Assembly: GCA_044892525.1 (NCBI GenBank)
Contig: CM097885.1
Span: 168,826,001 to 168,890,000 of the forward strand
Direction: 5' to 3'
DNA length: 64,000 nucleotides
Source of the DNA: Schmidtea polychroa
Taxonomy: Eukaryota
In this document: in pieces, positions 1 through 64,000 of the stretch
Numbering within the stretch: position 1 is the stretch's first letter
Layout: every line of letters starts with the position of its first letter
Program-made: the position numbers and the translations under genes
Notes under the pieces: model-generated
Seen by the model: only the letters and a program-made list of their open reading frames with translations
Databases searched by the model: none
What the model was told of the DNA's origin: nothing

Positions 1-1737
1 AAATACGATAGGCAAAATTTTATTTATTTTCCTATTTACGTTACATGTGCTACAAGCTGCACCCAAGTATTTCCCCGTAAAATGATCGTGATCTCTAACA
101 GGATCGACGATAGATTTCATACAAAGATAACAAACAGATGCACTAACAAATTGACGTTGTTCAATTTTTGTTAATTTCATCATAGGTTTCCTACCCATTT
201 TATAATAAAAAGGAAGAACCTTATTTAATGCTATATCCTCTATAGCACTTAAAAAACTCTCGACGCAATCTAAACCTATGAACTGCTGATAAGATTTAGA
301 TCCGTCAAAGTTATTTACAAGTAAAAGACCAGCAGATATTGGCATGTGTCGTTGGAAATGATCATTATCAGAAGGTAAAATAGCCTCAAAATCTGCATAA
401 ACTACAAAAGGAGGAGTTACTGTTTTCGACCAGTCAGTAAACTGTAAGAATTTATTTTGAGGGAAAGTATAAAGAGTTGTTCCTAATTGATTACGTTTGC
501 ATAATATTTCATGTTTTTCTAGTGCGTTTCTATTATTAAACCCATTCAAACACCGATGGCACCATAATGAACGTATGCGTGTAGGACAAGTAGTGTTGAT
601 ACCACAATTCAATAACCTATTTAAATTGCTTATAGCAACGTAATGGAAATTGTTCCCTTTATTTAATAATAGTAAATTAATTACAGTTCCATTTAAAACT
701 TTGGAACGATGTATAATGTCTAAATGTGGGTGTTTTAAAACGTAATTATCTATTAATTGTTTGTTATTGTCATAAGAAAAAACGTTAATTATTAAACCAG
801 GATTTTTGGCCTCGAATTTTCTAATATCTTTTAATTTCATGGGTAAGTCCAATGGATTATATATTAATTCAGATAAATTATAACTGGATGTCCTATTTCT
901 AGCATAACTACTAACCTCATCATATTTTAAAATAGCTAAAATGCTATATAAAAAACATGAATCATCGGTGTTTTTTATATTAATTAAACAATATTTATTT
1001 TTTAGATAAGTAGGTAGTTCAATGAAACTTCTACCACTTAATCTACTTAGCCTACTTATCTTTGTTATGGTGAAGTGAATTTCTGTTATTTTTTTTATGA
1101 TCCAGCTACTTCCTAACTCTGTGATATTACTTATTTTCTCGTTTAGTTCCCTAATGCCTTCGTCAAAAAATGATGCAGTTAAAGGCTTTGCATAATTTGA
1201 GATATTATTAACCTTTATTTCCCCGTCTTTTTCAAATTCGATTGTTATTCCGAATTGAATTTTGACGGAGCCTAATTCGTTAATAATATCTCGTAATTTT
1301 TTTATTAGTTGTTCAGGAAATATTATTTCTTTTATATTTAAGTCGCTTGTATTTAAGCTTAATATTTGATGGGTACCTCTTAGATCTTTTTGTATTATTG
1401 GAACATTTCCACCTATTTGTATTATATTTAATCCATCCCAAGAGTCAAGGGAAATATTATCTAATCCGACCTGGGATTCAACAACCAATCCATCATGGGA
1501 TTCGACAACCAATCCATCATTGGATTCCACAAAAGGCAATCCGACCTGGGATTCAAAAGAAGAAGTATCTAATTTAATTTTTTTATTTTTATTATTTTTT
1601 TCTATAGTTGAGGGTCTTTTAAAAACACTATCTTTTTTAAAATTAAACCTATCTAAATGATTTTTATGTTTATTATAAAAAACGCTATATGTTACGGGGT
1701 CACTAGTCTTACATACGGGACATATTTTAAAACACAT
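1..1737 (-). CDS. Second, inverted copy of the pPolB gene (N-terminal 579 codons; runs off the window start)
   Basis: Mirror of 4080-5816 (coordinate sum 5817: CAT 1735-1737 mirrors ATG 4080-4082; ORF 1347-1577+ translates identically to 4240-4470-). Confidence 0.9.
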   Translation of the reverse strand, partial: MCFKICPVCKTSDPVTYSVFYNKHKNHLDRFNFKKDSVFKRPSTIEKNNKNKKIKLDTSSFESQVGLPFVESNDGLVVESHDGLVVESQVGLDNISLDSWDGLNIIQIGGNVPIIQKDLRGTHQILSLNTSDLNIKEIIFPEQLIKKLRDIINELGSVKIQFGITIEFEKDGEIKVNNISNYAKPLTASFFDEGIRELNEKISNITELGSSWIIKKITEIHFTITKISRLSRLSGRSFIELPTYLKNKYCLINIKNTDDSCFLYSILAILKYDEVSSYARNRTSSYNLSELIYNPLDLPMKLKDIRKFEAKNPGLIINVFSYDNNKQLIDNYVLKHPHLDIIHRSKVLNGTVINLLLLNKGNNFHYVAISNLNRLLNCGINTTCPTRIRSLWCHRCLNGFNNRNALEKHEILCKRNQLGTTLYTFPQNKFLQFTDWSKTVTPPFVVYADFEAILPSDNDHFQRHMPISAGLLLVNNFDGSKSYQQFIGLDCVESFLSAIEDIALNKVLPFYYKMGRKPMMKLTKIEQRQFVSASVCYLCMKSIVDPVRDHDHFTGKYLGAACSTCNVNRKINKILPIVF

Positions 1738-2177
1738 TTTGACGCTAAAGTTGACTTATTTAACATTTTCATAATAATTTAATAAAAATAATGTGATGAA
1801 CCCACAAAGTAATATCATTTTTCATCAAATTGCAAAACAGTAATAACGTTTTCATAAAATTGTAACAAAGTAATAACATATTTCAGATAAATTTTCAACA
1901 GTTGTAAAATATTTAAGCAAATTGTAACAAGATTAGAAAATATTACAACAAAGTAGTAACATATTTCAGAAAATTTCAACAAATTTGTAAAATATTTATC
2001 AAATTGTAACTAAAATAATAAAAATATTGCAACAAAGTAATAAAATAATAATGGTAATTAAGACAAATCAATACATTATTTCGAAGACGGACAACAAATT
2101 AAAAAGAATATTGTAACTAAAATAATAAAAATATTGCAACAAAGTAATAAAATAATACAACATTTTAAACTCTAGAT

Positions 2178-2590
2178 CAATCCATTTTATAGAAAATTAA
2201 ATTTTATCTATATAATATATGAATAAATATCCAAGGAAATTACGTTAACGTATAATAAATACAAATTTATCGTAAAAACATGTGTGTATTACACACAAAA
2301 CAAGATACATAATTTCTAATCAATCCATTTTATAGAAAATTAAATTTTATCTATATATTATATGAATAAAATCCTAAGAAAATTACGTTAACTGTATGAA
2401 AAATACAAATTTATCATAAAAACATGTGTGTATTACACACAACATACGAGACATAATTTTTAATCAAGCTATTTTATAGAAAATTAAATTTTATCTATAT
2501 AATATATGAATAAAAATCCAAGAAAATTACGTTAACCGCGCGAAAAACTACAAATTTATTGTAAAAACATGTGTGCATTACACACAAAGC
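2178..2590 (+). repeat. Tandem ~143-bp repeat, 3 units (starts 2178, 2321, 2465); mirror copy at ~3370-3640 has only 2 units
   Basis: Unit CAATCCATTTTATAGAAAATTAAATTTTATCTATATAA...TTACGTTAAC...AAAACATGTGTGTATTACACACA seen three times on the left and twice on the right. Confidence 0.9.
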
Positions 2591-2774
2591 ATCAAACTGA
2601 AATTGTAATTGCGCCATGTTGTAGAGAATTAAATTCTGCCTATACATTGTTACACTTAAATCTCGATCAGACATGTGAAAAGAGACATAAAAGAGAAAGA
2701 ACAGTAGAGTAGTATGATGTGGGCCATCCAGACCAGGTCACCGCCAGGCCACATATACCCTCTCCCCCCCCCCG

Positions 2775-3186
2775 TGTGTAAAATAATGTTAATAATAATA
2801 TTTATACATCAGTAGATAGATCTTGCACTAAGCTTCAAAATAAGCTATCCAATAATAAATTCGGATAATGGGAACGATAACTTTGGGGCAAACGAAAACC
2901 AGGTCACCGCTGGACCACTAATAATTATATGACCTTGAAAATGATTTTTGGTTAAATGTTAATAACTTTGTTAATATTAATGATGATGATACCTTCTATG
3001 GATCAATCGAAAGGTCTTAGACCGAGCTTTAAGATGAGGTATCGTTTAATAATATTTGTTGGCGGGAACTCTGTACATTTAAATTTTAAAATATGACCTT
3101 GAAAAATTAAATGATCACTTAATTAAAACAAAAAATTAAATTAAAAAATGACCTTGACCTTTTATTTTAAAAAAAAAAATTTTTCC
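2775..3186. promoter_or_regulatory. Unique spacer between divergent pPolB copies, with three TGACCTTGA (nuclear-receptor NR5A/ERR-type) motifs
   Basis: TGACCTTGA at 2930-2938, 3094-3102 and 3149-3157 (the last extends to TGACCTTGACCT); ACCAGGTCACCGC at 2732-2744 and 2898-2910. Regulatory function is inferred only. Confidence 0.4.
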
Positions 3187-4079
3187 CGGGGGGGAGGGGG
3201 GGGTATATGTGGTCTGGAGGGGACATGGTCTGGATGGCCCACATCATACTACTCTACTGTTCTTTCTCTTTTATGTCTCTTTTCACATGTCTGATCGAGA
3301 TTTAAGTGTAACAATGTATAGGCAGAATTTAATTCTCTACAACATGGCGCAATTACAATTTCAGTTTGATGCTTTGTGTGTAATGCACACATGTTTTTAC
3401 AATAAATTTGTAGTTTTTCGCGCGGTTAACGTAATTTTCTTGGATTTTTATTCATATATTATATAGATAAAATTTAATTTTCTATAAAATGGATTGATTA
3501 GAAATTATGTATCTTGTTTTGTGTGTAATACACACATGTTTTTACGATAAATTTGTATTTATTATACGTTAACGTAATTTCCTTGGATATTTATTCATAT
3601 ATTATATAGATAAAATTTAATTTTCTATAAAATGGATTGATCTAGAGTTTAAAATGTTGTATTATTTTATTACTTTGTTGCAATATTTTTATTATTTTAG
3701 TTACAATATTCTTTTTAATTTGTTGTCCGTCTTCGAAATAATGTATTGATTTGTCTTAATTACCATTATTATTTTATTACTTTGTTGCAATATTTTTATT
3801 ATTTTAGTTACAATTTGATAAATATTTTACAAATTTGTTGAAATTTTCTGAAATATGTTACTACTTTGTTGTAATATTTTCTAATCTTGTTACAATTTGC
3901 TTAAATATTTTACAACTGTTGAAAATTTATCTGAAATATGTTATTACTTTGTTACAATTTTATGAAAACGTTATTACTGTTTTGCAATTTGATGAAAAAT
4001 GATATTACTTTGTGGGTTCATCACATTATTTTTATTAAATTATTATGAAAATGTTAAATAAGTCAACTTTAGCGTCAAA

Positions 4080-7000
4080 ATGTGTTTTAAAATATGTCCC
4101 GTATGTAAGACTAGTGACCCCGTAACATATAGCGTTTTTTATAATAAACATAAAAATCATTTAGATAGGTTTAATTTTAAAAAAGATAGTGTTTTTAAAA
4201 GACCCTCAACTATAGAAAAAAATAATAAAAATAAAAAAATTAAATTAGATACTTCTTCTTTTGAATCCCAGGTCGGATTGCCTTTTGTGGAATCCAATGA
4301 TGGATTGGTTGTCGAATCCCATGATGGATTGGTTGTTGAATCCCAGGTCGGATTAGATAATATTTCCCTTGACTCTTGGGATGGATTAAATATAATACAA
4401 ATAGGTGGAAATGTTCCAATAATACAAAAAGATCTAAGAGGTACCCATCAAATATTAAGCTTAAATACAAGCGACTTAAATATAAAAGAAATAATATTTC
4501 CTGAACAACTAATAAAAAAATTACGAGATATTATTAACGAATTAGGCTCCGTCAAAATTCAATTCGGAATAACAATCGAATTTGAAAAAGACGGGGAAAT
4601 AAAGGTTAATAATATCTCAAATTATGCAAAGCCTTTAACTGCATCATTTTTTGACGAAGGCATTAGGGAACTAAACGAGAAAATAAGTAATATCACAGAG
4701 TTAGGAAGTAGCTGGATCATAAAAAAAATAACAGAAATTCACTTCACCATAACAAAGATAAGTAGGCTAAGTAGATTAAGTGGTAGAAGTTTCATTGAAC
4801 TACCTACTTATCTAAAAAATAAATATTGTTTAATTAATATAAAAAACACCGATGATTCATGTTTTTTATATAGCATTTTAGCTATTTTAAAATATGATGA
4901 GGTTAGTAGTTATGCTAGAAATAGGACATCCAGTTATAATTTATCTGAATTAATATATAATCCATTGGACTTACCCATGAAATTAAAAGATATTAGAAAA
5001 TTCGAGGCCAAAAATCCTGGTTTAATAATTAACGTTTTTTCTTATGACAATAACAAACAATTAATAGATAATTACGTTTTAAAACACCCACATTTAGACA
5101 TTATACATCGTTCCAAAGTTTTAAATGGAACTGTAATTAATTTACTATTATTAAATAAAGGGAACAATTTCCATTACGTTGCTATAAGCAATTTAAATAG
5201 GTTATTGAATTGTGGTATCAACACTACTTGTCCTACACGCATACGTTCATTATGGTGCCATCGGTGTTTGAATGGGTTTAATAATAGAAACGCACTAGAA
5301 AAACATGAAATATTATGCAAACGTAATCAATTAGGAACAACTCTTTATACTTTCCCTCAAAATAAATTCTTACAGTTTACTGACTGGTCGAAAACAGTAA
5401 CTCCTCCTTTTGTAGTTTATGCAGATTTTGAGGCTATTTTACCTTCTGATAATGATCATTTCCAACGACACATGCCAATATCTGCTGGTCTTTTACTTGT
5501 AAATAACTTTGACGGATCTAAATCTTATCAGCAGTTCATAGGTTTAGATTGCGTCGAGAGTTTTTTAAGTGCTATAGAGGATATAGCATTAAATAAGGTT
5601 CTTCCTTTTTATTATAAAATGGGTAGGAAACCTATGATGAAATTAACAAAAATTGAACAACGTCAATTTGTTAGTGCATCTGTTTGTTATCTTTGTATGA
5701 AATCTATCGTCGATCCTGTTAGAGATCACGATCATTTTACGGGGAAATACTTGGGTGCAGCTTGTAGCACATGTAACGTAAATAGGAAAATAAATAAAAT
5801 TTTGCCTATCGTATTTCACAACTTGAAGGGATACGATATGCACCATATACTTAAATATGGATTAAATAAATTTAAAAATTGGAATTTAGGGTGCATCCCA
5901 ATAACTACGGAAAAATTTATATCTTTGATTGCTCATTTAGGTAAAATTAGCCTAAGATTCATTGATTTGTATCAATTTGTCAATGATTCTTTGGCTAAAG
6001 CAGTCAAAACTTTGAATTCTTTGCCTTTTACTAATTCTGCTTTTTCTGGCACCATAGTAAGTGAAAAAGGAATCTTCCCTTATAATTTCGCCACTTCTTT
6101 AGATATTCTCCAAACTACTTATGAATTACCACCAATCTGGGAGGGTGTCACTGAGCTTGAGTATGAAAAAGCTCAGGAGATTTGGGTAGAAACTAATTGC
6201 GTAACTTTATTAGATTATATGATGATCTACCTAAAACTTGATTGTTTTCTTTTGGCTGATTTCTTTCATCAGTTTCGGTTGAAATCCATTGCTCACAATA
6301 GATTGGAACCATTGAATTATTTCGGAATTCCAGGCATGTCTTGGTCTTCTGCATTAATGTCTTTAAATGAACCAATTGAACTCATAACTGAAAACGAAAT
6401 GTTTAGCTTTTATGAGGGTGGAATAAGAGGCGGTCTTACTTTTGTGAATAAGCATTACGTAAAAACCGACGAGAACACTGAGTTACTATATATAGATATT
6501 AATAATCTTTATGGCTGGGCTTTAAGTCAATCATTACCTTGTGGCGAATTTTGTTGGGTTCTTGATGGATTTGATAAAATAATGGATGAATGTAGGAATT
6601 TAAATCTTGAATCTTTGTCTTATGGATACACACTTGAAGTTGATCTTGTAATTCCTTCTGAGCTTCATGATAAGTTGGATGATTTCCCTGTAGCTGCTGA
6701 AAAAATGAAACCTGCTGGGTCTAAGGTTGAAAAATTATTATTAACTCATCTTCCAAAATCTAATTATGTTATTCATTGGAGATTATTAAAATTATATTTG
6801 GAACTTGGTGTTAAAGTAACACGTGTAAATAGGGGTGTAAGATTTAAGCAATCACCAATTTTTAAAAAATATATAGATACAAATACTGAATTAAGATCAA
6901 AAAGCGTAAATAGCTTAGATAAAAATTATTATAAATTGCTAAATAATAGTTTATACGGCAAAACAGTTGAAAATTTAAAGAGAAGAATGAATCTTCGTCT

Positions 7001-7847
7001 TTGTACAACTGCCGGTAAATTAGTTAAATATTCGTCAAAACCAACTTTTAAAAAATCTATTAAAATAGCAGATAATTTAATTGCAGCACTATTGAATTCA
7101 GATTCTATATGTTTAGATAGACCGAGTTACATTGGTCAATCTGTACTTGATCTATCTAAACTTAGAATGTATGAATTGCAATATAAGGATCTGGAATCAA
7201 TTCGCAATGAGTTTAATTGTAAAATTAATATCGTTGCAGGTGATACAGATTCTTTTTTCCTCGAAGTCATTAACTGCAAACTTGAGGTTCTTTTACCTGC
7301 AATGGTTCGAGATAATTTATTGGATACTTCCAATTACAATAGTTGTCATTCCTTATATAGTAAGAACCTTGATTCAGTCATTGGAAAGTTCAAAGACGAG
7401 AATAAAGGTCTTAAATATAAGGAGTGGGTTTTTCTTAGACCTAAATGTTATAGCTTGTTGAGTGATGAGGAAACAAAAAAGGCTAAAGGTGTAACATTGA
7501 AAGGTAGTGACATAAAACATCAGTCATACCTGGATTGTTATAACACTAACCAGATTTTTTCGGTTCCTCAGACTAAAATAACAAGCAAAAATCATCAAAT
7601 TTTTACAATTAAAAACACAAAAATAGCACTAACTAACAAAGATGACAAAAGGGTTTGGGTGGGGAAAAATACTAGTCTTGCATATGGGCATGTAAGATTA
7701 AGTGAATTAAATATTGGAGAAAATGTTGGAGAAATTGTTGCAGAAAATGTTGGAGAAAATGATGGAGAAGATGAGGAAGAATTAAATGAAGATTTTGGAG
7801 AAGATGACATCGATATCGATGACGTTATTTTGTCCGATGAGGACTAA
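4080..7847 (+). CDS. Protein-primed family B DNA polymerase (Polinton/Maverick type) with C2HC zinc finger, HNH/EndoVII insertion and acidic tail, 1255 aa
   Basis: ExoI YADFE (D449/E451), ExoII HNLKGYD, ExoIII YLKLD, motif A DINNLYG (D806), long TPR1-like insert, motif B KLLNNSLYGK (K952), TPR2-like insert, motif C AGDTDS (D1055/D1057), RPKCY, KAKGV; intronless open frame. Confidence 0.95.
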   Translation: MCFKICPVCKTSDPVTYSVFYNKHKNHLDRFNFKKDSVFKRPSTIEKNNKNKKIKLDTSSFESQVGLPFVESNDGLVVESHDGLVVESQVGLDNISLDSWDGLNIIQIGGNVPIIQKDLRGTHQILSLNTSDLNIKEIIFPEQLIKKLRDIINELGSVKIQFGITIEFEKDGEIKVNNISNYAKPLTASFFDEGIRELNEKISNITELGSSWIIKKITEIHFTITKISRLSRLSGRSFIELPTYLKNKYCLINIKNTDDSCFLYSILAILKYDEVSSYARNRTSSYNLSELIYNPLDLPMKLKDIRKFEAKNPGLIINVFSYDNNKQLIDNYVLKHPHLDIIHRSKVLNGTVINLLLLNKGNNFHYVAISNLNRLLNCGINTTCPTRIRSLWCHRCLNGFNNRNALEKHEILCKRNQLGTTLYTFPQNKFLQFTDWSKTVTPPFVVYADFEAILPSDNDHFQRHMPISAGLLLVNNFDGSKSYQQFIGLDCVESFLSAIEDIALNKVLPFYYKMGRKPMMKLTKIEQRQFVSASVCYLCMKSIVDPVRDHDHFTGKYLGAACSTCNVNRKINKILPIVFHNLKGYDMHHILKYGLNKFKNWNLGCIPITTEKFISLIAHLGKISLRFIDLYQFVNDSLAKAVKTLNSLPFTNSAFSGTIVSEKGIFPYNFATSLDILQTTYELPPIWEGVTELEYEKAQEIWVETNCVTLLDYMMIYLKLDCFLLADFFHQFRLKSIAHNRLEPLNYFGIPGMSWSSALMSLNEPIELITENEMFSFYEGGIRGGLTFVNKHYVKTDENTELLYIDINNLYGWALSQSLPCGEFCWVLDGFDKIMDECRNLNLESLSYGYTLEVDLVIPSELHDKLDDFPVAAEKMKPAGSKVEKLLLTHLPKSNYVIHWRLLKLYLELGVKVTRVNRGVRFKQSPIFKKYIDTNTELRSKSVNSLDKNYYKLLNNSLYGKTVENLKRRMNLRLCTTAGKLVKYSSKPTFKKSIKIADNLIAALLNSDSICLDRPSYIGQSVLDLSKLRMYELQYKDLESIRNEFNCKINIVAGDTDSFFLEVINCKLEVLLPAMVRDNLLDTSNYNSCHSLYSKNLDSVIGKFKDENKGLKYKEWVFLRPKCYSLLSDEETKKAKGVTLKGSDIKHQSYLDCYNTNQIFSVPQTKITSKNHQIFTIKNTKIALTNKDDKRVWVGKNTSLAYGHVRLSELNIGENVGEIVAENVGENDGEDEEELNEDFGEDDIDIDDVILSDED

Positions 7848-8012
7848 TTTTATTGAATAAATTTTATATCTTTACATTTGTTATTTGGTAAATTTTTATG
7901 TTTGTTATGTGTCTAGTTCATTTTTATGTGTTTAGTTAATGTTTATATGTTTTGTTATGTGTCTAGTTATTTTTATGTGTTGTATAGTATTTGGTTGATA
8001 TATTATTAATAT

Positions 8013-8014
8013 TA

Positions 8015-8064
<50 letters not shown>
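8013..8064 (+). repeat. (ATT)n microsatellite
   Basis: Direct observation. Confidence 0.95.
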
Positions 8065-8065
8065 T

Positions 8066-8960
8066 CATAAAAATTTTCATTAAAAATTATCTTAAAAATT
8101 ATTCTATTAAAATTTCCATTAAAAATTACCATTGAAAATTATTCATAAAAATTTCTATTAAAAATTACTTAAAAAATAATTCATTAAAATTTCCATTAAA
8201 AAATTTCAATTCTCAAACACCTTCTATTTTTGTTAATAAATTTAAAAATCTTACTTTAATTTACTTATTACATTACTTTAATTTACTTATTTAAAAATTA
8301 TTACTTTAATTTTAAAATTTTTGACCTTAATTAACTTTAATTTAATTTTTAGAACCATAATTTACTTTAATTTTAAAATTTTTGACCATTATTTACTGTA
8401 ATTTAATTTTTAGAACCATAATTTACTTTAATTTTAAAATTTTTGACCATTATTTACTGTAATTTAATTTTTAGAACCATTATTTACTGTAATTTAAAAT
8501 ATTTGGACCATTATTTACTTTAATTTAATTTTTTAGAACCATTATTTACTTTAATTTAAAAATTTGGATCATAATTTACTTTAATTTAAATTTTAAGAAC
8601 CATAATTTACTTTAATTTAAAAATTTGGACCATAATTTACTGTAATTTAATTTTTTAGAACCATTATTTACTTTAATTGAAAAATCTTAGCCCATAATTT
8701 ACTTATTTAGACCATAATTTACTTTATTTCAAAAATAAATCTGAACCTTGATTTACTTAAATTTTTAGACCCATCATTTACTTTATTTTTAAATTTTAGA
8801 CCCATAATTTGCTTTATTTTAAAAATTTACTATGCGTTTTTTAATGTAAACCACCTTTTCTATTGAAATTCTCATGACCAAGAAGATCCCCTCACTATAG
8901 TGTGAAAAATCCATGCTTTTTATTGAAGACTACCTTTTTCTATTGAAATTCTCAGGACCA
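8066..8960 (+). repeat. Subterminal degenerate tandem arrays (~13 bp, then alternating ~30-bp GACCATAATTTACTTTAATTT units, then a ~45-bp duplication)
   Basis: Repeated ACCAT(A/T)ATTTACT(T/G)TAATTT units at 8310-8820; TTTTCTATTGAAATTCTCA(T/G)GACCAAG twice at ~8855 and ~8935. Confidence 0.85.
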
Positions 8961-10371
8961 AGGAGACCCACCCAAATAATATTTATCCTTGGCTTGTTTA
9001 TTGAAAAAAAAAAAAAAAAAAATTTGTATTTAAAATCCCAGAAAACATTGGGCATTACGGCAACAATTATGTAATCAAAAAATGTCTACGGAAAAAGTTA
9101 TGCAATCAAAAGTTTGCAACATTTTTTACCCCCCCCCCTATTGCTGCCGTAAGCCACTAACTACCTACTTTTATATATAATTGTGGTAACAAAACCTTCT
9201 TGGGTCTACTAGTGGGTTTTGCTGCATACTCAAAACAGAGGAAGATATTTAATCAGCAAATGTGATGACACAGCACAAAATTCGTGCAGGACTGCTCTAT
9301 CAAGTTCAACTGAAACTAATATATACCCAATGTTTAAGAAAAAACAGTTTCTAAGTAAAATTTACTGTATCATAAAAACTAGACCTAAACAACATTTTTA
9401 ATTTCATATTCTTTTTCAGCATAGCAAAATTAGTTATAATTGACTGATTTCATCACCGATACATTTTGGCTGTTTACCAGTGTAATTAAACCCACTTTAA
9501 ATAAATATATTTTTGAAATATCGCATTTATGAAATTAAATACCAATTTTAAAAGAAGTGCTTAAAGAAATTAGACAAATTATGCATCTTTCAATAAGAAA
9601 AACTGAATTTTTTGATTACACGTAAATAAAAGCTCATGTTGTCAATTAGAAACAACTTATTATAAAATTCTAATTTAATATAGTGAGTTAGAAGGGCTGG
9701 AGAGATCTAGTGTAGAAATTTGCTACAAATGTATATTTTAAAGGGATGAAAATAATACAAGTTTTGTCAACTAAAAAGATTGTTGAATGCCATCAATAAT
9801 TTACCAAAAGAGTTACAGAGATGAAAAAAAAATAACTTAAGAAATTAGTGATTAATTTTTAGATTGCATCAATAAGATTGAGACTGTGTAAAATTCTAAG
9901 TAATCACGGAAATTTGTATAATTGTTAAGTATTAGTGTGTATAAATAAAGTGTGCTAAAAATTGTGTCGTATTTTAATTTTTAAAAAACCTAAGAATTCA
10001 AATATTATTTAAACAAAAAATAATATATGTCTAAGTAGTGATAATTATTAAAAGTATTACTATATTAATTACAATCATACAAAATTTATTTCATTTATTA
10101 CATTATTCATGATTTTTAACGAAATTTCTTACTGTGCTAAAAATAGTGTCGGGCAGTATATATAATTGAAATATAATAATTTTTAATAAAATTGCAATTC
10201 AAGTATGAATGTGGTATGTTGATATTTGGTTGAAATTAAAATTTATAAAAAGAAAATGTCCCAAGAATATTTGTTTATATAAGCAGATTTAATGATATAT
10301 AATTTTGGATTTATTTAGTCTTAGTAATATATTTGATGACAGAAGAATTGAATGTTATAGCTTCTAACAAT

Positions 10372-10580
10372 ATGGATATGACCTGGATATGACATGGATA
10401 TGACATGATATGACATGGATATGACATGGATATGACATGGATATGACATGGATATGACATGGATATGACATGGATATGACATGGATATGACATGGATATG
10501 ACATGGATATGACATGGATATGACATGGATATGACATGAATATGACATGAATATGACATGGATATGACATGGATATGACA
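10372..10580 (+). repeat. 11-bp minisatellite (CATGGATATGA)n, ~19 units
   Basis: Direct observation; explains the spurious 11-aa periodic ORFs. Confidence 0.95.
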
Positions 10581-13294
10581 GAGGATAATATACAATATAT
10601 ACAAATATAAGGTTAATATTTTACTAATTCATAAGTAATGTGATGGAGTAGATAAATCATATTACAAAGGATATAGAAGAGTTAGATATGAAGGCAAACA
10701 AAAGTGCAAAAAATACAGAGACTCAAGAATAAACTAGAAGTGTAAAAAATAATTAATCCCAAAAAAGGGCAATCTATGTGGAGAAAAAAGAGTAGATTCC
10801 AAAATAAAATTTTGATAAAAATATTTATCTTTTAATTGCAGAATGTCGAATTTGATCGCACTATTTCTTTATAAAAAAAGGAAGAAAATTAAAGTGTTTA
10901 TTTAGTTATAAATTGGAAACTTTGTTGAGAGATGATGAACACTTTAATGTGTTTTGAGTGCTATGTGAAGAGTAAGGTTCTATAAGGGAATGTTCGAAAA
11001 AATAGATAATTCGAATAAATAACGAAAATTCAGATAAATAGAGAAAACTGGATTTTGATAGCTACAATAAAATAGTGGAAATTAATTAAGATTGGAAATT
11101 AATTACGATGAATTAGAAAACAAAACAAAGCATGAAAATATATTTGTAAGAGAAGTTATAAACCCGTAAAATCATCAATCTTTCTTTCCACTTTTGATCT
11201 GTTTTCATTTATTATTTCATTCATTTTCATCGTAGAAAACTAAATGAAGATAAAACATGACCAGCTTAATTTTCACTAGCTCAACATTTATTGATATTAT
11301 ATAAAAGAAGACTTGATAGTTAATATAATTACTGAAGAATTTTCATATTTTTGAAGAATGGCTGATTGAACAAAGGAATTTTATTCATCAAGACACTTTT
11401 AAACATTTTGCACGTCGAATAGAAACATTCATGTTCAAAAAAAGCGACCGCACTCTTTTCAAATTAATTACCAAAAATTACTTTTCTTAAATTCATTTTA
11501 TTTTCATTTAAATTTTGACTAGAGGTCAGCGTTAAAAGCCCTTGAAAAATTATGTACTGAAAATGTGTTAAAACATTGATCTGTAATCGAAATTTAAATG
11601 AAGGTGAAAAAAATTCTAGAAGACAAAATAAATCAAATATGAACAAAACGATAAAACATTTAAATATGTTATTGTGATATATTTTATCAAGAACAGAAAT
11701 ATAAGTAATAATCTTTTAGTGGGACCCGTTTGACATTTCGTTTGAAAATTCAAGCTTGTTTTTTATTATTTCATTGTATATATAATTTTAAAAATTATAT
11801 TTTGCAAAAAATATAAATTTTTAAATTTTTTTTATTTTTCCGATTTATATGTAATTATTTACTATTATAATTTATAATAAAAAATTATGATTTTTTGGAA
11901 CATTTTTCAAAAAACACTGCATGTTAAATGGTTAATATGAAAAGTTTTTTTATATATAATAATTTTTATAATATTAATTATAATAAAAGTACATGCTAAG
12001 TAAAATAAATGAAATATTTCAAATATTTTTACAAAATATTAGCAATTTGTTATCCCGATAATGACCGTAGAATCATATAAAGCCAACAAAAAACAAATAT
12101 TGAAAAATTCAAAATATTTTTATCAGTATCTATGTATTTTATGGTTTATCAAATCTTATCGAAAAACAGAAAAGATTTATGTCGTAGATTTATGTTAGAA
12201 AGAATTTCTCATTCGACTGATTTGAATTAAAACTTTAAAATTAAAAACCTAGATTGTATATATAAATATATATAAATATTTCATGAAATAAATTGAAATA
12301 ATTGTATAGTTTAATATAGCTAAATCCCAAAAGGTTCAGGGACGGAATTTTTAAATTTAGAAAATTTATTTAATTATTTTTATTACTTCTATTAGTTCCA
12401 ACATATAACAAATTTCAAATTTTACCGGTTAGATTCTCAAATGAATTGAATATTTTTAGAATTGTAATTTTCTTTACAAATAATATGATTCCGTTCGGGA
12501 CTACAATTATGGTTAATGATGCATTAGAATTTGACTGAAAGGTTTCACTTGTAAATGTTCATAGCAAAATATTTTAGCCATTGAGCTTCTTGTGTTCACT
12601 AAGTCCTTTGAAATGATTAATACTTTATTTCCAATAACTATTTCAGATTCTCAGTCAAATTTCACAACTTGTATTTTCTTTAACTTTTTATTTGTACATT
12701 ACTAGTAATATTCAAATTCTCATCGACATATTATTTTATCGCTCGGACAGTCCATTAATAATTTCGCTTAAAAATTTCCCTTTTTATTTTCCATTATCAT
12801 GAATTCATCTATTTCAATTTAAACTCCGGCATCATTCATTATTGAAAGCAAATTTCAATTAGAAAATAATTCACCAAACATTTTTGAATTCTTTTTGTTC
12901 CTCGTTCGATTAATTAACTTGTCCTGATTTAAACATCAACAAAATATAATTTTCCAAAAAGAATTAAAAACTAAAATTTTTAAAAAATTAACATCAAAAT
13001 AAGGAAAAATTTTTAAAAATGAAATAAAGAAATTTATATAAAATCTAAATACATAATTCTCTATGTATGTATGTGAATGAGTGATTATGGAATAACGCTT
13101 AATTAAAATCACTAAATGGCAAATTTTGTTATAATTTTTAATTTTGATCGACAACATGGCATTTTAATTTTAATTGTATCTGAAAATCGACTTTCTTCAA
13201 TCGAGTGATGCATAATTTGTCCAATTTGGACAATTAATTCTTTTTTAACTGTTATCTACTATATAATAATTTGTCATTTTTGTCGGGTTATACT

Positions 13295-13369
13295 ATAAAC
13301 GTAGTCAATTCTCAAAAATACTACCTATAACCGTTATAGGTAGTATATTTGAGAATTGACTACGTTTAT
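13295..13369. repeat. 75-bp near-perfect hairpin (37-bp arms, 1 mismatch, 1-nt loop)
   Basis: ATAAACGTAGTCAATTCTCAAAAATACTACCTATAAC-C-GTTATAGGTAGTATATTTGAGAATTGACTACGTTTAT. Confidence 0.9.
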
Positions 13370-16222
13370 TAGAATAAAGTAATAGTTATGCAAATTATTA
13401 ATTTGTCAGTAGTTTTTAAAATACCTAACTAAAAATTATTAAATAATTAATTAATAAATTTTGATTTCAACAAAAAGTGATAGGTGCTAACAACAAACAA
13501 TAATTATTTAATATAAGTTATCTAAAAAACCTCATAATATGAAAATAAAAATTATTTGCACCGAAATTGTATATGATAAAATAAATGGTAGAATTATTTT
13601 TTGTATTAGAATAGAAAACCCAATGACAATAAATTGTTTACTGAATATTGGAACCAAAATCGACATTTTTATTGAAGATATTTTAGTAAAATTAGAAATG
13701 TTTGATAAATAAAAAAATGCAGATCAAGAAATCAAATACTAGTTATTTATTACGGTTATTACGGAAATGATATTATGAAATACTTTGAGATTAGGTTGCA
13801 AGATCAAGAATAAAAATTAATCAACTAATAATTTTAGAAAAATTCAATATAACAAAAAATAACAGTTAAAAGATAATTAAAATTGAGTATATTGTAGTTG
13901 GTCTGTGATTATTAAATTGTCAATTACTGATTTGACTCCAAGCGTGTTATTTAATAACGACAATGACAAATCCCAAAGACGTAAAACTTTATTGATTATC
14001 AAAATTGATTACAACGAAACCAATTTTCAACACACCTCAAATGTTTTAAATGTTTATTACAACCCTTCGGGAAGAATAGCATAACAATGACAATATTCTA
14101 AGAACGCAACCACTTCACTACTGTCGGTAATGGGTGATTCACAAAATTGATCTGATTGCCTTTAACTTGATTTGAGTTTCTCAACTACTTCTGATATACT
14201 AATTGAATATGCAAGTTTCTTCCAACTGTTTCCTGATTCTCAAAAATTTATTTTACTCTACTCGTAAATTCAAATTTCTTGCAAATTTCTTTCTAGCAAA
14301 CTTTCTTTATTTTCGTAACAAATTTTATCTCGTCCCAAATTTTTCTAGTCTCTGCTAATTTGTGTTCAGTTTTTATACCTTTCCATCTGATGGAATTTAT
14401 TGATAATTCATTCCTTTTTCCACCTGTTCCATTGGGCACTCCATAATCTCTGTCGAGATATATATTTTTTTGACAATCACATCTATTGGATTTCCTGTTT
14501 CTCTTTTATTCGTTTTCTAGAGTAGGACATTGAGATAACAAGATAATCTAAAATTTGTTTTGCTTTCTGATTTGCTTCTTTTGCGCTTATACTTTTATTT
14601 AATTGCCTGTTTTTATTGATTTTCTTCTGTTCCCTTTTCATTTTTCAATATTTCCTTCCAGTCCTATTTCAATGAGTTCCAAAAGAATAACCCATTCATT
14701 TATCATGATTTCCCCTTAATCATGTTACGCCTTTAATGATTATTTTTATTTGATAATTTAGGTATCCTCGACAAAATGAATAACGAATGTTTAGATGTAT
14801 TTATTAAGTAAAAATTTGAAATGTTAAACACGCAATATATTGAGTACAATATAATGACTAACGAAAAGTTAGTACCACTTTAAATCTAGATGCTAACACA
14901 ATCATATTTGTCTAAAAATACAAGAAATGTCATACCTCATACATGTAATAAAATATATTTAATTATTCTGATTATTTCATTCGTATTAAATTAAATAATA
15001 TACATGATATATTTTTATTTATATATTTATTTTTGTGACAAGAGAAAATATATTGAAATTTTGCTATTATGTGTAACCAGCAGGTGAGGTCAAAATGAAA
15101 TAAAGGTTTTTTTCTGTTGTCAACGAATATTTTCTGGTTGATTCTTGGACTTTTAAATATATAGGTCTTTAATTTAATTATATAATTCGTTAATTTATCT
15201 CTGTCAGTCTATACCAATTGAGATGAAATAATTAAAACCGTTGCTAAGAAACATGAGGAATTACCTCTTAACATTTATGATAATGCAATTATAGACAATT
15301 TATTATCTTTCATGTTTGATAAAGCCGCAAGTAGCGTTGAAATTTATTAAAGGCTTTGATACAAAAAATCTCAATAATCAAAAAGATTATTCGGCTGAAA
15401 TTCTCACAATTAATGGATAAATGTCGGTTGTTCTTGGCGTAATATTATTTATAAACATAATAATAACTAAATACAAAATTATATTATTATACTGTTTTTG
15501 TAGAATAATAACAATAAATAGCTTTCTGATAAATAATCCGTTGTGGAATAATTTATAAAAACATTATTTAAATAAAAGACTATTAAATAACAATGGTAAT
15601 TTTATTATAAATAAAGGAAAATCATTTTTTTAAATATTTATTTGAAATATATATTTTAACAGCTCGGTTGTCATCCCCAGGCGTAAAACAACTTCAATAA
15701 AACAATTATACTTATAGATTTATTAGTACAGTAAAACTTTGTTAATTCGAAAGCTCGTTAATTCGAAAACCAAATAATTCGAACATTTAATTATCCTAAT
15801 AAAATTAATTAAACCCTCAAAATACATGTGGTTGATTTTTGGGTTGAATTATTTTATCATCAAGGCCTCACAAGTAAACGTTTCTAACAGTTTTGAAACT
15901 TAGATAGAATTTTAAAATTGGAAAGGTTTATTTTGAACTTTCGTGTCTTAATAATATTACTATTTCCACTAAAGTTTTATTGGATTCTACACATATATAT
16001 TTATATAATTACAAATAAACATATAGATATGAATGTTTTATTGAAGTTATTTAGTGTCTGATGATGGCAGCCGTGCTGTCGAAAAATATTGCAAAACTAT
16101 ATTTTTAAAAATTGTGTTCCTTTATTTAAAAAAATAAATAAGCCTTTTCCGTTGGTTTATTAATTGGAAATTTTCGACCTAAAATACGAAATTTAGCAAA
16201 TTTCTACCGATCTTCTTGATTT

Positions 16223-19200
16223 NNNNNNNNNNNNNNNNNNNNNNNNNNNNNNNNNNNNNNNNNNNNNNNNNNNNNNNNNNNNNNNNNNNNNNNNNNNNNN
16301 NNNNNNNNNNNNNNNNNNNNNNNNNNNNNNNNNNNNNNNNNNNNNNNNNNNNNNNNNNNNNNNNNNNNNNNNNNNNNNNNNNNNNNNNNNNNNNNNNNNN
16401 NNNNNNNNNNNNNNNNNNNNNNNNAAAATATTTGAACAATCAATTAACGATTCTAAGAATAAATCTCGAAAACACTTGAAACTTTTATGTTATAAAATAA
16501 TATATTATAAAATAAACCCAAGCTTATGAGAAATTTTTTATTGATTTGGATATTTAACATTTCAATTTCCATTGATTTTAAGAATTAATAATTACTTATT
16601 ATTGATTAATATTTCAGAAAATGGAAATTACTTTTAATTGATATTCTAATCATAATAATTTGATTTTAAATTAATGGTTACTATAATTANNNNNNNNNNN
16701 NNNNNNNNNNNNNNNNNNNNNNNNNNNNNNNNNNNNNNNNNNNNNNNNNNNNNNNNNNNNNNNNNNNNNNNNNNNNNNNNNNNNNNNNNNNNNNNNNNNN
16801 NNNNNNNNNNNNNNNNNNNNNNNNNNNNNNNNNNNNNNNNNNNCAGTCACTAATACTAAGAGAGAACTGAAAGATTAGTGATTAGAATTAAACATTTATT
16901 ATTATCATTGTGATGATTTCTTGGTATCAGCATTAATTAAATTTTAAACAATTAAATAATAATTTAAGCTTTTTGCTGCGAATAATATATTTAAAACTAA
17001 TGAAAATATTTTGAACTATAAGATAGTCCTTTTCAATTTCTCGGAATTTAGTTTATTTATTTTAAAATGCTTTTTGACCTTCTCTTTTATTTCTTTTTTA
17101 CTTCTCATTGATTAGAAATAATAACATACATTTTTCTGAAGAATTTAACAATTTTAATTTTTTTATTAAAATTCCCTATAATTCAAAACAAAACACTAAA
17201 AATAAGTTTCAAAATTTTTAAAAAGTCCATAATTAGCTCATAGAAACCTCTTTTAATAAATAAAATCTTAAAATATTTATAAAAATATATTTCAGATTTA
17301 TAGTTTTAAATTTAAATATTTAAAAATGTTTATATTTTGATTTTTATTCCTAATGATATTTAAAAAGTATATTTCCTTAAAATAGTTATAAAAATAGTTA
17401 TAAATAGTTATATAAATAAATAGTTATTGGAAACTATATTTTTATAAATATTTTTTTTGACTTTCAGCATATTGACGTTTGACTTGAGTTGATTTTAAGA
17501 AATTCATATAATCTGACCAAATAGGAAAAGTCTTTAAATCGAAACCCATTTTATCTACTGCATAGCCATAAGCTTGGCCATTCTTTCTTTGAAACTAGGA
17601 GTTTTGTTATCTTGAACTTTTTTATGAGACAAATAAAATTTCCATAATTCATCAACTTTTTTAACAATTCCTCGGCCATCAATATTTCATCAGGATTGAA
17701 AACTTTATTTCTTTTCATATTCAAAAAAACATTCCAACATATATGTTCTTAAAACAAAACTTTATAATAAAACAAATCGAAAATCTGGAAAATTCTAAAA
17801 TACATTAAAATTCCAAAATCAATTTGAAATAATTGGTAACAATCAACATACCCCCAATTCCAAATAAATCACCATTCCTCGGCTCATTAATGCCTTTGAA
17901 AATGAGGAAAATGAGCTGCAGAAAGAAGATTATAAAAATTTAAAAAACTATTTCATACATGTACCTTCTTCTTTAATTCTTTCGTAATCGTGTTAAAAGA
18001 ATTAATGTCTTCGGTGATTAGTTTATTTATTTATAGTTAAAAATATATCTAACTTACATTTTATCGAAATAATTCCAATAAATTCTTAAAATGTCATAAA
18101 ATTCCTAAAAAAAACACCTGAAATTAAATTATCAATATGTTGTATTATAAATGATGACCAACAGTGATATTTAAGAACTTGAATAATGATCTCATAATTA
18201 TATAAAATCAAAATTCAAGTCTTCAAGTTACTTGAAATTAAAAAAATTACCTGAAACCCATTTTTAAGAAATTAAATAAATGAAATTGAATAACTTCATT
18301 TCCACGTAAATGGTGACTCATCTCAACTGGTGTGCACACCAACGTGAATTATAGAGGTTACTAAATTTTGGAATTGGGTGTAAAACGCGCACAGACGCGA
18401 GGCCGAAATCGGCTGAAACATGTGTTATGTTTTGAATTTTAGAGGATATTTAATAAAAATTTAAAATTTTTAAATTCTTCAGAAAAAAGTTTATTATTAT
18501 TTTTAAGCAATGAGAAGTAAAAAAAGGAAATAAAAAAGAAGATTAAAAAGCATTTTAAAATAGAATAAACTAAATTTCAGGAAATTAAAAAGAACTACCT
18601 TATAGTTGAAAATTTTTTCATTTGTATTAAATATATTATTTGCAGCAAAATACTTAGATTATCATNNNNNNNNNNNNNNNNNNNNNNNNNNNNNNNNNNN
18701 NNNNNNNNNNNNNNNNNNNNNNNNNNNNNNNNNNNNNNNNNNNNNNNNNNNNNNNNNNNNNNNNNNNNNNNNNNNNNNNNNNNNNNNNNNNNNNNNNNNN
18801 NNTATTAGAATGCAATTATATTAAATTTCCGAATTTCTTCAATTTTGAAACACTTCAAACAGTACTGTAGGAATTAATACGTTTAAAATTTATGAGAAAA
18901 TAAATTAATGTAGACATAAAATTATACCGGAGAAATGTGGGATATTTGATCGATAAATAAAATTGAAAATTACCCAATCTATAAATTAGGGCTTGAATAA
19001 TTTTCGGAAATTAATTGCTTAATTTCCATTCTACAATAAAATAAAACAAAATATTACTGTAAAACGATGAGACAATTTTCCATTAAATTCGTTGGTTTCA
19101 CGGTTTCTAAAAATAATAAATTTCCAGATAAATTAAATATAATGAAGGATTTTATTTGAAAAATTTAATTAATTTTGATATTTGGTTTCTGTGAGTATGA

Positions 19201-19867
19201 AATAAATCAGATGCTTCTAATCCCTATTTTAATTAAAACAAAGTAGTATTGACAAAATAAAGTTTTGTAGATTCAATAATGTGTTTGATTAATTAATTTT
19301 TATGATTAGTGATAACGGAACTCTCTAAGACACAGTGAAAAATTCATAATTTATTTACGTTTACCTTTCTTAAAAAAACTAAGTCTAATACAATCAGGAC
19401 TTACCTCCGTAACTGGTCCTCCTACATCGCTAAAGCATCTTTGAAATCAGAACTTTGAAAATTCCGAAAATCAGATCTTTTTCCATAACTGCATAAAATA
19501 ATGTTTTGATTTCCATCTCCATGAATTCATTTAAACAACAAAAAATAAAGAATTTTGTCTATTAATGAGCGTTAACGGTATTCTTAGAAAATTTATAAAG
19601 AAAAGGTTGGCAACCGGGTCCGGGAATCGGTTGCGTCTCCCTCAGTCTATGATCAGACCTACCAATATTATTATATCAAAGGTGGGGATGGCGGGGTTTC
19701 TTGTTTTATTNNNNNNNNNNNNNNNNNNNNNNNNNNNNNNNNNNNNNNNNNNNNNNNNNNNNNNNNNNNNNNNNNNNNNNNNNNNNNNNNNNNNNNNNNN
19801 NNNNNNNNNNNNNNNNNNNNNNNNNNNNNNNNNNNNNNNNNNNNNNNNNNNNNNNNNNNNNNNNNNN
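16223..19867. other. Four assembly gaps (16223-16424, 16690-16843, 18666-18802, 19711-19867)
   Basis: Runs of N. Confidence 0.99.
17450..17660 (-). pseudogene. CSTF3: CstF-77 (CSTF3/Rna14) HAT-repeat fragment with a frameshift
   Basis: Minus strand DELWKFYLSHKKVQDNKTPSFKERMA / AYGYAVDKMGFDLKTFPIWSDYMNFLKSTQVKRQYAESQK resembles CstF-77 (LWKCYLSY...PSYKEKMAQAYDFALDKIG...IWVDYINFLK...YAENQR, recalled); 1-nt shift at MA-Q-AY. Confidence 0.7.
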
Positions 19868-22040
19868 TTCTCTGAGGATGAGTTTTGTCAACATTTTCAT
19901 CAGTCATTATTTCCAGCTTAAATTTAATAAAAATATAAATAGAAAATAAAATAAATAGAATTAAATTATAATAAAAAAATATTTCAGTTGGTTGTAAAGA
20001 TAAAGTAAATTCACTTTTTTATTTAAATTAATATAAGCTTGTTTTTGCAATATTTTTTCGCGTCGTAAACCTTCATTGTGCTCATACCAACTATTAGACA
20101 TTCTTTATAAAATTATTCAATGGCAAATAAATTTTTTAAACAAACAATTAATTAGGTTGTCATGGAATTCGAAATGTAAAACAAATATTTGGAGAATTCA
20201 ACATTAAATATATTGCTATATTGTTTTTATCTAATTTATAAAATACTCAAAGAGCATAAAATGTCTTTATATGTCTGTAAATATATATTTTATCGTTTAT
20301 TGTAAAATAAGGTGACCAATATAGTGACAGAAAGTTTTGGCATAGAAATAATTCCTGTTGGAGTATGAAACATGAGAATTATAACTCTTTTATCTAATAA
20401 AATAATTATATGCTAATATTTATTATGTAATAATTATTTTCGATTAAAAGTGTTAATTTTAAAATTGAATATCATGCTAGTGTCAGTTGATTTATTTTAT
20501 ATAGGTCTTTAGGATATTTATGAATCTAACTACTCGTGAACTTTATCAAAGGAATGACTCAACGCAAATAATTTTTATTAATATAACACATCACAATCTT
20601 TCGTATTCTGTCACTACAATTGAGATGAATTTATTTGACATAAAGGTTGACTAAGCAATTTTGATACTACTCCAAAAAACTCTTACTCTTTCACTTTCTT
20701 TTCCGCGTTGATCTCTGTTTCTTCATTTCTTTTACTATTTTTGACCAGAATGGCGATTTGGAGATTTTGTATAGCGCTTATACTCCTCAGATTCATTTTT
20801 TTGTTCTTCGGAAGCCAAAAAACTTGTGTGTGCATTTCTTTTGGTACCTTTATATTGTGCTTTGTATGTCAAGTGTGTGCGTTTGTTTTGTATTTTGTGT
20901 GCTCTTCTGCATTTCCTTTCGAAATGGTGTCAAAGGAAGTTTACGAAATATTTATTTGTTTTCTTCATTGTTAATTTATCGAAGTTTATCACTATTTCTC
21001 TGGATTTAAATCTTATTCAATTATTATAGGAAGTTTTCTTTTTATTTCAACCAATGTGCGGATTATCTAGTCAGAAACGGCCTGCTAAAATTAAAGAAAA
21101 CTACGCGGTTTTAACAAGTAAGGCAATTAAAAATGGTTGTAAAGGTAAACTGCATCCATCTGAAACTGCTTGCAAAGAAGGAAAAACATTTTTTATCCGA
21201 ATTGGGATCACAAGTCTGATACAATTGAAAAACTTTTCATCATACCACATTTCCAATATTTAGGGAAACAACTTCTTGGAAGAAATCGCGACAATAATAA
21301 CTCTTAAACCGGTTTTCACATTGTCAGAGATGGACTCTTGGTTTTAGGACATCTATTATGGTCTTAAAACTAATAAATAATAATTTTTTAAGTAATTAAC
21401 TACAAATAGTGATAGTTGAATAGTTGGTTAAAAACTAAGATTAGAATTAATTTGTTTTACCGTGATGATAATACAAAAAAACTAGCATCAAATTGAATTA
21501 AAATTAAAAAAATACCGAATAGACTTCCAAAATAAAGAAGAAATGTAAAAAATAATTAAAAAACGAAAAGTAAAATGTTTAAAAAGATGCATGGTTCGAA
21601 ATCAAACATAAACATAAAAAATAGACATTACATGTGAAACCGGTTCAAAATCATGACGATACCAAATGATAGGAAATAAAATAAAATATGCCTAACCATT
21701 TTTTTAGTATGATTTATAAATCATAATTCTTTCCCAGAACAATACGTATACAAATAAAGATTTCAAATGAGTTTAACACTTTGACGGCCAATTTGATATG
21801 GTGGTCACTGGAGGTGCACGTGTTAGAACATATGTGGATTTGTTAACTTTCGTCTGAATATTTTAGAATTTTTATACGTTTTCAATATGCAATTTCAGTT
21901 TATGTACCGTATCTGCATTTTCAATTAAATCTTAAGTAATTTCAAGTGAACACGAATGGTCAATGTACACCTCTGAAATGCACTTACAAGTCACTTGTAA
22001 TTGACCACCAGTTACAACTCATAGATAAAAAAACAATAAA

Positions 22041-25000
22041 ATGCAATCGAGTAAATATGATCCAACCAATTTAATAAGTAGTCTTTCTTTAGAATATAAA
22101 AATGCTAGAGAGAAAAAAATAAACAATAAAATCACAAAATACAACAATAAACAAAAGACAATTCGAATATTTATTTCATCAACTTTTCGGGATTTTCACA
22201 ACGAAAGAAATTTACTGGTCACGAAAGTTTTCCCTAGACTTCGTGAGTGGTGCGCAAATCACGGCTTGTATTTGGTTGAATGTGATTTACGATGGGGCAT
22301 TCCGGCAGATTCGTCGAGAGAAGAAACTTTAATGACATGTTTTGACGAAATAGAGAAAGGAAAACAAGAATGTAATGAAATGAATTTCTTTTTGGGTTTG
22401 ATTGGAGACAGATACGGTTGGATTCCAAGTGAAGCCGAAATAACAGAGAATATTAGAAAAAGGTAATTTTTGTGAAATGTTTAAGATTATATTAAATATT
22501 TATTAAATTATTAAGTTACAATTACTGTTGAAATGAAAATTGTATGATACATATTATCTTTAATTAAATTATTTTGTAATTTTTTGAATTACCGTTTTTT
22601 CCTCCAGGTACTGCGTTATCTACACAAAAAATATCAAAATACACAGAGGAAAAATTGTATTTCAAAGCGAACGTTATTTCATTGTAATTGTTATGCTTTT
22701 CTTATAGTAATGGAAATTTACAACAATTCTTCACATTTTAAAAATCTGGTAAACTTTCTTTTCGTCAAATGGAAATTTAAATTATTTCCTAGTGAAAATA
22801 ATTATTCAATTAAAAAAATACATGTTTTACCACGTAATTGAAGCATTTCCATATTCTACGATTTCAATTAGTAATACCTTTAAATATATCAGTTTTTAAT
22901 GCAACATATGAAACATTAACATTTAGTGTTCTAACCTAATTCAACATACTAGCTAGTTTATTTTAAGCTTGTTATTATTATAAAATAAACGAATAAAACG
23001 ACTAGAAGGGTCATGGAGCCGTTAAATGGAACTAACCTCTAGAATCAAAGACATTTTAGAAGATTTATTGAATATTAAATTACTGAATATGAAATTCTTT
23101 TTCAAAATCGCTAAAAAATAAATAAATACAAAACAATATTTAATTGGGTTAAAATTGTTTATTTTCCCAAATACAATTGTATTCTTCTACAATTTCTTGG
23201 TCTTCAAGCATCTAGGAACCTCCTGGTGATTTCAGGAAACCGTTTCTGACACATGTTGTTGTAACTGCACCCCAGCTATCAATGATCCAACTGCATATGT
23301 CACTCTACGGTAGCTATTCATTTTCCCAGTCTTAGTGTATTCTTTAACACCACTCATCATCCAATCCTCCCATTTTGCCCGCTACTTGGTTTTAAACGAA
23401 TTATTTATTGTTAGATCAAGAAGTTGAACTAGTTTCGCCAATCTACTTAGAATTATGGCTTGTTTAGAAAATTTCATGTTGGTTTCTATTACGTCTGGTA
23501 TTGTATGTGCAAAACATGAGTCCATTATCAACAATGATTTTGAATTAAAAAAAGCTCCTTTTTGTTTACTCCAAACGTTTTCCACTAAAACTTTCATCAC
23601 CTTGTGGACCACGAGTCGTGGTTGACCCACCTTTTATCATCAGCGGTAACTATAATATCATTAGGAAATTATTATAAGAACTTTTTTTCCAATTTCACCA
23701 CTGATTATTTTTTCCATCGAATTTATTAAAAAGAGAGCTTGAAGCCTATAAATCAGAAATATATCGATGTTTTTTGATACTCACGAATTTTCGGCACTGC
23801 CTTTTTCAAGTGAAAGAGTACATCCAACCAATCTTCAACAAAGTTTTTATCTCTGAAAGCTTCAAAAACATCGGCCAACAGAAAATTATCCAGCTTAAGG
23901 TACACTTGCTAATAATCTAACAGCGTCTCACAGTTGTAATGGTGCCATATTTGGTTGAAATGTAATTATTCTGTTTGATTAATTTCTGGTGAAATTCTGG
24001 TGAAATACCTCCATTGATGTAGTAATATCATAAGAAAAAATGTCATTACTAGTTATTAACTGTCAACCAAAAACTTTGAAGTAACTGGAAGACTTGGTAA
24101 ACATTTTGATAAATTTGCAATACTGTTATTTAAAAATCGCAAGGAATCAATGAATCTAATTCTTCTTCAATCTGTTGTCGCTTTAAGTGTGAGAAATCTT
24201 TCTTTTTATTAGAGAATAACAATTAAATTCCCCGACCTGAAAAATATTTTTCAGACTGAGATGGAAATTACAATCAGAGAGCTAATAATGCCGCTGAATG
24301 TGAGTAAGAGTACTATTTATAGATTACTCAGTGAAAGTGGCATAAGAAAATTATGCTCTCGCTTTGTATAACGTTTTGAACTACTGAAATGCAGTGCTAC
24401 TAAGAGAATTTTCAGATTTTGGATGATATTGGAGAGGATATTTTAGGATAATATTATTACCATGGATGAGACACTACTTTCGCTTTATGTTCCACAATTT
24501 AAACGGGAATCTACAGTGTGGAAACTACTCCTGAAATCTGTTCTTTAAAGATGAGGTCATCAACAAATCACGGAAAGGCGCTCATATTGACTGTGTTTTC
24601 GGATGTCACTGGCATTATTCTAGCTGATTTTGCCCAAAATGGTGTTCAAATTAACAAATCCTGCTACTTCGAACTTGCACAGGAAGCATGGAAACTCCGA
24701 AAGAAAGGTCGGGTGTGTGGGCTTTATTATTTACACGATTACCCTCCCATTCATACAAATTGAAATTAGATTTAACACATTTATTTAATTAAATTTAAAA
24801 GATCATTTATTTAAATTTAAATTTTATATTAAAATAAAATTCTGAGAGTGGAAAATATTTTTCATTTCTATTTTATTGTAAAGCTATCATAATTATATAT
24901 GCATGTTAAAATTAGGGCTAATTTAATGACTTGCGCTGAAATGAAGTTCTATGCATATCTACTGCTATCTGTACCAAAAATCAATATGATATTCATAGCA

Positions 25001-27282
25001 CGTCAAGTGAGTAGTTCTATCTGCAAGTTAGATATTATAGAACGCTCGACTTCCTAATATAATTTAAAATAACATGTCAACTCGCTGCAAATTACTTTGG
25101 GTGGTTTTGCTATTCGAGCATTTTAATTAACTCCTGGTGCAAGTGGTTAATAACTAGGCTTTATCAATTACATTTTAGGAATATTTGATAAGAATACTTG
25201 TATTTTATTTTAAATCTAAGGTACAAATGGATAGATGGAAGCTCAGTTACTTTAATGGAGATACTTCATGGAATGATTCGAACTCTAACTCCAAATGGTC
25301 TTCTTATGGTAAGATTGCCAGATTTTATTAAAGATCTTCCAGATAATTTGAGATCTGAATTTCTGGAAACGGATCCTATGGCAGCATCAAATTTAAATAT
25401 CTTTAAAGAATTTTTAAAAAATACTTTTGAGAAGCATAATTCTTTTCATTTTTATAGTGCCTCTTATGACGGAGTTGTCTATGATAAATTCATTGATAAA
25501 AAAAGAGTTCTTGTAAAATTGGATGACTTTGAAAATCAAATTGAAAAACATTTTATCAAATGCATTAAAGAAAATTTTTTACTATTTAAAGATGAAAAAG
25601 CTGACAACATTGATGAAGTTCATGAAGTTATGGTTGAATGCCTTACAAATCAAAATCCAATACCCCATGAGACTTTTCAAAAGCTTTTTGATACTCTTAA
25701 AAGTAAGCTGTCTAAAAAAGAAAGAAGTTCAAATTCTATTTTTATGCTTTCCGGAGAAGCTGGATCTGGAAAATCTACAACCTTAGCACACTGTGCAAAA
25801 ATATTGAAGGATTTTCCGAATTGTGATTCGTTTTTTCATAGTTTTTCCTGCACTTCTAACAGTATGTATAACACGACCATTTGTGAAAGACTTTATAGAT
25901 TTCTCTCAACTGACAATTTAAATCCTAATAAATCTTATTTAGAGAAAAAGAATAAGATTAGTTATTTATTAGAAAACGGACCGAAACGTCATGACAAAGA
26001 TGTGTTTTACGTTTTCTTGGATGGTATTGATGAAATGTCAAGTGATCAAACATTAGGGTGGCTTCCGAAATTAACTTCTGAACGTATTGTTATAATAATT
26101 AGTTGTTTACTAGATACCTCTCCGTCATCTTTCTATTCCAATTTACACAATTCCGACAAGTCTATTTCGGAATTATCAATACAAGTAATGCCAAAGACTC
26201 AATTATGTGAAATGGTAAAGAATTATCTCGACAGTTTCGGTAAAAAGCTCGACGTTGACCAACTCAATTGCTTAATGAGCTTCAAAAATTCAAACAATCC
26301 ATTGTGGTTGATTTCAGCTTGTGAAGAATTAAGAATTCATGGAGACTACTTTTCTCTGACAAAATTTATTTTGTCTCTTCCGTCTACGATCTGTGAACTG
26401 AATAAAATGGTTATTAAAAGACTGATAAATCAAGATTCAAAAAATATCTTGAAAACATTTTTACAACTTTTGGTCATTTCTAAGAGTGGATTGTGGGAAA
26501 GTTTAATAAAGAATATGTTGGCAATGAAGTTAGACAGTGCTCAACCTGTAAGCCATTCATTATGGACAGAAATTGTATGCCATTTGAAAGGATTCCTACT
26601 GATACAATCCATGTCTTTGCCGTTAATCAAATTTCGACATAGGGTCATGAAGGCGGCTATTGAAGAAGAGTTGGCGATGAGTGATAAATTCCAATTAAAT
26701 CTCCATTACGAAATGTCGGTGTTCTTTGAAAATATAATTGGAAATTCTGGAGATTTGTTTCTAGCAGATTACATTTATCATTTAATCAAGTCGAATTCTC
26801 GAAATCGTTTGATTAAATTCATTCGAACTCGCAAATCGTGGAGAATCTTTAAAAACTCATTTATTCGAGGAAAAATTGTTTCAAGTATGCGTTGCATGAA
26901 TTGCGTTGTGAATATACCTTCACAGAAGTCTCAAGAATTAATGATGTGTCAAACGTGTAAGTTCGTTTCTGGAGAATTAGCGGAGCATGCAATGAATAAG
27001 AACAGTTGTTATTTCTGTGGAACATTTGTATTTAATAATAATGGTGATGTTGCTAAACTTTATCCGTGCCAATTTCACAGGCACCCAATTGTGAGTTTAA
27101 TAAAATGTAGTCTATGCGAAAATCCAATAGGAGGAAAAGGAGAGAGCCTCAAAGTTTGTCAGATGTGTAAATTGCAAAATCTTTCTGGGAGCTGTGGGGT
27201 AATAGTTAAGGAAGAGGACATTTTGTTTCATCAACAACTTGAGTATAGTCATTCAGTTTATCGCATTGAATCGTTAATTTAA
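22041..27282 (+). CDS. DUF4062-like / STAND (NACHT-like) NTPase / PHF5-like zinc-knot protein, paralog A; exons 22041-22462 and 25221-27282, 827 aa
   Basis: RIFISSTFRDF...ECDLRWG...FLGLIGDRYGW (DUF4062-like, as in the TEP1/NWD/NPHP3 family); Walker A GEAGSGKST; Walker B VFLDGIDE; GT-AG phase-2 intron rejoins in frame (422+2062 nt = 828 codons). Confidence 0.85.
23200..23950 (-). mobile_element. Degraded pogo/Tigger-like DDE transposase fragment in the paralog A intron
   Basis: SLLIMDSCFAH...LVQLLDLTINNSFKTK resembles the DDE_1 LLxxDxxxxH...QPLD...FK motifs; multiple stops. Boundaries approximate. Confidence 0.65.
24200..24763 (+). mobile_element. Degraded mariner (DD34D-type) transposase fragment in the paralog A intron
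   Basis: HTH region VSKSTIYRLL, IITMDET, LTVFSDVTGIILADF, LHDYPPIHT; frameshifts and stops. Confidence 0.75.
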
Positions 27283-27399
27283 ACAATTTGGAACTTGTTA
27301 ACTTTTGTCTATAAATAAATTTCATTAAATGATGTTGTTGATCTCATAAATATATGAGATGCGTCTAATAATTAGTAAATAAAATAAAAAAAACATTGT

Positions 27400-27800
27400 A
27401 TCAAAAGTAATAATCAACGGCAGGTTTTATCTGGTCTGTTATCACAACCTCTTTTTTCTTTCTCAAGACCCTTCCTTTATCCTATCAGCTTGACCGGATT
27501 TATCTAACGGGACACCATTGTAATACATTATGCTAATACATTAAAGATATGCTCTTGGACTGAAAATAACTGAGTTTGAAATGAGAGGTTTGAAATTTAA
27601 TGAATTTATCGTTTTGTAGCCTTTGCTAACCTGTTTGTCAAGGTAATATTTAGAATTGGATCTGAATTTTATTCTCCTATAGTCACTGGTACTTGCGCAG
27701 AAATTTCTTCTTAAATTTTCTAATTTGTTCACGGTTGAACCATGTCTCTTTTAATAATGGGAGTTCATGTGATTCTATCAAGATCACTTTTTTCACTAAC
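27400..27800 (-). mobile_element. Degraded LINE fragment (post-endonuclease region)
   Basis: Minus strand WFNREQIRKFKKKFLRKYQ resembles the PWFNxEI...RKY linker of L2/CR1/Jockey-type ORF2; many stops. Confidence 0.4.
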
Positions 27801-28028
27801 AAAAATACTGAGTAAATTACATATTCTTTATTTTAGAAAACTACTGCTTACAATGAAATCTCATTAAATGTCCATTTAATGTCATTCTCGTGTATTTATC
27901 ACATATTATAGTGTTCCGCAAAATGTGTGCCACAGCACATTGGTGTACCATGGTCATTTCAAGTATTGTGAAGATAATACACCTACACATAGCTGAGAGT
28001 TATGCGTTCGAGGCGTTACATTGCGCAA

Positions 28029-28990
28029 AGTAGTAGTTAGTAGCCCCCGGCGGCAGGACCTAGAAAAAATAATTTTTATTTGCTGCGGTGGCAACAGTAC
28101 ATTTTTTCAAATTCACACTATAGACAAGAGGTATCTTTAGTCTCTAGATATTTTCTATTCAAAATCCCACTGCCACTAAAAAGTCACTGCTGCAGACGAC
28201 TACGGGGTATTTTTTCAAATACACGCTATAGTCAGGAGATCTCTTTGATCCTAGAATTTTTTTGTACACAAAATCCTGATCTCACTAATATTTTTCACAT
28301 AATATTTTTCAAATTCACACTATAGTGATGGGTATATTAAGTCGTTAAAATTTTTGTATACAAAATTCAGGTCTCGTTAAAAAGTCAAGGTATTTTTAAA
28401 GTCTATAAAATTTTTTTGTACGCAGAATCAAGTACTCGAAAAAAAGTCAAAGTATTTTAAGGTCTCTAAATATTTTTGTAAGTGAATTTTTGGTAAGATA
28501 TTTTGATGAATCGACGGCCAGGTGAAATTATGGTAATAATTTTAAATTAAATTAAATTAAATTAAATTAGGGCAATATTTAAAAAATTAGTAATAGATTT
28601 TTAATTTTGGTCAGATATTTTTGATTAATCGATGGCAATTGAGACTTTGAAGTAATAATTTTAAAATTAAGTAAATTAAGGTAAATTAGGGCAATATTGA
28701 AAAAATAAGTAATAATTGTAAATAAGTAATAGATTTTGAATAATACTGAGAAATGGAGGTAATAATTGAAAATTTAGTAAATTTAAGTAAGTTAGGGCAA
28801 TATTTTAAAAATAATTATTAGATTTAAAATTTAGTCAGGTATTTAGAAGAAATGATGGCTACTGAGACATTGAGGTAATGATTAAAATAAGCAAATCATA
28901 GTAAATTAAGGTAATATTTTAAAAATAAGTAATAGATTTAAAGTTTTGGTAGCTTGTATAGAAGAATCGATGGGTATTGTGACTTTGAGG
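28029..28990 (+). mobile_element. Polinton-like terminal fragment (AGT terminus plus subterminal tandem arrays), no coding region
   Basis: Starts AGTAGTAGTTAGTAG, followed by degenerate repeats (TTTTCAAATTCACACTATAG x3; ~120-bp units with TTTTGGT(A/C)AGATATT...TTAGGGCAATATT). Confidence 0.55.
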
Positions 28991-29072
28991 TAAAGTGACC
29001 AGATATTTTTTTGTTGGAATGCGGGACATTTTCAAATTAAAACCGCATAATCCGGGACGTCTGGTAACTTTA
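28991..29072. mobile_element. 82-bp hAT-type mini-element
   Basis: TIRs TAAAGTGACCAGA / TCTGGTAACTTTA with internal CGGGAC motifs like those of the 38974-43114 hAT; no TSD visible. Confidence 0.5.
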
Positions 29073-29818
29073 TACTAAACCTTTGCACGAATACACACTA
29101 ATAACGTGTACATTGTGGAATACTATGACAAGAACACTATTTTTGCTTTTTCATTGGAAGAATGTGTATGTTTCATATTTAAATTGTATAAAGAATGCAT
29201 ACTGATTATATAATCAAGCTGATCATATTGTACACAACTTAGATTTGTTGAGCTAGAACGGAGAATTGAGAGCTTGTCTTAATGAGTCGAAAATAAATAG
29301 CATAAAATACGGCACCAAGATGAAAGAAAATCTATGATCATACACCAAGTAATACAAAATAAAGTACATCACACATTGAGAATAAATAAAACACGTATAA
29401 TAAAAATGAGGAACGCAAGAAGTTGTAATCACCAACACAGCTAAGAGAAAAATAATGCATTCAAAAAATCTGCCAACTAGAAAAATAAAAGAATAATAAA
29501 TAAAATCAATAAATGCTGTTACTAAGAAATCATCACTTCAGAATAAATAAATTCATAATTGATAATAAAATAATTAATTATATGAAAAGAAATTTTAATA
29601 AGGATTATTGGTCGTGTATTTTAAGTCAATATTTCTCAACCTTTTTCATTGATAATCTTCCAATCATTTGCTGCCAATAAAATTTTGAATAAAGGTTAAA
29701 TAATTTAATGTACCAATCGATATCAATCTCAATTATTTCTAAAAAGCTTAAATATTATTAATCTTTGTTCTAAACCACTGCTTCTAGAGATCTAGAAATC
29801 CCACTAAATGACCCTAAT

Positions 29819-30080
29819 CAATGTTCCCTCTAAGCCATAAGCAGCAATGAGCGCAAAGTCAGCTGCGCTGAGCAGCCTTTAAATACAATAACTATAACTG
29901 TAGCGACTATGTTGAAAACTAAGTAGGTAACCGGTCTTCGCTGCTGGTGGTCCATTTACATCGACAATTTCCGTGTGCTTTTTACTAGGAACAACTACCA
30001 TGAAACGGTTGAATTAAATATACTGCGCTGAAAATAATTTTGCTGCGCGCGCGCACGCGCCCAGCTTAGAAGGAATGTTG
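29819..30080. mobile_element. 262-bp hAT MITE
   Basis: TIRs CAATGTTCCCTCTAAG / CTTAGAAGGAATGTTG; exact 8-bp TSD ACCCTAAT (29811-29818, 30081-30088); second copy at 61632. Confidence 0.9.
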
Positions 30081-33000
30081 ACCCTAATACACTAACATTC
30101 ATCACAACCTAATAAACCTCTAAAACGATATAATTTTACACACGAACTATTAATGATTCATTGATAAATACTCACTATTTGCCTTAATGTAGTAAGTTCC
30201 TTTAAAATACTTATATTTTACCAATAAAAACTTCCTAAGACATTATAATTCTATCCCCTTTAAACATCAGTTTCCAACCGACTATATCCCTTAATTTCCC
30301 TAAATATTTCCATGCGCTTGATGTCATATCCCATTTTAATATATCAATTCAATCGATTAAAACTAATAGAGAATGTAAACATTCTTCAAAAATATGAATT
30401 TTCTTTAACTGTTACCGATACCCAGCATACATCTATGAAATAATTTAGCAGCTAAATCTATTTAATAAGACCCCTCTAAAAATCTGAATTCCCTGAAAAC
30501 AATATTTTCTAAAAATCAATGAAAAATATTTCACACAATTTACCATCAAATACCTAACTAGTGATGATAATTTCTCATTGATTGACAATAATTCTTCATT
30601 GATTCCCCTAATGATATTCAAGCAATTACAACATGGTATATCTTTCAAAATACATCCAAAATTCGATATATTTTACAATACATTTTCAGGTAAATTTTAA
30701 ATTTATCTTACCATCTTCTTAAAGTTAACTAGTTTTAGAGCTTAAGATTTTCAATAATTTAAAGTTCATCAATGTGTAAGGTGACTAAGGTTCATGGAAA
30801 TATTCTTAGAAAATATATAGTTATTGAAAAAATCATTTTGTCAAATTCAATAAAGTCATTGCTATCATCAAAAATTAAATAATTTATCCTGTCACTTCAT
30901 TATTGTAAAAACTAATTATTAACCTAACTATCATTAAAAATAATTTTTATTTAAAATTAAATTAAAAAACAAGTCAATAAAAATACTGCAAATTATTAAG
31001 AAATTAACTAAATTTATCTTAGAATCAACATTAAAACCTTAAATTTTTAAAAATTCTTTCAATCAACATAAAATTCACAAATAAAATGATAGAAATTCAC
31101 TTGAATATTTCCTAAAAACCAGCTAACATCACCACTAAAAATGTATCAATGAATTTAATTGCTCTGGGTGTCTAAATTTACCTAAATAAAATTCAAATAA
31201 AATCATTAAAACTTAAGATAACTCCCTGAAATTTATCATTAAATTCCTTTCAAATTAAATAAATCAAGATAAGAACTTCGATAAAAAATATTATTCTAAA
31301 ATGGTAAGATGGAAGGAGAATTATTCTTTAAACAGGGAAACGGAAATAAATGAAGAAAACTTTGATAAAATTAACAATCAACATACTTTTCTCAGGTGGT
31401 AAGAATCTTCATTGAATTGAAGAAACAGAAGCAGAAGCAGAATTCTTTAATAAACAGATTACTCTATGAAAAAATGATAAATTAATAATGAAATTAATAA
31501 ACTCAAAAAGTTAAAATTTTCATTGAGATAAGCGATAGAATTATTCATTGGGGTGGGGACCCGGATGGTGGTGCTATCGAGGTCTACTAACTACTAAGTC
31601 CTTCTAGCGGCAGTCATGAACCTGTAAGGAAGACCGTATAGGAGTAGTTTTAATTCCAAAGCTCACCTGCTCTATGAATTCCGCCGACATTGCACAGTTT
31701 CAACATGATCCAGATCATGGGTGCCTTGTCGAATGAAATAGTCATGTGCGCATTCTAGAATTTCCAGTTCCCTACATCTTCACGATTCTCTTGTAGGATT
31801 CCATTCTATGACCATTCCATGGATTACCCCTGGTAGTCATTGTTGTTTTACTTAACTGGATTTTCTGAGAACACGTTAACACTTGTATATAATGGATAAA
31901 TTTGTTAAACGTACCGTATTTTTGTCAAATGAAACTAATCATTCCCAAGAAGAAACAAAGTCAATAAAGAAAAATCCTAGGCTTGTTAATCAAATGTGAT
32001 TCGAGCATGGAATCAGGAGTATCGAATGAAGTCTGCCCATCAACCAGTAGAGGAGTTCACCCAACCGACAGAAAATCAAGATCATCGGATCATAATCCTG
32101 AAACGAGAACCAGTCCTCAACCTGCCTCGCATATCGCGCATCCAGGCCGTGCATGAGGTGCGCGTAGTGATAAACCGGTTGACAAGATACTGCAGGAACT
32201 CATCCACAGTACGGACCGTGAAGTCCTGCAGTTCCACAGCGAAGAATGAGTCGAGGATTTAGCCAAAGTGAACAACCGGACGATCGAATTCCCGGAGCTG
32301 CTGAATTGGTTGCTTCAAGAACCCCGGTGGAAATGCGGAAGGCCACGAGGTTCGGTGCGACGGCAATAGATACATTAACCTGAACACTTGATTTTTATTT
32401 AATGACAATAGAAATTGGTAGATCGTGCGTTGTTGTGTTGTTCGATTATTATCACGTTTAAATGGTAGTCCGGGTGAGGCAAGATATGTTTTATTTGAGG
32501 TAGCAGCAATAATAAAACGTAGCAGTTGGACCGACAACACTTGGTAAATGAACAATAAAAAATAAAAATAAGGTAGAAATTTCATTTACAATCGAAACAT
32601 AAACTTAACTGTATTAATTTAGTGATCAAGTTAATAGAAAACCTAAGGGCCGACAAGGAAACTGTGTAAAGGGCGACAGAAGAAAATGAACAAGATACTC
32701 AATTTCTGTGGTCACTATTTTGGATAAGCTAATTTTTGGATAATTCATTCCTTCATTTTTTTTTGTTTTTTGGACTGTAATCTCATTAATGACAAAATTA
32801 TAAATTCCAAATTTTGAAAATTAAATTAAAATATAAAAACCTTTTACATCGTAATGAAATATATTATAACTGAAATTAAGATAATTTATTTTAATCCTAC
32901 TCATTTAATTGCATAAATAAAAATTATAATCAGCTTCTAAAAGTACTTTTACCCTCTATTGTTATTTACAAATAATCAATAAGTAGTAAGTGGTAAGTAC

Positions 33001-33117
33001 AATTCTATTCAATAAAATGCCTCTTTGTGATTGGTTAATAGTTACAATTGCTGTCTCATAAAACTATTGTTGATTATTAATTTTCTATTATTTTTTTCTT
33101 CAAAAGAGGATTGTTAA

Positions 33118-35755
33118 ATGTACAGAAAACACGTTAGTTTAATCGACAAAAATGACCCAATATCTGCAGATCATATCAAATCATCCCTTTGGGACCAAAT
33201 TGAATTTGAATATTCAAAAGCTTTGATGAATAATCGCTATCGTGACTCGTCTGTTGATAAAGATTTAAAAGTAATTCGAATTTTTATTTCTTCGACATTC
33301 AAAGATTTCTACAATGAAAGAGATATATTGGTAAGAAATGTGTTTCCAAAATTACGGAAATGGTGTGAAGAACAAGGATTGTTTCTTGTGGAGTGTGATT
33401 TAAGATGGGGTGTACCTGTTGATGCTACAAATTTGGAAGCTGTTTCATATTGCTTGGATGAAATTGAAAAATCAAGAGAAGAAACAAATAATAATAACTT
33501 TTTCCTTTGTTTAATTGGAGAAAGATTTGGATGGGTACCATCGGAAGAAACGCTGTTGGAAAAATTGAAACTCAAGTAAAAATTTATTTATTATAAATAA
33601 TTGTATTATAGAAAAATATATTTAAAGAATTTCACTGAATATTAACTTAGTAACTAATGTAAATATTTTGATTAATTACAATTATTAAAACAATAAAAAT
33701 ATTTTCAGATATGATTTTATCAAAGACAGTTCAGTAACTTTAATGGAAATTGTTCATGGTGTGTTGAGAAGTGGAACAGAAAATAGTCTTTTTATGATTC
33801 GATCTAAAAATATTCTGGAAAATATGCCGAAATCGCATTTAAAATATTTTGAAGAAAGTGATAAATTATTAAAGTCTAATGTTAACGAACAGAAAGAATT
33901 TATTAAAAAGCATTTTTCAAAATCTGGTTGTGTAAAGGATTATTCTATTAATTATGAATCAACTGTTGTTGATCCAATATCTGGAAAAGAAAGAATTCAA
34001 TTTTCAGATTTTGATGAATTTTCGAAAATTGTAGAGGATTATTTTAAATCTCAGATTTTAGATTTTAAAGTCAAGCATAAATTGTCACTTGCAGTGGAAG
34101 ATCAAAATGAGGATATGATTCATAAATCTCATTTAGTTTCTATAAATAAAACCTCTTTAAAACGAATGTCGTACATTGAATTTTTAAGCAATCAAATAAA
34201 AAATTCAAATTTGGAAAACGAAAGGAATCCCATTATTATTATAACCGGTGAGGCAGGTTCCGGCAAATCAACAATAATTTCTCACATTATTGAATATTAT
34301 TCAAATCTTGAAAACGAAAATGTATTTTATCATTTTTGTGGTGCCTCGAATACGAGTCACAGTCAATTGAGTATTCTTAAAAGGTTAGAAAATTATTTGA
34401 AATTAGTTCTTAATCTTGATGTTTCAATTTCTAACGAAGAAAATCCTAATTTAAGTAAGTCATTGGAAAACCTTTCCGAACCAAAACTGAAAATTTTCAT
34501 CGACGCATTAGATGAATTATGGGACTTGGATATTGTGAACCAATTTCCGAAATTTACTTCAAAAAACATTCAACTTATAGTTTCATGTTTATGTGACACA
34601 GGTATAGATTCTTTTTACTCAAAATTTATGACTCAGGACTTTGTCTATATTCAGTTGCCCATTGAAAAAATGAATACTATTCAATTGATAGATATAACAA
34701 ATAAATATTTATACAACTTTGGTAAAAAATTAGATTCTCTCCAATTAGATAAATTGTTGAGCTTTGAAAATTCTCACAATCCTTTATGGCTTCTTTCAGC
34801 TTGTGAAGAATTACGAATGCATGGAGACTATTCCAGTCTTACAAAATTAATAACTTCACTTCCTCCTTCGATAATAGATTTAAATAGAATGATTATTAAA
34901 AGATTGTCTAACCAAGATGTGACAAACATCCTCAAAACGGTTTTACAATTATTAGTAATTTCAAGAGCCGGAATATGGGAAAGTCTGATTAAAGATATTC
35001 TAGCTGAAATTTTAAATTTTTCTGAGCCAATAAGCCATTCTACTTGGTCACACATTATGTGGCAATTAAAGGGATTTCTGTTAATCCAGTCGATTCCTTT
35101 ACCGTTAATAAAAATTCGTCATCGGGTAATGAAAGAATCCATTGAAGAAGAATTATCAATGGATGAAGAGTATAAAATAACACTTCATCATAAGATTTCT
35201 ATATATTTAGAAAAACTATACGATAACGAGAGTGATGTATTTCTTTCAGATTACATGTATCACCTTGTGAAATCAAATGCACGAAATCGAATGATAGATT
35301 TTATGAGAAGTAGGAAATCCTGGAAAGTTTTGAAACAGCCTTTTGTGCGCTCAAGAATCATGCTGAGTACGAGATGCATCAATCCAAAATTGACAGACAA
35401 ACAAAGCGCGTTGATGATGTGTATTCGATGTGCAAACAAATCTGGTGAATTGTCCATTTTTTCGATCAATAGGAACAGTTGCTTTTTTTGTGGCAACCTT
35501 GTTGCAGCTAATAACAACGATGAGAATAAACTGTTTCCATGTCAATTTCATAAAAATCCCAATCCACAGTTGGGGAAATGCACTCTATGCAACTCGATCG
35601 TACCGTCAAAACAAGGAGAACCGGTGAAAGCGTGTCAAATGTGCAGTTTAAACAACCCAAGAAACTGTGGAATCATTGTCAATGAAAAAGACATTCTATA
35701 TCGCCAACAGCTGGGATTCAGCAAAGCAGTTTACAGAATTGAATCGATAATATAA
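33118..35755 (+). CDS. DUF4062-like / STAND (NACHT-like) NTPase / PHF5-like zinc-knot protein, paralog B; exons 33118-33575 and 33709-35755, 834 aa
   Basis: Same motifs as paralog A (RIFISSTFKDF, GEAGSGKST, IFIDALDE, NPLWLLSACEELRMHGD); 133-nt phase-2 GT-AG intron at the same position; 458+2047 nt = 835 codons. Confidence 0.88.
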
Positions 35756-36647
35756 ATAACTTTTCAGTAACAAAACAGTAAATAAAACGACCACAGTGAT
35801 TTAAAACAACATTTTGTACACATTTATTGATCTAAATAAAATGATCTGTTCACTGAATTGAGTAAAGGGAAATTTTCCACCTCGTATGGAGCATCGAGAG
35901 GCGTGAAATAATCTGATGGGCATCGAGATACAAAATTGCAAAACGAAAGGTGCCTTAATTCGTCTTCTTCGTAGCCTAAAATAAAGAAATCAAGAGGGGA
36001 TTTATTAGGATTTGTAAGAAAGAAAAATAATTGATTCTCTATGTTTTGTTAGCGACAGTGGTTTGCAGTAAGTATCCAGGAGTCCCAACAGCCCCATCCC
36101 CGTTGCTAAGGACGAAAATTATGAAACTACATTATTATAAATAGCTTTTGATATATTTATATTATAAAAAAGATTAAAAGCCATGTAACCGTTTCAGTGA
36201 ATCATCTGGGGGTCCCGACACCTCTCGCCTTCGTTGCTAATGACGGAGATTGTAAAGCTACATTATTATGGACAGCTTCTGACATAGTTTCCCAGTTCAT
36301 AAATGTACATTATAACCAATTATCGCTTTCAACTTTATAAAATTTATTAAGAACGTTTCAAAAATTGGGCTATGTTAAAAAAAAGTAAATTTTAATTAAT
36401 TATCAATTATAGTTATTTATAGTATTGGATGAGCTGTGATGTATAATTTGTCATCATTTCGCCTAGTATTATACAAATGAGAACGCAAAAATCTGACAGA
36501 CAACTTCAAGGAAGATTTAGGATGGCTAATAAGCTATCAATTTCGCGGAAGAATTACATTTTTAATCCTGTTCAAAAATGTTATAAAAAACTAAATTTAT
36601 ATATTAAAATAATATCTTGAATTTTAATAAATAATTAAAAATATAAC

Positions 36648-37268
36648 CCAAAATAAATTTTGAAGGATTAAATGAGTCTAGATTACACTCTTCCTTGGGA
36701 ACCAACCACGTTATAACGCAAAGCGTATCACTATTGCTCGTGGAAAATAGATCTAAGAAAAATAAGTAATTAATAAGTAAAAAGAAAATAGAAAAATTAC
36801 ATCGGATTTGTGCATAAAATATTCCACCATTCATGTCTTCGAAAGACACAATATCTCCGATATTATACATAATTCCCTAAAAATAAATTCATGGAATATT
36901 TCATAGAAACAATGGCCATCACCTCACAAAATAGTTTACTTTCTAATTCCATTTTCCTTCTTTCAGGAACATATTTAATTGGAGGCTAAAATAATTTTAT
37001 TTAAGTAAGTAATACAAAATAGTACATTTCTTTTTAAAATAGCTCTTCTCGATTTTGATTTTAAATGACCACGGCCAGAGATGTTATTTGTTCTAACTTT
37101 TGTCGAGATAGTTCTGTTCCGTAGGGACTTCCTTGGTGTAGAATATTCCATTTTTTGGTCTCCATCTTCGATGTTTTTTCTTTTAGTTTTTGAAGATGAA
37201 TTAGAAGCCACTTCGTCTGCATTTTCGAATTTCAAAATATCATCTTTACTTGATTGATTTTCTTCCAT
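36648..37268 (-). CDS. GATAD1: GATAD1-like protein (BAH-like domain), internal exons 37268-37026, 36985-36923, 36876-36801, 36752-36648; 5' and 3' ends unresolved
   Basis: Spliced reading KSKSRRAILKRNPPIKYVPE...LFCEGIMYNIGDIVSFEDMNGGIFYAQIRYLF...VITWLVP...FNPSKFILG resembles GATAD1 (GRRHIFKLKNPIK...YQIGDVVS...YYAQIRG...TWLIP...FDPASYIIG, recalled); introns of 40, 46 and 48 nt. Confidence 0.75.
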
Positions 37269-38973
37269 CTGCAAAATAAATTTAATGAGGTTTAATTAAT
37301 TGTTAAAATTTAACTTTATAAATTCAATTTTACTTAATTTATATTTACAAATGTATTATTAAAACAAAAGACCATAACGTTTGTTGAAAATTCAAAATCT
37401 TTATAAAATTATATCAGTCAAATATGTTTAACTGTATTTTAAAAATTAAGTTTAATCTAATTTTTAAATATTATTAATCACTTAATTTATGTATAAAATT
37501 ATGTTTGCAAATGTTCTTGACTGAATTAAGTAAATTTATAATTTAGTTTTCCTCATAAATTAAATTTAAAAATATCTTTAATATTCAACCTAAAATTGAG
37601 TTGATTGAGATGAGCATTGGTGGAAAATCCTAAAAATAATAAGTAATCACTTTCTTATTGGGTTAGTCGGTTAATAAATGGCTCCGAAATTGACTTAAAA
37701 ACAAGATATCGAGATAACAAAACTAGTGTATTTCACCTGTCCATCTGAACGTTGATTCTGTTCAAACTTCACACGAACCAAACAAAGGAGTCGTATTGTC
37801 ACGACAGCGAAGGTTGATTTGTCTTGATTAGCATGGTCAATTGAATGTCGGTTTTGATCGTGTGATGGTTGCGAACAATTATTTTATCACTCTGTCATAG
37901 CTAAAGTTATACATGACCCAAAAAGTCAAATGAGTTTTAAAAGGCCTCGTTTTAATCAACAGCTTTTTGTTTATTTTATTATAGGGCCGTGGTGTAGACT
38001 CAGAATTATTGTGCTTACATTTATCATAAAAAAACTTATCATAACAAAATACACCTGTAAAACAATTACAATTGATGTTGATTATATGTACATATCCTCG
38101 ACATTAAGGATATATGATTAATGTCATTTGGTAAACCACGTCACCGTAGGATTGGGAACAGATAAAAAGTTATATATGTAGGATGGAAATTTTCTCTTAT
38201 ATTTGATTGTCATCATGACATCAAAAACAAAAAATTAAAGTCGCTGGTAAAAGATTGCTGAGTGAAATTTGAAGTGTTGGTCTTTTTATCCATTTTTTAT
38301 TTATGTGCAGGTAATGGTGAAAATAATGCAACGTTTTATGAATTGGAAGATATATTTTTGCATTTTTTATTTAATACAATTTCATCGCATGGGCGTCCGC
38401 AAAGGGAGGCAAGTTGGAGCACTTGACCCCCCTGAATTTTCCAAGCCATTCTATTTTTCGATTAATTTAAATATATTTCTCTTGGTAATTTTATGGAATC
38501 AAAACCAATGAGGTGTGCAAATAAACTTTACACTAGTTAAATATGCCACTAATTTATCACTATTTCCTTGCGTGACATTCATTAAATTTCGAATCCTTTG
38601 ATTATTACTTACTTTATTCGAGCATATTTCAATTGCTAAACTGAAATAATAATCAAAATTCCTTACTTTTCATCTGAGATGTATTCTATTTTATGGAGTA
38701 TTCTTTCATTGAAAGAACTTCTAAAAATCGACTTTTAGATCTTTTTTAAATACTGGCTTTAGATCAATAATTTGTCTTGTCTCATTCAAGTAATTTTTCT
38801 CATATTTCCCAAGATTTTTAAAAATTAAATCAGATAACAAATATGATTGTGATGACATTCTACATTAAGAAATTAGAAATACAGAATCAATAATCAAATT
38901 AAGCCAAATTCAAAAATCTATTATTTTACTACAATATTTAAACAATAATCAATTTTAAATTATCATTTATATC

Positions 38974-40735
38974 TAGGCCTACCATGAACCTTTTGAAAAA
39001 ATCTGGGACATTTTCAAAATAACCGGGACACAAAAACAAATCAATTTAATTATGAAAAAATATATTTATTAACAATAAATATTTAATTTTGATACTTTTC
39101 TTGGGAGTGAATCATTTCAAGCAACTGAAAGTTTGATTTAATTTTCTTGTAAAACTACAACTAATTTTTGAGTTATATTGTAGAGAAGCGGTCGGGGGAA
39201 CCGGGGTAAATTACCTCAAATGGGGTAAAAAATGAAATTTTTGGGGGTAAAAATGAAACTTTTGTGAGTAAAAAGTATATATTTTTAATTTACTATTTTA
39301 TGAACCTGTTAGTATTTTTTTCAACTTAAATAATTTAGCGACATATGCAGGCCACGCCATCTCACTCCCCACCACTAGAGTGTTCTCGAGTTATATCTTT
39401 GCGCAGTAAAGCACAGCCCCAGCTACCTGCTCAGTCCGTGCCATGCCGTCAAGATACAAATACATTGACGAGTTAGAGAGCTAGTTTTTACTAGTTAGTT
39501 GCTGACAAGACCACCATTTTATCATTAATCATCGATATATCGATCAAGATAAGCAGCAATTTAAAAATTTAATTCAAGTATTTTACAACTATTATTTTCT
39601 GTCGCCCTTCAGATGGCAGCAAATAGAAAAAGAACATACCAAGACGAATTCCTTAATTACGGTTTCACACAAATAGAAGACAATGGTACAATGAAACCAC
39701 AGTGTGTTATATGTATGAAGGTACTGACTTCAGAATCTTTCAAAATAAGTCAATTGAAGAAACATTTAGATAATTTGCATTTACACTGTCTTCCAAACCG
39801 CGAGAATACTTTGCAAATTTAGAAATATCTGTTAAAAGACAAAGATTGAATAGCAACTTGTTTGGTACATTTGATCAGCATTCAGCATCAAGGGCTAACT
39901 TTGAAATGGCCTGGTTGATTGCTCAAATAAGAAACCATACACTATTGGTGAAGATTTGGTTAAACCAGCTGCTGTAAAAATGGCAGAGATTATGTGTGGT
40001 CGAAAAGAAGCGAAGAAACTGAATTCAGCGCCCTTGTCTGCGAGAATTGTGAAAGAACGAATTTCTATATTAGCAGAAAATGTGAAGGAACAGGTTATTT
40101 TCGCATTAAAACAGGCTAAATATTTTGCTATTCAGCTTGATGAGACAACTGATTTTAGTAGCAATTCACAGCTAATGGTATATGTTCGCTACAAAGGTGC
40201 AGATAATTTTGAAGAGGAATTGCTGTTTTGTTCTCCTCTCGATTTGAGATCTCGTGGAATTGATGTCTACAATAAAGTAAATGAATACTTCAATGCGCAA
40301 AGTTTAAAATGGGAAAACTGTATTTATGTATCTTTGGATGGAGCTCCAGTTATGCCGGGTCATATTAATGGTTTTTCGGCTTTCGTAAAAAAAATAACCC
40401 AAATATTGAAGTAACTCACTGTATGATCCATCACCAGGCCCTTATGGTCAAATATTTAGAACCTACACTGGCATCCGTCATGATGTCATCAAGATTGTAA
40501 ATTTTATCAAGGGACATGCACTAAACACGCGGCTATTTCGTGAATTATGTCAGGACGGTGAAGCTGAATATACGGACCTACTTTATTATACAAAAGTAAG
40601 GAAATGTACTAAATCGAGTATGGACTCTCAAAACTGAAGTCGAAATTTTTATGGTTGATCAATAATATAGTCTCGCAGATAAGTTTAAAAACTAAATTGT
40701 CAACCCTCAATTGTACCCCAATGGGTTTCAATTTG

Positions 40736-40817
<82 letters not shown>

Positions 40818-43114
40818 CTTATATTACTATTATTACCGTCATGTATTACTAGGTATTACATTGATAAATTGAATAAGTGGTGTTTAAATTAAATTTTTAG
40901 TTATTGTTTTCTTTTCAAAATTATCATGGTGGGCTATAATATGAAAGATGCTAAAAAGAAGCGATTTCGTTTTTTTGCTCTTCGCCATGGGGTAATATTA
41001 ACTTACACAAAAATATTTTGGGGTAATGATTAAAAAGTTTCCCGGCCGCTGTTGTAGAGTGATGATCGCATTTACAGTGCTCAAATCGAAATTTCCCTTC
41101 TGATTGGTCCATGCTTGATTAATCAACGAAAATAAATATTCAACTTCCATTGATGTTCCTGGGATACATAAAGCAAATTCAACTAATCTCTCTATATTAG
41201 TTAGCTGCATTGAATTTTCGCGAAAATGAGAGAAACTTTCAGCCCAAATTTTTGCAGCACTTGCTTTTTCATCGGCCCATGTGGATTTCTTTTCGTTTGT
41301 AAAAATTAGCATTTGATTATACTCATCGAAAACCTAACCTTGATTTATTATTGCAGAACTTGCACCGTGTAGTTCGATGATAAAATCAACAGACTTTTCA
41401 ATTTGCGGCCATTTCGGAATTTTGTACATACTCATCAATTCAAAATTTTGAGCACCATCCAACGATTTCTGCAACTTTTCGAGATAAAATTCTTTAACAT
41501 TTTGCAAAACAGCGCTTTGAGTACAAACATGCAAGCGAGACAATTCTAGACGGACTTCTCGAGTGAGATACGCCAATTGAAGACGATGTTTGACTTTTTC
41601 CTTGAATAATCTCAACTCAAAAGAAATTTCAAATGCAGCAATTTACGATCTCTTAAACAAAAGCATGGCTTCGTTTATCATTTGTATTTGATTACTCAGA
41701 AAAATTAGCCAACATTTATTGCTTTCAAGTGAGAAGAAGTTTTGTATGACCGGTGGACATTTTGTCTTGAGTCCTTTGAAATATTCTTTTAATGGATCAA
41801 ACATTTCAATAAATTGTTGAATTCCCGGTGCAAGAGAAAGGAATCTTATTGTTGAGTGATATTTCGATGGCTTGAAAACTATATCCATTTCTTCGCAAAT
41901 TTTCTAAAATGATTAGGTTTGCACTGTGTAGATTTTAAAATGCTTGTGTAAAGAATAAATCAAATTTTCCATGTCAACGTCCAACACTTGACATTCCGCA
42001 CTAGTTGCATTATAAGAAAGATATGAGCAGAGCATCCGAGGCCAATAATATCACAATTCAATTCTTTGTTAAGCTTACGCCAAACATTATTGCTTTCTTG
42101 TCTATTAACGCTTCCAAAAACTCAGATTTGTATTGTCTGCACCAAAACATATCAATTTTTTTTCCAGCTCATGCTCTCAAACTTTTCTAATTATTTCATT
42201 CGCAATTGTATCAGATTTTTCATTTTCAATTGATTTCAATGAGATTTTCTTGTGAAAAACATATTTTGTTGGATGAAACATGCGAACGACAAGTGGGAGT
42301 AACTTTGTGTTTCCATGGTTAGAAGTATCAGTTATTAAGGAAAAGTAATTTGCAATTTTCAACTCAGGACATGCTTCACAATTACGGCCATCTTGGTTCG
42401 AGTCAGACTGAACTTCGGTTCAAAAGGTTGCCTGATAAGATTCGATGTGCAATCAGTAGAGAGAAATGAAAAGTTTTGTTTGACCGTGTGGAACACAAAA
42501 ACAGCTTCTTGGGCGCGATTTTGAGTTCAGTAGATGACATTTTGAGCTTTTTGAAGAAGTTTGTCACTATTGAGCTTGATGATCCTGTATTTACAGACGA
42601 TTGATGGCGTTTAGTTTTGCAGTGGTCCACAATGTCAGCACGACCTCTGTAAGCAATAGAGAATGTAGATGAGCAGATGTTACAGAATGCTTTTGAATCA
42701 TCTTCTTTAGTCTTATCGAGGAAGCTAAACTCTTCTTTGTATTTATTACTTCATGTGGTTTTGTGTTTTTCTGAATTCATGCTGCTAGAAGAATAGAAGT
42801 AATTATATTCTTCTATCAGCATGAATTCAAAAAAAGTAACTTACACCTTTAACAGTCTTATTAACTAATTTTAGGATAAATTTTCTGATTTTTCTTGCAA
42901 AATATTGAAAATTATATTCTTTTCACAACTCTTTTGATAACACTGGAAAAACTAAAGGCAGAGAGTGAAAATTTTTAAAATTAAACGTTATTTTTATTTA
43001 AAATTTTTTGCATAATTTTCAAAATCCGGGAAAAATTGTCTTAAACGTAGGACACGGGACAAATCTCAAAAATCCGGGACAGTCACGGCCAAAAGGCAGC
43101 AGATGGTAGGACTA
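38974..43114 (-). mobile_element. hAT DNA transposon (outer), decayed transposase on the minus strand
   Basis: TIRs TAGGCCTACCAT / ATGGTAGGACTA; exact TSD TTTATATC (38966-38973, 43115-43122); fragments DHCKTKRH, FSLITDTSNHG, STIRFLSL, ALCIPGTSMEVEYLFS; C-terminus ...HSQEKYQN at ~39085-39185. Confidence 0.9.
39186..41051 (+). mobile_element. Nested hAT (Buster/Charlie-type) element with frameshifted, truncated BED-finger transposase (39613-~40640) and an internal (TA)n at ~40738-40812
   Basis: Ends AAGCGGTCGGGGGAAC / GTTTCCCGGCCGCTG; exact TSD TTGTAGAG (39178-39185, 41052-41059) with central TA; KRTYQDEFLNYGF...PQCVIC...KHL...H, FAIQLDETTD. Confidence 0.9.
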
Positions 43115-43694
43115 TTTATATCACACCTAGAAAGTGTAACCATGTCAATCCCACAGTGCCATCAATATATCGGTATATATGTAGAATTAGACGCAATGTT
43201 AATATCGAATATTCGAACCTTGGACCTAGGGAGTTTCGGAACTTCGCAGACCCATGAGGTCTCATCTTTGTTTTGAACATCCACCCAAGCCACACAGCAC
43301 CAACGTCATTCGTAATAGGTGTGACTTGATTGCATTGTGTATTGAGTTGGGTTATGCATATTTATAAAGGATCCATTACAATAAATCTAATCAGGTCAAC
43401 ATTCACGACCCCACATTTCGATTACTATTGGATTATAGAAACTGGCACGAAGGCGTTTTCATAATTTAAATTTATCGCCAAAAATAACTATATTGTGAAT
43501 TTCGGAAAACAAATAAAGATTTCATTTTCAAAATACAAAAGTATCTTGGAACATATAATTTCATTTCGATAAATTAAAAATATATCAAGGATTACAATAC
43601 TTTTAGTTGTTTATTAAATTTTTGACTTACCACAATTTCGAACGATATCTAATTTTTAATTGTTTATACATTTGTTTATATATTGACAATTTTA

Positions 43695-44054
43695 ATGGAT
43701 TCGAATTCCGATATTTATTTTTTGTCCAAAAAAGAAGCTACTCCTAGTCTTTCTTTCCAAGATTATTTTGATATTGACAAATCATATGATAAACCAGGAT
43801 TGAAAGTTAGAGATGAAAATAATATAGTGAAATATAATTTTAATTGTCCATGTGTTATCAAATATATATCATCTCCTTGTGGTTATTTCTTTAGAAACTT
43901 TATTTCAGGAATTAGTGAGTTGTCTTCCCTAGAAAAATTTGCAATTGAAGATAAAAAACGGTTTGATAAAATTAGATTTGAACTGGATGATTGTATGAAT
44001 TTCTTCGGTGCATATTATCAATCTATGAAAGATTATTTCCACGAAGAAATTTAG
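43695..44054 (+). CDS. CHCHD4: Divergent Mia40/CHCHD4 mitochondrial IMS oxidoreductase-like protein, 119 aa, intronless
   Basis: PGL...NFNCPCVIKYISSPCGYFFRNFISG...LDDCMNFFGAYY aligns with Mia40 ([25 protein letters not shown]...QECMQKYP, recalled). Confidence 0.7.
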   Translation: MDSNSDIYFLSKKEATPSLSFQDYFDIDKSYDKPGLKVRDENNIVKYNFNCPCVIKYISSPCGYFFRNFISGISELSSLEKFAIEDKKRFDKIRFELDDCMNFFGAYYQSMKDYFHEEI

Positions 44055-44531
44055 GATGTTGTAATTAATAATATAACGATTTAATGTTATTATTTTTTGG
44101 TCTCTTATTAAATTAAATTTTGTTAATTAGTATTTATGGAATATTTGATGTTGACCGTTCTTAAATTATTTCAAAGCAATATTTTCATATCTGGTTAATA
44201 AAGAGCAGAAACGAAAATAAATATGATTTAATATTTATGAAAATTTCATATTTTTCAATTTGAATATATTTTTGGTAAAATTCAAGATGATAGCTTGAAA
44301 AAATTTCGACACATTCTGAATAAAGTTATTGGGGAAATAAATTTTAATTACGAAATCTGAGTGACAGTTGCTAAGAATCTATTTCTATGAGCAATTCAGC
44401 AGTAACTAATTAACCATTTTTAAATTACCGCCAATACTAAAAAGAAAACTTACACTATTATGCTGCTTATGTATGAATTTATAATGTACATTAGTGGTTG
44501 GTTGAATGGTTGATGTTGTAATGCCCTAGAT

Positions 44532-45035
44532 CAGGGGTGGGAACCTTTTTATTTCCATAGGCTACATTGAAATTTGTCGCCTCCAAATGGGGCCGCAGTC
44601 AAAAAGTATTTTAACATTAATTAATTTCATTTTAAATTTTTTGTTTATATGCGTTAGTAATTAAAACAATGTTTATAATCAGTCTCCAGATTTGAAAAAT
44701 GCAGCTGTATGAAATATTCTGAAAAATGTTTATTATTTCCGAATCGAAAAATTGATGCAAATAAGTCATCATTTCACAAATGAGTGCTCAATAATCTTAT
44801 TTATTCGTCTACATACGTTTTGTATTTATGGGTGTGAATGATTGACTTTTATATTTCGTTCTTTGTACTCAACGGGATGCTTGTACAGTAAGGTATATAT
44901 AAAGTTCAGTAGTTACAAGTATTTTTTTTCTAAATCATCAAAATTTAAGGTTTTTTATATAAATTAATATTTATTTCGATAAGGCTCTGGAGGGGGTATA
45001 TGAAGCTCAGGGAGGCCACAGGTTCCCCACCACTG
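44532..45035. mobile_element. 504-bp Charlie/Buster-type hAT MITE
   Basis: TIRs CAGGGGTGGGAACC / GGTTCCCCACCACTG; TSD CCCTAGAT vs TCCTAGAT (7/8). Confidence 0.85.
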
Positions 45036-45085
45036 TCCTAGATCATTTTTGTGAACTCAACCTATCAACATCACTTGATACCAGT

Positions 45086-47300
45086 TTCCCCGCAACTTTG
45101 GTACTGTGTCAAATTGGTAATTGCCAGTCGAGGCTGAGCACGCCAATTGGGTATTACCGATGCCCTGCCACACTATTATATTTGTGTATTTTTTTATTGA
45201 TCCTATATTTGCAAACAGGCACAAACTTATTAACTTTGACCAAGTTATTCTTAAGACTGATATTGAATTAAATAGACTCTTCGGTTAAAAAGCGTGTCCA
45301 ATTAGCCACTTTTGAATTTTTTCATTTATCAAAACAATAATAATTCCACTTTTATGTCCTTACGCCATAATGATAAACCAAAATTTAGACATCTTATTGT
45401 TGGCGTTTAAGTATAAGACAAGCAAAATTAGTCGACAGATTTTTGCTCTTTCAGTCGACGCTCACGATTTTCGAATTCTCGACCAGTGTGCCCATGACAA
45501 CTGCCACGTTGGTACTATACACTGTCGTTGAAAATCAGGGGACAGGTGAGCTACTACCTTGCGACTACTCTCTGCTATATTTTCTAGCGGGTTCTCGACG
45601 GCCGTTAGAAAGTCTTATGTCCAACTAATCGATTTTCCTCATCGTGTCAATATTCGTCATATCAACCACAGTCCTAAAAATTATCCCTTTTACTATGACT
45701 TAAGTCAACTCTCGTTATAAAAACAGAAAAAATTTTATTGCTAAGACACAACAACATTGGTAATCCAAATTATAATAAAAAATACAAGATGTTAGTCATG
45801 ATAGTTCACACACTACCTCGATCGCGTCGCTCAATAGTACATGGATTGGATCGTTCGAAGAGGTCTGGAGCGCTTTACCACCCATTCCGCTTTATGTCGG
45901 CCAGTAAAGAGTCCAACTCAAACTCATTGTATCCCACAGGCGACCTCCGGCTTTCCTTGTACGCTTCTTCGCGTTCCTCACCGCGTTTGATGAGTTTCGC
46001 TTCTTGGGCTTACGCACTGGTGGTCCTTGGGTGGTCACGCTCAAATCTTTAATTGGTGCAGCCACGAAAGACGCACTTGCTTTGGCTGGGTTTGGTACAA
46101 AAGAAGAGGTCCTTAACAAAAAATAACTGGCAAAATAAGATACTGGCAACATCATCTCAGGCATCAGATGATGAGCTGGAACAACGTCGGTTTTTTCCGC
46201 AGCCTTAAGTCCAGATATGTGAGTCTCGAGCTTGAGTGCTGTGTAGACCTGATACAGGACCTGAGAAAGCTCCTTTATCAAAGTCTTTTGGGTCCTGTTT
46301 TCCGTGATCAAACTTTGTGATTGCTTTCCTTCATTTGAGGAGGTATAAACCATGTCCCTCCATGCGGTCGATTTTTGCTTTTAGAAGCCGGACTTTTTTA
46401 TTTAGCATGCCTATGGAACACAGGATACACGGGTTCAAAGGCTGTGATCGACTATATATTATTATCTGTAAATATAATAAAACCTGATTTAATCAAGGTG
46501 AATACGTTCCTTGAAAAATATTAACATTAACTCAAGAAACTGAAGCCAACAGGGCTCGGTTTGGTCAAAATTTTCGTACAGGACATAACAGGGTTTGATA
46601 ATGATGGCAAAAGAAAATTCATCCACCTAATCTTTATTGTTAAAGTGGTGGCGTTCGTGAATTTTGGTCTATTAACGCTATTAATATGTTTAATTTTCTG
46701 GTGGTGATTCTTATGATCAACTTTGCTATTAAGACTATTTTTCTCGGTTCATGTTAGCCACTTGGATTATTGGGATTTTACCATCAATACAGCCGATTTC
46801 GTTAGCACTATTATTACCAATACCCCTATTATTCATATCGTTATTGTTTCCCGTGCTTTTATCAACATTTCTATCGTGATCGCTACCTACTGTTAATTTC
46901 AATACTATCTCCATTACTAGGATTATTACTCTCCTTATATTTATGGTTATTCTTACCCTCCTTATTATTATTATTACCGTTAATATCACTAAATTCTTCC
47001 TAGTTATTATTTTTATCCGCATAATCATCCACCCTAATGTCGGGTTATGAGAAAGATTGAGATTGTCCTGACAAGCATTATTATTTTGATTATTGTAATT
47101 TTTATCATTATTAGTGAAATCATTGCTTCTAACCTAGGAATTATGAGAATGATTAAGATGAGCACCACTATTATTATTAAATTGGTTATTATCATTTTTT
47201 AACATTGTTAGTGTTGGGCTAGAACTGATTTCTAGACCAAAAACTGTATTTTGTGACTGAGGTGTGTTGGTACATAGCACACATACCTTGCCATAAGTTT
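45086..47300 (-). mobile_element. Degraded LTR retrotransposon-like remnant (Asn-rich gag-like segment, post-integrase-like tail, putative LTR 45812-~45086)
   Basis: Relatively GC-rich broken minus-strand frames; one frame ends ...ERRDRGSV* overlapping a purine stretch plus TGTGTG, as in Gypsy pol/LTR junctions; no catalytic RT or integrase motif could be read with certainty. Confidence 0.4.
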
Positions 47301-48659
47301 AATGAAATATAAAGATAAAAAACATCAAATAAAAAATATTAACAAAGAGCAAAACAAAAAAAATATAAACACTGAAATTAAATAAAATGATACAAATGCA
47401 AGAAGTATTACAAGAAAACTAACTCAAATATAACAGAGAAACATAAAAAATTACAAAAACAGACTCGAATAACATAGAAAGATAGAAAAAATAATAAATT
47501 CTAGATGAAATTCCAGAACAGTTCATAAAAATGGCGACACCCATCATAAAAGCCATGTAAATCAACAAAAGTTAGTAAAAATAAACTAATTAGTTTTAAA
47601 AATAAAAATTTGGAAAAAGAATTTAGAAAAAACATTATTAAAATAAAAATTAACTTTAATTTAATATGGAATGTTCTGGAATTGCTCCAAATCCACCATG
47701 GAGGCAACTATAACAAAAAATAATTAAAAAATAAAAATAAAAATTATGGCACTAAAAATTCTATTAAAATCACCAAAAATAGAAAATAAAAAATTCTAGA
47801 ATAAAAAGAATTCGAGTTTGTTTTAATGCATCAATACATACAAGTGTACTTGCACACACAAAAATAGGTATATATACCAATGTATTTCAGTCACAAAAAC
47901 ACTCTTTATGCCAAATTTTTATTTTGTTTTTTGTTATAAACTTATCTCAGAAACTTCGAAGAATAGTAAGATTTTTTGACTTGTATTTGATATATGTGGT
48001 ATTTATGCTTGGCCATAATTTTTGTTTTGCTAATTTTCATTGAATGCAGGAGTGATTAGAGCCGTACAGATTTTTCTGCGCCTCTGATCAGCCCTACATC
48101 CAACCCTATTTAAAAATATTTTTCAACTACAACAAACATTGCAGACACACATTATCGCTATTATATATTTTTTTCTAGTTCGGTAATCGGAGGTCGTCCA
48201 CTTCATAATTCTGCCATGGAGTTATGTCGATAAAATTCCTCCGTTATGGCTCCATCTACTTATTATAGGTCGACAGAGAAATGTTGACCCCATACAACAA
48301 TAAGGCTTGTCGTAGCGGTCACAGTGGGGCCGTGTAAGCAATCACTCTTCCAGACTTTGAATGCAGTACACAGTTAAAATCATCACTAAAACTCTCTACA
48401 ATAGTTCACACTAGGATTATAATTGAGTAGATTTCAGACCCAAATTAAACACAGCATTGCAATTCAGTTAATGTAGTCGGTTAAGTGCCATGAAAAAACC
48501 AACTCTACCTACACGTTTGTCAAACCTCATTGATAAATAAATTTTTCGTAACAGCGTAAAGATCTTTCTCGGAATTAACCGTGATAATAATCATAAAGAA
48601 GTTCGACATGCGTAAATAATAAATTGAATAGACTCAATTAATTATAAACTCCTTAAAGG

Positions 48660-48870
48660 TCAAAATATAACTATGCATCATGGTTAGAATATAGTTTGCA
48701 AATACCCTAAGTCAATCATAAAAAATAATTTCATATTGTACAATATAATTTATAAATACCTAATGTTATCAATCATAAAATATAATTTCATATTGTAGAA
48801 TATAATTTATAAACATCTAATGGTGTCAATTATAAAATATAAATTTATATGGTAGAATAAACTATAATTT
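48660..48870 (+). repeat. 57-bp tandem repeat (~3.5 units)
   Basis: CAAT(C/T)ATAAAA...CATATTGTA(C/G)AATATAATTTATAAA units start at 48713, 48770 and 48827. Confidence 0.85.
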
Positions 48871-48957
48871 TATATTATACGGAAAGTAGAAATTATACAT
48901 TCATATTACTAGACCCATATCATCCCTAAAAGTAAAAATTACAAAGTTATATATATA

Positions 48958-51363
48958 TTAGGGTGGGTCGAAAATTTTTTTTTTCTCCAAACATGCCTAA
49001 AATGTTGTGCTTATGCTAGAAAATGAAATATCCCTGCAAAAGACTGCTGTTTAAAAGGGTTTACAGGTCCCAACTTTTGTTTGTATGTATTAGTACTATC
49101 CCAGTAAAAATGCTCGCACACGTGCCATTGTAAATTCATCCTGCAAGCAGTCACACGCTTGCAGAAAGACCATTTTTGACATGCTCGATTCACAAGTCCA
49201 AGCTAACGCGTGCATGTATAGAGAGGTTAATTCACGGAAGCACCTTCACACAAGCACTCACAAAGACAATTTCTTCTAAACAATACTAACACACACACTA
49301 CAGTCAACACATAATCCACATGGATACTACTAGTCAGTCTAAACTCAGATAATTTAATTTGTTTCGATTGGATGTCAAGTGTTTGCTGGACCTAATTAAA
49401 AAAGTTAACTTGATGATTCACTTTTATTTTGCCAGAGCTGAGTACAGAAGAGCAGTTATGAAGGGACAGAGAAATGAGCAACAGAGACACATGTTTGCTA
49501 GTAAACGCTTTTCTGAAAGATATGGAACTGTTATCCTCTCAAACAATCATCGATCCCGCAAAATTACGGCGTCAGAGAAAGTACTGGAGGGAGAGAGAAA
49601 TCGAACAGCATTCAGCAGAAGCGAAAAACTTGATTTGCCTCGGTTTCGACGGGAAACAAGATTCCATCTTACTTCATAGAAGGATCCTAAAAGAGGAGCA
49701 TTATGTGATTGTCGCCTTTCCAGGGGATACATATATCGATCATGCTGTACCTCAAAGTAGTAAAGCTGTGGATATTGGCAAAGAAATCATGTCAATCATC
49801 GTTAGCACGCAGTCCTCACTGACCATTCAAGCAATTGTGTGCGATGGAACCAATACAAACACCGGAAAAAATAATGGAATAATCATAAGACTCGAAAAAA
49901 GCCTAGGGCGACCTCTACAATGGCTGATATGCTTGTTGCATGCAAATGAATTGCCATTCAGGAAGTATTTTTCAGTCGTCGATGGTGGAGAAACAAAAGG
50001 TCCAAAAACGTCATGTGGTGAAATAGGAAGCGTTCTTGATTTTGATCCAAAAGACAAGCCCTTAGTAGCCTTTATGTCCCTTCCTGGAAAGGTCGTAGAT
50101 ATTAGTGAAAATGTCAAGAAAGAATTGAACACTGATCAATTGTATTTCCTCAGAGTATGCTTGGCAGTCCAGAAAGGGTACCACAACAACAAGGATGTCC
50201 CTTTTCTACAAATGGCACAACCAGGAAATTTGAATCACAGTCGCTGGCTAACGAAAGCTAATAGAATTCTGCGACTATATATGTCCGAAACTGCTCCATC
50301 TGAACCTCTCATGCGAATAGTGAAATTTATTGTCAATTTCTATGGACCGTCATGGTTTTATATAAAGACTCACTCGTCATGCCAAGATGGTGCAAGAAAT
50401 ATTTTTTATATGCTCCAACTTCTGCAGGATTTGGATCCATCAGACCAAGAAATCATCTTTCCTGTCATTCAGAACAACAATTACTTCTCACATCCAGAAA
50501 ATATACTCCTAGCTGCTGTTGGTGATGATGATGAAGAAATCAGAAAGTTTGCAACAGAAAAAATCATAACTGCAAGACAAAATTTTCTCCCTTCCGAAGT
50601 GATTCGCACTACGGACAAGAATACTGTCTTTCTTCAGTCGTCTGCTACATCATATGTTGACATGATTGACTGGACAAAATGTAATTTGACGCCTCCCCCT
50701 CTTTTATCTCATATATTGGATCATGAATTGAAGATGAATAAGAAAATTACATTAGAACAATTTCCCTGTCATTCTCAAGCCGTTGAAAGAGCCATCAAAG
50801 ATGTTTCTTCTGCCAGTTGCAAAGTGTTTGGTCACAAGTCCAGACATGGTATGGTACTACTGTGTAAAAAATCAAGGAAGGAATTGCCCAAGGTGCAAAG
50901 CAAAGCTGATTTCATGTGACTTCTTTTTATGCCCTCGCTAATACATTTCTAAACTTTTGGCTGGATGTTTTTAATAAAAAATAATTTCGAAAGTTGATTT
51001 TTGTCTTTGAAAAGGATGATTCAAATTTGGCCCTTCCTAATCACTGACGTTGTCAGGATATATTTCAATGCGGGATGAGGACACAGAATATACTATCTCA
51101 GCCCAAGAGAGTAAATAATATACTTATAAGCTCTTAAGAAAGCTACATCTAAATATGGACAAAGGCGCAAAACACATTCCGACACTAGCCAAATTACATT
51201 GTTTTCACACTTATGTTGAACTGCATTTTCGGAGAAAAGTTGGGAGCAGTAAATGTCCATAAATCTAAGTAAAATGGTTTGATTCGATTTTTCTATACCA
51301 AAATACAACTTTTTAACCATGTTTCCTTTCTTGAACTCAAAATTTATTAACATTCGACCCACC

Positions 51364-51367
<4 letters not shown>
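48958..51367 (+). mobile_element. 2.4-kb hAT-related (hATm-like) DNA transposon inserted in (TA)n
   Basis: TIRs TTAGGGTGGGTCGAA / TTCGACCCACCCTAA, flanked on both sides by TA repeats. Confidence 0.85.
49474..50919 (+). CDS. DDE transposase, 481-aa open frame (N-terminus probably frameshifted or spliced)
   Basis: GFDG (D1), CDGTNTNTG (D2), WLICLLH (CxxH), SRWLT (RW), HSQAVER (E): hAT-fold catalytic signature. Confidence 0.8.
   Translation: MSNRDTCLLVNAFLKDMELLSSQTIIDPAKLRRQRKYWREREIEQHSAEAKNLICLGFDGKQDSILLHRRILKEEHYVIVAFPGDTYIDHAVPQSSKAVDIGKEIMSIIVSTQSSLTIQAIVCDGTNTNTGKNNGIIIRLEKSLGRPLQWLICLLHANELPFRKYFSVVDGGETKGPKTSCGEIGSVLDFDPKDKPLVAFMSLPGKVVDISENVKKELNTDQLYFLRVCLAVQKGYHNNKDVPFLQMAQPGNLNHSRWLTKANRILRLYMSETAPSEPLMRIVKFIVNFYGPSWFYIKTHSSCQDGARNIFYMLQLLQDLDPSDQEIIFPVIQNNNYFSHPENILLAAVGDDDEEIRKFATEKIITARQNFLPSEVIRTTDKNTVFLQSSATSYVDMIDWTKCNLTPPPLLSHILDHELKMNKKITLEQFPCHSQAVERAIKDVSSASCKVFGHKSRHGMVLLCKKSRKELPKVQSKADFM

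Positions 51368-51432
<65 letters not shown>
51365..51432. repeat. (TA)n microsatellite at the transposon right end
   Basis: Direct observation. Confidence 0.95.
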
Positions 51433-51440
<8 letters not shown>

Positions 51441-52185
51441 CAGTTGAAGATTTCATTAAAACCATTATTGTTATTCTTAGTATAACCATTTTTATTATTT
51501 TCATAATTTTTCCCTAGCCCCCCCCCCCCCCAACTCATGATAACCGCCACTAATTCATAAAAATAAAATGATAAATAAGATTGTTAATTTTGGGATCCCT
51601 TTATTGTCAAACTAAGTTTAGCATATTTTCACTCAATAGAATTCAAGTAATCACTGATACCTAACTTTAGTAACTCCCTCAAGCTAAAATCATCTTCGGG
51701 GACGGGATCGACATTAATAATCTAACATCATGCATAATTATATATATTCATGTGTGTATAAGAGTGGGTATATATGTATAGCTACGTGAATGTAGGTATA
51801 ATTACACCTAGGCATAAGGGCGTAATATATGATTTGGCGTTTTTCGTTATATTTATTACAAAAATAACAACACTTAAACCATAATTGAGTAACAAACAAA
51901 ACTCAATTGAGATAAATAAATATAAAACTAACCCCGAATTTCTAATTAACATGAAATTAACAATTTATAAAATAATAAATTACTTTTCGGTCAAAGTCAA
52001 ACTCGAAATTTGGGAAATTCTGAAACAATTCAGTCACGAAGAACCAGTACTGAAATCTTGGGGTAAAATTCTGAAAATGTGTCTTAGCTCAATAAAAGTA
52101 CTTGAACTTGAATAAATTTGACTTTCTTCACCCTTTTATTGAGTTTCTTGTTTAATAAAATCATCATTAATAGAGTCATCCATAC

Positions 52186-52330
52186 TAGTTGGAAACCTTT
52201 CAAGATAGTATTAATTCCGAAGCCTGACAAGACAAATTATGAAAAAGTTTCATTTTGGCGGCCTACAGGTCTGCTGTCTGTTATCTATAAAGTTTTTCGT
52301 CAATTTTAACTAGACGACTAACATCATTGG
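52186..52330 (+). mobile_element. LINE reverse-transcriptase N-terminal fragment
   Basis: WKPFKIVLIPKPDK...FWRPTGLLSVIYKVF resembles the WKxAxVxxIPKxxK...YRPISLL...K motif. Confidence 0.7.
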
Positions 52331-53040
52331 TGACAAAGCATATACACGCATAATCCTTTTAAAAGAGAACATTCAATTACTATTTCTATCCAAGTCGTTA
52401 AAAAACAAACTTATATTTAACAACAAAATCTCACGAGAATATCATTCTAACAAAAAGGTTCCGTCAATCAATTTCAAATATTTTGCATTCTGCATGATTC
52501 ATATCTTCATAAAGTTGTTATATTTGTTGATGAAGACCCGAAAAATTTAGAGCTTGTTAAAATAGAGTCGGAAATGCAGCATGGAAACCGCACCGTCGAA
52601 TTAAAAACTATGATTATATATCACATAATACAAACTAAGGCACACAACAGACTGAGGATAAATAAAACACGTATAATAAAAATGATAAACACAAGAAGTT
52701 ACAATCACGAATATAATTAGGGGAGAAACAACGCATTCGAAAAATTTGCCAACTCGAATATAAAAGAATAATAAATAAAATAAACAATTATTAATAAATT
52801 AAAAATGATTATTCGATTTAGGGTGTCGCGCCTGTATGCGCAATAGTTATTTGGCTTTTCTGCTAGTTGTGCACACAGGCGCAAGTAGTTGGATGTTTCT
52901 GATTTTTTTAAGTTTCGTTTTCCTGGAATTTTTATGTGTTTTGGAATTTATTTTTGTCATTGTTCAAAAGTCAGTTTTGGAAAGGTTTTTAAAAAATAAA
53001 TTTTTTTAAAAAGTGTCTTATTTTTTTTTGGAATTTAATG

Positions 53041-53411
53041 ATTATGATTGGCATGATGCCAACAGATAGTCATGTTGGTGATGAGGCTCTGTCTAAGAGA
53101 TTTCTGGAGATGGTGTGACATATTATATGTTAATTTATGAAGGTTATGTGTTGGCTTATGTAATTAACACAATAGATTTGAACCTGAGAGATTTGACAAA
53201 TTAATTGATGAAAATACTTTCAAAACGAGGTTTCAGTTTTACAACTACAGCCGAAAGAGAAATTATTCAAGATATTAAAGCAAAACTGTGTTACATTGCT
53301 CTTAATTTGGAACAAGAAATGCAAACTGCTGCTTTTTCATCGTTACATGTTATTACCACTGGAAATGAAAGATTTAGATGTTCAGAAGCTTTGTTCCAGT
53401 CATCATTCTAG
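53041..53411 (+). pseudogene. Degraded, internally deleted actin pseudogene
   Basis: [90 protein letters not shown]; stops and deletions. Confidence 0.9.
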
Positions 53412-56400
53412 AAAGCTTTATATCGGTCAACTGGATAGTACTGTTCGGAATCCGGACGGAATAAGTAAGGACGGACTTGTTCGTTTAAGGTCCGAGCTTT
53501 ATAGACAGACGACCAGTCGAGTAGAAAGCTAAGTAGGCCCTCATGGGTCGATAAAGTGCTGAAAATCCTACACAACCCATCCCAAATGACCGTGTTACGA
53601 GGGTTGCAGGTGTTTTTCAATGTCGGTTAGAAAAAGGCTAAAATCTAAAGCACGAAATGTAACATTTTATAAGATAAAAGACTGTCTTAGAGAGTTAGCA
53701 TTGAGGTTTCGCATTGGTCAAAATAAGAAATAAGGGCAGATGTCTGCTCAAATATTTGGAAGATAACATTGAATAACATCAATTATTTCAGAAAATCTAG
53801 GACAAAATCTTTGAAATAGCAAAATTTTAAGTAATAGTGTAATTGTTGTTACAGTTATGATTATGAATTACAGTGTCCTAGTAATTCGTAAGTGTGGATA
53901 ATGACTGTGTGTGAATGTGTGGTTAGTATGTGTGTTGATGTAATCGATAATTATTAGTTAGCAACTACATCTAATTCCGAAATATAAGAATCTCTATAAT
54001 ACACGTTGGTGTGTACACCAGTGTAGAAGATTCACCATTTAGAGAAAATGAAGTTTTTAACTTTATTTATTCAATTTTATAAATGGTTTTTAAGTAAGTT
54101 TTTTCATGTTAAGTAACTTTTAAGGCTTTAATTTTGATTTAATATAATTATGAGATCATTTTTCAAGCTCTTAAATATTACTTTTAGTCAACATTTGTAT
54201 TATAAATTATTTTTAATTAATTTTCAGGTTTTTTGAGGGTTTTTACGAAATTATTCGGAATTATTTCAATATAATGTAATTCAGATATATTTTTAACTAT
54301 AAATAAATAAAATAACAGCAAAACACAATTCTCATTTCTTCCAAAGATGCATAAAAATTGGATTCTACGAAATCCAACAAATTATTTCCCTGTTCTTCTG
54401 AAATAATTTGTCTTCTGCTACTTCTTTTCCCTTTGGAAATTTTCCATATTTCTATATCTGTAAATTATTGTTTCAATCGATTTTTTGGTGATTTCAAGTA
54501 ATCATCCAAATTCTTTTTAGTTTCAACATTTTCGAAGGCATTAATTAGTCGAATTTTGTCATGTTCTGCAATTCTATAAAAATTTTATTTTTTTAAATAA
54601 GTTATTAAAATTTACGATTTTTAAATATTTTTCTACAAATCAAAGATGTCGAAGGATCTGGTTCAATATTTGAAATTTTACCTTCACAGAAAAGCAGTGT
54701 TTGACAAGAAATATCTTATATACTGTAAAATATTTTAATTATTTGTGATTTAATGAATAAATCTTACACTGTCAGATCTTCACCTTCGCAAAAAGACAGC
54801 GTTTTCAAAAAAATCTGAAAATCTAGAGAAATATTAAATTGAAAATTACTTTATAATTAGATATTACGATGTTTTATCGTCTTTTTCTCTACAGCTCAAA
54901 GTAGAGTTGTCCGATTCTAGATCAAAAAATTATTCCCCCATGATTTTTTATATATTAAAAATAATAATATGTTAACAATATTTTAATTACTTTTAAGTTT
55001 CGGAACAAGATATGCTATAAAAAATTTGCATGTATATTTTATTATGTGTGCTATGTTGTATGTAAAATTATTTTTTTACACCTTTCTCAATCACTTTATA
55101 AAACCTTTTAAGTTTTGAAAAATTAAAATTTTACACACAGGTTTATATGTTCCTATACTATAACCATATTGTTTATTTTAGATTATAGAAACTCTTATAT
55201 TTCGGAATTAGTTGTAGACAATGAATGGACACGAACCCAGAGGTCAAAGGTCAATTACAATACCAGACGCCAAAGGGCAATTATTACACCATAATATATA
55301 GTAATTATGTGCACATAAAATTATGTAAAACATACTCAGAGGTATACTTTATAAATCTTACGTAATATTGCATATCCTGGGATATTTGGCTCGGTTTATA
55401 CATTTGTCACTACTTATAATAAATACTAAATATAATTTTATAATAATGTAAAACCCTGTAAGATAAATGAAATTGTAAATTACCTATCAGATAAGAAAAA
55501 AATTAAAAGATTTGAATGATAATTTATTTATTATTATAATTTTGAGATATTCTAGCTTGAAATGGAATAAAAAAGAGATATAGAAATTTGAAAAAATGTT
55601 TTTTCAAAAATATTAGAATAAAACTTTTATTAAAAGGGAAATAATTGCTTTTTAATTTCTAACGATTGCTTTCTTCATTTTATTAAAGTTTTAATTTCAG
55701 CTATAAAAACAATTTTAAGACAATCAATATTTTCTAGTCTTCATGAAGTTATTTATCTCAGGAGATTTATATTTCTTGAAAAAATAGAATATATTCTCCA
55801 TAAATGAATAAATTTAGAAAATTATCAAAATTCATTTTTAAAATAAAACAGCATTAATTTTTGGAAAAAATTAAAAATTTAATAAGAATAATAATTTTAA
55901 ATTATAACGTATATACTTGAAGTTATTTTTTACGGGGGTTTTAAAATAAATTTTAAATTTAAATAAAATATAAAAGACTAAGGGTATTAAGACAGTTGAT
56001 ATTTTTTATTAGACTCACAAGCATCTCATCCCACCTTCCAACCAACCATCGATTGTCTTCAAACTTATTGGATAGTTTTAAAAAAACTGAATAAAATTGA
56101 GATCAACATCACCATTTTCTAGCTAAACGAAAGACAACCAGAAGCATCAAAGGCGAAAAGCAAACAACTGAATCGACGTCTTCATACACTAGTTCCAACA
56201 TAAAACAAAACAGTATGCATCTTAGTGTTACCCCCTTACAATCTGATAATTTAACTCATTCAAATAAAAAGTAGTTTTTATTAACTTTAAATGCACTTGG
56301 AAAATATTCATTTTAGAAAAAACTTAAATGACAATTATTAAATTAAATATTTTCTGTTTGTTTGAAAGAGCTAAAAATCGGAAAATTAATGTAAATTAAA

Positions 56401-59400
56401 AAAAATAAGTTGATTTTGAGATTTTTTATTACAATTATTATCTAATTTAATCAAAAGTAACAAATTTAAAGGAAATAAATCAGAACAGATGTGATGATTT
56501 AACAACCTATATTTGTTTTTTATGCCAAACATATTAATATTTTATTAAAATTTTTGTTTTAAGGATAAGCAATAAAATAAACATTTTTTAATACAAATAT
56601 TTCAAAAAAGTTTTTCCGAAAATTTGTGTTAGATCTAAAACCACTATTGATTTATTGTCTGTTGAAAATGAAAACAGTTCAAGGGTGAAAAAGACAAAAG
56701 ATTTTACTAATAACTCTAATGATTGAAATATTTAATTCCTAATATTAACCATCCTTGAGATTCTCACGAATTTAATCAACGCGAAATAGACATATAATTT
56801 AATAATTTACATTTTTGTTTCCTAAGGAATATCAAAATATTTTTGCCCCCTTTCTTTTCTCTAATATTTTTTAAACTTTTGCTGCTAGTTTTTTGATTTC
56901 AAGAAACAAACTAATTTATTTTTCAAATTTCCATAATGATTTTCTTTTAGCAGGATGCGTTAATTAATAATTACGGAGCCAGATTTGGTACTTAAATTTA
57001 TTTGACAATTTTTCCTCGAATTTAACCCAAGGCTTTATTTATGCAAATTTTCTTTCAATTTTTTTTTAAATTAGATGCAATTGTTATTTGATTTACTATA
57101 AAACTTTTTTTAGAAATAACTCTTTCTTTTTTCATTGAAATGCCATAAATATTGCATAATCGTCGAAATCATAATGAAAGAATTCGACTTGAAAGAGTAG
57201 TTTGGTGCAAATACAAAATTCTTTCTAAAATTCAAAATAGTCTGAAATTATTATAGCATATCAAACTTTTGCCATAAATTTGAAAAAATGAAAGTCTAAA
57301 AAAACAGTAGTTGCTGGGAAAGGGTAAGATTTCACTTTCTTCGAGATCATTTATATTTTTTAAGTCATTTTAGAAATTAGAGGTTGAGCCTTGTCATATT
57401 GTGAAACAGTTTTTTCTATAAGAAAAACAAAGTAAGTAAGAAGAATATATTCTGTGCAGTTGTAGACAATAAAATTCTGCATTGATGACCTCACTATCAT
57501 ATGCTATTTAACGGTAGACAATTTACTTAAAATCCCACTAAATGTTGATCAGAAACTTCTTTCAAATCATCCCTGTTTTTCAACTTTACTGTCCATACTT
57601 CACCAATTCTTTCCGGTTGTTTCGGCTGACCTGTTGTGCGCGCGCGTGTGTATTATGAGTGTGCGAATATCGTTTGTTTTTTTGGTTTTGGCAATTTTGT
57701 TTGTAATGCAATTTTGAATCGAATTTTCGTGAATTCTTTGGAATTGACTCGTTGTCTTTGTTGCATTTGTGATTTTTGAATTTTGTGGCTTGATTTATTG
57801 AAAAATAATTTGTTATTCTGGAATTTCTTTTGGAATTTTTAAATGATTTTCAATTTTAAAAAGGGCGAACCAATTTTGATATAAATGCATATAGCATAAA
57901 CTTTGATGAATACAGAGAAGATAAAATCGATAAAGTGTGATATTAAAGGTTGACTCTTTGAACGAAAATAATATCAATTTGAATCCACCAAGAAATGAGA
58001 AGTAATCGACGACATGGTTTGCTTGAGTCGAATTTCAATGAACAAGTTCAATCTAGTGAACACAATACTAAGAATTTGATGAATTTCAACAGAACTTATA
58101 AAGATATGCATTTCATAAAATATCGTAGCAAAATATCAATAAATTGTTTTTCTGAATTCCCGATGAAATTATAATCAACATGAACACTGGTGATATAGTT
58201 TTCGTAAGTAAATTAACTTTTTATTTCGTGACAATGAGAGTTTCATAAACCTTAGTTTCAGTAAATTTTCAAGAAAACCTCACTTGGTTATGTACTTTTT
58301 CTATAAAGAGTTCATGGGGAAATGTTTTTAAACTTTAACTCATGAAGTTTCGAAAGATTTCTGAAAGAAAACATTTTATCTAGTTTAAGGCTATACGGCC
58401 ATATATTTCTTTAATACCTTCAACTTCCCAAATTTCACTTAAAGCTTTAATGAATTTGAGTCTCAGTTTAAAATTATGTGGGGTTCCCTGAAAAAAGATA
58501 TTATTTTTATTATTCTGTGTTCAACTGTTCATTAACTATATTTTAATACAAGTTGTGATTTAATTATCATGGGATATTTGATAATCCTGACCACCATATA
58601 ATGTTATAAACCTGCATTATTAATAATTATTGATTAGTCTTGATTGATTGGATCCTCAGATTATGGCATTGTTTATTATTAATTCCAATGATACACCAAA
58701 CACCACTGATAACCATTTCCTATAATATAACAAAAAATCAATAATCTTACATTATAGAAACATACATACTTACTTTGATTTCACGTTGATGTTCTCATTT
58801 ATAGCTCAATGAGATACATGTTATATTATAGAAAACTGAAAAGTGGAAGGAAAATTAAAAAATGCACACAAGCACAAGACATAATAAAAAACACATACAA
58901 ACTTTTGATTCGTAAAATTGTAACGATGGGATACGTTTCTATAATAATTCTATTTTAGACAATTTTTAGAAAAAAAAGATCGTTGAAAATTTTTTAAATT
59001 ATATTTTTAATGAAAATATCAAGAGCAGATGAATTTGGTTCAAAATCTTTTTACTCCAGATTTGATTTCCTTTAAGAATCTCCTCATATTGAGCTCAGAA
59101 AAAAAATACAAAAATTAAAAAAATTATTCTAATCAGCGATTTTTCCCAAAATCTTTTAAAAAAATACATTGATTGATTTATTTAATTAATTATAATTAAA
59201 AATATATCGGACTCACATTTTTTCGAAATAATTCCAAAATACTTTAATAAAAGACATAAAATTCCTAAAAAAGCCTGAAAATTAATTAAAAATAATTTAT
59301 AATTATATTGTTGATTAAAAGTAATATTTAAGAACTTGAATAATGATCTCATATCCATATGGATCAAAATTCAAGTCTTAAAATTTACTTTAAATTTAAT

Positions 59401-61149
59401 ATCTTACCTGAAAACCATTTCTAAAATGGCTAAAATAAATTTCATGATGAGCAATTCACATGTAAAAAAATTACTGACAACTTTGAAAATTCATCAGTAG
59501 TAAATTGGTGAGTGAGCAATCGCTCTACACGCAAACCACCACTATAGAGAATGTATCTCAGTGATGTTTGGTGTATATACGTTGTTAACACACATGTAGT
59601 ACATATATTGTCTATTGTTCAAGGATAGATCTTTCACGAATTGTTACTTAAACGTACTACATAAGTTATCAGTTACAATTCGTTTTGCAATGACAACCAT
59701 AATTAAAATATAAAATTTTATTTATTTATTCAAATTATTCTATCAATAAGAATATTATTAAAATAAATTTCTATATAAATTTCTTTCATCTTATACAGTA
59801 ATGAATAAAAAAAGGAATTCAAAAAACCACACCAACCAACAAAAAACATTCATACAATTTATCCTATTAATTAATTAAATAATAATATCTAAAGTTGAAA
59901 GTTAAATTTTGAAAAATAATTTTGTTTAAATGAAACCGAAAAATGAGATTTTATAATTGAATATATTTTAAGATTTTGATTTATTTTCACTTGAAATTTC
60001 TAAAAACATAAATAATACTCAATTAATCAAAGTGCCTCAGATGTGCTAAAGCTGTCAGTTCTAACTGTAATTTCCTGAATCGTGCTTGAATGACACCCAT
60101 ATTATTTAAATGACATTTATTAATTATCACACAATCAGTTCTCTTAATTTATTGTAAAATTTTATTGAATTTTCAAATATTTTTCAATTTATTTAAATTG
60201 TAAATATTAAGAAATTAAATTTCAATTAATTTGTTTAAAATGAAACTATACATTTTGATTACACGATAAAAGAAATTATTGAAATTTAAAAAATATTGTA
60301 AAAAAAATGAAATATTAAATGGTGAAAATGGAAAAAATTATTATTTAATATAAACCTATAATTATATTAAAAACATAGTTTAAAAAAGATAATTAAATAA
60401 AAAATATATAATAGAAATGTTATTTCTAATTAATAAATTTATATTACGAAGAAATTGCATATTATTTAGACAGACTTTTGTTGCTGCATTTTTATAACTT
60501 TTCTAATTTTAATTTTCTTTACATTTACTGTCATTTATTGTTCCAGTTTTATATGTGAGTGAAATCTCATTACAAATTCAACATTGTTAACAAAAAAGAT
60601 TGATTTGGGAAATTATTGTCAATGAAAGGATAGTGAAAACTTTTATCAATAGGATGCTGAAGGGAATTTGAAAATACTTTTAACAGCAGACTTAACATAA
60701 CAATTAGCACAGATTATTCAAAGGGTATAATAGTGGTTCAAAGACCTTCAAAAGACCGAGAAATTCTATTGTTGACACGATGAAGACGTTTTTATTGTTG
60801 TCTGATTATAAATATTTTTAGAGAAGTTATTTCTTTGAATAAAAATTCCAATAATTTCCTTTATCTTTCAAACATATTTTTGGGATATTAGTTATTAAAT
60901 TTGGTACTGATTTTGACTCCTCGTGCTCAATGGAAAATTGGCCTTTTTATCAATTTATATTTTTCATTATCTTTTTTGACAGCAACTTTGATTTCAATAT
61001 TTAATTTCTTTCTTTCTTGCTTAGTTTGCTCTTCAACCAACTGGCAATTGACCACTATTATCTTTGCTTTTTATTTTAGTTTTCACTACGATTTTCACAA
61101 CCAAAAAATAATTATACGAACAGTATTGATTTTGGAAAATGAGTAAATC

Positions 61150-61200
61150 TTATTATTTTCTCATTGGTCACACGAGTTCTCCAGCTAGCTTGAGTTTTAC
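61150..61200 (-). mobile_element. RTE-type LINE C-terminal fragment
   Basis: Minus strand WRTRVTNEKI resembles the RTE WxDxVxNxEV motif. Confidence 0.35.
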
Positions 61201-61631
61201 ACATAGGTACTAAATCATTTATTTATTTTTAATTAATTTGTATTTTTTGAATATCTTGCTGTCCGTACATACCTGTATATACTGGAGTATAAGTAATTGT
61301 TTTGATATGACTTTCAATATATATGTATCAGTTAGTTTTATATTCAATTTTATTTATGCATTTTTATGTATGAAACACCTTCAATGTTATATGTATTTTG
61401 TATATTGTAGCGATAATCATAGAGTCAGTTAGTTAAAATCCTAGAACATGGAGTTTGTTAATAAAGACCTTAATTTTTGTTGTCAGTCAATTAAAATCAT
61501 GGTTTATAATCTATTTTGACCTTAGTTAACTTCATCTGGATATTAGTTAACAAAAATAAAATTTGGTAGCTTAAATACAAGCATACTCACATTTTTGTAT
61601 CTAATTTTCTTCTAATTTTCTTACTGATAAG

Positions 61632-61882
61632 CAATGTTCCCTCTAAGCCATAGGCAGCAGTGCGCGCAAAGTCAGCTGCGCTGAGCAGCCTTTAAATACA
61701 AATGAGCGTCAAAATGCTATAACGTGATTGTAAGAGTTTTAAAACGACACTACAGAAATATACCGTTATTATGCATCTGGTTATTAACATTGAAAATTTT
61801 TAAATATTCAAAATGAACCACATAATAATATTGAGTATCAAAAATTGAATTAAATATACTGCGCTGAAAATAATTTTGCTGC
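61632..61882. mobile_element. Second, right-truncated copy of the 29819-30080 MITE
   Basis: CAATGTTCCCTCTAAGCCATAGGCAGCAG...GTCAGCTGCGCTGAGCAGCCTTTAAATACA and TTGAATTAAATATACTGCGCTGAAAATAATTTTGCTGCG are shared. Confidence 0.85.
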
Positions 61883-62855
61883 GATGGGGAGTTGGAGGTG
61901 CTGATAAGTAGATTTATCATTTATCAAATATATGAAATTTAAAATAAGACAATAATACTACTTTAAACATTTCACTTATTTTCATTACGACTATAGATAA
62001 ATTATTTTTTACTCATGTAAAACAAATTTTCGACATTGCCTTTATCTAGTGTTTTGACATATTTAATTTATGTTATGAAAATAATTCCTTCAGGTTTATT
62101 TTTTATTTTCAACAACGTGCTTTTAGTTAAAAACCTGAGAAACAATTTTCAAAATCATTTTACGTTGAATTTTTACAAACAACAATACTGCTTTTATAAA
62201 AGAAAATGATTTTATCTATTTTAATTTTATATTTGGTTCATTTTTATTTATTTACTGCCTTTCTAAAATTAAATAGAATAAAGAAACGATTTCTAATAGG
62301 AGATTTAAAGATAAAAAAGTAATTAATAACTAATGTTTCTTAAAATATGTTTATTATTATTTAATTTTAATTTTCATTATAAATTATATTAATTATATAT
62401 AATCATTATTGTTATTTGTATTTTAATATTCTTTATTTTCATTTCATTTTAGATTAAAGATAATTAATTGTATTTATAAATAATAAAAACAAAATTTTGA
62501 CATAATTATTTTTAAAAATTTTATTTATTTTCATTACGAATATTTAGAAAATATTTTTACTTTCCTATCTAACACAAATTTTCTACATTGCCTTCATCAA
62601 ATGTTATCAAAAAAATCTTGGAAATGATGTTGCGAACTGAAATAAGTTGCGTTGGCTTAAAATTTCAGGATAGCGAAAGCTTTTTATGTTCATGACGCCA
62701 GAGCTCACCGTTCGAGAGTTTTTGTTGTTTCTGACAAAAAAATCAATTTCTGCTTTGTTGTTAATATATTTAATTTCTTATTTTATTTACATAAATTCTT
62801 AATAAATTTTAATAATTTTATTATAAATACAGAAAAATTTTTTTTTATATCAATA

Positions 62856-63940
62856 CTAATCATAGAACCCGTACGTTGAAGTATTTGTTTCTATTTTAAT
62901 TTTTAAATCCAATAAATTTAGGGATCCATCTTCTTCCGGATATTCGATTTCAAACTTAATATCACGGTGAACCGCATTGAATGTATGAAATATTTCCTCC
63001 GCTTCTTTTCTGCTTTTGGTCATAATAAAGATATCATCTACATATCTTGCATAGAAACCGATGGGTTGTATGGTCCTCAATGTCTGTCGTTCAAGGTTAT
63101 CCATAAAGATGATTGCTAGCAATCCTGATATGCTATAACTCATAGGCCGACCGTTAACTTGTTATAGATATTTTGCTGAAAGGTAAAATAGGTGTTCTCC
63201 AGGATAACAGTAAGAAGTTTGGTGATATTCTCGGTATTCATTTCCTTTATTAACAAGTTGTTTTCGTTTGTTATAAAAAACGAGAAACAAAGGATAGCCA
63301 ATCGATGCACTGAAGAAAACGAGAACTTTAATCAGCAATTAAATTTCAATAAAATCCTACACAGAAACGGATAGGAAGGTGAGGATATTGAAAGAATGAA
63401 TTCTACCCCAAAATATTTAGGGAATTAACACAAAAGAAGAAGAAAAATTTCTATCTTAATATCCCATTCATCAGTGACATACTCGACTTCTAGATCCTGA
63501 AAGAACTTAAACGTACCGGTCTTCCAATTCGGATAGCACATAAATCTTGGACATTAAGAAAAGCCCTGTCAAACAACACAAATAGAAAAAACAATTGCAC
63601 AATGAAAAACTGCCAGACACCGAAATAAATGTGCTTTAGAAAAAACATTAGAAAAACATCACGTGCAATGTATGCAATGAAATCTACATTGGAAGTACAC
63701 TCAGGACCTTGCACCAAAGAATTAAAGAACAACTAGATCCTGGTGGAACATCCTCGATAAACAGACATCTCCAACAATGTCAATCAACAGTGGAAAGAAA
63801 AAATTTTTCAATTGAAATCATAGCTAATGGAAACATCCACAAAAAATGTCAGATTCAAAGAAGCAATTCTCATTATAAACAGATGGCCAAAAATCAACAC
63901 TAAAGAATAAATCAATGAAATCATCAATTTGATCTGTTGT
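62856..63940. mobile_element. Penelope-like retroelement, decayed; RT core inverted (minus, ~63260-62856) relative to the GIY-YIG part (plus, ~63262-63900)
   Basis: Minus: LLTVILENTYFTF, SGLLAIIFMDNLE, YARYVDDIF, LNLLDL. Plus: IPFISD, CNVCNEIYIGSTLRTLHQRIKE (GIY-YIG). Confidence 0.85.
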
Positions 63941-64000
63941 CATTGACCTTGAAAATAACTGATAATACAAAAAAAATATAATAAATTAAAAAAAGAAATA

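Follow-up and report, generated by a model that had tools for sequence, protein, structure and literature searches.

The window, by which we mean the whole stretch of 64,000 nucleotides analysed, opens inside a mirror-image element of Schmidtea polychroa that is 12,529 bp long, spans −3359..9169 in window coordinates (G000:C1:168822641-168835169) and is flanked by TTTATA duplications. Its arms, 6095 bp on the left and 5944 bp on the right, differ over the whole element by 2 substitutions and 4 indels (11 nt in a G-run, 1 nt in a T-run, 3 nt in an ATT run and a 144-bp unit), and the inverted repeat of about 5.9 kb per arm makes up 95% of the element. The left terminus at −3359 reads AGTAGGTAG. 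AGT-type termini and a 6-bp target-site duplication (TSD) are present, as in Polintons, but arms of about 5.9 kb around a 490-bp loop fall outside the Polinton criterion of terminal inverted repeats (TIRs) of 100–1500 bp around a unique gene block. Besides the two pPolB frames, the element contains no ORF longer than 130 aa, and tblastn searches of it for integrase, ATPase, capsid, protease, PZ and TBP genes gave no match. The features are as follows.

1..2735, in-window part of the left arm; its terminus lies beyond the window edge at −3359 (G000:C1:168822641), preceded by TTTATA
1..1737, minus strand, 5' part of the left pPolB; the frame of 1255 codons ends at the stop codon at −2030
2327..2470, additional repeat unit of 144 bp, confined to the left arm
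2703..3258, central module of type A, 556 bp, with Polinton-type ends AGTAGAGTAGTATGAT facing outward at its two borders
2736..3225, 490-bp loop outside the mirror symmetry, with edges that retain imperfect pairing
3226..9169, right arm
4080..7847, plus strand, right pPolB frame, 1255 aa, with a phi29-like exonuclease/polymerase core
4091..4092, plus strand, junction of a missing 714-bp segment; the loss is identical on both arms, and other family members carry the segment
4437..4760, plus strand, predicted little-finger/PAD-like domain (a middling structure match: Z 7.8, rmsd 2.4, 90 aligned)
4800..5201, plus strand, predicted OTU-like protease domain in which a Cys and a His are invariant (Z 7.2, rmsd 3.1, 103 aligned)
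5418, 5814 and 6228, plus strand, right-arm pPolB motifs YADFE, FHNLKGYD and YLKLDC
5673..5780, plus strand, Endonuclease VII/HNH-like zinc-finger insertion, scoring under the Pfam cut-off
6489, 6933 and 7239, plus strand, right-arm pPolB motifs YIDINNLY, KLLNNSLYGK and GDTDS
8251..8822, subterminal tandem repeats of about 30/61 bp, resembling those of the probable parent family and of gene-less palindromes
9140..9169, minus strand, right terminus, 5'-AGTAGGTAGTTAGTGG on that strand, with 139 + 139 exact genome-wide matches
9170..9175, plus strand, 6-bp TSD TTTATA, matching the copy that precedes the left terminus

The mirror-image structure is real, and we set aside its reading as an artefact. 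The sequence-only reading, made from the window, had taken 1-2735 to be the reverse complement of 3226-5816; we found 0 substitutions between them, together with the 144-bp left-arm indel, which had gone unmentioned. Its predictions for the DNA beyond the window edge were borne out in the upstream sequence (G000:C1:168816001-168826000): the stop of the mirror pPolB, expected near −2030, is exactly at −2030, the terminus expected near −3352 is at −3359, and the expected 6-bp TSD is there, the TTTATA before the left terminus being the same as that at 9170-9175. The palindrome of about 12.5 kb is complete and, as had been proposed, polymerase-only, with no integrase, ATPase, protease or capsid gene. 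The spacer described between the arms is also present, but it is itself made of Polinton-type end sequences.

A structure model of the protein (pLDDT 90.5) identifies the polymerase gene as a Polinton-type pPolB. The top match of the model is phi29 polymerase (E 3.5e-19; Z 19.6, rmsd 3.4, 524 aligned), and homologues of the protein, the closest at 55–63% identity, bear PF03175. A direct Pfam scan of pPolB gave no PolB match, and a PDB sequence search gave no match. The predicted PAD-like fold is the one proposed for the terminal-protein part. The left and right genes show 0 substitutions across codons 5-1255. Both had been called intact: the frames are indeed open and keep all catalytic motifs, but both arms lack the 714-bp segment at 4091/4092, which contains a predicted three-mini-exon leader and roughly 34 main-exon codons. 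Since this copy lacks the predicted spliced leader, and since most copies examined have broken frames, the idea that the element supplies its polymerase in cis must be qualified.

The locus had been taken for a single derivative. The structure stands, but it belongs to a high-copy family with at least two polymerase lineages. The copy count that the sequence-only reading had called for gives about 330 type-A central modules genome-wide, almost never free-standing, and the structure is repeated at dozens of independent insertion sites; we estimate that insertions of the mirror-image kind number a few hundred genome-wide. Among 39 same-ended insertions, 37 have exact 6-bp TSDs with different left and right flanks, 34 contain pPolB twice in mirror orientation, and capsid, protease and packaging ATPase genes are absent from all 39. 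The only integrase match among the 39 is a weak one (23% identity, at a nested locus), obtained with a query that recovers the integrase of the probable parent at 70%. Further centre loci were mirrored in 17 cases out of 20. The elements have a median size of 14.4 kb (range 6.9–16.3 kb, 32 elements), and a second polymerase lineage, 52% identical to the first, sits around the same centre in the same architecture. The main frame is unbroken on both arms in 6/35 elements, on one arm in 5/35 and on neither in 24/35, the last figure including 4 gene-less and 2 half-length elements. Over 46 loci, the 714-bp segment shows a mirrored loss in 14, is present on both arms in 19 and is never in a mixed state; at 13 loci it is untypable on one or both arms. 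Paired inner ends are not detectable in 10/36 elements, and among these, seven examined elements (no pair or no module) still have TSDs. No insertion found was a half-length unit with an inner end as its terminus. Eight of 10 sampled related-ended elements are gene-less palindromes.

Full-length Polintons with like termini, which had been named as possible helpers, are resident in the genome. This 17-kb family (16.8–17.9 kb; 8 full-gene copies) has matching ends, pPolB, integrase and capsid genes, and in size it shows a loose overlap with the mirror elements. One of its termini is 29/30 identical to the mirror-element terminus, its polymerase is 96.4–96.7% identical to that of the mirror element over aa 231–1255, and its polymerase end is matched by arm positions 223-4825 at 89–91%; the region upstream and the centre of the mirror element are not derived from it. 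These similarities make the 17-kb family the probable parent and helper of the mirror elements. In the polymerase tree, 30 fold-back copies cluster apart from 6 parent copies; because the support labels are unreliable after re-rooting, we claim no order of events from it. The stops in the parent integrase do not mark a dead gene, as they fall in a 42-nt GT..AG segment that is present in 12/12 loci checked and is predicted to be spliced. A polymerase-less copy at C1:4.72 Mb had suggested an obligate bipartite system, which we reject because 8 other copies carry the polymerase. Other integrase-bearing families with AGTAG ends are also in the genome. The first helper candidate, the family at C2:101.93 Mb with ends AGTAGGGTATTG, is too distant to be the parent (61–64% polymerase identity), but its integrase could still serve the mirror elements.

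The arms of 24 elements were compared. The nearest sequence to an arm is strictly its own partner in 20/24, the median number of differences being 1.5 inside an element and 34 between elements; discordant arms occur in 2/24 (20 and 53 differences). Private substitutions are on both arms in 65 cases vs one arm in 34, and the two arms agree in the length of a slippery A-run in 31/32 elements. Element-private codon variants are 31 synonymous and 31 not when on both arms, vs 3 and 29 when on one arm (Fisher p = 8.5e-5, or p = 0.004 when the three largest contributors are removed). For 56/62 of the mirrored private variants, no 15-mer in 7 parent copies matches. Of the variants that elements share, 94 are synonymous and 45 are not, where 20–26% synonymous is expected; of those absent from 6 parent copies, 27 are synonymous and 17 are not. 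Next to the inner ends, 24/26 elements have no mismatch over 60 nt on the outer side, and 22/26 have one within the first 10–36 nt on the inner side; in 4/26 the inner ends are fully matched. Such patterns suggest that the arms were likely made equal before insertion. The arms appear to interact after insertion too, as the centre is flipped between the duplicated loci C1:235.97 and 236.36 Mb, and the mirror extends into flanking DNA at 2/39 loci (9.12 and 42.58).

Arm-to-arm gene conversion is familiar from sex-chromosome palindromes. Here, a few palindrome origins could have been moved by the helper, with arm identity maintained by chromosomal gene conversion and the synonymous excess arising from selection on source copies. 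The flipped centre, the mirrored flanks and the 4 elements with fully matched inner ends all fit this. It is harder to reconcile with the three duplicated loci, where only 14 columns vary: 0 of them are mirrored inside a single duplicate, and 10 are single-arm. Furthermore, one-arm variants look unselected, are rich in C>T (19/32) and persist, whereas mirrored variants are selected; a one-arm insertion persists at the C26 locus; and perfect arms coexist with surviving mismatches immediately inward of the inner ends. We consider conversion an unlikely source of the identity. Less probable again, and in our judgement very unlikely, is that the polymerase is a passenger in a fully non-autonomous satellite that, like the gene-less palindromes, takes all its enzymes from a helper. 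The 24/35 elements with no unbroken frame, the spread of the leader-less subtype of the window copy (14/46 loci) and the predominance of gene-less palindromes in the related-ended sample (8/10) would suit a passenger, but the synonymous excess among shared variants, both overall and among those absent from the parent copies, and the retention of a 52%-identical polymerase by the second lineage in the same architecture argue for selection on the gene. As for an artefact of assembly or polishing, through fold-back reads or collapsed arms, the two mirrored flanks could be artefacts, and contigs of four sequencing runs cover the stretch with no piece spanning arm-loop-arm. Nevertheless, the unlike flanks with exact TSDs at 37/39 loci, the element-specific variants with a selection signature on both arms and the arm-specific indels in the window copy leave this explanation with next to no weight.

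The best reading is that the mirror elements, known from integrated copies alone, are copy-back (snap-back) Polinton derivatives that would copy themselves as hairpins and use a borrowed integrase. We think it probable that they arose and spread as follows. A 17-kb Polinton resident in the genome would have had its polymerase end doubled in mirror image, with a module of Polinton-type end sequence between the two copies. The element would then replicate outside the chromosome by protein-primed strand displacement, and a strand folding back on itself would allow one arm to be rewritten from the other. This could occur by self-primed copy-back of the nascent strand or by repair on the long hairpin stem, two routes that are not separable here, with the imperfect inner ends as the likely fold-back point. 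Insertion would probably be carried out by the integrase of the full-length family, and polymerase could probably come in trans as well. Insertion of a half unit (an arm plus the centre, cut at the inner end) was rejected: 3 type-A ends are not flanked by an arm, vs about 330 arm-flanked pairs (the two search patterns not being identical), and none is a half unit. Two of the 3 are a mirrored arm variant, and one is the outer end of another element.

As two surveys define them, Polintons/Mavericks are self-synthesising, virus-like DNA transposons, typically of 13–16 kb with TIRs of 100–1500 bp, and intact vertebrate elements are intronless (bioRxiv 10.1101/2023.08.22.554363; PMC8097293). The mirror element resembles them in its pPolB with predicted PAD-like, OTU-like and HNH/EndoVII-like domains, its AGT-type ends, 6-bp TSD and size class, and its origin from a resident family. 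It differs in lacking integrase, ATPase, protease and capsid genes, in having two polymerase genes and in its inverted repeat of about 5.9 kb; and, in contrast to those vertebrate elements, the polymerase and integrase genes in the present genome have predicted introns. Copy-back defective RNA-virus genomes similarly have both ends derived from one parental end in inverted orientation, junction microhomology (4–8 nt at 4/7 junctions of the shorter fold-backs here) and helper dependence, which for the mirror element is probable from its gene content; the mirror element, unlike them, is DNA, integrated with TSDs, inherited, under purifying selection in its polymerase and persistent as families. 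For adenovirus and PRD1, panhandle restoration of homology is a proposed model for which direct evidence is said to be lacking (PMC11886824). There too a displaced strand can use an inverted repeat to rebuild or copy an end, whereas in the mirror element the 'panhandle' would take in the entire genome, and what results is a transposon with many copies. Linear pPolB plasmids (invertrons) are kept as stable extrachromosomal linear DNA carrying terminal proteins; the mirror elements were seen in integrated form. The gene-less giant palindromic Polinton satellites of the present genome share the ends, mirror architecture, similar size and, in some, the same type-B centre, but lack the polymerase. 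Foldback transposons and MITEs have long inverted repeats, non-autonomous mobilisation and TSDs, as do the mirror elements, which differ from them in having Polinton ends, a replicative polymerase and arms concerted by element-private mutation.

We found no description of polymerase-carrying mirror-image Polintons in the literature. Published surveys admit only elements that combine an integrase with a polymerase, or that have five core genes (PMC8097293; bioRxiv 10.1101/2023.08.22.554363), so mirror elements would be missed by design. A first scan of viral sequences gave no match, and no mirrored polymerase was seen among 100 related metagenome/viral-contig loci, only 25 of which have at least 3 kb upstream and whose short-read assemblies may collapse mirrored arms. 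For Polinton replication, a single-stranded 'racket' intermediate has been proposed from sequence analysis (PMC4196379). Hundreds of inserted palindromes with private, selected mutations on both arms are probably a genomic record of arm-copying before integration, and such a record of Polinton self-copying would be rare genomic evidence. The copy-back model predicts a specific molecule, a 6–7-kb hairpin with terminal protein, and the family would represent DNA copy-back genomes turned heritable transposons with their polymerase retained. So many long, near-perfect palindromes are also likely to cause rearrangements in the host.

At 3 loci the integrase/capsid arm of the 17-kb family forms palindromes, with both ends and a TSD seen at 2. 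A wider scheme would place a self-replicating hairpin class within a split Polinton: a persistent palindromic platform (promoter region plus end-derived centre) would have taken polymerase arms from two Polinton lineages only 52% alike and kept these arms under selection, and with the integrase/capsid-arm palindromes and hundreds of gene-less ones it would form a segmented, multi-tier system having polymerase and integrase/capsid on separate palindromes. We offer this tentatively and think it unlikely. In the one copy of the second-lineage polymerase that was inspected, the breaks fit predicted introns.

The element in the window (G000:C1:168826001-168890000 of a 781-Mb assembly) is a palindrome of 12,529 bp, in line with the ~12.5-kb self-complementary element proposed by the sequence-only reading. 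In 10 kb of upstream DNA, the mirror pPolB stop was seen at -2030, as predicted (negative positions lie upstream of the window start). The mirror terminus, expected near -3352, was located at -3359, and it is preceded by TTTATA, the same 6-bp target-site duplication (TSD) as at 9170-9175. The reverse complementarity claimed for 1-2735 and 3226-5816 is exact apart from a single additional 144-bp repeat unit in the left arm. Two intact pPolB genes and no other gene had also been claimed; the sole long ORFs are indeed two open frames of 1255 codons, but about 90 predicted N-terminal codons are missing. The original observation is confirmed, and its interpretation is supported with amendments. An older terminal fragment of a related element (L011, 76% alike) lies 4 kb to the left, at -8007 to -7330. 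A 12-bp tandem repeat (GATATGACATGG type) occupies 10372-10580, ~1.2 kb right of the insertion, and a tandem pair of similar host genes with P-loop NTPase exons, which we take to be NACHT/DUF4062-like, lies at 22029-27282 and 33118-35755.

Exact matches to the 30-nt terminus number 139 + 139 genome-wide. On contig C1, 40 inward-facing pairs, assigned by eye, account for 80 of the 96 matches listed. Our sample of 39 elements comprises 36 of these pairs and 3 from other contigs; 3 duplicate other loci. Exact 6-bp TSDs flank 37 of the 39, and 34 carry mirrored polymerase copies, two per element; the rest are four gene-less palindromes and one element that has lost most of one arm. No match to ATPase, capsid, protease, PZ or TBP was found in any of the 39. 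A mirror lies within 10 kb at 8 of 15 unpaired ends. Among 20 further loci found via the centre, 17 have mirrored polymerase pairs, six of them of a second lineage (52% identity). Two complete copies of this lineage (13.0 and 14.5 kb) have their own AGTAG ends and TSDs, and 38 of 40 matches to its polymerase fall in 19 divergent pairs.

Although derived from a Polinton, the element falls outside that group in integrase, morphogenesis genes and TIR size. Its behaviour is probably that of a copy-back defective genome. No two-polymerase palindromic Polinton is described in the full-text literature searched, although subscription papers, Repbase entries and supplements could hold one. This covers the available text of PMC10680173, 10.1101/2023.08.22.554363, PMC8532177, PMC6431247, PMC8097293, PMC8504770, 10.64898/2025.12.11.693146, 10.64898/2026.07.28.741278, PMC11886824, PMC4196379 and PMC12721341. 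The palindromes in the available part of the Halocafeteria preprint are short terminal ones only. The 100 outside loci examined, from metagenome and viral contigs, yielded no mirrored polymerase, a weak test in which 25 had at least 3 kb upstream.

The structure model of polymerase residues 101-1227 has a pLDDT of 90.5, and its best structural match is phi29 polymerase (E 3.5e-19; Z 19.6). The set of exonuclease and polymerase motifs in the element's frame is complete. The N-terminal part is modelled as little-finger/PAD-like and OTU-like domains (Z 7-8, modest yet consistent), the OTU-like one having invariant Cys and His. The PAD fold is linked to terminal protein. This predicted N-terminus fits the terminal-protein and vOTU layout cited in the accessible text of PMC12721341. 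A weak endonuclease VII match at aa 532-567 is similar to the HNH insert described in the available text of Jeong et al. (10.1101/2023.08.22.554363). In many family members, codons 4 and 5 are separated by a 714-bp segment that holds three intron-like GT..AG stretches (44, 46 and 204 nt) and the ~34 first codons of the main exon. Of the 46 loci examined, the segment is present in both arms at 19 and absent from both at 14; at 13, one or both arms are untypable. It is absent from both arms of the window copy, where the frame begins at an in-frame ATG further upstream, so this frame is open yet short of the N-terminal codons.

Full-length Polintons with matching termini, which the sequence-only reading had suggested seeking, are present as a family, the probable parent and helper of the window element. 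With a minor-capsid query, at least 119 copies scored at 99-100%, and one parent terminus shares 29 of 30 nt with that of the window element. The gene set of the eight copies inspected comprises polymerase, protease, major capsid, PZ, two minor capsids, integrase, ATPase and a TBP-like gene; because Pfam gave no capsid match, the capsid and PZ labels are our assumption from gene order and motifs. Both ends and TSDs are visible in four copies of 16.8-17.9 kb. The window-element arm matches the parent polymerase end at 89-91%, and over aa 231-1255 the fold-back and parent polymerases share 96.4-96.7% identity. A 42-nt GT..AG segment interrupts the TDLG/KEFYN motif of the parent integrase, and other families have an intron-like segment of 75-84 nt at the same position (L189, L206-L221 and L226-L245 for parent and other families together). 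The parent integrase is therefore predicted to be spliced rather than dead. The short TBP-like gene (PF00352) of full-length Polintons lies at L055:2762-3226 and L226:6211-6687 (E 5e-15 and 3e-16). One parent copy sits within subterminal repeats belonging to a fold-back-type end; an additional ORF of 360 aa in this copy has a RING finger at its N-terminus (L122:8553-9635). A distant family at G000:C3:134.882-134.912 Mb (L059-L061) has two copies as an inverted dimer, 92-95% alike.

Three loci picked by inverted capsid matches are palindromes built from the opposite arm of the parent Polinton, in which the integrase/ATPase/minor-capsid-side genes are mirrored and polymerase is absent; two of the three show both ends and 6-bp TSDs:

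G000:C3:102798046-102812921, opposite-arm palindrome (L241-L242)
C1:216068162-216085594, opposite-arm palindrome (L243-L244)
C2:165.604-165.614 Mb, opposite-arm palindrome (L245)

Since palindromes of both arms exist, fold-back occurs on either arm.

The central module at 2703-3258 carries outward-facing AGTAGAGTAGTATGAT at both ends (type A), and a second centre type has ends AGTAGGTAG[AT]TAG. Both are Polinton-type ends: at least 817 other termini have the second as their outer end, and the first is similar to the ends of other full-length families and seems to form the outer end of an element at C1:30.94 Mb. Genome-wide there are 329 forward and 330 reverse arm-flanked type-A ends, with a minority of loci inspected. 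There is no mismatch in the 60 nt outside the inner ends in 24 of 26 elements, and in 22 of 26 mismatches begin 10-36 nt inside them. The promoter region and centre are common to both polymerase lineages (85-98%), whose polymerases align in patches only. The module is almost never free-standing. Centres range from 0.26 to 2.8 kb; at some loci (L133-L135, L138, L143) the module is tandemly amplified in up to five units of ~500-600 bp. Centre ends ordered + + - - at G000:C1:197.69-197.71 Mb suggest a palindrome nested or mirrored in another. Giant palindromes of 14-22 kb that lack genes but have similar ends were seen at 8 of 10 sampled pairs of the terminus with at least 817 matches (L186-L205 at C1:0.7-54 Mb; C1:64.93, 154.05, 164.62 and 170.25 Mb).

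The arm comparison covered 24 elements in which both arms are full; duplicates and one nested locus were excluded. An element's own partner arm is strictly nearest in 20, and the median difference is 1.5 within elements versus 34 between them. Private substitutions occur on both arms in 65 cases and on one in 34; frame-breaking slips are mirrored as well, one A-run being concordant in 31 of 32. The arms probably became equal by fold-back replication outside the chromosome, followed by insertion by a helper integrase. If one arm were instead copied from the other after insertion, variants of both classes, mirrored and one-arm, would be expected to be neutral, yet the classes differ: mirrored codon variants are 31 synonymous and 31 not, one-arm variants 3 and 29 (p=8.5e-5), and the contrast persists without the three largest contributors (p=0.004). 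The mirrored variants are mostly not from the parent, and in three duplicated loci 0 of 14 variable columns are mirrored within one duplicate. Pure pre-insertion copying is countered by a centre flipped in one duplicate pair, by discordant arms in two elements, by the low number of elements (11 of 35) whose main frame is unbroken on one arm or both, and by a mirror that continues into flanking DNA at two loci. The mirror past the terminus at C1:9.09-9.13 Mb and C1:42.58 Mb of G000 is inverted-triplication-like, either a real rearrangement or an assembly effect. We consider chromosomal conversion unlikely. It is quite improbable that the polymerase is a passenger; variants common to several elements are 94 synonymous and 45 not, versus 20-26% expected. 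That the window element is an assembly artefact is scarcely credible; between its arms there are 2 substitutions and 4 indels.

In fold-back replication, strand displacement primed by terminal protein at either end would yield an extrachromosomal strand self-complementary over ~6 kb. Past the loop, the 3' end of this strand may anneal to its own first arm and copy it, or the hairpin stem may be repaired; either would make the second arm a fresh copy of the first, while the imperfect inner ends would stay mismatched. Copying round the hairpin would give a duplex palindrome, which a helper integrase could insert with a 6-bp duplication. This extends two models to a whole genome, the racket model of Polinton replication and that of panhandle repair in adenovirus and PRD1, as set out in the available text of PMC4196379 and PMC11886824, respectively. 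Shorter new fold-backs have 4-8 nt of microhomology at 4 of 7 junctions, which fits the same fold-back step.

Follow-up and report, generated by a model that had tools for sequence, protein, structure and literature searches.

A cysteine-rich tail, predicted to bind three zinc ions and possibly PHF5A/Rds3-like in fold, terminates tandem DUF4062-NACHT NTPases of Schmidtea polychroa

Two neighboring tandem genes of Schmidtea polychroa, here denoted paralogs A and B, encode proteins that consist, in this order, of a DUF4062 domain with the TIR-like NADase fold, a NACHT/NPHP3_N P-loop domain, a helical region and a zinc tail. Both are transcribed two-exon genes on the plus strand, located in the window analyzed here, a stretch of 64,000 nucleotides of contig CM097885.1. 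The interpretation that we consider slightly more probable than its negation is that these are STAND-type NTPases in which a TIR-like head, a NACHT switch and a helical region are joined to an old three-zinc module, for which PHF5A/Rds3 is the best available model. In this subfamily, the large repeat sensor is exchanged for a compact zinc module of about 105 residues that is conserved across phyla. The small size of the tail makes it a tractable handle on what DUF4062-NACHT switches sense; TEP1, NWD1/2 and NPHP3 have only lately been recognized as TIR-like NADase switches.

Paralog A is composed of exon 1 at 22041..22462 (plus strand; residues 1-140 plus 2 nucleotides), which encodes the DUF4062/TIR-like domain, and exon 2 at 25221..27282 (plus strand; residues 141-827 plus the stop codon), a single open frame covered by the listed ORF 25198..27282 (+), which encodes the remainder of the TIR-like domain followed by the NACHT P-loop, helical region and zinc tail. 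Paralog B has the same organization, with a DUF4062/TIR-like exon 1 at 33118..33575 (plus strand; from the ORF listing, with the donor read) and an exon 2 at 33709..35755 (plus strand) encoding the NACHT domain, helical region and zinc tail, and the phase-2 intron occupies the same position in both genes. The spliced translations, of 827 and 834 amino acids, respectively, contain zero stops. The two proteins are 44% identical over 686 residues, with the NACHT domains at 32% identity and the helical region, the best-conserved part, at 61%. An expanded receptor family was ruled out, as the 781-Mb genome contains just two copies of the NTPase part and two of the tail.

The DUF4062 domain (PF13271) was identified in residues 42-133 of A (22164-22439) with an E-value of 1.9e-10 and a score of 41.2 bits (cut-off 24.7), and it scores 39.5 bits in the hemichordate homolog P0017. 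DUF4062 has been described as a TIR-like NADase (bioRxiv 10.64898/2026.05.01.722283) and therefore would supply the effector end of the A/B protein, a point that was absent from the earlier reading of this locus. Near the start of exon 2, both paralogs contain the motif SVTLMEILHG (in A, 25243..25272, plus strand, residues 149-158). Its counterpart in the hemichordate homolog, SMTHMEILHG, aligns with SVTEMEV of the TEP1 TIR-like crystal chain PDB 11gz_A (E 7.3e-21), and E154 of A (E166 of B) is a likely candidate for the counterpart of the catalytic glutamate E1008 of the TEP1 TIR-like domain, an equivalence suggested by the chain length of 11gz_A.

The NACHT/NPHP3_N P-loop NTPase domain of A spans 25672..26223 (plus strand) and was delineated by Pfam matches and motifs. 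NPHP3_N (PF24883) scores 33.7 bits (E 5.1e-8; cut-off 24.8), and NACHT (PF05729) scores 25.7 bits, marginally below its cut-off of 26.7. The Walker A motif, GEAGSGKS, is encoded at 25753-25776 (residues 319-326), and a Walker B-like motif, VFLDGIDE, begins at residue 405. The STAND NTPase that the initial annotation had placed upstream of the tail is present. The helical region follows at 26239..26886 (plus strand; residues 481-696), between the NTPase and the tail. No WD40, TPR, LRR or other repeat family matched A in Pfam at E <= 1, in agreement with the proposal that the zinc domain stands in the sensor position.

The zinc tail of A (26887..27282, plus strand; 131 amino acids plus the stop codon) is rich in cysteine and, over its last ~105-130 residues, displays the ligand pattern C, CxxC, CxxC, CxxH, CxxC, CxxC, C. 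The 12-ligand core extends from C3 to C103 (26893-27195), with a short predicted helix after it. The ligand codons begin at 26893 (C3), 26947 and 26956 (C21/C24), 27007 and 27016 (C41/C44), 27067 and 27076 (C61/H64), 27106 and 27115 (C74/C77), 27157 and 27166 (C91/C94) and 27193 (C103), and C103 is followed by GVIVKEEDILFHQQLEY. All 12 ligands are present in the tail of B (35372..35755, plus strand), which is 50-52% identical to that of A. An extra cysteine of tail A, C6, which gives CMNC, is missing in B, and the conserved ligand set is therefore exactly one single ligand, five pairs and one single ligand. Taken together, these 11 cysteines and one histidine should bind three zinc ions in two C4 sites and one C3H site, and in such an arrangement, as predicted from the ligand pattern, the C3H site must join the N- and C-terminal single cysteines.

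The Cys/His pattern is not a chance feature of this locus, because a profile built from the two tails retrieved 10 proteins at E <= 1e-3 (best 2.4e-8) in an exhaustive search of 1.84 billion representatives. In the resulting alignment of 11 tails, there is no variation at C21, C24, C41, C44, G45, C61, H64, C74, C77, C91 and C94 and almost none at C103, and the first 'RC' is present in every sequence that extends that far. All 12 ligand positions are retained in paralog B and in nine tails from other animals, and the pattern noted initially downstream of the NTPase, here located at 26887-27282, thus stands. The most conserved motif outside the cysteines is G29-x-L-S ... N37-K. A full-length hemichordate protein, Glandiceps XP_077977671.1, combines DUF4062, NPHP3_N/NACHT and the zinc tail without TPR; TPR families gave no match at E <= 0.01 in this hemichordate homolog, P0017. 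A metagenomic animal contig from another invertebrate (L006) carries the same series of exons, with the tail as its last part, and a metagenome scan with the tail alignment identified one locus, 88% identical to P0014. A word-index search with the tail returned no match and was uninformative. Judged from these sequences, the tail represents an old domain family that lacks annotation, and at least a hemichordate and another invertebrate carry it in the same architecture.

The nearest relatives of A and B are DUF4062-NACHT-TPR proteins of cnidarians, nemerteans and amphioxus (annotated as 'TPR repeat-containing protein DDB_G0287407-like'), which share the N-terminal two thirds at 24-30% identity, with E-values down to 1.7e-33 and coverage of 61-81% of exon 2. 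These relatives end in TPR (PF13424, PF13374), whereas A, B and the Glandiceps protein lack TPR and have the zinc tail at their C-terminus, in the place of the TPR array of the closest relatives. The DUF4062-NACHT-helical-repeat layout has been described for human TEP1, NWD1, NWD2 and NPHP3 (10.64898/2026.05.01.722283), which have the same head and switch, with the glutamate motif kept, but whose sensor ends are WD40 or TPR, with a zinc tail in none of them; TEP1 carries additional TROVE/vWA parts (10.64898/2026.05.01.722283). APAF-1 is built on the same logic: a head that recruits the effector, a STAND NTPase, a helical domain and, at the C-terminus, a sensor that keeps the switch in the off state. 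Its head, however, is a CARD and its sensors are WD40, and it involves no zinc domain. In the mechanism proposed here, the zinc module of A and B would be the ligand-binding or docking end, the engagement of which would free the NACHT domain to oligomerize; oligomerization would then gather the TIR-like heads and turn on NAD+ cleavage or TIR-type signaling.

The initial annotation likened the tail to PHF5A/Rds3/Ini1 (PF03660), the zinc-knot subunit of SF3b, and the ligand arithmetic on which this comparison was founded is sound: like PHF5A, the 11 tails have 12 ligands ordered as a single, five pairs and a single, with one histidine in place of cysteine, and a C-x-(K/V)-I-V stretch following the last cysteine is common to the tail and PHF5A. 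There are also differences. PHF5A is a free-standing, extremely conserved protein of ~110 amino acids, whereas the tail forms the C-terminal domain of an NTPase of 827 amino acids. Unlike PHF5A, the tail has a histidine ligand, and 13 additional residues separate its first two pairs (a pair 1 to pair 2 spacer of 16 residues against 3 in PHF5A). Structural alignments give only 15-19% identity between the tail and PHF5A, and in Pfam the tail does not attain the cut-off.

Sequence comparisons do not connect the tail to PHF5 with confidence. The tail family does not reach the PF03660 membership cut-off of 26.7 bits: three members match below it, at 22.0, 19.7 and 16.8 bits, the last being the tail of paralog B (E 0.0083), and these matches are in a shifted register, with tail pair 4, pair 5 and the last cysteine on PHF5 pairs 2, 3 and 4. 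Tail A had no PF03660 match at E <= 1 in Pfam, nor was it matched at E <= 10 in a six-frame scan of the genome that scored the true PHF5A at 161 bits. BLASTP of the tail against the PHF5A of the same genome gave an E-value of 0.78 in the wrong register. Searches of PDB sequences with tail profiles at E <= 10 did not find PHF5A, only noise (RING, PHD, C2H2, NudC), and the look-alikes of the tail identified with a protein language model were all below 0.9 and were generic zinc ribbons. A direct hhalign comparison of the tail with PHF5 was colinear over 62 columns (P 0.0012), and column-shuffle controls gave 0/150 in both nulls; after permutation of the five CxxC modules, however, scores were 23.6 +- 3.1, and the real order, at 26.5, ranked 19/120. 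We did not count the hhalign result toward homology because the module permutation shows a generic similarity of CxxC knuckles, and colinear similarity to PHF5 beyond these knuckles is not supported, given this rank and the shifted Pfam register.

The two structure models are divided. AlphaFold model 1 of the tail is of medium confidence, with a pLDDT of 62 (42-54 in the other four models), and when it was compared with the PDB using Foldseek, PHF5A/Rds3 took nearly all of the top-ten places. A wide VIA-align search with the same model retrieved 3 of 48,161 chains at Z >= 2, the top two being PHF5A (Z 3.5, 76 aligned residues) and Rds3 (Z 3.1). In the ESM Atlas, the best row was a PF03660 cluster (TM 0.46/0.63, the latter by hit; 83 aligned, rmsd 3.1), and the other rows all scored at or below 0.39 by row. 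Across the PDB, Swiss-Prot and the ESM Atlas, PHF5A/Rds3 was the only non-trivial match of model 1 and the only solved fold that it resembles. In the AlphaFold DB, the C-terminal regions of unnamed proteins of 300-897 amino acids matched model 1 with probabilities of 0.94-1.0, followed by PHF5A; these models likely represent members of the tail family. Model 2, computed for the tail of family member P0013 (pLDDT 54), does not reproduce the PHF5A match and resembles only generic zinc modules, namely zinc ribbons and the L28, ZZ, RING and HVO_2753 types, with Z <= 2.7. Of the checks proposed in the initial annotation, the Foldseek comparison with model 1 points to PHF5A/Rds3 and the Pfam search stays below 26.7 bits. 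A PHF5A/Rds3-like zinc knot is plausible but unproven as the fold of the tail, and we regard the question as about evenly balanced: the unique match of model 1 speaks for it, and the sub-cut-off, register-shifted Pfam matches, the behavior of model 2 and a similarity that is not specific to module order speak against it.

The main competing explanation, which we hold to be a substantial possibility albeit short of probable, is that the three-zinc domain of the tail has another fold, possibly a new one, such as interleaved treble-clef/zinc-ribbon knuckles, and that model 1 reflects pattern recall rather than homology. The sequence comparisons, in which PHF5 is below the Pfam cut-off and out of register, PHF5A is absent from the profile searches of PDB sequences and the real module order is unexceptional under permutation, argue in this direction, as does model 2 with its L28-, ZZ-, RING- and HVO_2753-type resemblances; moreover, the G29-x-L-S ... 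N37-K motif sits within the 13-residue stretch that has no counterpart in PHF5A. Yet, when model 1 is the query, PHF5A/Rds3 stands out in four structure libraries and with two aligners, and nothing else scores comparably. With a single ligand at either terminus and five pairs between them, the two ends of the chain have to meet at one zinc site, as they do in PHF5A, and the sole histidine falls in the middle pair, the one that in PHF5A joins the two single cysteines. In a further scenario, which we think quite improbable, the tail would be a true, anciently diverged PHF5-fold knot and the sensor of a TIR-like/NACHT death switch. It would bind the kind of target that PHF5A has in SF3b, a branch-site-like bulged RNA or an SF3B1/SF3B3-type surface, and would thereby link perturbation of splicing or RNA, such as that caused by a virus, to the depletion of NAD+ in invertebrates. 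If the tail does contain a PHF5A knot, this would be the first use of that knot outside SF3b and the spliceosome as well as a new domain family for Pfam/InterPro.

The biological role inferred for the preferred architecture, an NTPase with an old three-zinc module at its sensor end, has to be weighed against two other proposals. The initial annotation suggested an integrated, spliceosome-derived decoy, that is, a bait copied from PHF5A that detects pathogen factors attacking SF3b, as in plant NLR-ID proteins, in which a non-repeat domain is likewise attached to a STAND NTPase at its sensor end. This position, together with the ligand arithmetic and possible fold in common with PHF5A, speaks for the proposal. 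Plant NLR-ID decoys are recent, lineage-specific and close to the host target, whereas the A/B tail is ancient and far from PHF5A. A bait would need the surfaces of its target, and the identity of 15-19% contrasts with at least 82% among true PHF5A proteins from plants to animals. The DUF4062-NACHT-tail architecture is present in distant animal phyla, in a hemichordate and another invertebrate, and the domain is therefore old and diverged rather than a recent integration; there are also two copies and no expansion into a receptor family. We deem the decoy proposal highly improbable. Literature searches yielded nothing relevant joining PHF5 to NACHT or to an integrated domain, nor on planarian NACHT. 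More generally, the two genome copies and a family that is deeply conserved and not lineage-expanded weigh against an immune-receptor reading. Somewhat less improbable, but still unlikely in our assessment, is that A and B are housekeeping scaffolds akin to NPHP3, NWD1 and TEP1, in which the zinc tail anchors the protein to a fixed partner, possibly an SF3B1/SF3B3-like HEAT/propeller protein, or to RNA, rather than serving as a danger sensor. Low copy number and deep conservation are in line with this possibility, and non-immune roles have been described for the human DUF4062-NACHT proteins, with TEP1 alone among the four human members showing NADase activity in vitro (10.64898/2026.05.01.722283). 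The core of the tail has a basic pI (8.6 in A, and 9.05 when the complete tail of B is taken), which is compatible with nucleic acid contact. Conversely, the divergence of A and B (44% identity overall, 32% in NACHT) is fast for a housekeeping pair.

The gene models of both paralogs are accompanied by transcript data. In A, the donor GT is read at 22463, and a spliced contig of run X1 covers exon 1. The GT..AG, phase-2 intron (22463..25220, plus strand) is confirmed by record 1 of X1, which joins 22133-22459 to 25218-25521, with the three letters 'aag' common to both sides, and contigs of X1, X2 and X3 cover 25218-27299. The splicing predicted for gene A is seen in an RNA-type run. For paralog B, 85% of the sampled words are present in X1. 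The intron of A also contains a mariner-type transposase remnant (PF01359 on ORF 24518-24763, E 1e-4) and a very high-copy repeat.

Paralogs A and B are tandem two-exon genes encoded on the forward strand, with B lying about 8.5 kb 3' of A and the two sharing 44% identity over 686 residues. The exon 2 open frames span 25198..27282 in A, with the zinc tail at its 3' end (26887-27282), and 33743..35755 in B; DUF4062 is encoded in open frames of the upstream exons (22041..22466 in A, 33118..33579 in B). Direct reading of the junctions revealed, in both genes, a single phase-2 GT..AG intron at an identical position, and the spliced translations, of 827 aa for A and 834 aa for B, run without stops. 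One 631-nt contig of the public sequencing run X1 passes directly from 22133-22459 into 25218-25521; this joint is the predicted paralog A splice, with three letters common to both sides, and contigs from X1 and two further runs, X2 and X3, span exon 2 and the tail as far as 27299. Transcription and splicing of gene A thus follow the model, with the NTPase and the tail on one transcript. For B, 85% of the sampled words of exon 2 are present in X1. Genome-wide, the tail and the NTPase part are each confined to these two paralogs. Each of 11 small runs labelled as a second species also contained about 5% of the words sampled from B exon 2 (33709-35755), which suggests that a sister species, well supplied with transcriptomes, has a conserved ortholog.

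The intron of A (22463..25220) is 2.7 kb long compared with 133 bp in B (33576..33708) because it harbors a decayed mariner-type transposon: a short ORF at 24518-24763 (+) matches a Transposase_1 DDE fragment (PF01359, E 1e-4), and another lies at 23382-23630 (-). The same intron contains an extremely high-copy repeat with many rearranged joints (23556-23923), for which the summed contig depth in the DNA run X5 reaches 1.5-2.7 million versus about 185-500 in most neighboring bins, and which is abundant in the RNA-type run X1 as well.

In Pfam searches of protein A, exon 1 matched DUF4062 (41.2 bits, cut-off 24.7) and exon 2 an NPHP3_N/NACHT P-loop (NPHP3_N 33.7 bits, cut-off 24.8; NACHT itself 25.7 bits, slightly below its cut-off of 26.7), and the spliced protein contains the Walker A motif GEAGSGKS and a Walker B-like VFLDGIDE. 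As the initial annotation had stated, there are no WD40, TPR or LRR repeats (zero Pfam matches at E <= 1), and 12 predicted zinc ligands follow the NTPase. All 12 positions are common to A and B (C3, C21/C24, C41/C44, C61/H64, C74/C77, C91/C94 and C103, numbered from the tail start); the additional C6 of tail A is not conserved. Identity between the paralogs is 57% in DUF4062, 32% in NACHT, 61% in the helical region and 50% in the tail.

When 1.84 billion representatives were searched exhaustively in HMMER with a two-sequence tail profile, 10 matches were obtained at E <= 1e-3 (best 2.4e-8). Among the proteins outside this genome that carry the tail, P0017 (XP_077977671.1) of the hemichordate Glandiceps talaboti, 984 aa, consists of DUF4062, NPHP3_N/NACHT and the tail at its extreme end; Pfam found no TPR in it, despite an NCBI name taken from TPR relatives. 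Two others, P0014 and P0026, come from a metagenome-derived 762-kb animal contig that also carries Frizzled and SET genes, where a chain of small exons encodes DUF4062 motifs, NACHT motifs, a helical end and then the tail, with the initial 'RC' ligand located after a short intron. Conservation across the 11-sequence tail alignment is complete or almost so in the ligand columns and at G29, N37 and G45. These sequence comparisons identify the tail as a genuine, conserved domain, for which the Pfam copy used contains no model. Over the N-terminal two thirds, the nearest proteins are of the DUF4062-NACHT-TPR type and come from cnidarians, a nemertean and amphioxus (E to 1.7e-33, query coverage 61-81%), and thus the zinc tail occupies the place of their TPRs, in accord with the sensor position originally assigned to it. 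We regard A and B as a new variant of TIR-like/NACHT STAND proteins, one that carries a new zinc domain at the sensor end; a literature search found no published link between PHF5 and NACHT proteins.

According to a 2026 preprint (10.64898/2026.05.01.722283), DUF4062 is a TIR-like NADase with a catalytic Glu that is E1008 in human TEP1, and the layout DUF4062-NACHT-helical-repeats is common to TEP1, NWD1, NWD2 and NPHP3. The TEP1 TIR-like PDB chain 11gz_A matched the N-terminus of the hemichordate protein at 7.3e-21, aligning SVTEMEV with SMTHMEILHG; at the corresponding position, A has SVTLMEILHG (E154) and B has SVTLMEIVHG (E166). Judging from the length of 11gz_A, the Glu of this motif would correspond to TEP1 E1008.

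Whether the tail is a PHF5A/Rds3-like knot, as initially proposed, was addressed by sequence and structure comparisons. A Pfam PHF5 search of the genome recovered its true PHF5A, an intronless 109-aa gene on the same chromosome about 87 Mb away (L001:1483-1812 = G000:C1:256273634-256273945, minus strand; 161 bits to PF03660); tails A and B were unmatched at E <= 10, and tail A alone did not match PHF5 at E <= 1. Over the 11-tail set, PHF5 is the top-scoring Pfam family; three tails match it, all below threshold (22.0, 19.7 and 16.8 bits), but in a shifted, non-colinear register (tail pair 4, pair 5 and last Cys on PHF5 pairs 2, 3 and 4). PHF5A was absent from the PDB-sequence matches of the tail profiles. 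With hhalign, the tail alignment gave P 0.0025 against the genome's PHF5A alone and, against 60 PHF5 sequences, a colinear match over 62 columns (P 0.0012, probability 19.5%; C41~C30, C74~C58, C91~C72, C103~C85, GVIVK~PKIVN). The score of 26.5 exceeded all 150 column shuffles, also when the ligand columns were held fixed; under block permutation of the five CxxC modules (mean 23.6 +- 3.1), the real order ranked 19th of 120, so the profile similarity reflects generic CxxC knuckles and is no demonstration of colinear homology. Taken together, the sequence-based evidence is either negative or ambiguous. The PF03660 search of the genome also gave one weak match in duplicate, at L002 and L003, two loci separated by about 340 kb (18.2 bits at E 1.49, in an open frame of 157 aa); L002 (ORFs at 273-1355 (+) and 1495-1959 (-)) contains a 154-aa ORF with CxxC pairs close to both ends, beside a 360-aa ORF built of a 17-residue tandem repeat (MDKLRRGCLLSLGFSWQ).

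The structure tests, which rest on predicted models, are split. For model 1, the AlphaFold prediction of tail A with the 11-sequence alignment (pLDDT 62, core 65-78, pTM 0.58), nearly all of the top ten Foldseek matches in the PDB were PHF5A/Rds3 chains, albeit weak (E 0.2-1, TM 0.31-0.46), and VIA-align gave Z 3.0-3.7 across 70-84 residues. In an unbiased VIA-align scan of 48,161 representative chains, only three reached Z 2. Human PHF5A came first, with Z 3.5 and an rmsd of 4.0 over 76 aligned residues (model 10-110 on chain 14-91), and yeast Rds3 second, with Z 3.1. Among Swiss-Prot models, Ini1, PHF5A and Rds3 had the highest TM scores, and in the ESM Atlas a PF03660 cluster ranked first, well ahead of the remaining rows (TM 0.46 by query and 0.63 by hit, 83 aligned, rmsd 3.1). 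Among AlphaFold DB cluster models, the C-terminal ends of unnamed 300-, 347- and 897-aa proteins matched at probability 0.94-1.0, ranking above PHF5A entries; these are probably tail family members, in which case they would represent independent predictions of the same shape. In contrast, model 2, built from the same alignment with another family member (P0013) as target (pLDDT 54), gave no PHF5 signal. A further, minor argument comes from the ligand layout: with a single ligand at either terminus and five pairs between, both chain ends would have to share one zinc site with one pair; in the PHF5A structure, the middle pair joins the two single cysteines, and the sole His of the tail is in its middle pair (C61/H64). 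Overall, the predicted PHF5-like fold, with its putative knot and zinc partnering, seems to us about as probable as its opposite. The ESM Atlas PF03660 cluster carries the label 'Bacteria 50%, commonest Promethearchaeota', and just 2 of its 111 members have a known phylum; accordingly, PHF5-like proteins may exist outside eukaryotes, for example, in Asgard archaea.

The further proposal that the tail is an integrated decoy derived from spliceosomal PHF5A was not supported and is unlikely, because plant and animal versions of true PHF5A share at least 82% identity whereas the tail is only 15-19% identical to it, the strongest non-Cys motif of the tail sits in an insert absent from PHF5A, and the architecture is common to distant phyla. 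We favor instead a sensor that would hold the NACHT switch off, by analogy with APAF-1, in which the C-terminal part restrains the NTPase switch, and with the mechanism put forward for TEP1 (10.64898/2026.05.01.722283). Ligand binding by the zinc module would release the switch, and subsequent oligomerization would activate the TIR-like head. Given low copy number and deep conservation, a fixed cellular role fits as well as an immune one.

Elsewhere in the window, an intact 1255-aa ORF (4080-7847, +) displays polymerase-like motifs read by eye (for example, GDTDS and YGKT); it matched no Pfam family at E <= 0.001, with a weak Endonuclease VII-like match at residues 532-567 (E 0.0023), and may belong to a large mobile element as its protein-primed polymerase. 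ORFs of 481 aa (49474-50919, +) and 152 aa (39956-40414, +), with zero Pfam families at E <= 0.05, may be transposon-derived.

Follow-up and report, generated by a model that had tools for sequence, protein, structure and literature searches.

The stretch analysed here – 64,000 nucleotides of Schmidtea polychroa DNA (NCBI GenBank assembly GCA_044892525.1, contig CM097885.1, positions 168,826,001 to 168,890,000 of the forward strand), below called the window – is AT-rich and eukaryotic, with a GC content of 0.18–0.35, and comes from an assembly of 781 Mb. On its forward strand lie two genes, paralogs A and B, each of which begins with a DUF4062 domain and ends with a small cysteine-rich domain, referred to here as the zinc module (Table 1). 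Gene B is spliced and transcribed: a 2548-nt contig from run X1 maps to the window in the two blocks listed in Table 1, with the splice joint at 33575/33709, and pieces of the transcript also occur in runs X2 and X3, which belong to another study; the DNA-like run X15 contains the gene B region in one unspliced piece. The zinc module lies at the end of an open reading frame of 670 codons (33743–35755, forward strand), and the joining of exons 1 and 2 yields an in-frame coding sequence of 834 codons, with its start at 33118. Exon 2 encodes the end of the TIR-like domain, the STAND NTPase, the helical domain and the zinc module.

Paralog A, modelled by homology to B, would encode a protein of 827 residues, and its exon 1 was also recovered as a DUF4062 match in a search of the genome. 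The proteins are 44% identical over 686 residues, and the genes are old tandem paralogs. The whole genome holds two copies of the zinc module and only three DUF4062 loci, one of these duplicated on a small contig.

Table 1. Features of paralogs A and B in the window (positions counted from its first nucleotide).
Feature	Position	Strand	Basis
Paralog A, exon 1 (DUF4062)	22041..22462	+	open reading frame; splice donor inferred by homology to B
Paralog A, exon 2, with zinc module at 26890–27282	25221..27282	+	splice acceptor inferred; homology to B
Gene B, exon 1, with the start codon and the bulk of DUF4062 (TIR-like)	33118..33575	+	transcript contig covers 33137–33575
Gene B, intron, 133 nt, GT..AG	33576..33708	+	skipped by run X1 contig; present in DNA-like run X15
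Gene B, exon 2 to stop codon	33709..35755	+	transcript contig covers 33709–35817
Gene B, candidate catalytic Glu (E of MEIVHG), TIR-like domain	33746..33748	+	alignment via homologue P0006
Gene B, Walker A, GEAGSGKST	34247..34273	+	read off translation
Gene B, Walker B-like, IFIDALDEL	34493..34519	+	read off translation
Paralog B, C-terminal zinc module, 127 residues plus stop codon	35372..35755	+	ligand conservation; silent transcript differences

From its N-terminus, the gene B protein consists of a DUF4062 head, a STAND P-loop NTPase, a helical domain and a basic zinc module of 127 residues. Pfam recognises DUF4062 with 42.3 bits (cut-off 24.7) and the NTPase both as NPHP3_N (40.4 bits, cut-off 24.8) and as NB-ARC (25.7 bits, cut-off 23.5), and the head matches the TIR-like crystal chain of TEP1, 11gz_A, with an E-value of 2.4e-13. 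DUF4062 has been described as a family of TIR-like NADases, with catalysis by TEP1 depending on E1008 (preprint 10.64898/2026.05.01.722283). The motif M-E-I-[LV]-H-G of the full-length homologue P0006 aligns with T-E-M-E-V of 11gz_A, its Glu falling on chain residue 115, which we infer to be E1008 of TEP1, provided that the 220-residue chain corresponds to TEP1 894–1113. The Glu of MEIVHG in gene B is a candidate catalytic residue, the putative counterpart of chain residue E115. Judging by the sequence, the TIR-like head is apparently intact, and the NTPase looks intact as well. Such a head gives no guarantee of NADase activity, since the purified human proteins NWD1, NWD2 and NPHP3 cleaved no NAD and TEP1 alone was active (preprint 10.64898/2026.05.01.722283).

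The nearest full-length relative in the databases is a Haliotis 'TPR repeat-containing protein DDB_G0287407-like', which combines DUF4062 and NPHP3_N with TPR repeats, whereas a test for TPR and WD40 found no Pfam repeat family matching the gene B residues past the helical domain. Given this domain order in the Haliotis protein, the zinc module takes the place of a repeat sensor. Human DUF4062 proteins, TEP1 and some others, have WD40 repeats in this C-terminal position.

The initial annotation had described the module as a series of twelve metal ligands with the spacing C-x14-CxxC-x16-CxxC-x16-CxxH-x9-CxxC-x14-CxxC-x7-C, and a recount from the translation gives exactly this pattern, with ligand codons starting at 35375, 35420, 35429, 35480, 35489, 35540, 35549, 35579, 35588, 35633, 35642 and 35666. 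The 11 Cys and 1 His of the 127 residues all stand at the 12 proposed ligand positions and should bind three zinc ions. That paralog A preserves the full set, as had also been claimed, is borne out by pairwise alignment: 12 of 12 ligands are kept, at 52% identity over the module.

The module extends well beyond these two genes. A search of 1.84 billion representative proteins with a profile built from the modules of A and B returned eight hits with E-values from 3e-8 to 9e-4. One homologue, XP_077977671.1 of the acorn worm Glandiceps talaboti, is a protein of 984 residues with DUF4062, NPHP3_N and, at its C-terminus, the module; another lies on a 762-kb eukaryotic metagenome contig, in a multi-exon gene whose upstream exons encode the DUF4062–NTPase–helical part. 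In the latter – and likewise in L010 – the first Cys lies just past a short intron, again with the x14 spacing. A metagenome scan with a narrower alignment gave one further locus, a near-duplicate. In the alignment A4, which comprises 11 sequences (A, B and nine outside homologues, some of them partial), the ligand is present at all 12 positions in every sequence that covers the position; eight of the nine outside homologues are 24–30% identical to B, and the short fragment P0008 is 45% identical. The proposed ligands are thus conserved across distant animals. Besides them, conservation extends only to an R before the first Cys, to G-x-L-S...N between pairs 1 and 2 and to a G after pair 2, and every member of the family is basic, with more K+R than D+E.

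Other routes to relatives added little. Word-indexed protein searches gave no match with the module region as query, one TPR relative only with the whole open reading frame and, with the family alignment, no proteins beyond those already found. Sequence searches of the PDB, with the module and with profiles of 2 and 10 sequences, gave chance rows only and no PHF5A, and feature and structure searches of the ESM Atlas returned only low-scoring zinc-ribbon-like clusters. No Pfam family covers the module – the best, PHF5, stays under its cut-off – and a description of it is absent from the full-text literature searched on DUF4062-NACHT, PHF5 and DDB_G0287407 proteins. The module, which was met only in the DUF4062-STAND architecture, is an undescribed domain family; proteins of the DUF4062-STAND kind are themselves known, and it is the architecture ending in a zinc module that is new.

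The initial annotation had also proposed that the zinc fold is under purifying selection. The two paralogs are saturated for silent differences (pS 0.72–0.84), so no dN/dS ratio can be computed for the module; dN between the paralogs is 0.41 in the module, 0.73 in the NTPase, 0.69 in the linker and 0.29 in the helical region. More direct is the comparison of transcript contigs with the window, which differ at 12 sites: 8 of these lie within the module, and all 8 are silent, with no replacement among them. As silent changes make up 20% of the possible single-base changes in the module, the probability of 8 silent out of 8 is about 2e-6. Gene conversion from A was considered as the source of this silent cluster and rejected, the alternative letters matching A in only 3 of the 8 cases. 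One of the eight differences falls in the codon of ligand C57. Purifying selection on the putative zinc module is thus well supported, because the ligands persist, 12 of 12, where silent sites are saturated and because the transcript differences are all silent; the conservation seen throughout the family points the same way. Neither the A–B comparison nor the transcript differences, too sparse for statements on single sites, give any sign of diversifying selection. This constraint, together with the mere three DUF4062 loci of the genome, offers no direct support to the earlier suggestion of an immune sensor, for which diversification would have spoken, and that role stays a conjecture.

The known family nearest to the module is PHF5A/Rds3 (PF03660; 5SYB, 2K0A), a subunit of the spliceosomal SF3b. 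The two share the order of their ligands – one Cys, five pairs of the CxxC type, one Cys – as well as similar spacings from the third pair on and similar knuckles (C-h-h-C-x-x-h-V), and paralog B has in common with PHF5A also C-x-x-I-V-N and, past the last Cys, D-h-h-Y...G-F. They differ in the third pair, which is CxxH in the module, a His replacing one PHF5A Cys, and in the distance from pair 1 to pair 2, which is 16–18 residues in the module but 3 in PHF5A. The three PHF5A motifs quoted in the initial annotation (GRCVIC, CPKIVN and DLFYERKKYGF) are all present in the genome's own PHF5A (L003), an intronless gene of 109 codons that scores 161–161.9 bits against PF03660. GKCTLCNSIV of B, whose GKCTLC was there set beside GRCVIC, fits the other knuckle of PHF5A, GKCVICDSYV (residues 28–37), at least equally well, and a tail resembling DLFYERKKYGF occurs in only 4 of the 11 family sequences.

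BLASTP aligns B with L003 at 21.9 bits (pairwise E 0.001, 27% identity over 64 residues), whereas a pairwise comparison of paralog A with PHF5A shows no similarity (E 0.82). PF03660 gives B 16.8 bits (E 0.0083), where the cut-off is 26.7; P0002 and P0009 reach E-values of 0.00098 and 0.00042, and the best member stands at 20.9 bits, again below the cut-off; only positions 28–64 of the 104 in the profile are covered, in a shifted register. For these three mutually distant members out of ten, PHF5 is the top of 24,736 Pfam families; others match Yippee, FYVE, C1 or RING weakly. Two further weak matches to PF03660 in the genome (L004 and L005) turned out to be an unrelated zinc-ribbon open reading frame. 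Between the family and PHF5A, hhalign gives a local score of 22–24 and a global score of 10, with a probability of 10–17%; in a control of 150 shuffles of PHF5A in which every Cys was kept fixed, local scores were 13.7 +/- 2.6 and global scores 2.7 +/- 2.1, with 1 and 3 of the 150, respectively, reaching the real score.

The alignments also disagree on register. Pfam and local hhalign on A4 lay pair 4 of the family on pair 2 of PHF5, while BLASTP, global hhalign and Foldseek (see below) return the register of the initial annotation – an ambiguity made possible by the repeat of the G-[KR]-C-V-I-C knuckle within PHF5A itself. Nor are the lines of evidence for PHF5 independent, since all of them use the same sequence features. 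What stands of the label 'PHF5-like' is the ligand order and the place of PHF5A as nearest known family; membership does not stand, and with scores below threshold, a register that varies and a paralog A unlike PHF5A, the module lies outside the PHF5 family by its present definition.

The same observations can be accommodated by an unrelated three-zinc domain, built for instance of consecutive or cross-braced zinc ribbons or of treble clefs, whose PHF5A-like order of ligands would be convergent, and we see this as an evenly balanced prospect. The internal repeat of PHF5A makes weak alignments easy to obtain, two registers score about equally while every score stays below threshold, and the longer segment between pairs 1 and 2, the E-value of paralog A and the scattered weak matches of other members all fit convergence. 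It accounts less readily for the first rank of PHF5 in Pfam for three mutually distant members, for its first rank among Swiss-Prot models described below and for a similarity that exceeds that of Cys-fixed shuffles, or for the strand-like hydrophobic runs that flank the terminal single Cys residues of the module – before the first and after the last – as in the PHF5A stem.

In PHF5A, 12 of the 13 Cys bind three zinc ions (PMC5458519). CXXC motifs 1 and 4 make up one site and motifs 2 and 5 another; at the third, motif 3 is joined by two single Cys located in loops of a 'stem' of N- and C-terminal strands. The cap forms a left-handed trefoil knot, in a fold shared only by Rds3; motif 1 has a helical turn, motif 5 a helix, and motifs 2 and 4 are knuckles (PMC5458519). 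Zinc sites of this type are conceivable for the module because its ligand order could reproduce them. The models of the module from three predictors are unusable: mean pLDDT in AlphaFold2 is 32 with two sequences and 42 with eleven, ESMFold2 with three zinc ions gives 49–53, and P0003, a homologue modelled in the ESM Atlas, stands at 0.42. Neither Foldseek nor VIA-align, run with the poor AlphaFold2 model, gave a significant match. Against 550,129 Swiss-Prot models, rows 1–3 of the Foldseek output were PHF5A/B, at nonsignificant values (E 3.6, TM 0.15–0.18), with pair 4 lying on pair 4 and the alignment running through the C-terminal tail; the first PDB row, with the same TM values, was a spliceosome chain of 105 residues, probably PHF5A. 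Over these Foldseek results E ran from 2.6 to 3.6. The 11-sequence model is least uncertain around pairs 1 and 4 (pLDDT 52–66), which is too low in confidence to count as evidence; it places short helices at pairs 1 and 5 and none at 2 and 4, which matches the description of PHF5A and is likewise not counted.

On this basis, an interleaved, knotted zinc arrangement shared with PHF5A is a tentative proposal, somewhat more doubtful than not. Slightly more doubtful again is the broader idea that the PHF5A/Rds3 knotted three-zinc fold has a second, ancient branch in this module, employed as the sensing end of an animal TIR-like NADase STAND switch.

A resemblance to a spliceosomal protein at the end of a STAND receptor might also suggest an integrated decoy, that is, a PHF5A copy taken up into an immune receptor, as in plant NLRs, to serve as bait for pathogen factors that attack the spliceosome. 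The architecture – an effector head, a STAND NTPase and an odd C-terminal domain – and the weak resemblance to PHF5 are all that recommends it. We consider it very improbable, because the module is old and tied to one architecture in distant animals, being found in the same setting in a hemichordate and other distant eukaryotes, and because it is far from the host PHF5A, with less than 30% identity; the genome has only its three DUF4062 loci, and the polymorphism within the module, all of it silent, bears no sign of an arms race. That the cysteine pattern arose by chance in a decaying or non-coding gene end is practically negligible as an explanation, given a frame open over 834 residues and covered by a spliced transcript, 12 ligands conserved in 11 sequences, and 8 silent against 0 replacement differences.

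The reading that we regard as reasonably probable is that gene B encodes an 834-residue switch protein of the TIR-like/STAND type, in which a three-zinc C-terminal module, nearest to PHF5A among known families, forms the sensing or regulatory end. In STAND switches such as APAF-1, release of autoinhibition by the sensor is followed by oligomerisation of the NTPase and activation of the heads. By analogy with APAF-1, and with the STAND-type switch that has been proposed as a model for TEP1 (preprint 10.64898/2026.05.01.722283), the zinc module of gene B might hold the protein off before a signal arrives; binding of a partner to the module would then let the NTPase oligomerise, and the oligomer would cluster the TIR-like heads, so that NAD could be cleaved. 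As the module is positively charged, the signal is perhaps a nucleic acid or an acidic protein. A co-fold of the NTPase–helical part, the module and three zinc ions, aimed at the autoinhibition idea, scored 0.01 with the verdict 'no answer', which speaks neither for nor against it.

Recognition of DUF4062-STAND proteins as TIR-like NADase switches is recent and concerns TEP1 of the vault and an anti-phage system of bacteria. The exchange of a repeat sensor for a compact, basic and strongly constrained putative three-zinc domain would make the trigger of such a switch accessible to experiment. If the PHF5A knot is present in the module, this would be the first case of that fold beyond the spliceosome, and a knotted zinc domain would have been reused as a receptor module; if it is not, the module nonetheless represents a zinc domain family without annotation and merits a database entry.

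Set beside known systems, gene B is closest in build to the DUF4062-NACHT proteins (TEP1, NWD1/2, NPHP3 and the invertebrate DDB_G0287407-like proteins), with which it shares the DUF4062 head, the P-loop STAND NTPase and the helical domain. These proteins end in TPR or WD40 repeats, whereas gene B ends in its zinc module of 127 residues; and while NADase activity is known, among the human DUF4062 members, for TEP1 only, that of gene B is predicted. With APAF-1 and other STAND switches it has in common the sequence of effector head, NTPase, helical domain and C-terminal sensor – the proposed mechanism being drawn by analogy from these – but the head of APAF-1 is a CARD rather than a TIR-like enzyme, and its sensor a propeller rather than a small zinc domain.

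Some plant NLRs carry integrated domains, and like them gene B bears an unusual domain on a STAND receptor; its module, however, is ancient and specific to one architecture, and has none of the look of a recently captured host target. PHF5A, finally, is a free and highly conserved protein of about 110 residues, whereas the module that most resembles it forms the C-terminus of an 834-residue STAND protein.

The transcripts of gene B, the two-exon gene that encodes a DUF4062 head, a STAND NTPase, a helical domain and a C-terminal zinc module, differ from the genome at 12 sites, eight of which lie within window 35372-35711, inside the 384-nt stretch that codes for the zinc module. Such clustering is improbable by chance (binomial P 7e-5), all eight differences are silent, and silent divergence in this stretch is about 20-fold that in the remainder of the gene. 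Gene conversion from the tandem relative, paralog A, does not account for the cluster, because the letter in A agrees with the alternative letter at only three of the eight sites.

Immediately downstream of gene B, a separate transcript contig (see the table) has a word depth of about 200, compared with 46 for gene B, and in three runs continues past 35985 into letters that differ from the window. Most likely the stretch is an exon from a different transcript.

Elsewhere in the genome, the search returned only two other weak matches to PF03660 (the PHF5/Rds3 family), L004 and L005, both at 18.2 bits. The open reading frame (ORF) at L004, which adjoins a long tandem repeat ORF and has a C-terminal zinc ribbon of the TFIIS type, is not related to the zinc module. 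Beyond paralog A and gene B, DUF4062 was found at a single locus, on contig C4 – presumably an orthologue of NWD1, NPHP3 or TEP1 – with a copy on the small contig C314, which may be a haplotig.

Features of the window and of the searched genome assembly (G000)
Feature	Location	Strand	Remark
DUF4062 locus	G000 C4:84287934-84288170		genome search
DUF4062 locus, copy	G000 C314:42260-42496		genome search
Transcript contig	window 35789-35985		just 3' of gene B
L004	G000 C1, ~268.8 Mb		weak PF03660 match
L005	G000 C1, ~269.2 Mb		match equal to L004
154-codon ORF	L004 1495-1959	-	CxxC pairs; C-terminal zinc ribbon
1255-codon ORF	window 4080-7847	+	D-T-D-S motif
481-codon ORF	window 49474-50919	+
152-codon ORF	window 39956-40414	+

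None of the three other long ORFs in the window matched a Pfam family at E 0.001 or better. The two shorter ones may be transposable element remnants, and the motif in the longest recalls the family-B DNA polymerases found in self-replicating mobile elements.
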